Positions 1 to 39,311 of a stretch of DNA of 39,311 nucleotides are shown here, in pieces. Every line of letters begins with the position of its first letter. Position 1 is the first letter of the stretch. The notes beneath the pieces are model-generated. The model saw nothing but the letters and a program-made list of their open reading frames with translations, was not told the DNA's origin and did no database searches. This DNA is from a virus. Taxonomy: Duplodnaviria; Caudoviricetes. The stretch is from positions 1-39,311 of IMG/VR virus record IMGVR_UViG_3300042923_000153; one strand, 5' to 3'. Made by a program: the position numbers and the translations under genes.

Positions 1-231
1 TTATATGATCTAATAAAACTTCCACCCCAAAAATTCTTTGCTTCGTACAATCCTTGGTAATGGTTTGCAAATTCACCTTCTGCAATGTCGTATTCAATCT
101 TTATATACTCTTTTTCTGGTACGTCAACCGCTGTAACAATCATCGCTGTATATCCACCTGGCGCCAGTTTTTTAAATTCCTGTTGGTCTGGTACGTTATT
201 CCAATTAATGTTTTTCATGTTGTTTATCCCC
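1..231. repeat. Terminal direct repeat, left copy (circular genome or assembly overlap)
   Basis: 1-231 equals 39081-39311 except t at 104 versus g at 39184; it cuts through the 175 aa ORF at 38771-39298. Confidence 0.97.
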
Positions 232-239
232 TTTATTTT

Positions 240-848
240 TTATTTTGTTAGTTCCCAATAATCTCTTATTGTTTCATCAACAAACTTTAAATCGTTATCG
301 ATCTCTTTCTCGAACATTTCCATTGGCGATTTTACAGTATCAGTGCCATCCGTTTGAGTAACAAAGCTATATTTACCGCTTTCAAACTTAGTCCTCAACA
401 CTATACTAAATAACCCCTCTACCGTTAACTGATCATCAAGCATTTTACCGACTGTCTTCGCCTTAGTTCCCAACTCTGTTTTCTGCGTATGATGCAGAAA
501 GTAAACTATACAATCGGCAGGAGTACCCCTAACAACAAAGTCAATCAACCCCTTGAAGTTCAATGCCATATCAGTAAACTTTCCATACCCTGTAACTTTT
601 GCTTTATCAAACATTTCAAACGCCATTAGATATTGACTATCGTCTATTACGTACCGCTTAAGATTGCCTTTTTCTAATGTTTTAATTATCAATCCATAAG
701 TAGCTCCATCTACCTTATTTAGTTTCTTTCTGAATGGTAAAGGCTTGCTTGCTACATTAAATATTCCTATCTCTCCTGCATCAAAATTTCTCATTGATGT
801 TGATTTCCCTGAACCTGATTCACCTAGAATCATTACTGGTATACCCAT
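240..848 (-). CDS. AAA-family ATPase, Sak4-like phage recombinase
   Basis: Walker A GESGSGKS, Walker B YVIDD; lies between Gp157-like and SSB-like genes; RBS GGAGG. Confidence 0.75.
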   Translation of the reverse strand: MGIPVMILGESGSGKSTSMRNFDAGEIGIFNVASKPLPFRKKLNKVDGATYGLIIKTLEKGNLKRYVIDDSQYLMAFEMFDKAKVTGYGKFTDMALNFKGLIDFVVRGTPADCIVYFLHHTQKTELGTKAKTVGKMLDDQLTVEGLFSIVLRTKFESGKYSFVTQTDGTDTVKSPMEMFEKEIDNDLKFVDETIRDYWELTK

Positions 849-861
849 GACGCTAACCTCC

Positions 862-1359
862 CTACTTAATAACCCAACGAAAACTATTACTTAACACGGC
901 TCCACGCACCTTAATATTAGCTTTCAAATCAGCAGCAATAGCCGTTTTGCTGATCGTGTATGTCGCAGGTACTTTAATTTTGTATTTACGCGGTATTTTG
1001 TTTTCGTCTAATATTGATACTGCTGGAGGATTGTTCTGTTTTTTGATAGTGGCAATTGTTGTTTTAATTTCCGTAAGTTTTGTACTTTCTAATTGACTGA
1101 ACAGATAATTTCCAATAGATGTTGCCTTGTTACTTATCGACAATTGCTTAGCTTGTAATCGTTTTATTTCTTCGCCCATACCTTTGCTATACACTTCTAA
1201 GTTTTTAAGCAACAATACGGTATTCTGAGCCTTTACTTCGATTGCACATTCGATCGACTCTAATGTATCTTTAATAACTTGAATATCTGTACTTTCATCT
1301 TCCAGCATAGCCATTACTTGATTGTAATTCCCTGTTAGCTCATACATTCGCATATCCAA
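862..1359 (-). CDS. Siphovirus Gp157-family (Mu Gam-like) protein
   Basis: MYELTGNY start, DTLESIE, coiled coil, NNPPAVSILDE..IP..Y..ISKTAI C-terminus. Confidence 0.8.
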   Translation of the reverse strand: MDMRMYELTGNYNQVMAMLEDESTDIQVIKDTLESIECAIEVKAQNTVLLLKNLEVYSKGMGEEIKRLQAKQLSISNKATSIGNYLFSQLESTKLTEIKTTIATIKKQNNPPAVSILDENKIPRKYKIKVPATYTISKTAIAADLKANIKVRGAVLSNSFRWVIK

Positions 1360-1519
1360 TAACCTCCAAATTAACTTTATTCCCTAACTCTAAATCATCA
1401 CCATACATCCTCTTAAGCTCCTTCTCAGCCTTATCCATGGCTATCTCACTAATCAGTGCATCAACCTCTATTGATATACCGACATCAACAAACATTACTT
1501 TGTAAATTCTAGCTTTCAT
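1340..1519 (-). CDS. Hypothetical protein (59 aa, MKARIYKVMF...)
   Basis: Hand-translated; fills the gap and overlaps both neighbours. Confidence 0.55.
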   Translation of the reverse strand: MKARIYKVMFVDVGISIEVDALISEIAMDKAEKELKRMYGDDLELGNKVNLEVIGYANV

Positions 1520-1734
1520 AGCTCACCATCTGCCTCCATCAGTTTATATTCCTCAACATGCCACTTCCCACAGAAAGTCTGCTCTTTATACGTCTCAACT
1601 TCCTGCCCATCTTCAATCAATACACCACACAATTCACACTCTGCAATGATCTCCAATGGTGGATCTTCTTGTATTGGTCTGCGTGTGTAGCGGAAGGGTT
1701 TTTCTTCGTATTGTTGTGTAATATCAGGTAACAT
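1516..1734 (-). CDS. Small zinc-finger protein
   Basis: CELC...FCGKWH. Confidence 0.6.
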   Translation of the reverse strand: MLPDITQQYEEKPFRYTRRPIQEDPPLEIIAECELCGVLIEDGQEVETYKEQTFCGKWHVEEYKLMEADGEL

Positions 1735-1915
1735 CTAATCGCCTCTTGCGATTCTTATTCCATTCAACTATCACGTTGTCAAAGATAAGCATTGTTTTTA
1801 TCATGTAATAAGCAGCATATATAAGTGTCACATTCTTTTTCTCTTCTCTTAAGCAGTACATCCAACGATCAGACATATAAACCGCTACTACACCTTTACT
1901 AAATGGATTAATCAT
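1724..1915 (-). CDS. Hypothetical protein
   Basis: RBS GAGGTGA upstream; operon position. Confidence 0.55.
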   Translation of the reverse strand: MINPFSKGVVAVYMSDRWMYCLREEKKNVTLIYAAYYMIKTMLIFDNVIVEWNKNRKRRLDVT

Positions 1916-1978
1916 GTTATAATCACCTCAGAATGTTTTAGTTTTGAGTCCTCCATTTGTCGATGGTGGACTTTTTGT
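1895..1978 (+). ncRNA. Putative antisense small RNA unit (promoter, hairpin, T-run)
   Basis: TTTACT-17-TATAAT with TG extension (1895-1923), then hairpin AGTCCTCCA-TTTGTCGA-TGGTGGACT-TTTT. Confidence 0.45.
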
Positions 1979-1980
1979 CA

Positions 1981-2109
1981 TTACAGGCATGATGCTGCCA
2001 GTAATACCAAGATTCCAACAAATGCAAATCCTATGAATACGTTCTCTGCACATTCTGCGTTTAACCGCTGCTGCCTAACTATTGATGATACTCTGTGTTG
2101 CTCTAGCAT
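1981..2109 (-). CDS. Small membrane peptide (42 aa)
   Basis: RBS AGGAGG; hydrophobic C-terminus VFIGFAFVGILVLLAASCL. Confidence 0.55.
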   Translation of the reverse strand: MLEQHRVSSIVRQQRLNAECAENVFIGFAFVGILVLLAASCL

Positions 2110-2121
2110 TTCACTACCTCC

Positions 2122-2304
2122 TTATTCCTCCAATGTTTTGATCCAACATTTATCACAAAGGCGATCTCCATCTGAATCCGACTTTTTCCAACCATCTTCT
2201 CTAAGGCATTCATATATTTTTATTCCAAATGACAAATCAGGGCAATCCTCGTTTGTTATAATCCCCATATCCTTAATACATTGCAATTTTTCTTGTTCTG
2301 TCAT
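2122..2304 (-). CDS. Hypothetical Cys-containing protein
   Basis: RBS AGGAGG; CDKC motif. Confidence 0.6.
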   Translation of the reverse strand: MTEQEKLQCIKDMGIITNEDCPDLSFGIKIYECLREDGWKKSDSDGDRLCDKCWIKTLEE

Positions 2305-2306
2305 GG

Positions 2307-2459
2307 CTACCTCCTTGAAGTCCTATATAACCGCCAGTCTCTAACCTCTTTGCATTGCGGTTTATCACATGTATTAATTTGACCACAGACCATAGCGCAT
2401 TTTTGGGGTTGTCCATCTTTAAGGCAGGATTGACATGGACAGTTGTTTTCATGGTGCAT
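2307..2459 (-). CDS. Cys-rich small protein (50 aa, MHHENNCPCQSC...)
   Basis: Hand-translated; RBS AGGAGG; 7 Cys. Confidence 0.55.
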   Translation of the reverse strand: MHHENNCPCQSCLKDGQPQKCAMVCGQINTCDKPQCKEVRDWRLYRTSRR

Positions 2460-2470
2460 TAGCTACCTCC

Positions 2471-3223
2471 TTAACATCCGTATTTAATCGTCATTTCCTT
2501 GATGATAGATGTATATCCCTCAATAAGCTTTTTATCTTCTGCAATCACATCAATAACGTTGAGTTTGTCCCTAGATGACTTGCAAATTCCTTCATCTGCC
2601 ATTCTTCTTCTCTTATTTGTTAAGCGAGTTTGCAAGCTTACTCCCATCCTGGAATCAAGTAACTTATAGCTTTCTGATCTTAATTCCCTTATTTGGGTTA
2701 TGTCGCCGATTTTATTAGCTATCTTGTTTAGTAACTTTTTAGTATCTTCTCGCCAACTAGTGGTATCTAATGAAATAACATCACGCATTCCTTGTAACTC
2801 TTCTGCTTGCTTGGTTTGTGTTGCTGCAATCTGTTTCAACTGCTGTTCTTGCTCTGCTGCTGCTTGTGCTATGGCTGCTATTATTTGTGTTTGTGTCATT
2901 TGTGGAGCTGAGTATGTGCCTGTTTTGCGAATTGCCGGAAGAATTTCATCTGCTACTACTGTTTGAAACTTTTCTGCTGTTTCGTTTTTGGCTTTCATTG
3001 CTAGTCTGTAGAAGATGTTTTCAGGAATAAAGTCTTCGCCACTTGTGGAGAAATTTAAATCAGCAAGATATTCGTTAACTCTTCCCCATCTAATATACTC
3101 AACACCGCTTTGTCTTGTTTCTGTAAACCCTAACCCTCTTGCTACGTCTGCTAGGTGCAATTGCGCTGTTCCATTTTCATCAATGAAACCTCTTACACCT
3201 GAGATTGTGATTAAGTTACTCAT
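2471..3223 (-). CDS. Phage antirepressor-like protein (BRO-N/Ant type)
   Basis: LADVARGLGF...YIRWGRV...FIPENIFYRLAMKAKNETAEKFQ..VADEILPAIRKTGTY is typical BRO-N/Ant. Confidence 0.85.
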   Translation of the reverse strand: MSNLITISGVRGFIDENGTAQLHLADVARGLGFTETRQSGVEYIRWGRVNEYLADLNFSTSGEDFIPENIFYRLAMKAKNETAEKFQTVVADEILPAIRKTGTYSAPQMTQTQIIAAIAQAAAEQEQQLKQIAATQTKQAEELQGMRDVISLDTTSWREDTKKLLNKIANKIGDITQIRELRSESYKLLDSRMGVSLQTRLTNKRRRMADEGICKSSRDKLNVIDVIAEDKKLIEGYTSIIKEMTIKYGC

Positions 3224-3225
3224 TT

Positions 3226-3387
3226 TTAAGTCTCCTTTTTAATTGATTTGATATATTCGCTTACGGCTAATGAAATAACCGCATTCTCTGATATCCCTAA
3301 CTCATTAGCTGTGTTCTCTACGTCCTTCTTTAAATTATCAACAAGCCTTAAAGAAACAGTTATCATTTTTGGTTTTGCTCTTTTCAA
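3226..3387 (-). CDS. Arc-like ribbon-helix-helix regulator (53 aa; Cro analogue), absent from ORF track
   Basis: MKRAKPKMITVSLRLVDNLKKDVENTANELGISENAVISLAVSEYIKSIKKET: beta ribbon VSLRL, helix, GIS turn, helix; RBS GGAAGTGA. Confidence 0.8.
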   Translation of the reverse strand: MKRAKPKMITVSLRLVDNLKKDVENTANELGISENAVISLAVSEYIKSIKKET

Positions 3388-3413
3388 GTAATCACTTCCT
3401 TTATTTAATTTGG

Positions 3414-3485
3414 TATGAATTTGGGATTAACTTCATTATATACCTATATAAATAAGAAGTCAATATGAATTTGGGATTAAATTCA
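3414..3485. promoter_or_regulatory. Leftward sigma-A promoter bracketed by two operator repeats
   Basis: Minus-strand TTGACT(3463-3458)-17-TATAAT(3440-3435); TATGAATTTGGGATTAA at 3414-3430 and 3464-3480, each extending to (C/A)TTCA. Confidence 0.8.
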
Positions 3486-3542
3486 GAAATATTTATATTT
3501 GTTTGTAAATTACATTTTTGTATTTTTTTATAATATTTACTA

Positions 3543-3574
3543 TTGCTTAATATTTATTGTTATGATATTATAAT
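3543..3574 (+). promoter_or_regulatory. Rightward promoter for the RHH repressor
   Basis: TTGCTT-17-TATTAT with TG extension; overlapping TATAAT at 3569-3574. Confidence 0.55.
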
Positions 3575-3606
3575 GACATCAACTTGATATTAGGAGTGTG
3601 TTTATT

Positions 3607-3861
3607 GTGCCAAGAAATAAAAGAGTAGCAAAAGAATTGAAAACTTATAATTTGAGGATTACGCCTACCGATTATGAGATCATACAGCAACAAGCAGCAG
3701 CAAACGGCATACCAATGAATACACTGTTGCAAAAGATCATTGCAGACTTCACAAATAGCGAGGAAGTTACACCTAAAGAACAGAAGGTTTTAGACGAAAT
3801 AAAAAGCCTCCCGCTTAAAAAGCGAAAGGCTATCATAAAAGAATTAACGGCTGACAATTAA
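3607..3861 (+). CDS. Mnt/Arc-like RHH repressor (probable immunity repressor)
   Basis: KTYNLRITPTDYEIIQQQAAANGIPMNTLLQKII RHH pattern; divergent from the lytic operon; GTG 3607 after AGGAG. Confidence 0.75.
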   Translation: MPRNKRVAKELKTYNLRITPTDYEIIQQQAAANGIPMNTLLQKIIADFTNSEEVTPKEQKVLDEIKSLPLKKRKAIIKELTADN

Positions 3862-4023
3862 TATGCATTCAAACAACTTATTTACTTCAAACTCATTTAG
3901 CGAATCAATATCAATCTTACAATTTCGTAATTCTTTCAGTAATAAGATCAACTTTGGGTTGTTTTTCGAAACTTCCAAGTTGATCTTGTTTTTTTCTATG
4001 CTCTCTCGTTCGTACAATTTCAT
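3844..4023 (-). CDS. Small LexA-regulated protein (59 aa), candidate antirepressor
   Basis: ATG 4023 follows AGGATGGTG; SOS box and extended -10 directly upstream; convergent with and overlapping the repressor 3' end. Confidence 0.55.
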   Translation of the reverse strand: MKLYERESIEKNKINLEVSKNNPKLILLLKELRNCKIDIDSLNEFEVNKLFECILIVSR

Positions 4024-4054
4024 CAAGTTACAACACCATCCTATGCTTATTCGT

Positions 4055-4081
4055 CGAACAAACGTTTGGTTTATTGTATCA
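4055..4081 (-). promoter_or_regulatory. Gram-positive LexA (Cheo) box plus extended -10 promoter
   Basis: CGAACAAACGTTTG (4055-4068) fits CGAACRNRYGTTYG; TGATACAAT on minus strand at 4081-4073. Confidence 0.7.
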
Positions 4082-4153
4082 TATAACAAATATTATTGCA
4101 TCTAAAAATCCGATCAACTAACTAAAATTCAATGGAAGATACCTCCGCTCTGT

Positions 4154-4183
4154 GCTACCCATAATTCTTATATTATGCAAACT
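4154..4183. other. Xer dif/cer-like recombination site candidate
   Basis: GCTACCCATAA-TTCTTATA-TTATGCAAACT; right arm is 10/11 identical to the B. subtilis dif arm TTATGTAAACT; 8 bp centre as in cer. Confidence 0.45.
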
Positions 4184-4306
4184 AGATATGAATTCCTGTA
4201 ATTCCATTTGAATACTTTTCAACAAATTCCGACAATTCAGGAGGGTTAAATATTATACATGATAAATGTGAAAAAAGTATGAAAGCTGGTAAAAAAAGAA
4301 GACGGA

Positions 4307-4705
4307 TTATTTACCGCCTTTTAATAATGTTTGCCTAGCTATAATTACAACGTTGTATAATTCTGGTCTATGTACTTTATCATATTTACTATCAATTTCT
4401 ATATTAGATATTAGTTTTAGCGCACTATACATTTCAAACTCTTTTTTGCCGAGTTCAACTAGTTCAGCAACCTTCGCTCTCTCTGCTTCTAATTCTGCTT
4501 CTATTCCTTCAACTACACCATCAACGTATTTGCAACCTGCTGTTTCTACTGAACACTCTCGACATTCTAACGCTGTAACCTTCGCACTCTCTGATCGTAG
4601 TGCTTGGAGTAACCAGTTAGCATCAGCGTAAATATCTTCACACGCACCGCTTTTATTTGCACGTTCCAGAGTATTAATTATCTCAGCCAATCTTTCATCT
4701 GTCAA
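4307..4705 (-). CDS. Hypothetical coiled-coil phage protein
   Basis: RBS AGGAG; internal SAKV/RAKV repeat. Confidence 0.65.
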   Translation of the reverse strand: MTDERLAEIINTLERANKSGACEDIYADANWLLQALRSESAKVTALECRECSVETAGCKYVDGVVEGIEAELEAERAKVAELVELGKKEFEMYSALKLISNIEIDSKYDKVHRPELYNVVIIARQTLLKGGK

Positions 4706-4977
4706 AGCATAGTCAACTCCTTTATTTTATTGCGTAATATTTTACACTCTTTTCTCAAAGATTGTCTTGATTCATAAGCTATTATTAATCTTCTCTCTAA
4801 TTCAACAGAACAATTAATTTCGCTTTTTAGTTGATATCTTAACTCTTTAATAAGTTCATCTTTTTTTATACTAAGAAAATCCGCAAATCTTTCCTTTGAT
4901 CGTTCTGACAAAGGTTCTGAATTTAAATTTTCATAATTATTTTCAAAGTCAACAGCAGTTAATTGTAATTCAATCAT
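4702..4977 (-). CDS. Hypothetical coiled-coil protein
   Basis: Overlapping start/stop coupling; RBS GGAGG. Confidence 0.65.
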   Translation of the reverse strand: MIELQLTAVDFENNYENLNSEPLSERSKERFADFLSIKKDELIKELRYQLKSEINCSVELERRLIIAYESRQSLRKECKILRNKIKELTML

Positions 4978-5315
4978 TTACTCGCCTCCAGTGCTTCTAT
5001 AGCTAAATCTCCAGACTCTTCATTTCTTGGATCAGCATACCATTCCAACGCCTCACGCAGCACTCGCTCCCTGCGCTCCGATTCTAAGCATTTTTCGCAC
5101 CAAACGTCACGCTCTTTTATTACTTCGCGCTCCTTTGCATCTATTTTTATAATCTCATCATCCCATTTTGCCAAATGATATTGAAATTTTTCTTCTAACA
5201 CTCGCTCCCTGTGCTGGGATTGCTGTAATTGCTCTCGTAATTCTCCAACAATGCTGCCGATTACAATTGCTTCTTCATAATCTACATACTTTAAAACTTT
5301 TTCTAGTTTATCCAT
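4974..5315 (-). CDS. Hypothetical coiled-coil protein (Ea22-like C-terminus)
   Basis: RERVL repeats; LREALEWYAD. Confidence 0.65.
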   Translation of the reverse strand: MDKLEKVLKYVDYEEAIVIGSIVGELREQLQQSQHRERVLEEKFQYHLAKWDDEIIKIDAKEREVIKERDVWCEKCLESERRERVLREALEWYADPRNEESGDLAIEALEASK

Positions 5316-5654
5316 CTACTCCACCACCTCAATTTTATCTAGTTCAGCTTTAAGTTTGCATTCTTCTGCATGTCCAATAAACCAAGCTGTTTCTTTCTTC
5401 GTATCCGCCTTAATAGTAAGAACGTTACCACAAACAGGACAATGTGTTTGTTCATAGTGAGGGTTTTTAATGTCGCAACCTCTTCCCTCAATATCTTTCA
5501 ACAGTTCCCTCAACGCCTGCAGATCTGCTTTTAGCTGGGTGTTTTCTTGCTGTATATTTTCGCCTTTCGTTTTACCGCAATCCATGCAAATAGCTTCATA
5601 TGAGTTAATTTCGTATTGATGTTTACAATTCATTTTATACTCCACACCTTCCAT
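5316..5654 (-). CDS. Hypothetical zinc-binding protein
   Basis: CKH..CMDCG and CPVCG..H...C motifs. Confidence 0.65.
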   Translation of the reverse strand: MEGVEYKMNCKHQYEINSYEAICMDCGKTKGENIQQENTQLKADLQALRELLKDIEGRGCDIKNPHYEQTHCPVCGNVLTIKADTKKETAWFIGHAEECKLKAELDKIEVVE

Positions 5655-5660
5655 GTTTAA

Positions 5661-5837
5661 TCAATGCCACACGCTTAATACATCAACTATGTTTTTTACT
5701 TCACTAACTTCTATTATGTCAAGTTCTTCTCTAGTTTCTATAAATTCTCTAATACTTCCATCTCGTTCAAGTTCAATAATTGCAATTTCTTCAACTACAC
5801 GAATTATTCTAGCTTTAACCTTCCTAGGTTGTTCCAT
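5661..5837 (-). CDS. Hypothetical protein (58 aa, MEQPRKVKAR...)
   Basis: Hand-translated; G-rich RBS upstream. Confidence 0.55.
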   Translation of the reverse strand: MEQPRKVKARIIRVVEEIAIIELERDGSIREFIETREELDIIEVSEVKNIVDVLSVWH

Positions 5838-5867
5838 TTCCCCATCCCCCTCAATTAAGATACATTC

Positions 5868-6062
5868 CTACGCATTATCAAAATCCGTATCTCTCAACCC
5901 TTCTGTAAGCTCTAGATACTCTTCTTTTGTAAAATCTAATACATCGTTAGGCATTGCTTCTTTCATTGCGTCAGAGTTAATCTTTAGTATTGTACATGCT
6001 TTATTGAATAGGTTGTTTTCTACTAGTTCATCGACTGTGAATGTGATGTATACGTCTTTCAT
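5868..6062 (-). CDS. Small acidic hypothetical protein
   Basis: RBS lies in the 25 bp junction repeat. Confidence 0.65.
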   Translation of the reverse strand: MKDVYITFTVDELVENNLFNKACTILKINSDAMKEAMPNDVLDFTKEEYLELTEGLRDTDFDNA

Positions 6063-6383
6063 AATGTTAATCCTCCCTATTCTTCTTCAAAATATTCTTT
6101 CCATTCATCACCGAAACACTCTTTATAGTCGATTAAATCTTCGCCGTTATATTCAATCAACTCATTTAATTCTACTGCTATGTAATCTGACTTTAATGTG
6201 ACTTCTAATCCATCGTCTTCAAGTAAAGAACTTCCTGTAATATCAACAAATTCTTGCAAATCACTAAATAACACAACAACCCATCCAATAATGCTGCTAT
6301 TAGTGTCTCTATACAAATGACACTCATTATTCATTAGAAAGTGATATAGTTTCTTAATTTTCATAATGTTAATCCTCCCTATT
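6057..6383. repeat. 25 bp direct repeat at gene junctions (6057-6081 and 6359-6383)
   Basis: TTTCATAATGTTAATCCTCCCTATT occurs twice; on the minus strand it holds the RBS and ATG AAA. Confidence 0.9.
6077..6364 (-). CDS. Highly acidic small protein
   Basis: D/E-rich C-terminal half; flanked by the junction repeats. Confidence 0.65.
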   Translation of the reverse strand: MKIKKLYHFLMNNECHLYRDTNSSIIGWVVVLFSDLQEFVDITGSSLLEDDGLEVTLKSDYIAVELNELIEYNGEDLIDYKECFGDEWKEYFEEE

Positions 6384-6539
6384 TGGTTTAATCTTCATTA
6401 ACTCAAAACAATCAGATGTTGATCTTGAATCTTTCTTTGTTATAATTAATTTTTCTTTTGATACGCGATTGTTTAACATGACAACTTTATTCTCCCAATC
6501 AATTTCTATTGTGTATGGAACAGACCTGTATCCTACCAT
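6369..6539 (-). CDS. Hypothetical protein (56 aa, MVGYRSVPY...)
   Basis: Hand-translated; RBS GAGG. Confidence 0.5.
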   Translation of the reverse strand: MVGYRSVPYTIEIDWENKVVMLNNRVSKEKLIITKKDSRSTSDCFELMKIKPNRED

Positions 6540-6572
6540 TTACTTTCCTCATTATTCTGACTGTTTGGCTGG

Positions 6573-6764
6573 TTAATCCATTAATTCACCAACTGTAATA
6601 GGTTTACCGCATTTTGGACATAAATTTAAGTTATTATCTTTGTAAATATGTTTTAAAAATTTCTCGTTTTTTGATATTACACGCTTTTCACCACAATTAC
6701 TTTCAAACAACCACTTATTATCATCAATAAATTCCATACAAAACCATTTGCAATATTTAGTCAT
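6573..6764 (-). CDS. Zinc-ribbon protein (probable start MTKYCKW)
   Basis: RBS AAGGAGG upstream of 6764; NCG...CPKCG. Confidence 0.6.
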   Translation of the reverse strand: MTKYCKWFCMEFIDDNKWLFESNCGEKRVISKNEKFLKHIYKDNNLNLCPKCGKPITVGELMD

Positions 6765-6978
6765 TTTCATCCTCCTTATTTTTACTGTTTGGCTGGTGGT
6801 TATGTGCTTTGCATATTTCTGTAAAGTTAGCCATGTATTCATTAAATTCTTCTTCATCGGAATACTCAATTCTAGCTATTGGATTATATTCATAACCGTT
6901 GATAGTATCTTGTAAGTCAGTACATATTACCAACTCACCTTGTTCATCGTCGAATATTACCCATGTTTTATCATTCAT
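6757..6978 (-). CDS. Small acidic hypothetical protein
   Basis: RBS AGGAG; translationally coupled. Confidence 0.65.
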   Translation of the reverse strand: MNDKTWVIFDDEQGELVICTDLQDTINGYEYNPIARIEYSDEEEFNEYMANFTEICKAHNHQPNSKNKEDEND

Positions 6979-7316
6979 TGTTTATCATTCTCCTTTTTAT
7001 TGATTGGCTGGTGGGCGGTTAATCTTTTAGAAACTTTACTTTTATATTCTTGTCTAAATGCCCAAACCTCAACACTTCTTTTCTCTGTGGGATTATAATC
7101 AAACCACCATCCTACAACTGGTTCATTATCTTCGTTGATTCCCGCTCTCCATTTTACGTGTGACTTTTCAATTATGTATGGATTATCGCTCCAACTATAT
7201 TCATCTTTATAAATTTCAATAGCTTGCTGCTCTGTGTATTTGCCAGCGTTTACAGCGAAAACATGATAACCACCATTAAAACTTTCATAATCAAATTTAC
7301 TTTTACTAGCGTCCAT
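6975..7316 (-). CDS. Hypothetical phage protein
   Basis: RBS AGGAG; FDY..F.GGY..FAV.A.KYT..QAIE pattern. Confidence 0.7.
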   Translation of the reverse strand: MDASKSKFDYESFNGGYHVFAVNAGKYTEQQAIEIYKDEYSWSDNPYIIEKSHVKWRAGINEDNEPVVGWWFDYNPTEKRSVEVWAFRQEYKSKVSKRLTAHQPINKKENDKQ

Positions 7317-7504
7317 TATTTTTCATTCTCCTTTACAAATTTTTCTACTTGTTGCCGCAACCATTCGGATGGTTTAATCCCTTTTTGTAAGCACTTAATT
7401 TTAAACTGTTTTCGTAATGACTCTTTAGCTATAAATTGAATGTGTATATTATAATCTTCTTCATGATCACAGTCGGTTTCACCGCAAATATCGCATTCAA
7501 ACAT
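7316..7504 (-). CDS. RHH (ParG/CopG-like) regulator with N-terminal CxxC; probable start 7504
   Basis: AAGGAG RBS before ATG 7504; IHIQFIAKESLRKQFKIKCLQKGIKPSEWLRQQVEKFV is RHH-like. Confidence 0.65.
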   Translation of the reverse strand: MFECDICGETDCDHEEDYNIHIQFIAKESLRKQFKIKCLQKGIKPSEWLRQQVEKFVKENEK

Positions 7505-7537
7505 TAAACCACTCCTTTTAATATTCCTTATATTTAC

Positions 7538-7566
7538 ATTATAACTCATGATGTCATGATTGTCAA
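7538..7566 (-). promoter_or_regulatory. Perfect sigma-A consensus promoter with operator in the spacer
   Basis: TTGACA-17-TATAAT; spacer contains TCATGA-CA-TCATGA. Confidence 0.85.
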
Positions 7567-7639
7567 TATAAATAACACCATCAATAGTACTATAATTATC
7601 ACCGACACTAGTGTTAGTTTTAACAAAAAGAGACACCAT

Positions 7640-7936
7640 TTATTTCGGTATCTCCCATTCAGGTACTTCTCTTTTTGCTTTAACATCGGCATTAAACTGC
7701 ATTATTAATCTCTCTATAATTTCACTTTGCAACCCTTTACGATTTCCCACAATAGCCTTAAATTCTTCTAATACTTCATTGCGTATATAAGGTGTTATTC
7801 TGCTCCTAGTGTCAACATATTTAGGCTTATCAACATCAACAAGACTAGTTATGTCGTTGGTACTGGTACTATCACTATCTTTAGTACTAGTTTTAATCAT
7901 ACTATCCTGCGCCCTCTTAGGTACTTTAAATGTCAC
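7640..7936 (-). CDS. ParA partner (type Ib centromere-binding protein, RHH-like)
   Basis: Coupled downstream of parA; low-complexity N-terminus, then RITPYIRNEVLEEFKAIVG..GLQSEIIERLI. Confidence 0.7.
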   Translation of the reverse strand: MTFKVPKRAQDSMIKTSTKDSDSTSTNDITSLVDVDKPKYVDTRSRITPYIRNEVLEEFKAIVGNRKGLQSEIIERLIMQFNADVKAKREVPEWEIPK

Positions 7937-8699
7937 GTTTCAACAACTCCTCAACGAATATTTTGTAGGGCTCAATTGCTTTAGTTATCTCTGGATTATC
8001 TGTAAATCCATATGAAGATAATCTTTCTATTTCAACCATATTTTTTATTTCGGTATCAAATACAAGCCCTTTATAAACCTCCCTAGCTTCGGCTAAGTAT
8101 GCTTTGTGATTTGATTTTCTGTAATCAATTTTACTAGGTAGTATACCCAATATTTTAAGATTAGGATTATTTCTTTGTTGTGCTATCTTAGCTGTTGTTA
8201 AGAGTCTTCCTATAGCGCGATAACACCACTCTTCTGGAACGTATGGCATTATCAAGCCATCAGCAAAAGAGATAGCGTTTATAGTCTGATCGCTCAATGC
8301 TGGTGGAGTATCTATAATAATATAATCGTATTCGCTTTTTAATGGCTCTAGCGTGCGTTTTAAGACGAGATTTTCATTACCCTTATACTTTGTATATAGC
8401 CATCTAGGAAAACGTGCCATGTGATCGTCAGCAGGGATTACATGTAAATTATCATTTGCTTTCCACATACAATTATCAGTATTAAGTTTTACCATAGCAT
8501 CGTACAAAGTTCTCTGATAGAATTCATCAGTATCCTGGTTAAGTAGTAAACTAGATACATTTCCTTGATTGTCTAAGTCACCTACCAATACCTTGTAACC
8601 CATTTCACTAAGTATAAAAGATAGTGAACCTGATAAAGTTGTCTTTGTTGCTCCCCCTTTCTGCATGCAAGTAGCTATTACCTTTGCCAATTTCCCCAT
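7926..8699 (-). CDS. parA: ParA-family partition ATPase
   Basis: Deviant Walker A QKGGATKTT, DLDNQGN, YDYIIIDTPP; no N-terminal HTH (type Ib). Confidence 0.93.
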   Translation of the reverse strand: MGKLAKVIATCMQKGGATKTTLSGSLSFILSEMGYKVLVGDLDNQGNVSSLLLNQDTDEFYQRTLYDAMVKLNTDNCMWKANDNLHVIPADDHMARFPRWLYTKYKGNENLVLKRTLEPLKSEYDYIIIDTPPALSDQTINAISFADGLIMPYVPEEWCYRAIGRLLTTAKIAQQRNNPNLKILGILPSKIDYRKSNHKAYLAEAREVYKGLVFDTEIKNMVEIERLSSYGFTDNPEITKAIEPYKIFVEELLKRDI

Positions 8700-8712
8700 G
8701 TGTACCCCCTTG

Positions 8713-8734
8713 TTGATAGTGTTAGTACTATCAA
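8713..8734. promoter_or_regulatory. Inverted repeat upstream of parA (operator/parS-like)
   Basis: TTGATAGT-GTTAGT-ACTATCAA. Confidence 0.55.
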
Positions 8735-8785
8735 TGGTTTTATATACAGCGTTATATTAGGCAAATTTCACAAATATCCTGCAAA

Positions 8786-8824
8786 TAAAAATAATCCTGC
8801 ACTAGCGGTTAGGCTGTACAGGAT
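8786..8824 (-). terminator. Intrinsic terminator downstream of rep
   Basis: ATCCTGTAC...GTGCAGGAT stem followed by TATTTTT on the minus strand. Confidence 0.55.
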
Positions 8825-8825
8825 G

Positions 8826-8998
8826 TGTGTTGTCCACATATCAACATGGTTGACCATATGTTGTAGTCTATTTTGTTAATCTTTTATTTTCTGTTAATGT
8901 TTTTATAAATTTTAAAAAACTAAGATTTTATATATTTTAAAATTCCTTTTTGTGATTTTTGAAAAACGGATTAATTAAAGTTTAATTGCTGTGGATAA
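8826..8998. other. Putative plasmid-mode replication origin
   Basis: DnaA-like TTGTCCACA 8830-8838, perfect TGTGGATAA 8990-8998, small palindromes, very AT-rich tract 8870-8970, directly downstream of rep. Confidence 0.45.
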
Positions 8999-9804
8999 AC
9001 TTCCGCTACAAAGCATTCTATTAATATTCTTATATTTTCATCAGCCAAAAAACTGAGTATGTGATGATAATTTGAACTTTGTTTCCTAGATAGGTGCTTG
9101 TCCATTATAAATCTCATTCCGTAATCACTTAAAATGCTTTCTTCGTCAGTGTGTGGATCTGTAAATCCTGTAGTGATCAATTCTCTTATCTTAATGTACG
9201 CTGTTTTTTGCTCTTCAATGGTCATTTTATAGTGATCATTATTATGTATTGCCTTATATCTGCCAAAATAGTACTCTAATAATCCTTTGACTGATTCGTT
9301 CTTAATATCAGCACGTTGCTGTTCGCTGAACAACAACCTATTATATTCAGTAATCTTTGCCGTAATATCTGCGGTAGTCTTTGTTAAAGAATCTTCAATT
9401 TTTAACTTTCCATTTTCAATTATTTCACTTTCCTTATTGAAAAATTTAAATAACCAGTCAATAAAAGGTTTCTGGAGCAATTTATAGTGAATTGTAGGGT
9501 TTCCATTAGCCTTTTTTAGCTTAGTTTCTAATATTCCTTCTGACTCTAATTTCTTCCTAGCCTTGTTTATTTCATAGCTAGAAAGAAAAGTTTCCTCTGT
9601 CCATTCTTTAGCTGTTTTATAAATAAATCCGTCTTTTCTAGATCCCTTATCACACCAATAAACTAATTGCGATAAGAAGACACCACCACTTAAGTCTCCC
9701 ATAGCTTTACAAAACAGCCTAGGTACTGCGATTGTATTCTTTTCTCCAATGACTTCTTTCATCATCATGAAAACTTGTTGCTGAAAACTTTCTTTTTCTT
9801 CCAA
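8971..9804 (-). CDS. Replication initiator (wHTH), plasmid-mode Rep; probable TTG start 9804
   Basis: FLSQLVYW..K..DGFIYKT..EW..ET.LS..EI..ARKKL...G.LET...PT.HY initiator wHTH; AGGAGG RBS; next to parA. Confidence 0.75.
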   Translation of the reverse strand: MEEKESFQQQVFMMMKEVIGEKNTIAVPRLFCKAMGDLSGGVFLSQLVYWCDKGSRKDGFIYKTAKEWTEETFLSSYEINKARKKLESEGILETKLKKANGNPTIHYKLLQKPFIDWLFKFFNKESEIIENGKLKIEDSLTKTTADITAKITEYNRLLFSEQQRADIKNESVKGLLEYYFGRYKAIHNNDHYKMTIEEQKTAYIKIRELITTGFTDPHTDEESILSDYGMRFIMDKHLSRKQSSNYHHILSFLADENIRILIECFVAEVYPQQLNFN

Positions 9805-9807
9805 AAT

Positions 9808-9886
9808 AAAAAACCTCCTACCTTTTATTGACTGGCAGGAGGGAGATATGTTACAATACAGGTAAGTTAATACCTTGTCCTCCTGC
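9808..9886 (-). promoter_or_regulatory. rep leader attenuator: terminator hairpin containing the RBS, with an alternative anti-terminator
   Basis: mRNA CCUCCUGCC-loop-GGUAGGAGG-UUUUUU; upstream GCAGGAGG (9886-9879) can pair instead with CCUCCUGC (9842-9835). Confidence 0.7.
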
Positions 9887-9937
9887 AACGAGGGCAACCG
9901 ACCTAGCGACTTTGGCGAGTTGTTAGGTCTTTAATTT
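9828..9937 (+). ncRNA. Counter-transcribed antisense RNA (copy-number control) with its promoter
   Basis: TTGACT-18-TACAAT with TG extension (9828-9857); hairpin GACCTAGCGAC-TTTGGCGA-GTTGTTAGGTC then T-rich tail. Confidence 0.65.
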
Positions 9938-10005
9938 ATTATAACATTATTTATTAAATTTTTCTAGTATAATTTGTCAGTAAATTGCATATAATAGGTA
10001 GTTAC

Positions 10006-10041
10006 AAAAAAATAACCCCCACCAATTAAGGCAGGGGTTTT
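10006..10041. terminator. Terminator after the lysis operon (possibly bidirectional)
   Basis: AACCCCC-ACCAATTAAGGCA-GGGGGTT flanked by A and T runs. Confidence 0.75.
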
Positions 10042-10162
10042 GTTATGTATAAACGATTTTGCCAACGCTGGCAATATGGGAACTGTCCGGTATTTCCGGA
10101 TTGTTGTGGATAATTTGAATTATTTTATAATGTTCTCCCAGGGGCGTTTTTTATTTCACAAA

Positions 10163-10792
10163 CTAAAACTTAATTCCGACACCAGCATATTGAGCATCTT
10201 TACTAACCACTACTTGATAAGCACTAATACGGCTTAAACTTCCTGTATACCCTATAGCAGGGTTTATTTGTCCATCAATATACATTACCCCTGCCGTCAA
10301 TACATTGTGGCGTGTAAGGTCAATTGTAGGGATTTTAATGTCCATGTCTACGGTAGATGATTGAGTCATTGTAACTTTACCATTCTCAAACTTCTGATTC
10401 TCACCTTGCAGCAAGTCGAATTTATAGTCCTTGCCGTTTACCTTAACGCCTACTTTTGTTTTATCTGCATCAAGCTTAACGTCAGTAGCTTCTTTTTCAG
10501 TTACTGTGTTACCAGCAGCATCTTTGTATATGATAGTTTCCTTTGGAACATATGCAATCTGTGTATCAGTAACAACCTTTACCTTTTCAGTAACAATTGG
10601 ATCTGCTTGTACTGTTTTAACCTCCGTATTTAGCGTAGGAAAGTAGTTTTTAGTGATGTATGAACCAACTATGCAACCAGCAACAAAAGCTGCTAGAATC
10701 GCAATTATGAGCGTTTTATAAGTATATCCTTTGTTGTCGGTTGATGTGTTTAGTTTTGCATTGACTATGTCTAGGATTTCTTGCTCTGTCAT
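10163..10792 (-). CDS. Spanin-like lysis protein (N-terminal TM/lipobox, C-terminal beta-anchor)
   Basis: Follows the endolysin; TLIIAILAAFVAGC; ends in amphipathic strands and YAGVGIKF. Confidence 0.55.
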   Translation of the reverse strand: MTEQEILDIVNAKLNTSTDNKGYTYKTLIIAILAAFVAGCIVGSYITKNYFPTLNTEVKTVQADPIVTEKVKVVTDTQIAYVPKETIIYKDAAGNTVTEKEATDVKLDADKTKVGVKVNGKDYKFDLLQGENQKFENGKVTMTQSSTVDMDIKIPTIDLTRHNVLTAGVMYIDGQINPAIGYTGSLSRISAYQVVVSKDAQYAGVGIKF

Positions 10793-11361
10793 AGCAAATC
10801 ACGCACATAATTATAAGTGTTGTTTGCCCTGTTAGCATATCCTAATGCGTACCGTTCCCCTACATCAGCAGCAATGTAATAACTATCTATAAACATGTCT
10901 CGCAATATTTCTAAATTGCGAATATCATAGTCGTACTGTCGTCTTCTTAAGAAGTTGCGAACTACGTAATGAGATGTAGGACACCATATGCCAGCATAAA
11001 TAAAGCATTTGCTATCATCTAGATTTTCTACCTGGTTGAGGAAAGGCACATATAGTTCAAGGCAATCCTGAGTTAAAATCATCTGTTGTGCAATTTGTCC
11101 TTGTTCTGAATTTAGCAGATCCCTTAACTCTTGCTTTTCTCCGCTATCTATAATATCTGAATAGGTGCGTCCCATAAACTTCTGAGCACCATCTATATAG
11201 CTTAATAACGCATCTCCGCGACCATTTATACCCTCCCACGATGAAACACCCATACAAGGGTAATCTCCCGCTGTAGAGCAGCACACGTTGTCGTAGCTAC
11301 CTTCGACACCTGTGTTGATAATGCCAAGTGCTATTTCTCTTGCAAGTTCTTCATTTATCAC
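10789..11361 (-). CDS. Putative endolysin, lysozyme-like fold
   Basis: VEGSYDNV...D.P.MG.SSW and GY.NR motifs; follows holin-like genes. Confidence 0.6.
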   Translation of the reverse strand: MINEELAREIALGIINTGVEGSYDNVCCSTAGDYPCMGVSSWEGINGRGDALLSYIDGAQKFMGRTYSDIIDSGEKQELRDLLNSEQGQIAQQMILTQDCLELYVPFLNQVENLDDSKCFIYAGIWCPTSHYVVRNFLRRRQYDYDIRNLEILRDMFIDSYYIAADVGERYALGYANRANNTYNYVRDLL

Positions 11362-11579
11362 TATGGTTTTACTCCCTTCTCACTATTGTTTACAGAGTCG
11401 TTTACTCTTCCCAATAAGATATAGGCTCTTATAACTCCGTAAAACGTTGTTAATCTGTCAAGATCATATTTTAAGATCTGTTCGGCATTATGAAACCATG
11501 CATAAAGCCAGAGTACACCAAAAAGAACGTCCACAATGTGAACGTTCTGCGCTATAAATGTTTTTGCTTTATCTAACAC
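11361..11579 (-). CDS. Holin-like membrane protein
   Basis: Hydrophobic segments, charged C-tail NSEKGVKP, coupled to the endolysin. Confidence 0.55.
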   Translation of the reverse strand: MLDKAKTFIAQNVHIVDVLFGVLWLYAWFHNAEQILKYDLDRLTTFYGVIRAYILLGRVNDSVNNSEKGVKP

Positions 11580-11826
11580 GGTTACCTCCTGGCTTCAATA
11601 TCTTTCCTAATTCCTCTACCTGTGAAGGTGTGGCAATAATTCCTGCCTGGTGCAAAGATATTGATAGACTTTTATTTACTGAATTGGTATATTTAACATA
11701 TATAGGGCGAGATCTACTCTGATACGCTTTGCTGTATCCGTAGTGATACGCCATACCTGAGAAGAAGCATATGATAAGAAAAACATACATTACATATAAA
11801 GATTGTTTGTGATTTAAGAAATTCAT
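11569..11826 (-). CDS. Single-TM protein in the lysis cassette
   Basis: N-terminal hydrophobic helix; RBS AGGAGG. Confidence 0.55.
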   Translation of the reverse strand: MNFLNHKQSLYVMYVFLIICFFSGMAYHYGYSKAYQSRSRPIYVKYTNSVNKSLSISLHQAGIIATPSQVEELGKILKPGGNRVR

Positions 11827-11835
11827 ATAACCTCC

Positions 11836-12054
11836 TTAATGCTTGATTGCTGCGAATACTGCAATGCCAGTGGTAATCAGCCAAAGTAGTAAAACCTTGC
11901 TACCTGTCCACTGATTGACAGTTCCTTCTAGATTGCGGATACGTTCTTCTAGTTTCATTTCCTCTGTATTGCTCATTTTAGTTTTAATAATTGCCACGTC
12001 TATTGCTATAGCATCTAGTTTAGAGTCTAGTATACGGACTAGTTCATCACTCAT
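11836..12054 (-). CDS. XhlA/BhlA-like coiled-coil plus C-terminal TM (holin-associated)
   Basis: LEERIRNLE coiled coil, then VLLLWLITTGIAVFAAI. Confidence 0.65.
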   Translation of the reverse strand: MSDELVRILDSKLDAIAIDVAIIKTKMSNTEEMKLEERIRNLEGTVNQWTGSKVLLLWLITTGIAVFAAIKH

Positions 12055-12100
12055 TTTCCCTCCTGTATGGTAACTGATTTTTATAAAGGTGGTGTGAATC

Positions 12101-12595
12101 GTGAATGATTATCATGAATCAGGCAACACGATTGTTTGGATACTAATTTTAGGATTTCTTGGAATACCATTCTTTTTTTACGAAGGATCAACGCTGCAGA
12201 ATAGTGTCGCTGTTTTTTTTGGTGTTGATATTTTTACAATATTAATGACTGTAGTAGCTTTTGGTGGTTTTTTTTACTTTATTATTCCTGGAATTGGGTC
12301 AACAAGATGGAGAAGAACTGTAGCAATATTTTTGATATGGATCTCATGCTTATTGATATACGGGACTACAACTAACATTAACGATTTAACGTTAGCCGTC
12401 CAAGGTAAAAAAACATTAAGTCCACCAACTATTGAAAACGGATTTAAACATATCCCTAATCCTCCAAAATCATCAATGTTGACCAATATCAATAAGTTAA
12501 ATAATGAAAGGAACTTTTTATTCGCTGTTTTAGCTACTGGTTTAGTGATGTTTTATCCAGAAATTAGAAAGTATAGTATAAGTAAAATTAAGTGA
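12101..12595 (+). CDS. Multi-pass membrane protein, candidate superinfection exclusion
   Basis: About 4 hydrophobic helices; opposite strand, convergent with the largest ejection gene. Confidence 0.6.
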   Translation: MNDYHESGNTIVWILILGFLGIPFFFYEGSTLQNSVAVFFGVDIFTILMTVVAFGGFFYFIIPGIGSTRWRRTVAIFLIWISCLLIYGTTTNINDLTLAVQGKKTLSPPTIENGFKHIPNPPKSSMLTNINKLNNERNFLFAVLATGLVMFYPEIRKYSISKIK

Positions 12596-12602
12596 GAATA
12601 TT

Positions 12603-15600
12603 TTAATTCCCTCTCGCTTTTTCTCTTTGCCATGATTTATTTGTTTCTTTTAACTCTTTGCCTAATTCCTTTAGCTGACTTTGATGTTCTTTTAATCTTT
12701 CGATTTTTTGCTCTTTTGGCAAAGATTGATCTTTTGCTATTTGATTCATTACAGCTTTAATATTTCTCTGCTCGCTAGTCAATACAGTTACCTTTTGATT
12801 GTAAAGTTCTTGTGTATTAATTGGAACGTTTTTCAACCCTAAAAATGATTGAGCGAAAGCACTCGGCAAATCGTATTGCCTTCCCTTGGAATCAACTCTA
12901 CCTTGGATAGCATTGCTTAACTTATCTCCTGCATAGTTACCAGGGAGAGGGACAGAAGGTGCTATTGCATTATAAGCAAAATTTGCCCATTCCTTCATCC
13001 GCTCTGCATCTGTCATTCCTGGCTTTATAACCTGCTGACCTAAAGAGTTTTTACCAGATTTGAAAAGAAGATATGCGTCACTAACTGGATTGCCAAATTT
13101 ATAATCATTAGCGAAAGGCAGTATATATGATAAGTCTAAATTATTTTGTACCTTTTGCTCCTTGCCATTAACTGTTCTTGTTCCATCACCTAATGGAAGT
13201 AACGTCCTTGACTTCATATAATCAGGCATAATCTTTTCGCGGTCTTCATTATTAACTTGATTCTGTGCCTTAGTAAATTTACTCAACTGTGCGGGATTTT
13301 CATATGCAGCCTTTAACGTTGCCTTTCCAGCAAAGTAAGGGAACTTAGCGAACGGCATTATCCCAGTCTTTGAAAACATATTAATCAATTCAGGAGCACT
13401 AGAATAATCAAATAGTGCTTTATTGGCTATCTGTGCAGCTTCTTTAATTGATTTACCTTGATCTCTATGATAAGCATAAGTTGCAACACGCCAAAATTCA
13501 TCAGGCTTGCCGAATTTATCCATTCCCCATTCGGCAGCTTTTTTAATACCTGTAGGCTTATCGCCAATAATATTTCTTAACTCTTGTTTCTGCCACACAT
13601 TCCCTAGTATACCAGTGCCTTTTACCTCGCGCATTAGTTCGCTCTTATTACCTCCGCGCATTGCTTGTGTAGCTTTCATCATATATTTTGGCATAGCTTG
13701 CATTGGTAAACCGCCAAATACATTAGCCATAGGGATTCCAGAATAAAAGTTCCTCATGGTTGATGCAGGATTAGCTAACTTTGCAACCTTGAACCAGCTT
13801 ACAGCCTTTTGCCAACCTTGTACTAATTCGGATGAACTAGCACCAGTGCCAGTCAACTTAATAACTTGATCGTGAATATCTTTAGGAACCCATTTGCCAG
13901 CCAATGCACCGTATGCTTTAGATTCAGGTATAGGAACGTACTGCCTACGCTTTGGTAATGTTCTTGATAAGTCGGCTGCCTCATCGCCTGTTTTACCCCA
14001 TACAGTATTGATTCTATTTAAGTATTCGTCCTCTCTAAGCGTTTTAGAAGATCGGTTTAAGGTGTCCATGATACGATACTCAGGATCTTTAATAAGACCC
14101 AGTTTTTTCATGGTATCGTCTGACAATGTTTGACGTTGGATAAAGTCTTTAGTATCTACTTTATGTACTGCTCCATAACCTTGACCGCCTGGAGCTTTTG
14201 ATTTGTTTAACGTTTGGTACACTCTTCTATATTCTTCTTCTGTACCATTTTTGCGTAATGCTTCAAGGAACTTATCAGGAGTTTCATACTGTTCAAATGA
14301 ACGCCTTAAATGCTCTCCGTCTAGATATGATACATACGCTTCATCAGATAGTCTACCTGTTGCTCTTAAAGCGTCCGCATTTGCTTTATTTCGCTTTATA
14401 AATTGTTCTCCTATGGTTTCTATTGCTTTTCGTAATCCAGTGTCTGGAATCGAATTTAAAACGCTTTCACGTGTTATTGTATCAGGAATTAACTTTGCTG
14501 GACTTAGTGCAGTTTCTTTTGCTACACGTTGAGAGTTTTGAAGAAGGTAATCGGGAATTTCTTTGTTTGCATCACGTAGAACGTTGAATGCTTCGCTTTT
14601 TGTGACGTTGCCTTTATTTATTTCATCGAGCAACTTTCCTGAATCGCTTGCAGACACAATGCTATTCTTTATTGCAGATGTGTCGGCATTTTTAAATACT
14701 GATTTTATTTGACTTGGACTAAAGGGGATTATCTCGGCGCCAGCATCAATTTTACCGCTAACTGATAATATTATTCCGTCATGACCTTGGCTTTGTAGTA
14801 TCTTTTTGAATTTCTCTGTTGTTTCAGGTGTTTTCGTTATTGACCGTATATGATTAACGTTGCTGATAATATAAGGATTTTTAATTGATACGTTTGAAGG
14901 TCTTATATTACCGCCAATCCTTTGCGCGTAATTGGCTGCAACTTGTGGATCGCTTGAAAAGAAAAATCCTAAATTTGAAATTCTATTAACTCTATCTCCA
15001 CTAGCTATTTTATTAGGATCAAAGTTATCAAAAGTAGAGTTTGTTCCATGATAAACAGTTAATGGTTTGCCTTGCTCATCAGCTATTTTAGTTCCAGATA
15101 AAAAACTGTTATTTGCTTTTTCCTCCAAAGAACCCGACTTGCTGACAGGACTTGCTTCTATATAGTCAGTAAGTTTATTTGCATCTTCGCCGTACTGGCT
15201 TTTGAGGTTCCTAACACTATCAACTAAATCATCGGCACCTAATTGATCTGTAGCCCTGCCAGCATTAAAATCAAATGCTTGATCCGCTACTCTATTTTTA
15301 CCTAAAGCATCCTCCGCAAAGGCAATCGCCTTTTGTCCTGCCTCTGTGCTTCTTGCAGCGTTTACAGCAGGGTTAATAAGGTTGTCAGTTAATCCTATAG
15401 CCTTACTACCTTCTGACACGCCTTTAGCTATTTTAGCAGGTGTAACGAACCATAGTGGATCTAAAGCAACGTCAGCAGCAAATCCGGTGACCGCTGCCGT
15501 TTTAGGGTTTTCTTTTACCCATTCAGGATTGAAAGTTTCCTTCCAAGATGTGTTTTCATCCCAACCTCTTTGTAACCCTTCTAGTACAGGAGAATCGTTC

Positions 15601-15926
15601 TGCAATGCCACTGTAGCACCAGCTAAAGCACCTCTAGGCTTATCTAGATAAGATAAGCCCTCTAATGCTGCTGAAGCTGGTTCTTTTACCACGTCCCATG
15701 CGTTACCCAGGAAGTTCATGATTCCGTTTTGCTCTTGTTCCGGCTGTTGCGCTTGCTGTTGCGACATGTACTGATCATAGACACTGTTGCCAGTAGTTGT
15801 TGGTGACCGCTGTTGAACATACGCATTATCATCACTGGATACAGACGACATGTAATCATCATATACACGATTACCTGTTGAGTTGTTGGCAGATTGTTTT
15901 GCCATAAAATCATCATATATTGACAA
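12603..15926 (-). CDS. Large DNA ejection (internal virion) protein with an embedded ADP-ribosyltransferase domain
   Basis: Last and largest of three ejection-type genes; YHGT...GFFFSSD..VA.NYA...KNPY...QGHDGII...EIIPFSPSQIKS at about aa 272-412. Confidence 0.8.
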   Translation of the reverse strand: MSIYDDFMAKQSANNSTGNRVYDDYMSSVSSDDNAYVQQRSPTTTGNSVYDQYMSQQQAQQPEQEQNGIMNFLGNAWDVVKEPASAALEGLSYLDKPRGALAGATVALQNDSPVLEGLQRGWDENTSWKETFNPEWVKENPKTAAVTGFAADVALDPLWFVTPAKIAKGVSEGSKAIGLTDNLINPAVNAARSTEAGQKAIAFAEDALGKNRVADQAFDFNAGRATDQLGADDLVDSVRNLKSQYGEDANKLTDYIEASPVSKSGSLEEKANNSFLSGTKIADEQGKPLTVYHGTNSTFDNFDPNKIASGDRVNRISNLGFFFSSDPQVAANYAQRIGGNIRPSNVSIKNPYIISNVNHIRSITKTPETTEKFKKILQSQGHDGIILSVSGKIDAGAEIIPFSPSQIKSVFKNADTSAIKNSIVSASDSGKLLDEINKGNVTKSEAFNVLRDANKEIPDYLLQNSQRVAKETALSPAKLIPDTITRESVLNSIPDTGLRKAIETIGEQFIKRNKANADALRATGRLSDEAYVSYLDGEHLRRSFEQYETPDKFLEALRKNGTEEEYRRVYQTLNKSKAPGGQGYGAVHKVDTKDFIQRQTLSDDTMKKLGLIKDPEYRIMDTLNRSSKTLREDEYLNRINTVWGKTGDEAADLSRTLPKRRQYVPIPESKAYGALAGKWVPKDIHDQVIKLTGTGASSSELVQGWQKAVSWFKVAKLANPASTMRNFYSGIPMANVFGGLPMQAMPKYMMKATQAMRGGNKSELMREVKGTGILGNVWQKQELRNIIGDKPTGIKKAAEWGMDKFGKPDEFWRVATYAYHRDQGKSIKEAAQIANKALFDYSSAPELINMFSKTGIMPFAKFPYFAGKATLKAAYENPAQLSKFTKAQNQVNNEDREKIMPDYMKSRTLLPLGDGTRTVNGKEQKVQNNLDLSYILPFANDYKFGNPVSDAYLLFKSGKNSLGQQVIKPGMTDAERMKEWANFAYNAIAPSVPLPGNYAGDKLSNAIQGRVDSKGRQYDLPSAFAQSFLGLKNVPINTQELYNQKVTVLTSEQRNIKAVMNQIAKDQSLPKEQKIERLKEHQSQLKELGKELKETNKSWQREKARGN

Positions 15927-15971
15927 TTCACTTGCCTCCTCTATCTATTATAATTACGGTAACTAGTCAGA

Positions 15972-17519
15972 TTAATCGCCACCTCTACCATATTCTAGCA
16001 ATTCGTCTGTATTTATAGGTTGGTAAACTTCTCGTGGTGATACTTGTCTAGGTTGTTGTTGACCGCCTCTGTTCTGTTCTTCCCATACCATGTCATTAAT
16101 AATTTGCTCTGGCGCCCCGTTATTTCTCATGTTTGCTATCATTCCGTCAATACGATTATCGCCTGTGTTTTGTACGGCTCCGCCACCACCGCCACCTTCA
16201 CCACCATACCCTAACTCTTGCGCTAATTGTGCAGCTAATTGAGGATTGTTTTGTACTCTTGTCATTACAGGCTTACCACTGTAATCCGTTTCTCCAGTAG
16301 GTTGCAATGAATAGCCAGATGCCCATTTATACATGGACATTTTTTGCGCTGATGTACCACCAACACCACTACCGCCTCTAGCTGCTAATGCTGATCTTGA
16401 ATTTGCAGCAGATATATCTTGACCTCTCATGGTAATATCTTGCCCTCTGCGCGTTAACTCGCCTTGTTGTTTCTCGCCAGGAGACAGCTGCTTTTCTGTC
16501 CACTCTCCGGCATTGCCAGGTACAGCCATTTGGAAAGATCCATCGTCAAAGCGTTCACCATTCTTCTTAACCATTACGTAACGATACGCACCGCCATTAT
16601 CTTCTTTCTGCATGACAACATCGCCTTGGCTCATTAGTTCTTTCATAAGTCCAAGGTCTGCACCTTCACGCCCTATGCGCTTCATTCCCTGATTATATTG
16701 TGCAAGAGTAGCAATAAACTTTGCTTTACTACCGCTTGTTTGAAAGTCCATATTCATGAATTGATCTAACTTGCTGTCTAAACTTTGAGCATATTCTTCT
16801 GCTTTATTGTTAAAGTCTTCTTCTGTTCTTTTATTTACTGTATCTTGAACGAGAGAAAATGCGTCTCTAGCTGGCATTCCTCTTTTAACTAATTCTTTTA
16901 TAGCAGCAGCAGATTGATCTTTATACTGCTTTGCAATGTTAGTTCTAACGGGTGCTGCCAATTGGTTAGTGGTAGTTTGATTGTTTTTAACAGGCGTAGG
17001 CGATAAATCTACTGCATTACCAGACGCTGTAACAGTATCATTCTGTGCGATATCTGGTCTATCACCTACATACACCTTACTTGCAGGATTAACGCCTTGT
17101 CTGTACCATTCTGGGTTTGCTTGTACCGCCTGGGTAAATTGTGCCTGCTGATCGTTAGTTTGTTGGGTTGGTTGTTGCGTGGCAAAAGCTGTGCCATTAG
17201 GACTCAATAGACCTGACATACGTTGCTGTACATTTTGTTGTTGGGGTTGCATTTGCGCAAGTTGTTGAGCTCCTAAATTCTGCGCTGTTGGCTGCTGCGA
17301 TTGATCGCCATACTGAGGCGCAAAGTTTATATTTGGCATTTGTGCAGGGTTTGGTAGTAACCCTGTTTGTTCTGTTGGGGTTGGACTTCTTATTCCTTCA
17401 ATAGTATTGGCAATTGCAGCTTCATTACGCTGTCTGGCATTGTTCCCCATAATCGTCCCAATCAACCCAAATAATCCTTCATATGGATTAATCCCTGGTG
17501 TTGACATTCTGTAGTTCAT
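15972..17519 (-). CDS. DNA ejection protein (Q/G-rich)
   Basis: Position, low complexity, RRGQDITMRGQDIS repeat typical of pilot proteins. Confidence 0.7.
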   Translation of the reverse strand: MNYRMSTPGINPYEGLFGLIGTIMGNNARQRNEAAIANTIEGIRSPTPTEQTGLLPNPAQMPNINFAPQYGDQSQQPTAQNLGAQQLAQMQPQQQNVQQRMSGLLSPNGTAFATQQPTQQTNDQQAQFTQAVQANPEWYRQGVNPASKVYVGDRPDIAQNDTVTASGNAVDLSPTPVKNNQTTTNQLAAPVRTNIAKQYKDQSAAAIKELVKRGMPARDAFSLVQDTVNKRTEEDFNNKAEEYAQSLDSKLDQFMNMDFQTSGSKAKFIATLAQYNQGMKRIGREGADLGLMKELMSQGDVVMQKEDNGGAYRYVMVKKNGERFDDGSFQMAVPGNAGEWTEKQLSPGEKQQGELTRRGQDITMRGQDISAANSRSALAARGGSGVGGTSAQKMSMYKWASGYSLQPTGETDYSGKPVMTRVQNNPQLAAQLAQELGYGGEGGGGGGAVQNTGDNRIDGMIANMRNNGAPEQIINDMVWEEQNRGGQQQPRQVSPREVYQPINTDELLEYGRGGD

Positions 17520-17530
17520 ATTTTCACCTC

Positions 17531-18565
17531 CTACCCTTTCGCTCCATAATAGCTACCTACACCGCTCAGTAACCCACCTAACAATCCAGTGCCAGACGTT
17601 TTCTGTGTAGTGGTCTTATCCGCTATACGATTTCCTGACAGCGTGTTTAGCAGACTTGATGTATCGGACTGTTGACCTTGACTGAGTGCAAGGAGTTTGG
17701 CTGGTATGTCAATACTGGCATTTTGTGCGCTGTTTGCAAGTGCCATAGGTTGAGATAATAATCCACTCTGTTGACTAATTGCATCGCCCTGTTGACCCAA
17801 TAAACCACTGTTCATATTAATAAGGTTCTGTTGATTGGCAAAATCTTGTTGTTGTAGTCCCATTAGTCCGGTATTAATACCGCTTTGATTCGTGAATCCC
17901 ATTTGCTGTTGATTAGCATTTTGATTCTGCAATGCTGCTGCTTGTGCCATGTTCTGGTTATAGTTTTGAGATAATGTATTGGCAACAGAATCACTAATTC
18001 CTTGTATCCCTGTATTTGTAACACTTGAATTAATTATTCCACGACTCATTTTGTCGGCAAGCATATCGCCCATTGCCGTATTAGCTCCACGGTTAATCGC
18101 ATATTGTTGATTAGCAGCATAAGCAGCGGGTAGTTCGCCATTCATTAATGGTTGCATGGTTTGAGCGTTATTTGTAGTATTCGTTTTATTAGTAGCTGTT
18201 TGATCTGCATACATTTTTGTTCCAGCCTGTAAATTTTGGTTGCTAACACCTTTTAGTGCGTCAACTTGGTTTCCTAAGTCTTCGTAGCCTCTATATGTAT
18301 CAGCAGTACGATTTTGCAAGTCGTATGCTTGTTGCGTAGCCTTATTACCTAACTGACCGTAATCTACTGGAACTACTCCGGGATTGCTAAGTATCATATT
18401 TGCGCCCATACTTTGCAATGCTAGTGCTGTTGGTGCTGTTTTCTCTGCATAGTTTGCTTGTACGTCCTGTAGTCTTAGTTCCTGTGCTGTTGGCTTTGCG
18501 GATTGGACAGTAGTAGAACTACCGCCTTTGCCGCCAAATAATTGTAAGTTGAAGTTAAATGTCAT
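17531..18565 (-). CDS. DNA ejection/pilot protein (P22 gp7-like) with Prp-type N-terminal motif
   Basis: MTFNFNLQLF-GGKGGSSTTVQ start; Q/N-rich body; GLLGGLLSGVGSYY C-terminus. Confidence 0.7.
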   Translation of the reverse strand: MTFNFNLQLFGGKGGSSTTVQSAKPTAQELRLQDVQANYAEKTAPTALALQSMGANMILSNPGVVPVDYGQLGNKATQQAYDLQNRTADTYRGYEDLGNQVDALKGVSNQNLQAGTKMYADQTATNKTNTTNNAQTMQPLMNGELPAAYAANQQYAINRGANTAMGDMLADKMSRGIINSSVTNTGIQGISDSVANTLSQNYNQNMAQAAALQNQNANQQQMGFTNQSGINTGLMGLQQQDFANQQNLINMNSGLLGQQGDAISQQSGLLSQPMALANSAQNASIDIPAKLLALSQGQQSDTSSLLNTLSGNRIADKTTTQKTSGTGLLGGLLSGVGSYYGAKG

Positions 18566-18576
18566 ATATCCACCTC

Positions 18577-18945
18577 CTATTTAAGACTTGAAACTAAGCC
18601 ATTTAGCATAAAATAACGCCGTCCTTCATGTTCATAATCGAACTCAGGTAGGCGTTCCATTTTCCATTTGCGAATATGCATTTTAGGATTGCGCGTTGTT
18701 GATGTGACTATTTGCGTGATGCCAGCTTCCTTGCAGACTTCACGGATAAAATCGCCGAAATGTATCATTTCACCATAAGTCTGATTGATAAAGAAAAAAG
18801 GAACTCCATTGTGAAGTCCCAATTTCCAAATCATGAATTCATTTGATGGTAATATTTTGATTGCGCAATCTTGTGGTTGTTCGAACGTTTCCCCTGTAAT
18901 TCTTTCGTAATCAGCAATAGCTTCATCAATACTAGATAGTTTCAT
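18577..18945 (-). CDS. GNAT-like virion assembly protein
   Basis: Sits just before the ejection genes as in podoviruses; TTRNPK.HIRKW motif. Confidence 0.45.
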   Translation of the reverse strand: MKLSSIDEAIADYERITGETFEQPQDCAIKILPSNEFMIWKLGLHNGVPFFFINQTYGEMIHFGDFIREVCKEAGITQIVTSTTRNPKMHIRKWKMERLPEFDYEHEGRRYFMLNGLVSSLK

Positions 18946-19093
18946 CTTGATTTACCGACGTATCAATAATAATAGGATTGTTAAACTTACTTAAACATTC
19001 ATTGCATTTATACCAACCTACTCCAATTTTAGGATATGGAACAATGTCTTGACTTGCACAATAAGGACAATACATTTCGATGGTTTCAGTCAA
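18932..19093 (-). CDS. Zinc-ribbon small protein (53 aa)
   Basis: Hand-translated; CPYC...CNEC; RBS GGAGG. Confidence 0.55.
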   Translation of the reverse strand: MTETIEMYCPYCASQDIVPYPKIGVGWYKCNECLSKFNNPIIIDTSVNQDETI

Positions 19094-19460
19094 CTTCTAA
19101 CGCCTCCAATTCAGTATTTTTTTGAGTAACTAAAGCATTATACTTAACCTGATTACTAGCAATCTTCGTAGCTTGTGTTGCTCCATCAGATGCCATTGCA
19201 GTAACAATTAAATCTTTATAGTAATCTAATTTAGGTTGATATTTAGCGTTTATTATTGACATTTTTTCTTCTAGCGTTGGAACGTATGGAGGATCTGGGT
19301 CTGGTGGTGGTATAGGAGTAACCATTCCATTAACGATTTTGTTTTTCGTCCAGTCAACGAAAGATCCATCTTCCATTAAAGTGGCATATCCTTCTTTTTC
19401 TTCATTTATTTTTATGTCGATTATGCAATCGTTTAATATTAAATATCTGTAAATATCCAT
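19086..19460 (-). CDS. Tail fibre assembly/chaperone-like protein
   Basis: Follows fibre genes; Pro-rich linker then helical C-terminus. Confidence 0.5.
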   Translation of the reverse strand: MDIYRYLILNDCIIDIKINEEKEGYATLMEDGSFVDWTKNKIVNGMVTPIPPPDPDPPYVPTLEEKMSIINAKYQPKLDYYKDLIVTAMASDGATQATKIASNQVKYNALVTQKNTELEALEVD

Positions 19461-19945
19461 TAAGTTCCTCCTGACATAAATTGTTCTTCGGCAGATGAAT
19501 CGCCTAAAATCTCAAATTGCCCAACAGCAATAAAAGCAGCTACTGTGGCTGTTATGTTTATTTTGCATTTTGTATAACCAAGCGTATTGTTAAACGAAAA
19601 ATATGTTTTAGTGTCAGCTACCCACGATGTTTGATTAGTTCGAGTATCTAAAACAACCCAAGCACTACCATTCCAACCTTCAATTGTCCAATTTTTTGGA
19701 GCATTATTTACAGAAGGAACATAAATATTGTATTCCTTAAACGTTTTACTAATTGTAAAATCATATACTACATTGCCAGTATTTGATAAAACGTACCAAT
19801 AATTTGATCCGTTATTAATGCCGTCAAAAATCCTCCAACCTTCGTAACCTGTTGTTTGGTAACCGCTATCAGTTACTAAGCCAATCGGTGTATTATAGCT
19901 CGTCATAGCAGGTGTTAAGCACCTTCCATCTCTAAAAAAAGCCAT
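19460..19945 (-). CDS. Discoidin/F5-8 type C carbohydrate-binding domain, probable receptor-binding protein
   Basis: LTPAMTSYNTP.G...S...W..FDG...W...APKNWTIEG.NG..W.VLDTR. Confidence 0.75.
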   Translation of the reverse strand: MAFFRDGRCLTPAMTSYNTPIGLVTDSGYQTTGYEGWRIFDGINNGSNYWYVLSNTGNVVYDFTISKTFKEYNIYVPSVNNAPKNWTIEGWNGSAWVVLDTRTNQTSWVADTKTYFSFNNTLGYTKCKINITATVAAFIAVGQFEILGDSSAEEQFMSGGT

Positions 19946-20820
19946 TACCTATTCCCCCACTCTTGCACACAACCAACTTTACAAGCACTCAAACCAGTAC
20001 CATTTACAGAATAAGCAAACAAATCTCTTTTACTAGAAGTGGTTAATCCGCTTGCTGTCCATGAAACAGGAGCAACACTAGAAACAGAAACATTTCCTAC
20101 ATTGTTATCTAGTATTATCCCACCACTTGCGTGTGCTGTTGCCACGGTTCCCAATTGCGCCCTTGCAATAGTAATATTAGTTGATCCACTACCTGCCGTT
20201 AGTTTTATAACTTCTGGAATTCCATTAGAATCTATTAATACATATGGAGTTCCTGTAAAAGTCATTGCTGTATTTGGTGTCATAATTGTTGCGACATTCG
20301 TTAAGGATGCATGAGTTAGCGATCCAGTTCCAGTAAAAAAATAAATACTTGTAGCACTAGATATTGCACCTTGTGGGTAAAATTTAAAATATTGTCCAGT
20401 GCCGTTCCTTGTCAGTGGCATCAAAGGAGATATATAACCATTGCTGGGGTTGATTATTAAAAATTTTTCTGTCCAAGTAAACCCAAATATTGTTGATAAC
20501 GAAACTGCTGCAGCGTCGTACCAGTTTGTAACTGCGCCTTTAATAGCTAATATTTCTTTTACTATCCACGACAACAATTGTGTTATCGTTCCCGTATTTG
20601 ATGTTTCAGTGGAAATTGTTTGATCAACTGTAGCAGATACGCCCGTTCCAGTAATAATCTTTCCATCACTACCGTTTCCAGTATGTGCATGCGTTGACAT
20701 TATATTGTTTATATCAGTGTATATTTTTTTCGTTTCGTTATCCAAATTCTTTAAAACTTCTTGTGTTTGTTGTGTGCTACTAAACGTATTTGAGAAACCT
20801 TGCGAAAGGCTCATATACAC
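19945..20820 (-). CDS. Tail fibre/spike protein
   Basis: HAHTGNGSDG; T/G/S-rich; E.IK...ITIARAQLGT.A.AH.SG repeat domain. Confidence 0.7.
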   Translation of the reverse strand: MYMSLSQGFSNTFSSTQQTQEVLKNLDNETKKIYTDINNIMSTHAHTGNGSDGKIITGTGVSATVDQTISTETSNTGTITQLLSWIVKEILAIKGAVTNWYDAAAVSLSTIFGFTWTEKFLIINPSNGYISPLMPLTRNGTGQYFKFYPQGAISSATSIYFFTGTGSLTHASLTNVATIMTPNTAMTFTGTPYVLIDSNGIPEVIKLTAGSGSTNITIARAQLGTVATAHASGGIILDNNVGNVSVSSVAPVSWTASGLTTSSKRDLFAYSVNGTGLSACKVGCVQEWGNR

Positions 20821-20826
20821 ACCTCC

Positions 20827-22263
20827 TTATCTTCCGATCTCGACGACATCTATTGACATGTCACGAATTGCCATGCGTCCAGTTTGAACTGTAACAATTA
20901 GTTGTATTGCCAGAGTTCTTTTTCTTGTACGCTTCTTTTTTGTTGTGTAATCGCTTGGTACTACGGGATCTGCGTCTGTATCTGCTATATCCGTATCCGT
21001 GTCCGCAATATCTCCAGTAGATGTAAAAGTAACAGGCAAAACTTTATTACCAACTGATAAAATAAAGTTTCCAGGTAAAAACCCATAACTAACAAAATTA
21101 ATGTATTTCATTAAATATTTTTTGCGTTTAGGCAAGTACCTCTTACTTGCCAATATAGCGGAATAATTAAAGCCATCGTCCGTAGAAACTTTGTCGTCTA
21201 ACTTTCCTATCTTAGTTCCGTATGCAATATAAACATCCATTCCAACTGAACACACATCTCTGATAGGATATTTAAATTGGCGTTTTGTCCATGCGTTAAT
21301 TCCATAGTGATAAATTAGAATTTCGTTTGATAATGCTGTTTTGCACCACACTTGTTTCCTTGATGGTACATGCCACACCCTGGCGTTATCATCAACGTTC
21401 TGCACATACCAGCCATTAATCATATAGCCAGGACTAGGATCGTCAACCTTCACACCACCGTAATCTGTAACAGTGCTAAAGCTGTTAAACCCTTCGTTGC
21501 CAATAAAAAAAGCCTTGTTCATAAGAGCAAGACCGGAGTAATGATTGTATGCGCCTGTACGTTGTGCAGCCGGATAGCAGCCAACGTTAGCAAAGTCGTT
21601 TTCATTTGTTATTCGGTATACGCTGCCACTGGTTTTTATTACAATAGAGTCTGTAGCAAGCTTGATAGTGCAAGCGATTTTACTCGCGTCCTTATATCCT
21701 ACATTTACAAACTGAGCACTCGAAATATCAGTAGGTACATTTGTCCAGTTTGTGTAGTCACCAATCCCTGAGTAACTTTTCTTATCTGAATTAATATCTA
21801 TACTCTCTACTCTGCCGTTATTGTGTGCAACGTAATGGCTAATTGGACTACCTGCAACCGTTGATAATGTCGTCCCATCCCATTTTTGTATTAATCCACC
21901 GCTGGCAATCAGTATAATGGTATCGTATAAAGCATAGATTGGCTTGTACGTGCCTGTAAGTGTACCTAGAAGCGTCTTCGTTGTTAAGTTGGATGAATAT
22001 AAGTTAACACCGCTAGAAATTAGCCAGATGCCATGCACGGCATCATAAAACATAGTATCTACATCTGACACAACGTCAAACTGCGTTACCACGCCAGGGC
22101 ATACTTGAGGCTGATTAAGTAGCGTACCATACTCCCAATTATCCATTTGGCACACATAGTTGTCTGGTATGCTCTCAGGGTTAGCTATAAGGCATAATCC
22201 ACCCATAATGTTCTGTAGGCTGATAGTAAACTGTGTAGGGTTTTTAGTGCTTTGTACTGGCAA
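20827..22263 (-). CDS. Tail nozzle / DNA stabilisation protein (P22 gp10/T7 gp12-like)
   Basis: GGL...NPESIPDN...DN start, beta-rich body, position after adaptors. Confidence 0.7.
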   Translation of the reverse strand: MPVQSTKNPTQFTISLQNIMGGLCLIANPESIPDNYVCQMDNWEYGTLLNQPQVCPGVVTQFDVVSDVDTMFYDAVHGIWLISSGVNLYSSNLTTKTLLGTLTGTYKPIYALYDTIILIASGGLIQKWDGTTLSTVAGSPISHYVAHNNGRVESIDINSDKKSYSGIGDYTNWTNVPTDISSAQFVNVGYKDASKIACTIKLATDSIVIKTSGSVYRITNENDFANVGCYPAAQRTGAYNHYSGLALMNKAFFIGNEGFNSFSTVTDYGGVKVDDPSPGYMINGWYVQNVDDNARVWHVPSRKQVWCKTALSNEILIYHYGINAWTKRQFKYPIRDVCSVGMDVYIAYGTKIGKLDDKVSTDDGFNYSAILASKRYLPKRKKYLMKYINFVSYGFLPGNFILSVGNKVLPVTFTSTGDIADTDTDIADTDADPVVPSDYTTKKKRTRKRTLAIQLIVTVQTGRMAIRDMSIDVVEIGR

Positions 22264-22266
22264 TTT

Positions 22267-22743
22267 CTAACCCCCTTTAGCGGAAAATAATACCGTTTCG
22301 TCAGATGTAGCAAGTCCGATATCCTGTGCAACATTAGCCTCAAAATCATTGTTAATATGTATCGCTACATAATCTACTATCTCACTGACACAGTAGTCAG
22401 GCAATGGGATTACATCCGATATAGCGGTCAATAGAGGCTTAAAGGTGGAATATTTAAATACAACGCTAGGAGGTGCTCCATAAGCTAGTGATATGGTATT
22501 CCCAGCACAAATTAATGGGTATGCTGCCTTTTGTGGGATAAACGCAAAGAAGTCGGCAGGTTTGGCAATCGTGCCTGTAATTGTCATTTGCTTTACAACC
22601 TCTGGATCATTAACCTTGATTAGTCCGTTATTGATCCTTGCTATTGAGGCGTTAATATGCAGAATCATTACCTCTGGAAAATAATCATCGACATCAAGGT
22701 CAAGGCGTTTGGCTACTAGGTTTATAACGTCTGATACTAACAT
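22267..22743 (-). CDS. Head-tail adaptor-like protein
   Basis: Helical N-terminus, ..P.DF.., DVIPLPD....IVDY. Confidence 0.55.
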   Translation of the reverse strand: MLVSDVINLVAKRLDLDVDDYFPEVMILHINASIARINNGLIKVNDPEVVKQMTITGTIAKPADFFAFIPQKAAYPLICAGNTISLAYGAPPSVVFKYSTFKPLLTAISDVIPLPDYCVSEIVDYVAIHINNDFEANVAQDIGLATSDETVLFSAKGG

Positions 22744-23351
22744 TAGTTGTAATCCCTCCCACCATCACAGTCAGAGTAATAACCATTAATAACTGTTACT
22801 CCTGTTTCAATACCGCCAAGCAACTTACCAATCGTTGCATTATACTCTGCAACTAAATCAAAACTACCATTTGTTAACATTGCAACAACATATCTAACAA
22901 GCAATTGCTCTACGTCTGTTTGGTAACCGCTATCGTCAATATCTTGCATTGTAACGCTTTCAGGGATGTATGTTATCTCATATGAGTATGTTTTATCAGG
23001 AATTGGATAAAGTTTTAATGTATTTGTACCTATCATGTAATACGCTCTAGGTTCTCCAGTTATCGTCTTATCTTGAATAGCTGTCATAGCAAATTTATTG
23101 ATCGGCTTTTTATTAACGCGAACATCAATAAGTTTAATAGGCTTTTTAACCATGGTAATTGATTCGCCAGCATCTACATTATCCGTAACTTCTTCCGCCA
23201 ATTGCATCGGCATATTATCAAGGATTGTTTTTCTTAGAAGTTTATTGCCTTTGTTGTATTGATCCATTAACACGTATGGACTATATACTGTTCCGTCAAT
23301 GTCTTGTAACTCATACCTCATACTAAGAAGTAATTCACCTATGATGCTCAT
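22743..23351 (-). CDS. Head-tail adaptor protein
   Basis: GEPRAYY.....LKLYPIPD motif of podoviral adaptors. Confidence 0.7.
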   Translation of the reverse strand: MSIIGELLLSMRYELQDIDGTVYSPYVLMDQYNKGNKLLRKTILDNMPMQLAEEVTDNVDAGESITMVKKPIKLIDVRVNKKPINKFAMTAIQDKTITGEPRAYYMIGTNTLKLYPIPDKTYSYEITYIPESVTMQDIDDSGYQTDVEQLLVRYVVAMLTNGSFDLVAEYNATIGKLLGGIETGVTVINGYYSDCDGGRDYN

Positions 23352-23366
23352 TTCTCACCTCCATAT

Positions 23367-23390
23367 AAAGAAAAGGAGGGTTTCCCCTCC
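23367..23390 (-). terminator. Terminator after the capsid genes
   Basis: GGAGGG-GAAA-CCCTCC-TTTTCTTT. Confidence 0.85.
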
Positions 23391-23395
23391 GTTAA

Positions 23396-23863
23396 TCAAG
23401 TCGTGAATGTCAATACACAAGTTGTTGCGCTAATAGCTACGTTTAACAAACCTTGCTGTGCTACTGCTGTAGCTGTAAGTGTCGCTGTTTCCGCATTAAG
23501 CCAAGCAGCTGCATTGCCTGACAATGTTACAGTTAACGCACCGTCTGTCATGTAATGCGCTCCTGCTGCTGGTGAAATTGCTGCTGTACCTGCTGTTGAT
23601 GTGTCAGCAACTGCCAAAGTTACAGGACCAGAATACCATTTATGACGTTCTCCGTCTGCTGTTTCCAAGCTAACAACAACCGATTGGCTCCACGCTGCTG
23701 ACGTTGGTGCAGGCGTTGCAGTTGCTGGTGTTACTTTTAATACAATGTCACCAGATAATGCTTTCATAAACGCTTTCATATCTGCAATAGTTCCAGTCAT
23801 TCCACCAGTACACATGTCAGTTCTAAGTTGTTCCATTCCTGGATTATACGTTACTCCTGCCAT
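23396..23863 (-). CDS. Probable capsid decoration protein (Ig-like, A/T-rich)
   Basis: Coupled to the capsid gene and upstream of its terminator. Confidence 0.5.
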   Translation of the reverse strand: MAGVTYNPGMEQLRTDMCTGGMTGTIADMKAFMKALSGDIVLKVTPATATPAPTSAAWSQSVVVSLETADGERHKWYSGPVTLAVADTSTAGTAAISPAAGAHYMTDGALTVTLSGNAAAWLNAETATLTATAVAQQGLLNVAISATTCVLTFTT

Positions 23864-24837
23864 TAGTCTGCTGCACCACCAGTCATAACCTGAATAATTC
23901 CATAGTCTTTGGAATTATAAACAGATTTCTTAATACCGTTCCAGAATGCAATACCTTGTCCTAATACGTTGCCGTAATCAGTTGACTCTTTGATTGGTGT
24001 CATTTCTTTAGCTACTGCATAGCAAGCAGCCTGTTTCCCAAGCAACAAGTTATGAGAAACTAATGCACTAGATGCACCTGTAGCAGTTACGCTAACACGT
24101 TCCCACTCGTAAATAACTACTCCATCCCAAATGCCAAGCATACCGCTGAAAATAGGATTGTCTTTGCCGTCACGGACGTTTGCTTGTTGCTGTGCTGCAA
24201 TCCATACAGAGTCAGTACGTAAGTCTCTAGCAGCTTCTAAAGATACTAACATACAATAGTATTCGCCACCGTCAATTTTGAAAGGCATAACTTTAGGAGC
24301 ATGTTTCTTAGCTCTACGTTTTGCTTTAGAAATTAAAGTAGTAGTTAATTTGTCAGATGCAGTTATAGCAACCTCAGTGCCAGCAGCGGCAGCACTCATC
24401 CATTCGCCAGCAGTTGATGTGCCAGTAGGAGAAGCTGTCAACTTGGAAATCAAGGTTTTATCCTGCCAGTTCCCAAACCATGTTACAAGGCTGTCTTTAA
24501 TCTCAGGCCATTGCTCGTACACTGGTTTTTGAGTATCCCATTCAGTACTAGATACCGCTTGTCTTGTTTGGTCGATTTCTACCGTGAAGTCATAGACAAC
24601 CAACGCTTCTTCACTGCCAAGCAAGGTGTTATTACCTGTTACTCCATCACCAACCAATTCCATTTTTAAAGGGAATGTGATGCTTAACCCCTTCTTGCCT
24701 ACCAACTCGCTATTCTTATGAACTGGCAAGCTACCGTCTTTAGCAGTAAGTTTGTTAAACCAAGAAGCGGTTTGACCTTCTTTATTTACTTTAGACACCC
24801 ATAGTTTAGGTATTAACGCTGTATTAATTGTATTCAT
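23863..24837 (-). CDS. Major capsid protein, N4-gp56 family
   Basis: G.GVTGNNTL.G.EE.L......IDQ.R.AV; NPIFSG.LG.WDGVVIYE; DYGN..G..I. Confidence 0.88.
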   Translation of the reverse strand: MNTINTALIPKLWVSKVNKEGQTASWFNKLTAKDGSLPVHKNSELVGKKGLSITFPLKMELVGDGVTGNNTLLGSEEALVVYDFTVEIDQTRQAVSSTEWDTQKPVYEQWPEIKDSLVTWFGNWQDKTLISKLTASPTGTSTAGEWMSAAAAGTEVAITASDKLTTTLISKAKRRAKKHAPKVMPFKIDGGEYYCMLVSLEAARDLRTDSVWIAAQQQANVRDGKDNPIFSGMLGIWDGVVIYEWERVSVTATGASSALVSHNLLLGKQAACYAVAKEMTPIKESTDYGNVLGQGIAFWNGIKKSVYNSKDYGIIQVMTGGAAD

Positions 24838-24851
24838 TCATTTCTCTCCTC

Positions 24852-25853
24852 TTATTCTAATAATCTTTTATCAATTTGAGCTAACATATCTTTCGGTATC
24901 TGGTCGATATCGCCAGAACGGATTAAACCTTCAACTTGCGCCCAACTCATTGCAGAAGTCTTTGAACCACTTAAATTTTGCGACCTAGGCAATCCTGCTG
25001 CTTTATCCAGCGGTGACGTTGTAGGTGCAACTGTGGCTGTTGTATTTGGTTCTGTATTTGTTGTTTGATTTGTGCTATTCATTTTTGCTCTGCATTCAGC
25101 AGCAAACGACTTTACCGTTTCAATATCATCTTTACTACCCGTGCCACGATCAATATTGTTAAACGCTTGTTCAATCACTCTTGCTCGTTTTCCAGGCAAT
25201 TCATCCAGCTCTGCAATTGCAAACTGATACAAAACAGGGAAATCTTGCTGCGTTTTTAATTCATTGGCAAAGCTGATATTTTGCTGATAAACTTGTGCTT
25301 GTTCTTCGTATTGACGCTCTAGTTTAAGTTCTTCTTTGGCTGTTTCTTTAAGATAATCCCTATATAGTTTAGGGTTATCTATCTGCCAGCCGTAATCATC
25401 AATGTCAACGCTGTTTTCAAGTTTTAACTTTTCTCTTGCTTTGCTATCTGCCATTTTAGCAATCTGTTCTTCAACATTAACTTGTTGTTGAGGTTGCTGT
25501 ACTGGTGTAGGTTGTTGATTTGGTTGCGGTGTAGGTTGTGCGTACTGTGCTTTTAATGCTGCAAGTTCCGCAGCCATTATTTTGTTCTTTTCATTTACTT
25601 CTTTGAACCTATCATAAGGGACATGTTTACTGACTCCATCAGCAGGATTGTTTTGATCTATGGTAATAACGTCACCATCAACGGGTAAATCTTGCTGTGG
25701 ATCAATTACGGTAGGCTCAGCAGGCTCCGGCGTTGCTACTATTGGTTCTTGCGCTGGCTCTTGTTGTGTGGAAAACCCTTGCAAATCTTCATCTGTAAAA
25801 CCTTGTTGTTTTAACGTGTCAACACTCACGGTGTTAATATCATCCATTGTCAA
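24852..25853 (-). CDS. Scaffolding protein
   Basis: Acidic N-terminus, VPYDRFKEVN coiled coil, directly upstream of the capsid gene. Confidence 0.8.
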   Translation of the reverse strand: MTMDDINTVSVDTLKQQGFTDEDLQGFSTQQEPAQEPIVATPEPAEPTVIDPQQDLPVDGDVITIDQNNPADGVSKHVPYDRFKEVNEKNKIMAAELAALKAQYAQPTPQPNQQPTPVQQPQQQVNVEEQIAKMADSKAREKLKLENSVDIDDYGWQIDNPKLYRDYLKETAKEELKLERQYEEQAQVYQQNISFANELKTQQDFPVLYQFAIAELDELPGKRARVIEQAFNNIDRGTGSKDDIETVKSFAAECRAKMNSTNQTTNTEPNTTATVAPTTSPLDKAAGLPRSQNLSGSKTSAMSWAQVEGLIRSGDIDQIPKDMLAQIDKRLLE

Positions 25854-25924
25854 AACTCCTTTTTACGTCACATGGACGAAGTTTATTATGTTGCTTTTAA
25901 CGTCTGTGCTGACGATTGTATAAT

Positions 25925-25950
25925 AAAAAGCGACTACCGTAGTAATCGCT
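25925..25950 (-). terminator. Terminator-like hairpin upstream of the scaffold gene
   Basis: AGCGATTACTACGGTAGTCGCT-TTTT. Confidence 0.6.
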
Positions 25951-26025
25951 CAGTAACACATATAATGTAGTTGTCACCTCCCTAGTGTTCGAGGGGGTTA
26001 GCCTCGGAGTGAGTCGATCACCTCC

Positions 26026-26199
26026 TTAACTATTTATTGATTTACTAATAGTTTCAAGGTTGTTGGTTACTTCATTAACAAGCATTAATCTTTGGCTGTA
26101 ATGAATTTCTTTTGTTTCGCTCAACAATAATAAATTAGCTTTTATTGTTTTTTCAACTAACACTCTAAAATCTTCTTCTATTTCTTTGCCGACATGCAT
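26026..26199 (-). CDS. Hypothetical protein (57 aa, MHVGKEIEED...)
   Basis: Hand-translated; RBS AAGGAG. Confidence 0.5.
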   Translation of the reverse strand: MHVGKEIEEDFRVLVEKTIKANLLLLSETKEIHYSQRLMLVNEVTNNLETISKSINS

Positions 26200-26212
26200 T
26201 TAAATATCTCCT

Positions 26213-28210
26213 TTACATAGAAATACCGCCATTACTAGGCGGTTGTTTTGGTGGATTCTTCATTTGATATTGTTGAATTAAGCTCTCAGGTGTAACTTGA
26301 ACGCCTATAGCTGCCATTGCTGCAATTTGTCCCTCTATTGGCAAGTCCTTAAATGGTACTGACATATTAACGCTAGGAGGTTCAATTTGTGAAGCGTTTG
26401 CAGCTTGTTCCTGCATTTTCTTTTTGAGCTCTTGCTTATTGCCTATTTGCATAAACTCTAGTAACATATCAGGCGGTACAGGAATTCCGGCTTGCTTAGC
26501 AGCTATCAATTGTTCGAGATTAGCAGCCATTAATGTTGGAGTTGATTGGCTAGGTACAACAACAATATCAAATTCAAACTTACTAAGGTCGTATAGCACT
26601 CTGTGTATTAACTGCCCTTGCTCATCTACCTGCGGTTGTCCAGTCATCGGATCAATTACAGGCTGCTTAACTTGTGCTTGTGGTAATCCATTAGCTAGTT
26701 GTATGAACTTGTTTTCTCCACCATCACCAGTAATACGCATTACCATTTCTTCAGTAAAGTATTGCGGTATGAGTCCAGGTCTACCTTTATCACCCCATAG
26801 CAAGTCCAGAATCAGCCTCTCAGAGTAATTTGCCTCGTCTGCTAAGTCAGATACTTGTGTGAATGTTGCTCGCTGCCTACGGTCAATTGCAACGCCACTC
26901 ATTTGACTAGGTGCATCAGCATTGCCCATTGTCTCAGGGTTTATTCCACTTATTGTATAGAAGTCTTCACCGCTTACTCTTTCCATTTCAACGTTAGCAG
27001 TTGACACACCATCAGGAGTAATCCGTTCAACTTTAGTAACCCCAGGAGGAACGTTCAATTTTGTGCCTGGAGTAGTACCAAATGCTTTTAACTGTGCATC
27101 AAACTCAGGTGTGCTAGTTCCGTATACTAACCATATGCCATTCGCTTGCGTGTTGATGATATGCATACGTTGTGAACGATGCTTATTAACCTCACGCTGT
27201 ACGTCTTTCAAGTCTCTAATCAGTCCAGCAGGCTCTAGCGTACTGTCGTTTTCATCGCGCTCACCAGTATAATAGGCAAACTCTTGCACTAATGGAAAGC
27301 GTTTATGCTTGTAAGGACTGTCATTCTCTTCAAATAACACATCATCACAGAAAGTCATGTATCTGTATTTGCATTCAGGTATGCGATGTTTTTTAATACC
27401 CGGTATTTTCATGCGGTACATTGCTGCAATTTCTTCATTTTCATCTATTGTTGCAGGATCACCATCTATTTGATACACGTTACGATAACTACGCTCTTTA
27501 TACCAGTACTGAACAACTCTAACCTTCTTCAATTGCTTGCTGTACCATACAGGTTCATTAGCTACCATATCGACAGCAACTTCTTCTGCATCGTATTTAT
27601 GCCATAGTCCATTGATCTCTGTTTCTGACTCAGGATATATCTGTTTTAATTCGTCAGGCGATTCCCAGCTATACACACCAACATATTCTGCATCAGACAA
27701 GTCTTCTTGTATGGACTCAGGATCAACAAACACCTCAAAAGGTGAACGCCTTTCAATTTTAATCGTGCCATCCATTTTATCATAATCAAAATCATAGAAT
27801 ACCCAGTAATAACCCTTGCCACAGATTAACCTATCTCTGCCTACTTTTTTCTTGTGACGAGAAAACATACACTTATCATACACATACTTGTTAACACCTT
27901 TAGCAATGTTACATATCTCATCATCATCCTCAGTACGTGGCATAAAGTTAGGCTCTGACATGTTCTGACCAAAGTAACCTGATACTTGATTGATCATCGG
28001 TCTGCAACGATTGATAGTGATTGCAGGGCGTTTCTGTTTCTGCATTGCCTGCACGTCTTTATCATCCCATTGCTTACCCTGTACAAAGCGGAAGTCTTCC
28101 CTTGCTTCTTTACGCCAATCAACTGTTGCTTCTAATGCTAACCTTACGTTTGATCTAGCCTTTACAACCTTGCCTGTATCTGTTGGTTGGTCTTTTATTG
28201 CATCTTCCAA
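26213..28210 (-). CDS. Portal protein, P22-like
   Basis: WRKEAREDFRF..G.QW...RP.ITIN; G.IRDLKD.Q..NK..S; SG.AI..RQ. Confidence 0.92.
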   Translation of the reverse strand: MEDAIKDQPTDTGKVVKARSNVRLALEATVDWRKEAREDFRFVQGKQWDDKDVQAMQKQKRPAITINRCRPMINQVSGYFGQNMSEPNFMPRTEDDDEICNIAKGVNKYVYDKCMFSRHKKKVGRDRLICGKGYYWVFYDFDYDKMDGTIKIERRSPFEVFVDPESIQEDLSDAEYVGVYSWESPDELKQIYPESETEINGLWHKYDAEEVAVDMVANEPVWYSKQLKKVRVVQYWYKERSYRNVYQIDGDPATIDENEEIAAMYRMKIPGIKKHRIPECKYRYMTFCDDVLFEENDSPYKHKRFPLVQEFAYYTGERDENDSTLEPAGLIRDLKDVQREVNKHRSQRMHIINTQANGIWLVYGTSTPEFDAQLKAFGTTPGTKLNVPPGVTKVERITPDGVSTANVEMERVSGEDFYTISGINPETMGNADAPSQMSGVAIDRRQRATFTQVSDLADEANYSERLILDLLWGDKGRPGLIPQYFTEEMVMRITGDGGENKFIQLANGLPQAQVKQPVIDPMTGQPQVDEQGQLIHRVLYDLSKFEFDIVVVPSQSTPTLMAANLEQLIAAKQAGIPVPPDMLLEFMQIGNKQELKKKMQEQAANASQIEPPSVNMSVPFKDLPIEGQIAAMAAIGVQVTPESLIQQYQMKNPPKQPPSNGGISM

Positions 28211-28222
28211 TGTATCACCTCC

Positions 28223-28438
28223 TTAGTCGAGATTATTCTTTAAAAACTGGTAATTTGCGTAAATATCCTCATCTCTCTTATCGCTTAAAAATTCATCAGT
28301 AAACTTCCACGATAAATTGTGTTGATCCCCACAAAACTCCATATATTTTAACTTTGTAAATTCTTCGCATAATTCTATTGGTAAATGAAGGTTGTTAAGC
28401 AATATTATTAATTCTTCCCTGCTTATATCAATTAACAT
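28223..28438 (-). CDS. Hypothetical protein
   Basis: ORF in the late operon. Confidence 0.55.
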   Translation of the reverse strand: MLIDISREELIILLNNLHLPIELCEEFTKLKYMEFCGDQHNLSWKFTDEFLSDKRDEDIYANYQFLKNNLD

Positions 28439-28639
28439 CTATAACACCATCCCAGTCCTAAAGAACATTCCATATATCTGAGTTAATTGATCACTTGTTA
28501 ATTGATTGCAAAAAAAATCGATCTCTGTATCAGTTGTACCGACACTAAGATCGTCTTTACTATTCATTAATACTCTACGTGCGTAATCGCGTAGTGCTTT
28601 ATCTGATACGTTGGGGCTAGTTGATGGCGCCATCGTCAA
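28439..28639 (-). CDS. Hypothetical protein
   Basis: ORF in the late operon. Confidence 0.55.
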   Translation of the reverse strand: MTMAPSTSPNVSDKALRDYARRVLMNSKDDLSVGTTDTEIDFFCNQLTSDQLTQIYGMFFRTGMVL

Positions 28640-28871
28640 TGCACCTCTTTGCTCTATTTATTTCTAATTCAATATCATCAGCATTGTTATAAGCTTTAAA
28701 TTCGTTGCAATATAAGCCATCTTTAGATATTACTATCCTTGCTTCTTCTTCGGTTCTTTCTACATGAATAACAAATCCTTTGTATACTTGCTCTATTTTA
28801 ATAGGTTCTTCTTCATTTAATTCTATTTCTTTCTTAATAACTGGCTTATTTACTACTCTAGGTCTAGCCAT
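28617..28871 (-). CDS. Hypothetical protein
   Basis: RBS AGGAG; MARPR start. Confidence 0.6.
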   Translation of the reverse strand: MARPRVVNKPVIKKEIELNEEEPIKIEQVYKGFVIHVERTEEEARIVISKDGLYCNEFKAYNNADDIELEINRAKRCIDDGAIN

Positions 28872-28887
28872 TGATCAACACACTCCT

Positions 28888-30189
28888 TTATCCTGCCATC
28901 CATGATTCACTATCATCATCTTCTCTTTCGTAGCCATTGTAGTCTTTAGGCTTCTTCTTCTCTTCTTGTTGTTCACGCCAGTAAACCATTTCCAATTCAT
29001 TAGCGTAGCGAATTGCATCTATCAAATGGTTGTTTCGGTCTACTGGTTTGCGAAGCATGTCGCCCTGCTTGTTCTCTTCCCATTTGTAACTACTAAACTC
29101 ATTCTTTGCATTCTGACAACCTATATCAATAATAATCTCTTGCTGTTGTAACCACTGTATTCCATAGTTAACGCTGTCCTTGCCTTTAATTGCTTCTACT
29201 GTAGCAATACCTCTTTGCGCTAACTCTACGATACTCTTAGGCTCTGCGCTATCACAACGAATATGTTCCTTGCCTATCATAGGCTTTAACTCTTTTGCTA
29301 GATCGTCATTAGTTAATCCGCGCTCATATAGTTCATCTAATATATATAGTTTGCTTTTCTTTCTATCGTAATGCGTTCTAACACCAGCAGCAGGGTCACT
29401 ACTAAAACCAAAATCAAGACCATTGTTAAACGATGTGAATGTCTTTCGGATCTCGGTAAGATCTTGCATCTTCCAGTTCTTAAAGATAACACCGCCAACT
29501 GTTCCCCAATTGCCTAATGAATACACATTGTAATAATACTCGTCCTTCTCGTTCTCTAACTTGTCGATATCATCAGCAGTAAGAAAGTGATTATCTTTGT
29601 ATGTACTTTTTAATATTGAAAGATTATTGCTTTTATAATGTTGTTGACCTTCAATCCATCCACCAAAGTAATTAGTGTATATCCAATGTGTTTGTAGTAT
29701 TGGGTTGAAACTATCAATCATGCGCTTCTTAACTCTAGAACGTCCTCTAAGACGTTTCTCTAGCTGTTTATGATCGTTATAATCGCACTCGGTAGCTTCT
29801 TCCTTCCATATATCAGTCAACACTTCTTTAGCTGGGGTAATTGATTTAATCTTTTCAACATCATCAAGACCAGCAAATAGTATCTGATATCCATTAAAGC
29901 AAGTTATAATCATGTCAGATTCGTTTATTTTAAAGTATTTATTAAGCTTAAAGAACGATATCGCTTTTTTTACCTCATTGAATACCGACCCTCTTAATGT
30001 CCTAGCCACCTTGCGAGTGATAAGGTAGTTGTGCCCTCCTTTTACAACATCTAACACGCAACGTTGCGCCAGGAAGTATGATTTGCCACTAGACGAACCA
30101 CCGAAGAATATCTGATGATAAGTATCATCATTAAGGAAAGGACGATACACCGGATTGAACACTTTGCTGCTAATGTTGAGGTTAATCAT
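28888..30189 (-). CDS. terL: Terminase large subunit, PBSX family
   Basis: GGSSSGKS, GLDDVEKIKS, EEATE, SFNP, GLDFGF, DSAEP, NHLIDAIRY. Confidence 0.95.
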   Translation of the reverse strand: MINLNISSKVFNPVYRPFLNDDTYHQIFFGGSSSGKSYFLAQRCVLDVVKGGHNYLITRKVARTLRGSVFNEVKKAISFFKLNKYFKINESDMIITCFNGYQILFAGLDDVEKIKSITPAKEVLTDIWKEEATECDYNDHKQLEKRLRGRSRVKKRMIDSFNPILQTHWIYTNYFGGWIEGQQHYKSNNLSILKSTYKDNHFLTADDIDKLENEKDEYYYNVYSLGNWGTVGGVIFKNWKMQDLTEIRKTFTSFNNGLDFGFSSDPAAGVRTHYDRKKSKLYILDELYERGLTNDDLAKELKPMIGKEHIRCDSAEPKSIVELAQRGIATVEAIKGKDSVNYGIQWLQQQEIIIDIGCQNAKNEFSSYKWEENKQGDMLRKPVDRNNHLIDAIRYANELEMVYWREQQEEKKKPKDYNGYEREDDDSESWMAG

Positions 30190-30404
30190 TTTTTATTTCT
30201 CATGTATCTAGCCATATTGCATTGACAACCATCGTCGTTAATCAGCATATGTCCACTACTATGTATTCTTTCGATCAATAACTTTTCTTTTAATTCTTCT
30301 ATAATTTTATCTTGTATCTTTATTAAATCATTTGCACTTGATAACGCCTTATGAGCATTAATAGTTGTGTCAATATAAGGTTTATGCAAATTAAAACAAA
30401 ACAT
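30186..30404 (-). CDS. Hypothetical protein
   Basis: Overlaps the terL start. Confidence 0.5.
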   Translation of the reverse strand: MFCFNLHKPYIDTTINAHKALSSANDLIKIQDKIIEELKEKLLIERIHSSGHMLINDDGCQCNMARYMRNKK

Positions 30405-30437
30405 TTTATCACCAACTTTTACCTAATATTTGCCGTT

Positions 30438-30644
30438 TCAATACCCGAAAGGAGGAAAATTCCTGTTCGCTCTGCCCTTTGCGATCGCAGCCAAAGCAAC
30501 AATTGCATCTTTAATATCTTGACCGTCACATTCTTCCGACTTAATTGTTTGTATAATTAAGTCGGATAAATCACTTACTCTACTCATTGGAGTAAATATA
30601 ATTTTATCCACACGAACCACATCCTTTTTCCTAATATTTACCAT
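30438..30644 (-). CDS. Hypothetical protein
   Basis: ORF between terS and terL. Confidence 0.4.
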   Translation of the reverse strand: MVNIRKKDVVRVDKIIFTPMSRVSDLSDLIIQTIKSEECDGQDIKDAIVALAAIAKGRANRNFPPFGY

Positions 30645-30815
30645 CTCAATCTACGATAACTTCAGTTTATTGAACATTGAGATTCGATAATTTTTCTTGT
30701 ATTTTTCTACAGATCGGAGTTATTTTCCCATCACACCATTTGATGTTACCTGTGCATTTATTTTTATACTTACATTTAAGGTAAGTATTTACTACAACAT
30801 TAGTTAATTCTAACA

Positions 30816-31316
30816 TCACAACTCACCCCACTTTCTATCACCCATTACCTTAACTCTGTAGTTCTTAAACATTGTCTTTAATACGTTCTGAATACGCTGT
30901 CCTTTGCAAAACAACCAAGGATTAATGAAATACTGAATCCCTCTGCTATTTCTACCACGATATAATATATCTTTCTTAATCAGTGAGTTAATTGCAGCAG
31001 ATACAGCACCACGGCTCATTCCTGATATCTTGATCATATCGTCAAATCCTAACTCATTACCATTATCATGCTTTAAGCAACAATCTTCATATCCAACATA
31101 TACAGCCATACAAAACAAAAACGCCTTTTCAGGCGTAGATAATATTTGAAACATCTTTCTTAATTCAGCTGTGTTACCTTTATAGAAATGTTCCAACTTC
31201 CACACTTGATAGTTTTCTAGATATTCAATACTCTCTTTGCGAAGGATTCTATCGCCTTCATTAATCTGACCAATTATCTGACCGTCACTATCAATAATAG
31301 TAGCTTTTTTAACCAA
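30816..31316 (-). CDS. RepL-like winged-helix protein
   Basis: MSRGAVSAAINSLIKKDIL HTH followed by YFINPWLFCKG; RBS AGGAGG. Confidence 0.65.
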   Translation of the reverse strand: MVKKATIIDSDGQIIGQINEGDRILRKESIEYLENYQVWKLEHFYKGNTAELRKMFQILSTPEKAFLFCMAVYVGYEDCCLKHDNGNELGFDDMIKISGMSRGAVSAAINSLIKKDILYRGRNSRGIQYFINPWLFCKGQRIQNVLKTMFKNYRVKVMGDRKWGEL

Positions 31317-31329
31317 TTAGCACCTCCTA

Positions 31330-31377
31330 AGTTCATGTGGTGAACTAAATAAGCCGTTTTAGTTCATGTGGTGAACT
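31330..31377. repeat. Two identical 17 bp palindromic boxes upstream of the RepL-like gene
   Basis: AGTTCA-TGTGG-TGAACT at 31330-31346 and 31361-31377. Confidence 0.9.
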
Positions 31378-31544
31378 TGATAAAAAACCTGCAATCCCAT
31401 GCTACATAAGGCTTCACAGGCGTTTTTTCGTGATGTTGTCCCTCTTATTCTTAATCCATACTTCTTCCATTAACGAATCCCATCCAAAATCCAGCAAAAT
31501 AAACTACAATTATACATCCAGCTAACTCAATTTGAGACACACAA

Positions 31545-31973
31545 TCACTCCTCCACAATATTGACGTTGATCTCAACAGGTTTATCTTTATCGCCGGATA
31601 ACTCTGTCTTATCAGTAAACAATTTCAAATGCTTGCCTAACAACTCTAATGATCTATTAGCACCACTAGAATCAAATTTAAACTCACCAGTAGGCTGACC
31701 TTCTCTATCCACTATAGCTTCTATCTGCATACACCTTTCAGCAACAGTTTTTAGGCTATTAATTATATAGTCTGCTGTAACAAGCGTACGTTGCTCTCTA
31801 AGCTTCAATTGTTCATCAATAGCCTCTTGCACCTTAGCATTACTTAATAACCTACTAGCCTGCACCTCAGCAGTCTTAGCACTATATCCTGCCCTTATAG
31901 CAGCTTGCTTACCATTCCTGTCAACAAGGTATTCAGATACAAATACACTTTGTTGAGCCGTTAATATACTCAT
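31545..31973 (-). CDS. terS: Terminase small subunit
   Basis: LT.QQ..FV.EYL.D.NG.QAAIRAGYS.KTA...ASRLL; LELLGKHL.LFTDK. Confidence 0.95.
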   Translation of the reverse strand: MSILTAQQSVFVSEYLVDRNGKQAAIRAGYSAKTAEVQASRLLSNAKVQEAIDEQLKLREQRTLVTADYIINSLKTVAERCMQIEAIVDREGQPTGEFKFDSSGANRSLELLGKHLKLFTDKTELSGDKDKPVEINVNIVEE

Positions 31974-32004
31974 ACCTTAACACCTCCTTAACTATTAACC
32001 TCAT

Positions 32005-32096
32005 AAAACAAGCAACTACCCTAAAGTAATTGCCTGTTTTACAACTTCAATAATAATTTAAACAAGAAAAGCCACTCACAATTAAGTGAATGGCAT
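32005..32096 (-). terminator. Two tandem terminator-like hairpins between the tRNA and terS
   Basis: GCCATTCACTTAATTGTGAGTGGC-TTTT and CAGGCAATTAC..GTAGTTGCTTG-TTTT. Confidence 0.6.
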
Positions 32097-32102
32097 AATA
32101 TT

Positions 32103-32180
32103 TGGTCTGGATAGTAGGACTCGAACCTACGACTTCCTCCTTCCAAGGGAGGCACTCTGCACAAACTGAGCTATATCCAG
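32103..32180 (-). tRNA. tRNA-Pro (anticodon TGG) with encoded CCA
   Basis: Acceptor CTGGATA/TATCCAG, anticodon arm CCTCC-CTTGGAA-GGAGG, T arm GTAGG-TTCGAGT-CCTAC, A73, CCA. Confidence 0.92.
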
Positions 32181-32325
32181 ATATCAATTTCCCACAAGGG
32201 GAATCGCTGGGCATTGCATCACACTTCCGATACACTTTTACATCTGCGCTCAGCGATTATAAGTTTGTATACAGCAGTCCTTTCAAAAAGTTTGAAGAGC
32301 AAATTTCCATTCCTGCTATGATATT

Positions 32326-32334
32326 ATTTTATCA
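32326..32334 (-). promoter_or_regulatory. Putative late promoter (extended -10)
   Basis: TGATAAAAT just downstream of the ArpU/RinA-like gene; no clear -35. Confidence 0.5.
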
Positions 32335-32347
32335 CCTATTTAGACGA

Positions 32348-32773
32348 TTACACTGCAAAATTAGCAGGTACTTGGCATGTAATGGACAGTATTTCGTTTA
32401 ATTCATCTAATGCCTTACGCCTGTACCTTCCAAACTGATCTCTACCTATATTCATGGTTGACATTACCTCATATCGTCTCTGCCGTTCGTAATAATATTT
32501 ACTGATTAATTTCTTGCAATCATTATCCAATGCATTGTATGCTAATTCTATGGCTCTAACCTGCCTACTAGTTTGTGGTATGCTTGCACGCTTAACACCC
32601 AAATTCGCAGTTTGGTTGCTAATTCCTGATCCGTGAGGCATACCCTCATAACTAGCTGTCATACTTGGGAACAAACCGAATAACTTTTCTTCTTCAATGC
32701 TAGCCTGGCTCTTAAGTCTGGGATAGCTTCTTAATATCGTCTCTATCTCACTGTCAGTATATAGTTTTGGCAT
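32348..32773 (-). CDS. ArpU/RinA-family late transcriptional activator
   Basis: ETILRSYP, TASYEGMPHGSG, C-terminal sigma4-like HTH; located before the packaging genes. Confidence 0.85.
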   Translation of the reverse strand: MPKLYTDSEIETILRSYPRLKSQASIEEEKLFGLFPSMTASYEGMPHGSGISNQTANLGVKRASIPQTSRQVRAIELAYNALDNDCKKLISKYYYERQRRYEVMSTMNIGRDQFGRYRRKALDELNEILSITCQVPANFAV

Positions 32774-32783
32774 ATATACCTCC

Positions 32784-33029
32784 CTACATTATTTCGCTTA
32801 ATGGATACCACTTGTAAATTTCTTCTTCTGACCAGTCATCGTTAAAAATAGTTTTTGTCATTATAGGTATCATCACCATAGCTCCTGATTTAATCTTTTT
32901 CCAAAACAAAATACCGCATTCTCTTGAACTAAACTTAATGATTTTCCCTTGCATTATTTTATCTCCATAATTAACTAATACAATTTGTCCAATCTTAAAA
33001 TCATCATTATTAGTGTACAGTTTCGGCAT
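32784..33029 (-). CDS. Hypothetical SH3/KOW-like protein
   Basis: FKIGQIVLV...GKII. Confidence 0.6.
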   Translation of the reverse strand: MPKLYTNNDDFKIGQIVLVNYGDKIMQGKIIKFSSRECGILFWKKIKSGAMVMIPIMTKTIFNDDWSEEEIYKWYPLSEIM

Positions 33030-33040
33030 GTGTTACCTCC

Positions 33041-33265
33041 TTACCTAATTTGAGTTACAGAAGTAGATTCATATCCATATACAATTACAATCTCATGACC
33101 CAAATTATCAACATACGTTACTACGGTCGACGTTGTTGCGTTGTGATATTTTTCAAAAGAATCTATCTTTTTCCACTGTCCCGACTGTTCTTCATTTTCT
33201 TTCGAACCATTGCAGCCAGTTAACGCCAAACTAACTAACAATATCAATATAATTTTAGTTTTCAT
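33041..33265 (-). CDS. Lipoprotein (probable start MKTKII)
   Basis: Signal MKTKIILILLVSLALTG-C with lipobox; GAGGG RBS. Confidence 0.7.
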   Translation of the reverse strand: MKTKIILILLVSLALTGCNGSKENEEQSGQWKKIDSFEKYHNATTSTVVTYVDNLGHEIVIVYGYESTSVTQIR

Positions 33266-33395
33266 ATCCCTCTCTCCTTGCTCATTACAGCCTGTAAATA
33301 TCCATCCGTATAGTAGATCATGCAAACTGCTTTAAACCCCTTTCTAAGCCAACGGTGCGCTTTATGATAGGATACTTGTATCATGTTTCCACCTC

Positions 33396-33599
33396 CTAAT
33401 AACTTAAAAGGTTTTTGATTATATCCTTAGTCTCTTGTTTGCCATTCTCCTGAAAATACTTTATTACAACCTTGTACTTTTTAAGATCTATAAGTATCCC
33501 TAGCAACTCGTCATAAAATTCTATATCCTTTTTATCTGTTTCAGATAACGACTTTAATTCGTTTAAATCTTTTATATATACATCTACTAAGTCCACCAA
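33396..33599 (-). CDS. Hypothetical protein
   Basis: ORF in the early/middle operon. Confidence 0.5.
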   Translation of the reverse strand: MVDLVDVYIKDLNELKSLSETDKKDIEFYDELLGILIDLKKYKVVIKYFQENGKQETKDIIKNLLSY

Positions 33600-34055
33600 T
33601 CAAACACCCCACTCAACTAAAAGTTTATCATCGTAATATTTAACAACTAAATCCAACGCCTTGCCATAATGCACGCTTCTTTTGCATTTAAACTCTTGAT
33701 TGTGTGCTTTCTTCCAAAACATATTGAAATTTTTACCCATTCCTCTTTTCATGCTTCACACCACCCCAGCATATCAAACTCTCTACTCTTCCTCACCACA
33801 TACTGATTGCAAGTATCCCGCCTCTGGTGAGTCATGCCACGTTTATGACACATGATTTCTCTGCCGTCAATACGTTTTTTCAAGTTTTGACAACGGTCGC
33901 ATTTACTAGTCATCATTTACACCTACCATTTTTTAAGTTCAATAGAAATTTCTATTTCTCTTAAAATTTGTATTTTAGAATCAAGTTGCATTCGATCATT
34001 TTCTAGCTTCTTAATCGAATTTCTGATATATTGCACTATCTTTTGCGTGATAACA

Positions 34056-34583
34056 TTATCGCTCATCTTTCTTAGCCTCCCAAGCCATATACAAGTCCAC
34101 ATAGTTTGACAAATCCCTCAAAGTGTCCCTAATTGACTCATCCTTGACTTTTTGCGTATCACTGAATAGCAGAGTCTCAAACCTATTAAACTTGTCTGCT
34201 AGGCGTATGTACAAGCCTTGTAGCGGATCTATATTGTTACTGACTAATTTGTCCATGATCTTGTCAAAGCTGTTGCCGTAGTCGGAGTTTTTATCGACTA
34301 CTAGGTTGTATTTTCCTATCAACACACTGTATAACTCAGGTAACTTCATAGCTTGTTCAGCTTCTTTTTCTGCTAATCTCCTACGCTGTTCACTGCCAGT
34401 TATAACTTTGCTTGGATCTGCTGATTCAATTTCATCATCTTCTACAACTTCCGCATCTTTTATATGTACAGAATGCTCCTCGCTTTTTTCGATGTACCAT
34501 TCTCCTTTTAAATAATAATCGTCTAATATCTCGCCCTCTTTATTTTCATACCACCAATTGCCATTTATTATTTTAATCTTCAT
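34056..34583 (-). CDS. DUF1599/Nmad1-like (nucleotide-modification-associated) protein
   Basis: KNSDYGNSF...IRLADKFNR...VKDESIRDTLRDLSNY. Confidence 0.75.
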   Translation of the reverse strand: MKIKIINGNWWYENKEGEILDDYYLKGEWYIEKSEEHSVHIKDAEVVEDDEIESADPSKVITGSEQRRRLAEKEAEQAMKLPELYSVLIGKYNLVVDKNSDYGNSFDKIMDKLVSNNIDPLQGLYIRLADKFNRFETLLFSDTQKVKDESIRDTLRDLSNYVDLYMAWEAKKDER

Positions 34584-34870
34584 TACTCAATCACCTCACC
34601 ATCATTATTGTTCCTCGCCCACCAAATGAATTTAACAGCCATTGCAGCCACTTGTACCAATTCACCCTCTAATTCTTCCATATTTCGTTTGTGTGGCTTT
34701 TTCTTTACGTGTTCCCACACTTCATCAACTTCTTCAAGCAAAACGCCATATGCCTCATGTTCTGAGTTGAATTGTGGATATTTACCATTAGCTTTATCTA
34801 GTTCAAAATAAACTTTGTCAAGAATATCAATAACTCCAAACGGTTCTAATTCCTCATACATATCATCCAA
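34583..34870 (-). CDS. MazG-like NTP pyrophosphatase fold protein
   Basis: HEAYGVLLEEVDEVW...ELVQVAAMA. Confidence 0.7.
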   Translation of the reverse strand: MDDMYEELEPFGVIDILDKVYFELDKANGKYPQFNSEHEAYGVLLEEVDEVWEHVKKKPHKRNMEELEGELVQVAAMAVKFIWWARNNNDGEVIE

Positions 34871-35336
34871 CCTCGCTTTTCTTTAAATACATGTCGCTGT
34901 AAGTTACCCCCACCGCAATAGCTGCCCAAACATCCTTACTAACTCCATAAAACCACCCTGGTGACTTCTTAGTACCTACCACTCCAAACCTATCTATCAA
35001 AGCCTGTCTTATATTTCCGTCCTTGGCTTTCATAGTGTGGCATAGGTTGATTTTTTCATCCTTGCGGTATATGTAGGTTACCTCTGAGTTTTTTGAAGCC
35101 TCCTGCGTAAATCTACCAATCCAAACGCAAGTGTCAAACACTTCTTTGCCTACTGCCATACCATACGATGCGATCATTTCTATTGCTACGTGTTTTATTT
35201 TGTATTTGTTTATCAATTTGCAAATTTGCAGCATCAAAGTATGATTACTCCATTTACAAAATTCAATAGGCTTTAGGTTTTCATCAAGTACCACATATGC
35301 ACTCTCAATATTGCCTGGATCAATAGCTAATATCAT
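34863..35336 (-). CDS. RuvC-like Holliday junction resolvase
   Basis: ILAIDPG, VAIE, DVWAAIAV RNase H-fold acidic motifs. Confidence 0.8.
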   Translation of the reverse strand: MILAIDPGNIESAYVVLDENLKPIEFCKWSNHTLMLQICKLINKYKIKHVAIEMIASYGMAVGKEVFDTCVWIGRFTQEASKNSEVTYIYRKDEKINLCHTMKAKDGNIRQALIDRFGVVGTKKSPGWFYGVSKDVWAAIAVGVTYSDMYLKKSEVG

Positions 35337-35340
35337 CTAC

Positions 35341-35568
35341 TCACTCTGCCTCCCCATCAGTACAATAATCCCAATCTCTACCCCATTTAGTTGCTATACT
35401 TTTAGGATATAACTCATACGCACCATTCCTCATGTTTACAACCACAATCGGATATCCAAGCTTACTAGCCAGTACTCTTGCTCCTTCGCTCCACTGTTCC
35501 AGCTTACTGGGAGCAGTCACCTTATCTGCCAGTCGCTGAAAGTCTAGGATTTCTTGCTGATCGTTCAT
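35341..35568 (-). CDS. Hypothetical protein
   Basis: RBS AAGGAG; coupled. Confidence 0.55.
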   Translation of the reverse strand: MNDQQEILDFQRLADKVTAPSKLEQWSEGARVLASKLGYPIVVVNMRNGAYELYPKSIATKWGRDWDYCTDGEAE

Positions 35569-35756
35569 GATGGTTGCTCCTTATTAACATTAAGAAGATC
35601 TCCTTTTACTTCAAAATAAATATATCTACTACTTTTCTTAGAAGGTTCTGTTATCCCGTGCTTAGCAAGGATATTTTTAACAAATCTATATTGTGATAAT
35701 GAAACCTTAATCCTCGTATACCTCTCTCCGGCTATTTCAAACAATTTCATTTCCAT
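35565..35756 (-). CDS. Hypothetical protein
   Basis: ORF in operon. Confidence 0.55.
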   Translation of the reverse strand: MEMKLFEIAGERYTRIKVSLSQYRFVKNILAKHGITEPSKKSSRYIYFEVKGDLLNVNKEQPS

Positions 35757-35918
35757 CCTACTTCCCCTCCATCCTCTTCTTCAAAAACTCCACAGCCATA
35801 CTAGCATCACTAAACCCACGGTCATACTCATCTACATTCCTAATATTCACCTTGCACAATAACCCAACTATCACACCTATGATAAACGCTACCAGTCCGA
35901 TGATTGCGTATTCCATGG

Positions 35919-36275
35919 TTATTCCTCCTTGATTAATAGGTCTGCATTTTGGTGGATGTTGCCGATTACCTCGACCGCTGGCTCTTGTCCGACGTACACG
36001 ATTTTTCTTTCTCTTTCAATCGTGAACCCTAAAAATCTGCCGTTATTTTCATCCCATTCCACAACTGCCACCACACCATTTCTGGTTTTAAATATATCAC
36101 CCTCATAAATCTCCACGCCGTTTTTATCTTTTAATCCTGTGTACTGCATTACAGAATCAAAAGGTGCATCATTATAATCCTCATAGTCTCTACCGCTTCT
36201 AAATGTCTTTCCATCTGCAAGTATTGGATTGTACATTTTAGTTCCATCCCACGCCCTGAATTTAATCTCCCTCAC
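35919..36275 (-). CDS. YopX-family protein
   Basis: REIKFRAWD...MQYTGLKDKNGVEIYEGDI...EVIGNIHQN. Confidence 0.92.
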   Translation of the reverse strand: MREIKFRAWDGTKMYNPILADGKTFRSGRDYEDYNDAPFDSVMQYTGLKDKNGVEIYEGDIFKTRNGVVAVVEWDENNGRFLGFTIERERKIVYVGQEPAVEVIGNIHQNADLLIKEE

Positions 36276-36289
36276 AATTACAGCCTCCC

Positions 36290-36523
36290 CTAATGTTTTC
36301 TCAACGTCCTCACCGCAAACCCATTCTCAATCATGTCTTCCTTGCTTTTAAATCCGTGGCGATTTGCATGTACATATGTCAATACTTCCTCACCACAAAT
36401 AGTACATTTATACCGTTTCGCCCTTGGTGATTTATCATATTTAGAAGGTACGGTATTGCCTATTTGCAAGTACCTCTCTGTGTTACACGCTTGTACTCCT
36501 GCATATCTGCTTAATCTAGACAT
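36290..36523 (-). CDS. Zinc-finger protein
   Basis: CTICG....YVHANRHG. Confidence 0.6.
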   Translation of the reverse strand: MSRLSRYAGVQACNTERYLQIGNTVPSKYDKSPRAKRYKCTICGEEVLTYVHANRHGFKSKEDMIENGFAVRTLRKH

Positions 36524-36702
36524 GTTAAACCTCCATAATACAACCTCTCAATTTCGCGATTTAAGCGTTTTAATTTACGCTTGTATGTGTTTCTATGTCT
36601 ACCATTTAAAGTAACGTCTGTGATTAAATTTGACCGTTTCTCTTGCATTTCTATAATCGAGTTCCTATTCTTATTTCCAGTAAGCCAGTCCATAATCAAC
36701 AC
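36511..36702 (-). CDS. Hypothetical basic protein
   Basis: Coupled to the helicase gene. Confidence 0.55.
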   Translation of the reverse strand: MLIMDWLTGNKNRNSIIEMQEKRSNLITDVTLNGRHRNTYKRKLKRLNREIERLYYGGLTCLD

Positions 36703-37964
36703 TCCCCAATAAAATCCATCTTTTCACCATTGAATTTTAAAAGTATCTTACCTTTCGGACCATTACGATTTTTATCAATAACCAGGAAGTAATTGTATCC
36801 GCCTTTTTTCTCGTACTCTTTGCGATTAGCCTCATTCATTTCTTGCAGATACATAAACAAATCTGCCTCATTTTTGATAGCCTTTGCTCCCTCTAACTTT
36901 TCCTCTTCTGTTAATTGAGCAAGCATGATAACAGTTATTCCTAACCTTTGCGCTAATGTCTTTAGCTTCTTAGCTATTGACCGCATAACCTGATACTCTT
37001 TAAGCTTTGGATCTGTCGTTTCCATTCTGCCGATATAGTCAACAATCAGTACCTTTATACCCTTTTGCGACTTAAATTTATTAGCTACGGATATTACTTG
37101 ATCAACCGTTAGCTCCGGCAGGGTAACATTATAAAATTTACTTTGTGACATCAGTGTGAGGTTTTCGGCTAATGCATCTACTTGGCAAGGTTGTAGGTTC
37201 CCTGTAGCTATGTCACTATACTTGATACTCGCATGTTCCCTAGTAATCAATGCTGCAAGCCTGATATCTATTTGCTGCTCATTCATTTCAGTATTTACAT
37301 ACAGCAGCTCATATTTCTGCATAATTGCTATATCTCTTGATAAGTTTAGAGAAAATGCGGTTTTACCTCTGCCAGTCTCAGCACCTAGAATTATTAACTC
37401 TCCTGGCTGGAACCCACCGTTTATGATCTTGTTCAGCTTGCCGTAAGATGTTTTTATTCCTCCGCTAGACTTGTTATTTACTCGATCAACGATGGTAGTT
37501 AATATACTTGTAGCTCTTTCTTCCGGTGTGACAATATGTACATCTGTTGTCTCTACGTTAATCCCATAAACTTTATCTTGTAGTTCTGATAATATTTCGT
37601 TAATATCATCACCATCTAACAGGCGTCTAGAAGTTTGTTCAGCAATGTTTTGCAATTCAAAAGCCTTATGATTGTTTCTTAGCTTGTCAATCACATACTC
37701 AAACTCGCCTCTAGTGCAAAACGACTGGCTTACCATCAACCATTTAGTATGGTTCTGAACAAGAATAGGCTTTATTTCTTCATACACTGTTACAAGACTA
37801 ACCGTTTTACCATCAGAGTACATTGACTTGATTGTCTCAAATATGATCCGGTTCATTTTATTTGAAAAATACTCTTGTTTTATATCTGCTATAGCCATAT
37901 CTAAGCATTGAGGATAGGAACATATAGCGTTTAATGATTTCGCCTCTAAGTCTAAGTCAATCAA
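36696..37964 (-). CDS. dnaB: Replicative DNA helicase, DnaB family
   Basis: GAETGRGKT, NTEM, IVDY, LAQL, IDKNRNG. Confidence 0.92.
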   Translation of the reverse strand: MIDLDLEAKSLNAICSYPQCLDMAIADIKQEYFSNKMNRIIFETIKSMYSDGKTVSLVTVYEEIKPILVQNHTKWLMVSQSFCTRGEFEYVIDKLRNNHKAFELQNIAEQTSRRLLDGDDINEILSELQDKVYGINVETTDVHIVTPEERATSILTTIVDRVNNKSSGGIKTSYGKLNKIINGGFQPGELIILGAETGRGKTAFSLNLSRDIAIMQKYELLYVNTEMNEQQIDIRLAALITREHASIKYSDIATGNLQPCQVDALAENLTLMSQSKFYNVTLPELTVDQVISVANKFKSQKGIKVLIVDYIGRMETTDPKLKEYQVMRSIAKKLKTLAQRLGITVIMLAQLTEEEKLEGAKAIKNEADLFMYLQEMNEANRKEYEKKGGYNYFLVIDKNRNGPKGKILLKFNGEKMDFIGEC

Positions 37965-38743
37965 AATATCTGCATCTCCTCACTCTTTGGCTTGTTGCCA
38001 AATAATTTTTGCTGTGTAATTGGGTAGATATCTGTCCAGCTACTCATTACGGATTGATTAAGTATGTCAATTTGCACAGATTCACTTAAAGAAAGTTTTT
38101 TTAGTTTACCAAGCATCAACTTAACAGCGTTATCTGTCATTTCTTTTTTGAGTTTTTTTCTCATTTCGATAAACGAATTAATGGCTTCTATCAAATCAAA
38201 ACTACTTGTAAAATCAGCTATATATTTTTCTTTATCATTCTTTTCCTTCTTGTTTATATGTACTGACTGTTGTCTGACTGTTGTTTTACTGTTACTTTGG
38301 GCGTTACTTTCACCGTTACTTTTATTATCTTTTTCTTGATAAACATCCCAATTTATAAGGCTTACAAGTGTATACTGTCTGTTACTTTCACCGTTACTTA
38401 CAATGATCATTTTTTTGTTTTTCAACCATTTCAATATTTCTGCTATAGTTCTAGGATTAGGTTCTTTCAATATCCCTCTTTCGTACCATGCAACGCCCTC
38501 TGCTATTTTTCTAATACTTGTAATTCTCTCGCCTGGCTTAACCAAAACTGTTGTTCCATCTCGCAAAGGTACGTTTGCCTCTGTATGATTTACGTTGTAT
38601 TTCAACCATTGCCAAACCCTATGGTAAAGTGGTGGCATTAACCACACTTCACTTTCTAACTCTTGGCGATAGTCTTTAATGAATCCAGCAATTTTTACCA
38701 CCACCCACGCATATTCCCCACCACATCGGCGCATACTATCCAA
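37961..38743 (-). CDS. Lytic replication initiator (lambda O/DnaD-like); true start probably near 38690-38704
   Basis: GFIKDYR N-terminus, wHTH, YTLVSLINW..YQ, internal iterons, F.EMRKK.KK.MT C-terminal domain; upstream of the helicase. Confidence 0.8.
   Translation of the reverse strand: MDSMRRCGGEYAWVVVKIAGFIKDYRQELESEVWLMPPLYHRVWQWLKYNVNHTEANVPLRDGTTVLVKPGERITSIRKIAEGVAWYERGILKEPNPRTIAEILKWLKNKKMIIVSNGESNRQYTLVSLINWDVYQEKDNKSNGESNAQSNSKTTVRQQSVHINKKEKNDKEKYIADFTSSFDLIEAINSFIEMRKKLKKEMTDNAVKLMLGKLKKLSLSESVQIDILNQSVMSSWTDIYPITQQKLFGNKPKSEEMQIF
38264..38400. repeat. Iterons of the lytic origin inside the initiator gene
   Basis: GTTACTT(T/A) at 38291, 38303, 38315, 38381, 38393; TGACTGTTGT twice near 38264-38284; AT-rich flank. 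Confidence 0.7.
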
Positions 38744-38770
38744 AAGGGGAGAAGTTCCCCTAATGATAGA

Positions 38771-39298
38771 TCAAAATGGAATTTCTTCTTCAGGGAAGAC
38801 TTCTGTGCCAAATGATCTGACATCATATCCATTTACTTCTAATTTAAGTTTCTTGAATTCTGGTATATCTACACCTTTCTTTATTTCTTCAATACTTCTG
38901 GTTGAATGGACATATAATCTTTTGCCAATAGATTGATCGTTTTTCCTATACTCTTCTTCTCCTAAAACAACGCCTACTAACTTACCTACAAGTTGCTTTT
39001 CATCATTTTTGAATATAAAGTTGCTATTCGAGTTTTTAATTGCTGTTAAGAATCCTTTAAACATTGATTGTGCCTTTTCTTTATATGATCTAATAAAACT
39101 TCCACCCCAAAAATTCTTTGCTTCGTACAATCCTTGGTAATGGTTTGCAAATTCACCTTCTGCAATGTCGTATTCAATCTTTAGATACTCTTTTTCTGGT
39201 ACGTCAACCGCTGTAACAATCATCGCTGTATATCCACCTGGCGCCAGTTTTTTAAATTCCTGTTGGTCTGGTACGTTATTCCAATTAATGTTTTTCAT
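38771..39298 (-). CDS. DUF669-like ssDNA-binding protein
   Basis: L.PGGY...I, LVGKLVGVV..EEEY, acidic tail ending EEEIPF. Confidence 0.75.
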   Translation of the reverse strand: MKNINWNNVPDQQEFKKLAPGGYTAMIVTAVDVPEKEYLKIEYDIAEGEFANHYQGLYEAKNFWGGSFIRSYKEKAQSMFKGFLTAIKNSNSNFIFKNDEKQLVGKLVGVVLGEEEYRKNDQSIGKRLYVHSTRSIEEIKKGVDIPEFKKLKLEVNGYDVRSFGTEVFPEEEIPF

Positions 39299-39311
39299 GT
39301 TGTTTATCCCC
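39081..39311. repeat. Terminal direct repeat, right copy
   Basis: Matches 1-231 with one mismatch; implies a 39,080 bp unit genome. Confidence 0.97.

What the first reader, a model, noticed from the sequence alone, without database searches (positions are those of the whole stretch)
10163..10792. Candidate new one-component spanin: inner-membrane anchor plus YadA-like outer-membrane beta-anchor
Seen: last lysis gene, after the endolysin; N-terminal hydrophobic helix (also a VAGC lipobox at C40), a long beta-rich linker, and a C-terminal ~48 aa of about four amphipathic strands ending YAGVGIKF. Known: a terminal aromatic residue on an amphipathic strand is the BAM beta-signal, and four-strand C-termini form trimeric autotransporter (YadA) barrels; described spanins are Rz/Rz1 pairs or T1 gp11-type u-spanins (OM lipoprotein, C-terminal TM). 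Inference: an inverse-topology IM-to-OM bridge for outer-membrane disruption in a diderm Firmicute. I saw no embedded Rz1-like lipoprotein.
Basis: partly seen in the sequence, partly recalled or inferred. Interest (0 to 1): 0.78.

Follow-up and report, generated by a model that had tools for sequence, protein, structure and literature searches.

The report
Barrel-anchored spanin of diderm Firmicutes phages
The last gene of this phage's cell-bursting cassette encodes a protein with a membrane helix at one end and a four-strand tail predicted to pair up into a small outer-membrane barrel at the other, so it likely bridges and breaks the host's two membranes without the lipid anchor that described spanins use, and some spore-forming hosts keep their own copy.

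Summary
Observation confirmed, except that the lipobox is incidental. The 209-aa ORF overlaps the stop of a lysozyme-fold endolysin. It belongs to an unnamed family found in 59 of 401 Negativicutes genomes but only 2 of 401 phylum-wide (both Negativicutes; holin control 97 of 401). Members keep an N-terminal GxxxG membrane helix, a beta-rich linker and four amphipathic strands ending in a BAM-type signal. 99 of 164 loci follow one of six unrelated endolysins; none of the 99 has a lipoprotein partner.

It is not a YadA anchor: profiles match only in the last strand. In a three-copy model (0.46; best control 0.00) two copies closed an eight-stranded barrel and the third stayed out. Compensating lumen volumes and GxxxG agree with a dimer.

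Best reading: a lipoprotein-free one-component spanin; function untested. New side finding: stand-alone chromosomal copies in 23 genomes, 21 carrying spoIVA, are candidates for the unexplained outer-membrane step of spore release or for a host tether. The scan noted a similar architecture earlier on other DNA (e1-5925453, e1-5357276). My literature searches found no description.

The parts
10163..10792 (-). 209-aa candidate barrel-anchored one-component spanin (P0001); last gene of the lysis cassette
   Evidence: only family hit PHROG 37316, unknown function, E 5.7e-6
10643..10720 (-). helix, residues 25-50, with the hydrophobic core 28-46 and G39xxxG43; predicted uncleaved inner-membrane anchor
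   Evidence: pLDDT 84-97; GxxxG in 100 of 144 helices vs 28 expected; AxA after the helix in 16 of 144; aromatic boundary residue in 117 of 144
10307..10642 (-). beta-rich linker, residues 51-162, predicted periplasmic; most conserved part of the family (T77, Y81, D104, N119, E131, F135, Q144)
   Evidence: median 112 aa between columns 46 and 162; inter-chain contacts at 65-84 and 137-161 in the complex model
10166..10306 (-). four amphipathic strands, residues 163-209, ending in a BAM-type beta-signal; predicted half of a dimeric eight-stranded outer-membrane barrel
10789..11361 (-). 190-aa endolysin of an unnamed lysozyme-fold family (invariant E20); named relatives are from Sporomusaceae
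11361..11579 (-). 72-aa hydrophobic protein, holin candidate; a relative precedes a lysozyme in another cassette of this family (L185)
   Evidence: (32% over 53 aa, pairwise E 8e-7)
11569..11826 (-). 85-aa protein with an N-terminal hydrophobic helix and basic tail; holin or accessory lysis candidate, unassigned
   Evidence: no family hit
11836..12054 (-). 72-aa coiled-coil-like protein with a C-terminal hydrophobic helix; first gene of the cassette, unassigned
10014..10039 (-). intrinsic-terminator-like hairpin closing the late operon
   Evidence: 7 sites found in the region vs 1.7 in shuffles

Best explanation
The protein is encoded by the last gene of the lysis cassette and is likely a one-component spanin of reversed, lipid-free design: its N-terminal helix is predicted to stay in the inner membrane while its four C-terminal strands are predicted to pair with a second copy into an eight-stranded outer-membrane barrel, so that the dimer would tie both membranes together and fuse or tear them once the endolysin has removed the wall. 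Steps: (1) late co-expression with holin and endolysin (gene order shown; expression inferred); (2) Sec export with an uncleaved signal anchor that dimerises through GxxxG (motif shown; topology inferred); (3) BAM inserts the tail through its beta-signal, and two tails close one narrow barrel (signal shown; barrel predicted); (4) dimers accumulate caged in the peptidoglycan; after wall hydrolysis they cluster, the beta-linker refolds and pulls the membranes together, as proposed for T1 gp11 (inferred by analogy only).
For: Genetics: 99 of 164 loci lie within 1.3 kb downstream of an endolysin, of six unrelated kinds (Amidase_2 54, Amidase_3 20, GH25 13, M15 5, glucosaminidase 4, this lysozyme family 3); 55 of 93 after dereplication at 90%. 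None of the 99 has a lipoprotein-like ORF within -300/+600 nt. In a Phascolarctobacterium prophage where the gene has moved to the head of the late operon, the holin-GH25 cassette has no spanin-like gene behind it. Host range: 59 of 401 genomes in the class of Lucifera butyrica, 2 of 401 across its phylum, both from the class sample, while phage holin PF05105 occurs in 97 of 401 of a same-sized phylum draw; 0 of 150 further Alphaproteobacteria. Anatomy. Oligomer: three copies of residues 62-209 scored 0.46, best of 3 controls 0.00; the mark was reached by 20 of 30 proteins solved as pairs and 1 of 23 solved as single chains; runs share at least 63% of contacts; partner pLDDT at least 56. In the best run copies 2 and 3 pair strand 1 with strand 4 in both directions and antiparallel (164-208, 166-206, 168-204, 170-202) and touch across the lumen (183-183, 195-195); copy 1 touches only the linker. 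Independent of the model: summed side-chain volume at 9 lumen positions varies less than in shuffles (SD 72.6 vs 119.1, 0 of 2000; still p<=0.004 at 50% and 40% dereplication), whereas lipid-facing positions gave p 0.07, 0.04 and 0.29. Kongari 2018 (PMC6139136, section 15 read) found no spanin in about 13% of genomes and left open that an OMP could act as an o-spanin.
Against: No experiment. One of three complex runs scored only 0.26; the job had three copies, unlike the two-copy calibration; the dimer is read from the contact list of the best run, and no two- or four-copy job could be run. 65 of 164 loci are not directly behind a recognised endolysin: 27 lie beside terminase or the late activator, 20 beside housekeeping genes, 18 were unassigned. 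Strands 2 and 3 are only 6-7 residues in many members (alignment), short for a membrane. Three members (L119, L158, L161) have a coiled coil and hydrophobic helix in place of the barrel. Cleavage of the N-terminal helix was judged by heuristics only. Two Negativicutes holin loci (L122, L123) and a holin-GH25 pair (L124) had no family member in 6 kb. Whether the linker spans the periplasm is unresolved: residues 65-84 and 138-161 both lie in the inter-chain interface.
Confidence: 0.52

Rival explanations
1. Same lytic bridge, but the tails form a YadA-like trimeric 12-stranded barrel or another higher oligomer.
For: Four strands with Gly-rich lumen faces and a terminal F; three copies passed the binding mark; strand 1/strand 4 pairing would occur in any ring.
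Against: Given three copies, the best run closed two and left one out. No helix to plug a 12-stranded lumen. HHalign to 24 Negativicutes YadA anchors: probability 1.6% (whole protein) and 10% (last 60 columns), 12 columns only. YadA_anchor is not among the 25 of 68 Pfam families shown for 150 members. Lumen volumes compensate, including between non-adjacent strands 1 and 3 (168 vs 193, rho -0.43).
Confidence: 0.13
2. Not a lysis protein: an envelope tether or lysogenic-conversion protein that links IM and OM (Negativicutes-specific), carried by phages as a moron and kept by hosts near division and cell-wall genes.
For: Stand-alone chromosomal copies before rapZ-yvcK-whiA (12 loci), after dnaB (2), near rplM-rpsI (4), after groEL (2), and one between sbp and ftsA-ftsZ.
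Against: Patchy: 59 of 401 genomes have any copy and 23 of these a stand-alone one, so it is not a core tether. Phage copies overlap or abut endolysin stops. In the quick tree the rpsI and groEL groups sit inside endolysin-linked clades (unrooted, no clade test).
Confidence: 0.15
3. The tethered beta-signal does not finish a barrel but stalls BamA, or locally thins the OM, weakening it without membrane fusion.
For: The beta-signal is the best-kept part of the tail; strands are short; the tail is divergent and can be replaced by a hydrophobic helix.
Against: Self-pairing and packed-lumen signals point to a folded barrel.
Confidence: 0.1
4. The N-terminal helix is a cleaved signal peptide or lipoprotein signal, leaving a free outer-membrane protein with a periplasmic domain.
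For: VAGC at C40 in this protein; lipobox slightly above chance (13 vs 6 of 144).
Against: Median uncharged stretch 21 aa, AxA in only 16 of 144, aromatic boundary residues in 117 of 144, conserved GxxxG; 27-residue N-region here.
Confidence: 0.07
5. Virion structural or receptor-binding part.
For: Beta-rich; in 27 loci it lies next to terminase genes.
Against: Same gene in a P22-portal podovirus, beside Phage-tail_3, Collar and Mu GemA genes and in host chromosomes; membrane helix and beta-signal.
Confidence: 0.03

Closest known systems
Unimolecular spanin, phage T1 gp11 type (Kongari et al. 2018, PMC6139136; passages and section 15 read)
   Same: One polypeptide bridging IM and OM, last gene of the lysis cassette, beta-rich periplasmic part.
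   Different: Polarity is reversed (IM helix at the N-terminus). The OM anchor is a predicted integral beta-barrel, not a lipoyl-Cys. No C-terminal helix (2 of 169). No sequence relation found.
Two-component spanins, lambda Rz/Rz1 (same paper)
   Same: N-terminal type II membrane helix like an i-spanin; position after the endolysin; predicted dimer.
   Different: No coiled coil in the typical member, no o-spanin lipoprotein (0 of 99 loci), Cys beyond residue 60 in only 13 of 150.
Trimeric autotransporter anchor (YadA_anchor, PF03895)
   Same: Four C-terminal amphipathic strands that must oligomerise to close a barrel; BAM-type last strand.
   Different: Similarity is limited to the last strand; no plug helix; predicted 2x4 rather than 3x4; the N-terminal part is tethered inside instead of exported.
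Eight-stranded OM barrels (OmpA/OmpX/OmpW class; features recalled)
   Same: Predicted strand number, narrow filled lumen, Gly-aromatic packing.
   Different: Those are single chains; here two four-strand halves would assemble from separate IM-tethered chains. The only related row in the fold search was OmpW at Z 3.6, not significant.

Membership tests
u-spanin (T1 gp11 type) | N-terminal OM lipoprotein signal | tested here: not met
   lipobox 13 of 144 vs 6 expected; Cys not conserved at column 40
u-spanin (T1 gp11 type) | C-terminal transmembrane helix | tested here: not met
   2 of 169; a helical hydrophobic tail only in three variant members
u-spanin (T1 gp11 type) | last gene of lysis cassette, beta-rich periplasmic domain | tested here: met
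any spanin | needed for OM disruption; complements lambda RzRz1 | not testable with these tools
   needs an experiment
two-component spanin (Rz/Rz1) | i-spanin with N-terminal membrane helix | tested here: met
   152 of 169
two-component spanin (Rz/Rz1) | helical coiled-coil periplasmic domain | tested here: not met
   only strands after residue 50 in the model
two-component spanin (Rz/Rz1) | linked o-spanin lipoprotein | tested here: not met
   0 of 99 loci; the window's one clear lipoprotein is 22 kb away with no membrane-helix neighbour
trimeric autotransporter (YadA anchor) | four C-terminal amphipathic strands with beta-signal | tested here: met
trimeric autotransporter (YadA anchor) | profile similarity to YadA_anchor | tested here: not met
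   HHalign probability 1.6-10%, last strand only; best member E 0.0017 among 150
trimeric autotransporter (YadA anchor) | trimeric 12-stranded barrel | tested here: inconclusive
   best run closed two copies, not three; one job, prediction only
trimeric autotransporter (YadA anchor) | plug helix before strand 1 | tested here: not met
   no helix after residue 50 in the model; conserved P155 precedes strand 1
BAM-assembled outer-membrane protein | BamA-dependent OM insertion | not testable with these tools
   signal present; dependence needs an experiment
SigE/SigK-controlled sporulation gene (chromosomal copies) | mother-cell promoter | tested here: inconclusive
   CATAnnnT upstream of 15 of 23 vs 16 of 67 background (relatives not independent), but only 4 of 20 spoIVA positive controls

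The most novel reading that the evidence does not exclude
A third structural class of spanin: a single IM-tethered chain whose four-strand tails dimerise into a natural two-chain eight-stranded OM barrel. It is a common OM-disruption device of Negativicutes phages and has been domesticated several times by spore-forming Sporomusaceae to break the mother cell's outer membrane at spore release.
Probability: 0.18. Interest if true: 0.92.

Novelty: new variant of a known kind. Interest (0 to 1): 0.74.

Why it matters
How phages of outer-membrane-bearing Firmicutes get past the outer membrane was not described in anything my searches returned, and about 13% of phages of Gram-negative hosts have no recognisable spanin (PMC6139136). 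This family supplies one small gene that can be tested directly in the lambda RzRz1 assay. If right, spanins need no lipoprotein, and a BAM substrate can be inserted while held in the inner membrane. A barrel made of two four-strand chains would be an unusual natural assembly (from my own knowledge; one search listed no such case, listing only). A 2021 review (PMC7985256, passage read) says that spore release in Negativicutes would need additional, unknown players to remove the outer membrane; the stand-alone host copies are concrete candidates.

Tried and rejected
No Pfam or NCBIfam match for the protein. Fold searches with the monomer gave nothing: Foldseek 0 at E<=0.001, VIA 0 at Z>=5; expected for a chain that folds as an oligomer, and no evidence either way. 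No tblastn match in 50,697 phage records with two family members or in 72,556 plasmids. ESM Atlas gave unnamed clusters at 0.95; the nearest named was DUF6808 at 0.91 (15% of members) and 0.88 for the tail, a lead only; no paper holds that term. Cluster look-ups of 20 relatives gave no host names beyond one Caudoviricetes label, so the hosts of most of the 272 representatives are unknown. The two 'Alphaproteobacteria' MAG hits are probably mis-binned: their neighbours cluster with Negativicutes-type cassettes and 0 of 150 other genomes of that class match. Lipoprotein reading of C40 rejected. Window lipoprotein 33041-33265 rejected as o-spanin for distance and lack of a partner. The sporulation-promoter test is inconclusive because its positive control failed (4 of 20). 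The careful tree did not finish; only the quick, unrooted tree was seen and no clade test was run. Rows dropped: 15 duplicate loci; L075 and L175 gave no ORF hit; proteins outside 155-240 aa (16 of 238); gapped rows in the volume test (100 and 118 of 150 kept). Literature searches that found no description of this architecture: (listings only).

Full report
Setting. The window is a complete-length 39.3-kb virus record with a P22-type portal, terminase, capsid and ParA/Rep genes. Named relatives of its endolysin come from Sporomusaceae, and relatives of the finding from Lucifera, Phascolarctobacterium and a Sporomusaceae MAG. The host is therefore very likely a Negativicute, a Firmicute with an outer membrane (inference).

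Observation. The ORF, its coordinates, the hydrophobic helix and the YAGVGIKF end are as described. It overlaps the stop of a 190-aa gene (ATGA) and is followed by a terminator-like hairpin. The 190-aa gene has no library hit, but its confident model aligns full-length with P22 lysozyme (Z 10.4), GH24 and GH46 enzymes and has an invariant E20, so 'endolysin' is well founded by fold, not by assay. Three small hydrophobic genes precede it; one has a relative in front of a lysozyme in another cassette.

Family anatomy. A profile search found 272 representatives at 50% identity. Of 169 dereplicated full-length members, 152 have an N-terminal hydrophobic helix, 2 a C-terminal one, and 129 end in F, W or Y. 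The last strand alternates hydrophobic and polar faces. The helix carries GxxxG in 100 of 144 cases against 28 expected; the lipobox (13 vs 6) and AxA (16) are not family features. So the helix looks like an uncleaved, dimerising signal anchor (GxxxG role recalled) and C40 is incidental. The monomer model gives four terminal strands and no helix after residue 50; fold searches with it were empty.

Not YadA; probably a dimer. Against 24 YadA anchors from Negativicutes (25 loci fetched, one gave no sequence) only the last 12 columns align, at probability 1.6-10%. Three copies of residues 62-209 scored 0.46 against a best control of 0.00. The mark was reached by 20 of 30 solved pairs and 1 of 23 single chains; runs were 0.46, 0.48 and 0.26, sharing at least 63% of contacts, partner pLDDT at least 56; the job is unlike the two-copy calibration. 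In the best run, strand 1 of copy 2 pairs with strand 4 of copy 3 and the reverse, in one antiparallel register, with 183-183 and 195-195 touching across the lumen; copy 1 touches only the linker. I read this as a closed 2x4 barrel; I could not see coordinates. The alignment agrees independently: summed volume of nine lumen-facing positions is far more constant than in shuffles (SD 72.6 vs 119.1, 0 of 2000; p 0.0005 and 0.004 after dereplication), while lipid-facing positions gave 0.07, 0.04 and 0.29. A large aromatic at 193 trades places with one at 202. Such packing can also arise between neighbouring strands in larger barrels, so this supports but does not prove eight strands.

Gene context. 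Of 164 loci, 99 lie just downstream of an endolysin of six unrelated kinds (55 of 93 after dereplication). Inspection added L185 (VgrG3-like lysozyme domain upstream) and L183 (Amidase_3 two genes downstream). None of the 99 has a lipoprotein-like ORF embedded or adjacent (a like scanner did find the window's own lipoprotein). In 27 loci, nearly all Phascolarctobacterium-type prophages, the gene sits by the late activator and terminase; in the one whose cassette I could read fully, holin and GH25 have no spanin-like gene after them. The gene occurs with podovirus, Phage-tail_3, Collar and Mu-type genes, which argues against a virion part.

Host range. 59 of 401 genomes of the class of Lucifera butyrica match. 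Across the phylum 2 of 401 match, both handles from the class sample, whereas a phage holin is found in 97 of 401. The tool does not name taxa for these genomes; that the phylum draw is mostly monoderm is my inference.

Host copies. 23 genomes hold a stand-alone copy with no phage genes nearby: before rapZ-yvcK-whiA, after dnaB, near rplM-rpsI or after groEL, plus three unassigned loci of the same clades. 21 of the 23 have spoIVA, against 70 of 401 in the class; this is confounded with kinship. In the quick, unrooted tree they fall in three separate places, two nested among endolysin-linked rows, which suggests repeated capture from phages (inference). A CATAnnnT motif like the SigE/SigK -10 boxes in PMC7438776 (Table S6, part 1 of 2 read) precedes 15 of 23 against 16 of 67 background genes, but only 4 of 20 spoIVA controls: inconclusive. 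PMC7985256 (passages read) states that Negativicutes would need additional players to remove the OM at spore release. A division-linked tether is the alternative, given the rapZ-whiA and sbp-ftsA neighbours.

Variant. L119, L158 and L161 keep helix and linker after an Amidase_2 gene but end in a coiled coil, a basic patch and a Gly-rich hydrophobic helix. The distal anchor is exchangeable, which fits a two-anchor bridge and shows that the barrel is not the only solution.

Comparison and novelty. Kongari 2018 (PMC6139136; passages and section 15 read) defines two spanin types, both needing a lipoprotein, and names OMP-anchored spanins only as an unexamined possibility. This protein fails membership of both types and of the YadA family, yet likely works like a spanin. 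Searches (listings) showed no description; subscription journals are largely missing from the library. Earlier scan notes describe a similar architecture, with coiled-coil linkers, in other Negativicutes prophages and other diderm phages. They are unchecked and are not counted as support. Sequence look-ups found no look-alike, and word searches for the dimer and the host copies found nothing.

Verdict. Real feature; new variant of a known kind. Spanin-like lytic role about 0.7 overall, with the dimeric-barrel version at 0.52. Interest 0.74.

Noticed in passing
L133, L135, L137-L139, L141, L144-L146, L149, L151, L152; L130-L131; L127-L129, L165, L172; L147-L148, L150, L153: Stand-alone chromosomal members of the family next to rapZ-yvcK-whiA, dnaB, rplM-rpsI and groEL; 21 of these 23 genomes carry spoIVA. 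A GAAT[GA]TA motif precedes 10 of 23 vs 2 of 67 background genes.
   Followed up: partly
L186:4680-5315: A distant member (E 8.9e-6) lies in the division cluster between DUF881/sbp and ftsA-ftsZ.
   Followed up: partly
L119:1495-2055, L158:4965-5534, L161:4748-5317: Endolysin-linked members in which the four-strand tail is replaced by a coiled coil, a basic patch and a hydrophobic Gly-rich helix.
   Followed up: partly
window 10789-11361: Unnamed lysozyme-fold endolysin family (444 relatives, no Pfam/PHROG/NCBIfam hit), with invariant E20, W42, E43 and a WCPTS motif.
   Followed up: partly
window 7640-9897: RHH-like, ParA and replication-initiator genes, and no integrase among the 35 proteins scanned: possibly a plasmid-like prophage.
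   Followed up: no
window 12603-15926: 1107-aa probable ejection protein with an ART-PolyVal ADP-ribosyltransferase domain (E 7e-22).
   Followed up: no
window 12101-12595 (+): 164-aa multi-helix membrane protein on the opposite strand between the virion genes and the lysis cassette; moron, perhaps superinfection exclusion.
   Followed up: no
window 33041-33265 (-): 74-aa lipoprotein among small genes upstream of the terminase, with no membrane-helix partner.
   Followed up: partly
window 32103-32180 (-): tRNA-Pro(TGG) between the late activator and the terminase small subunit.
   Followed up: no
L087, L088: Two MAGs labelled Alphaproteobacteria carry a Negativicutes-type lysis cassette; probably mis-binned phage contigs.
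   Followed up: partly
L187-L211: Negativicutes YadA anchors continue past the last strand into a C-terminal extension, so family members with short extensions beyond the terminal aromatic are not excluded from BAM insertion.
   Followed up: no
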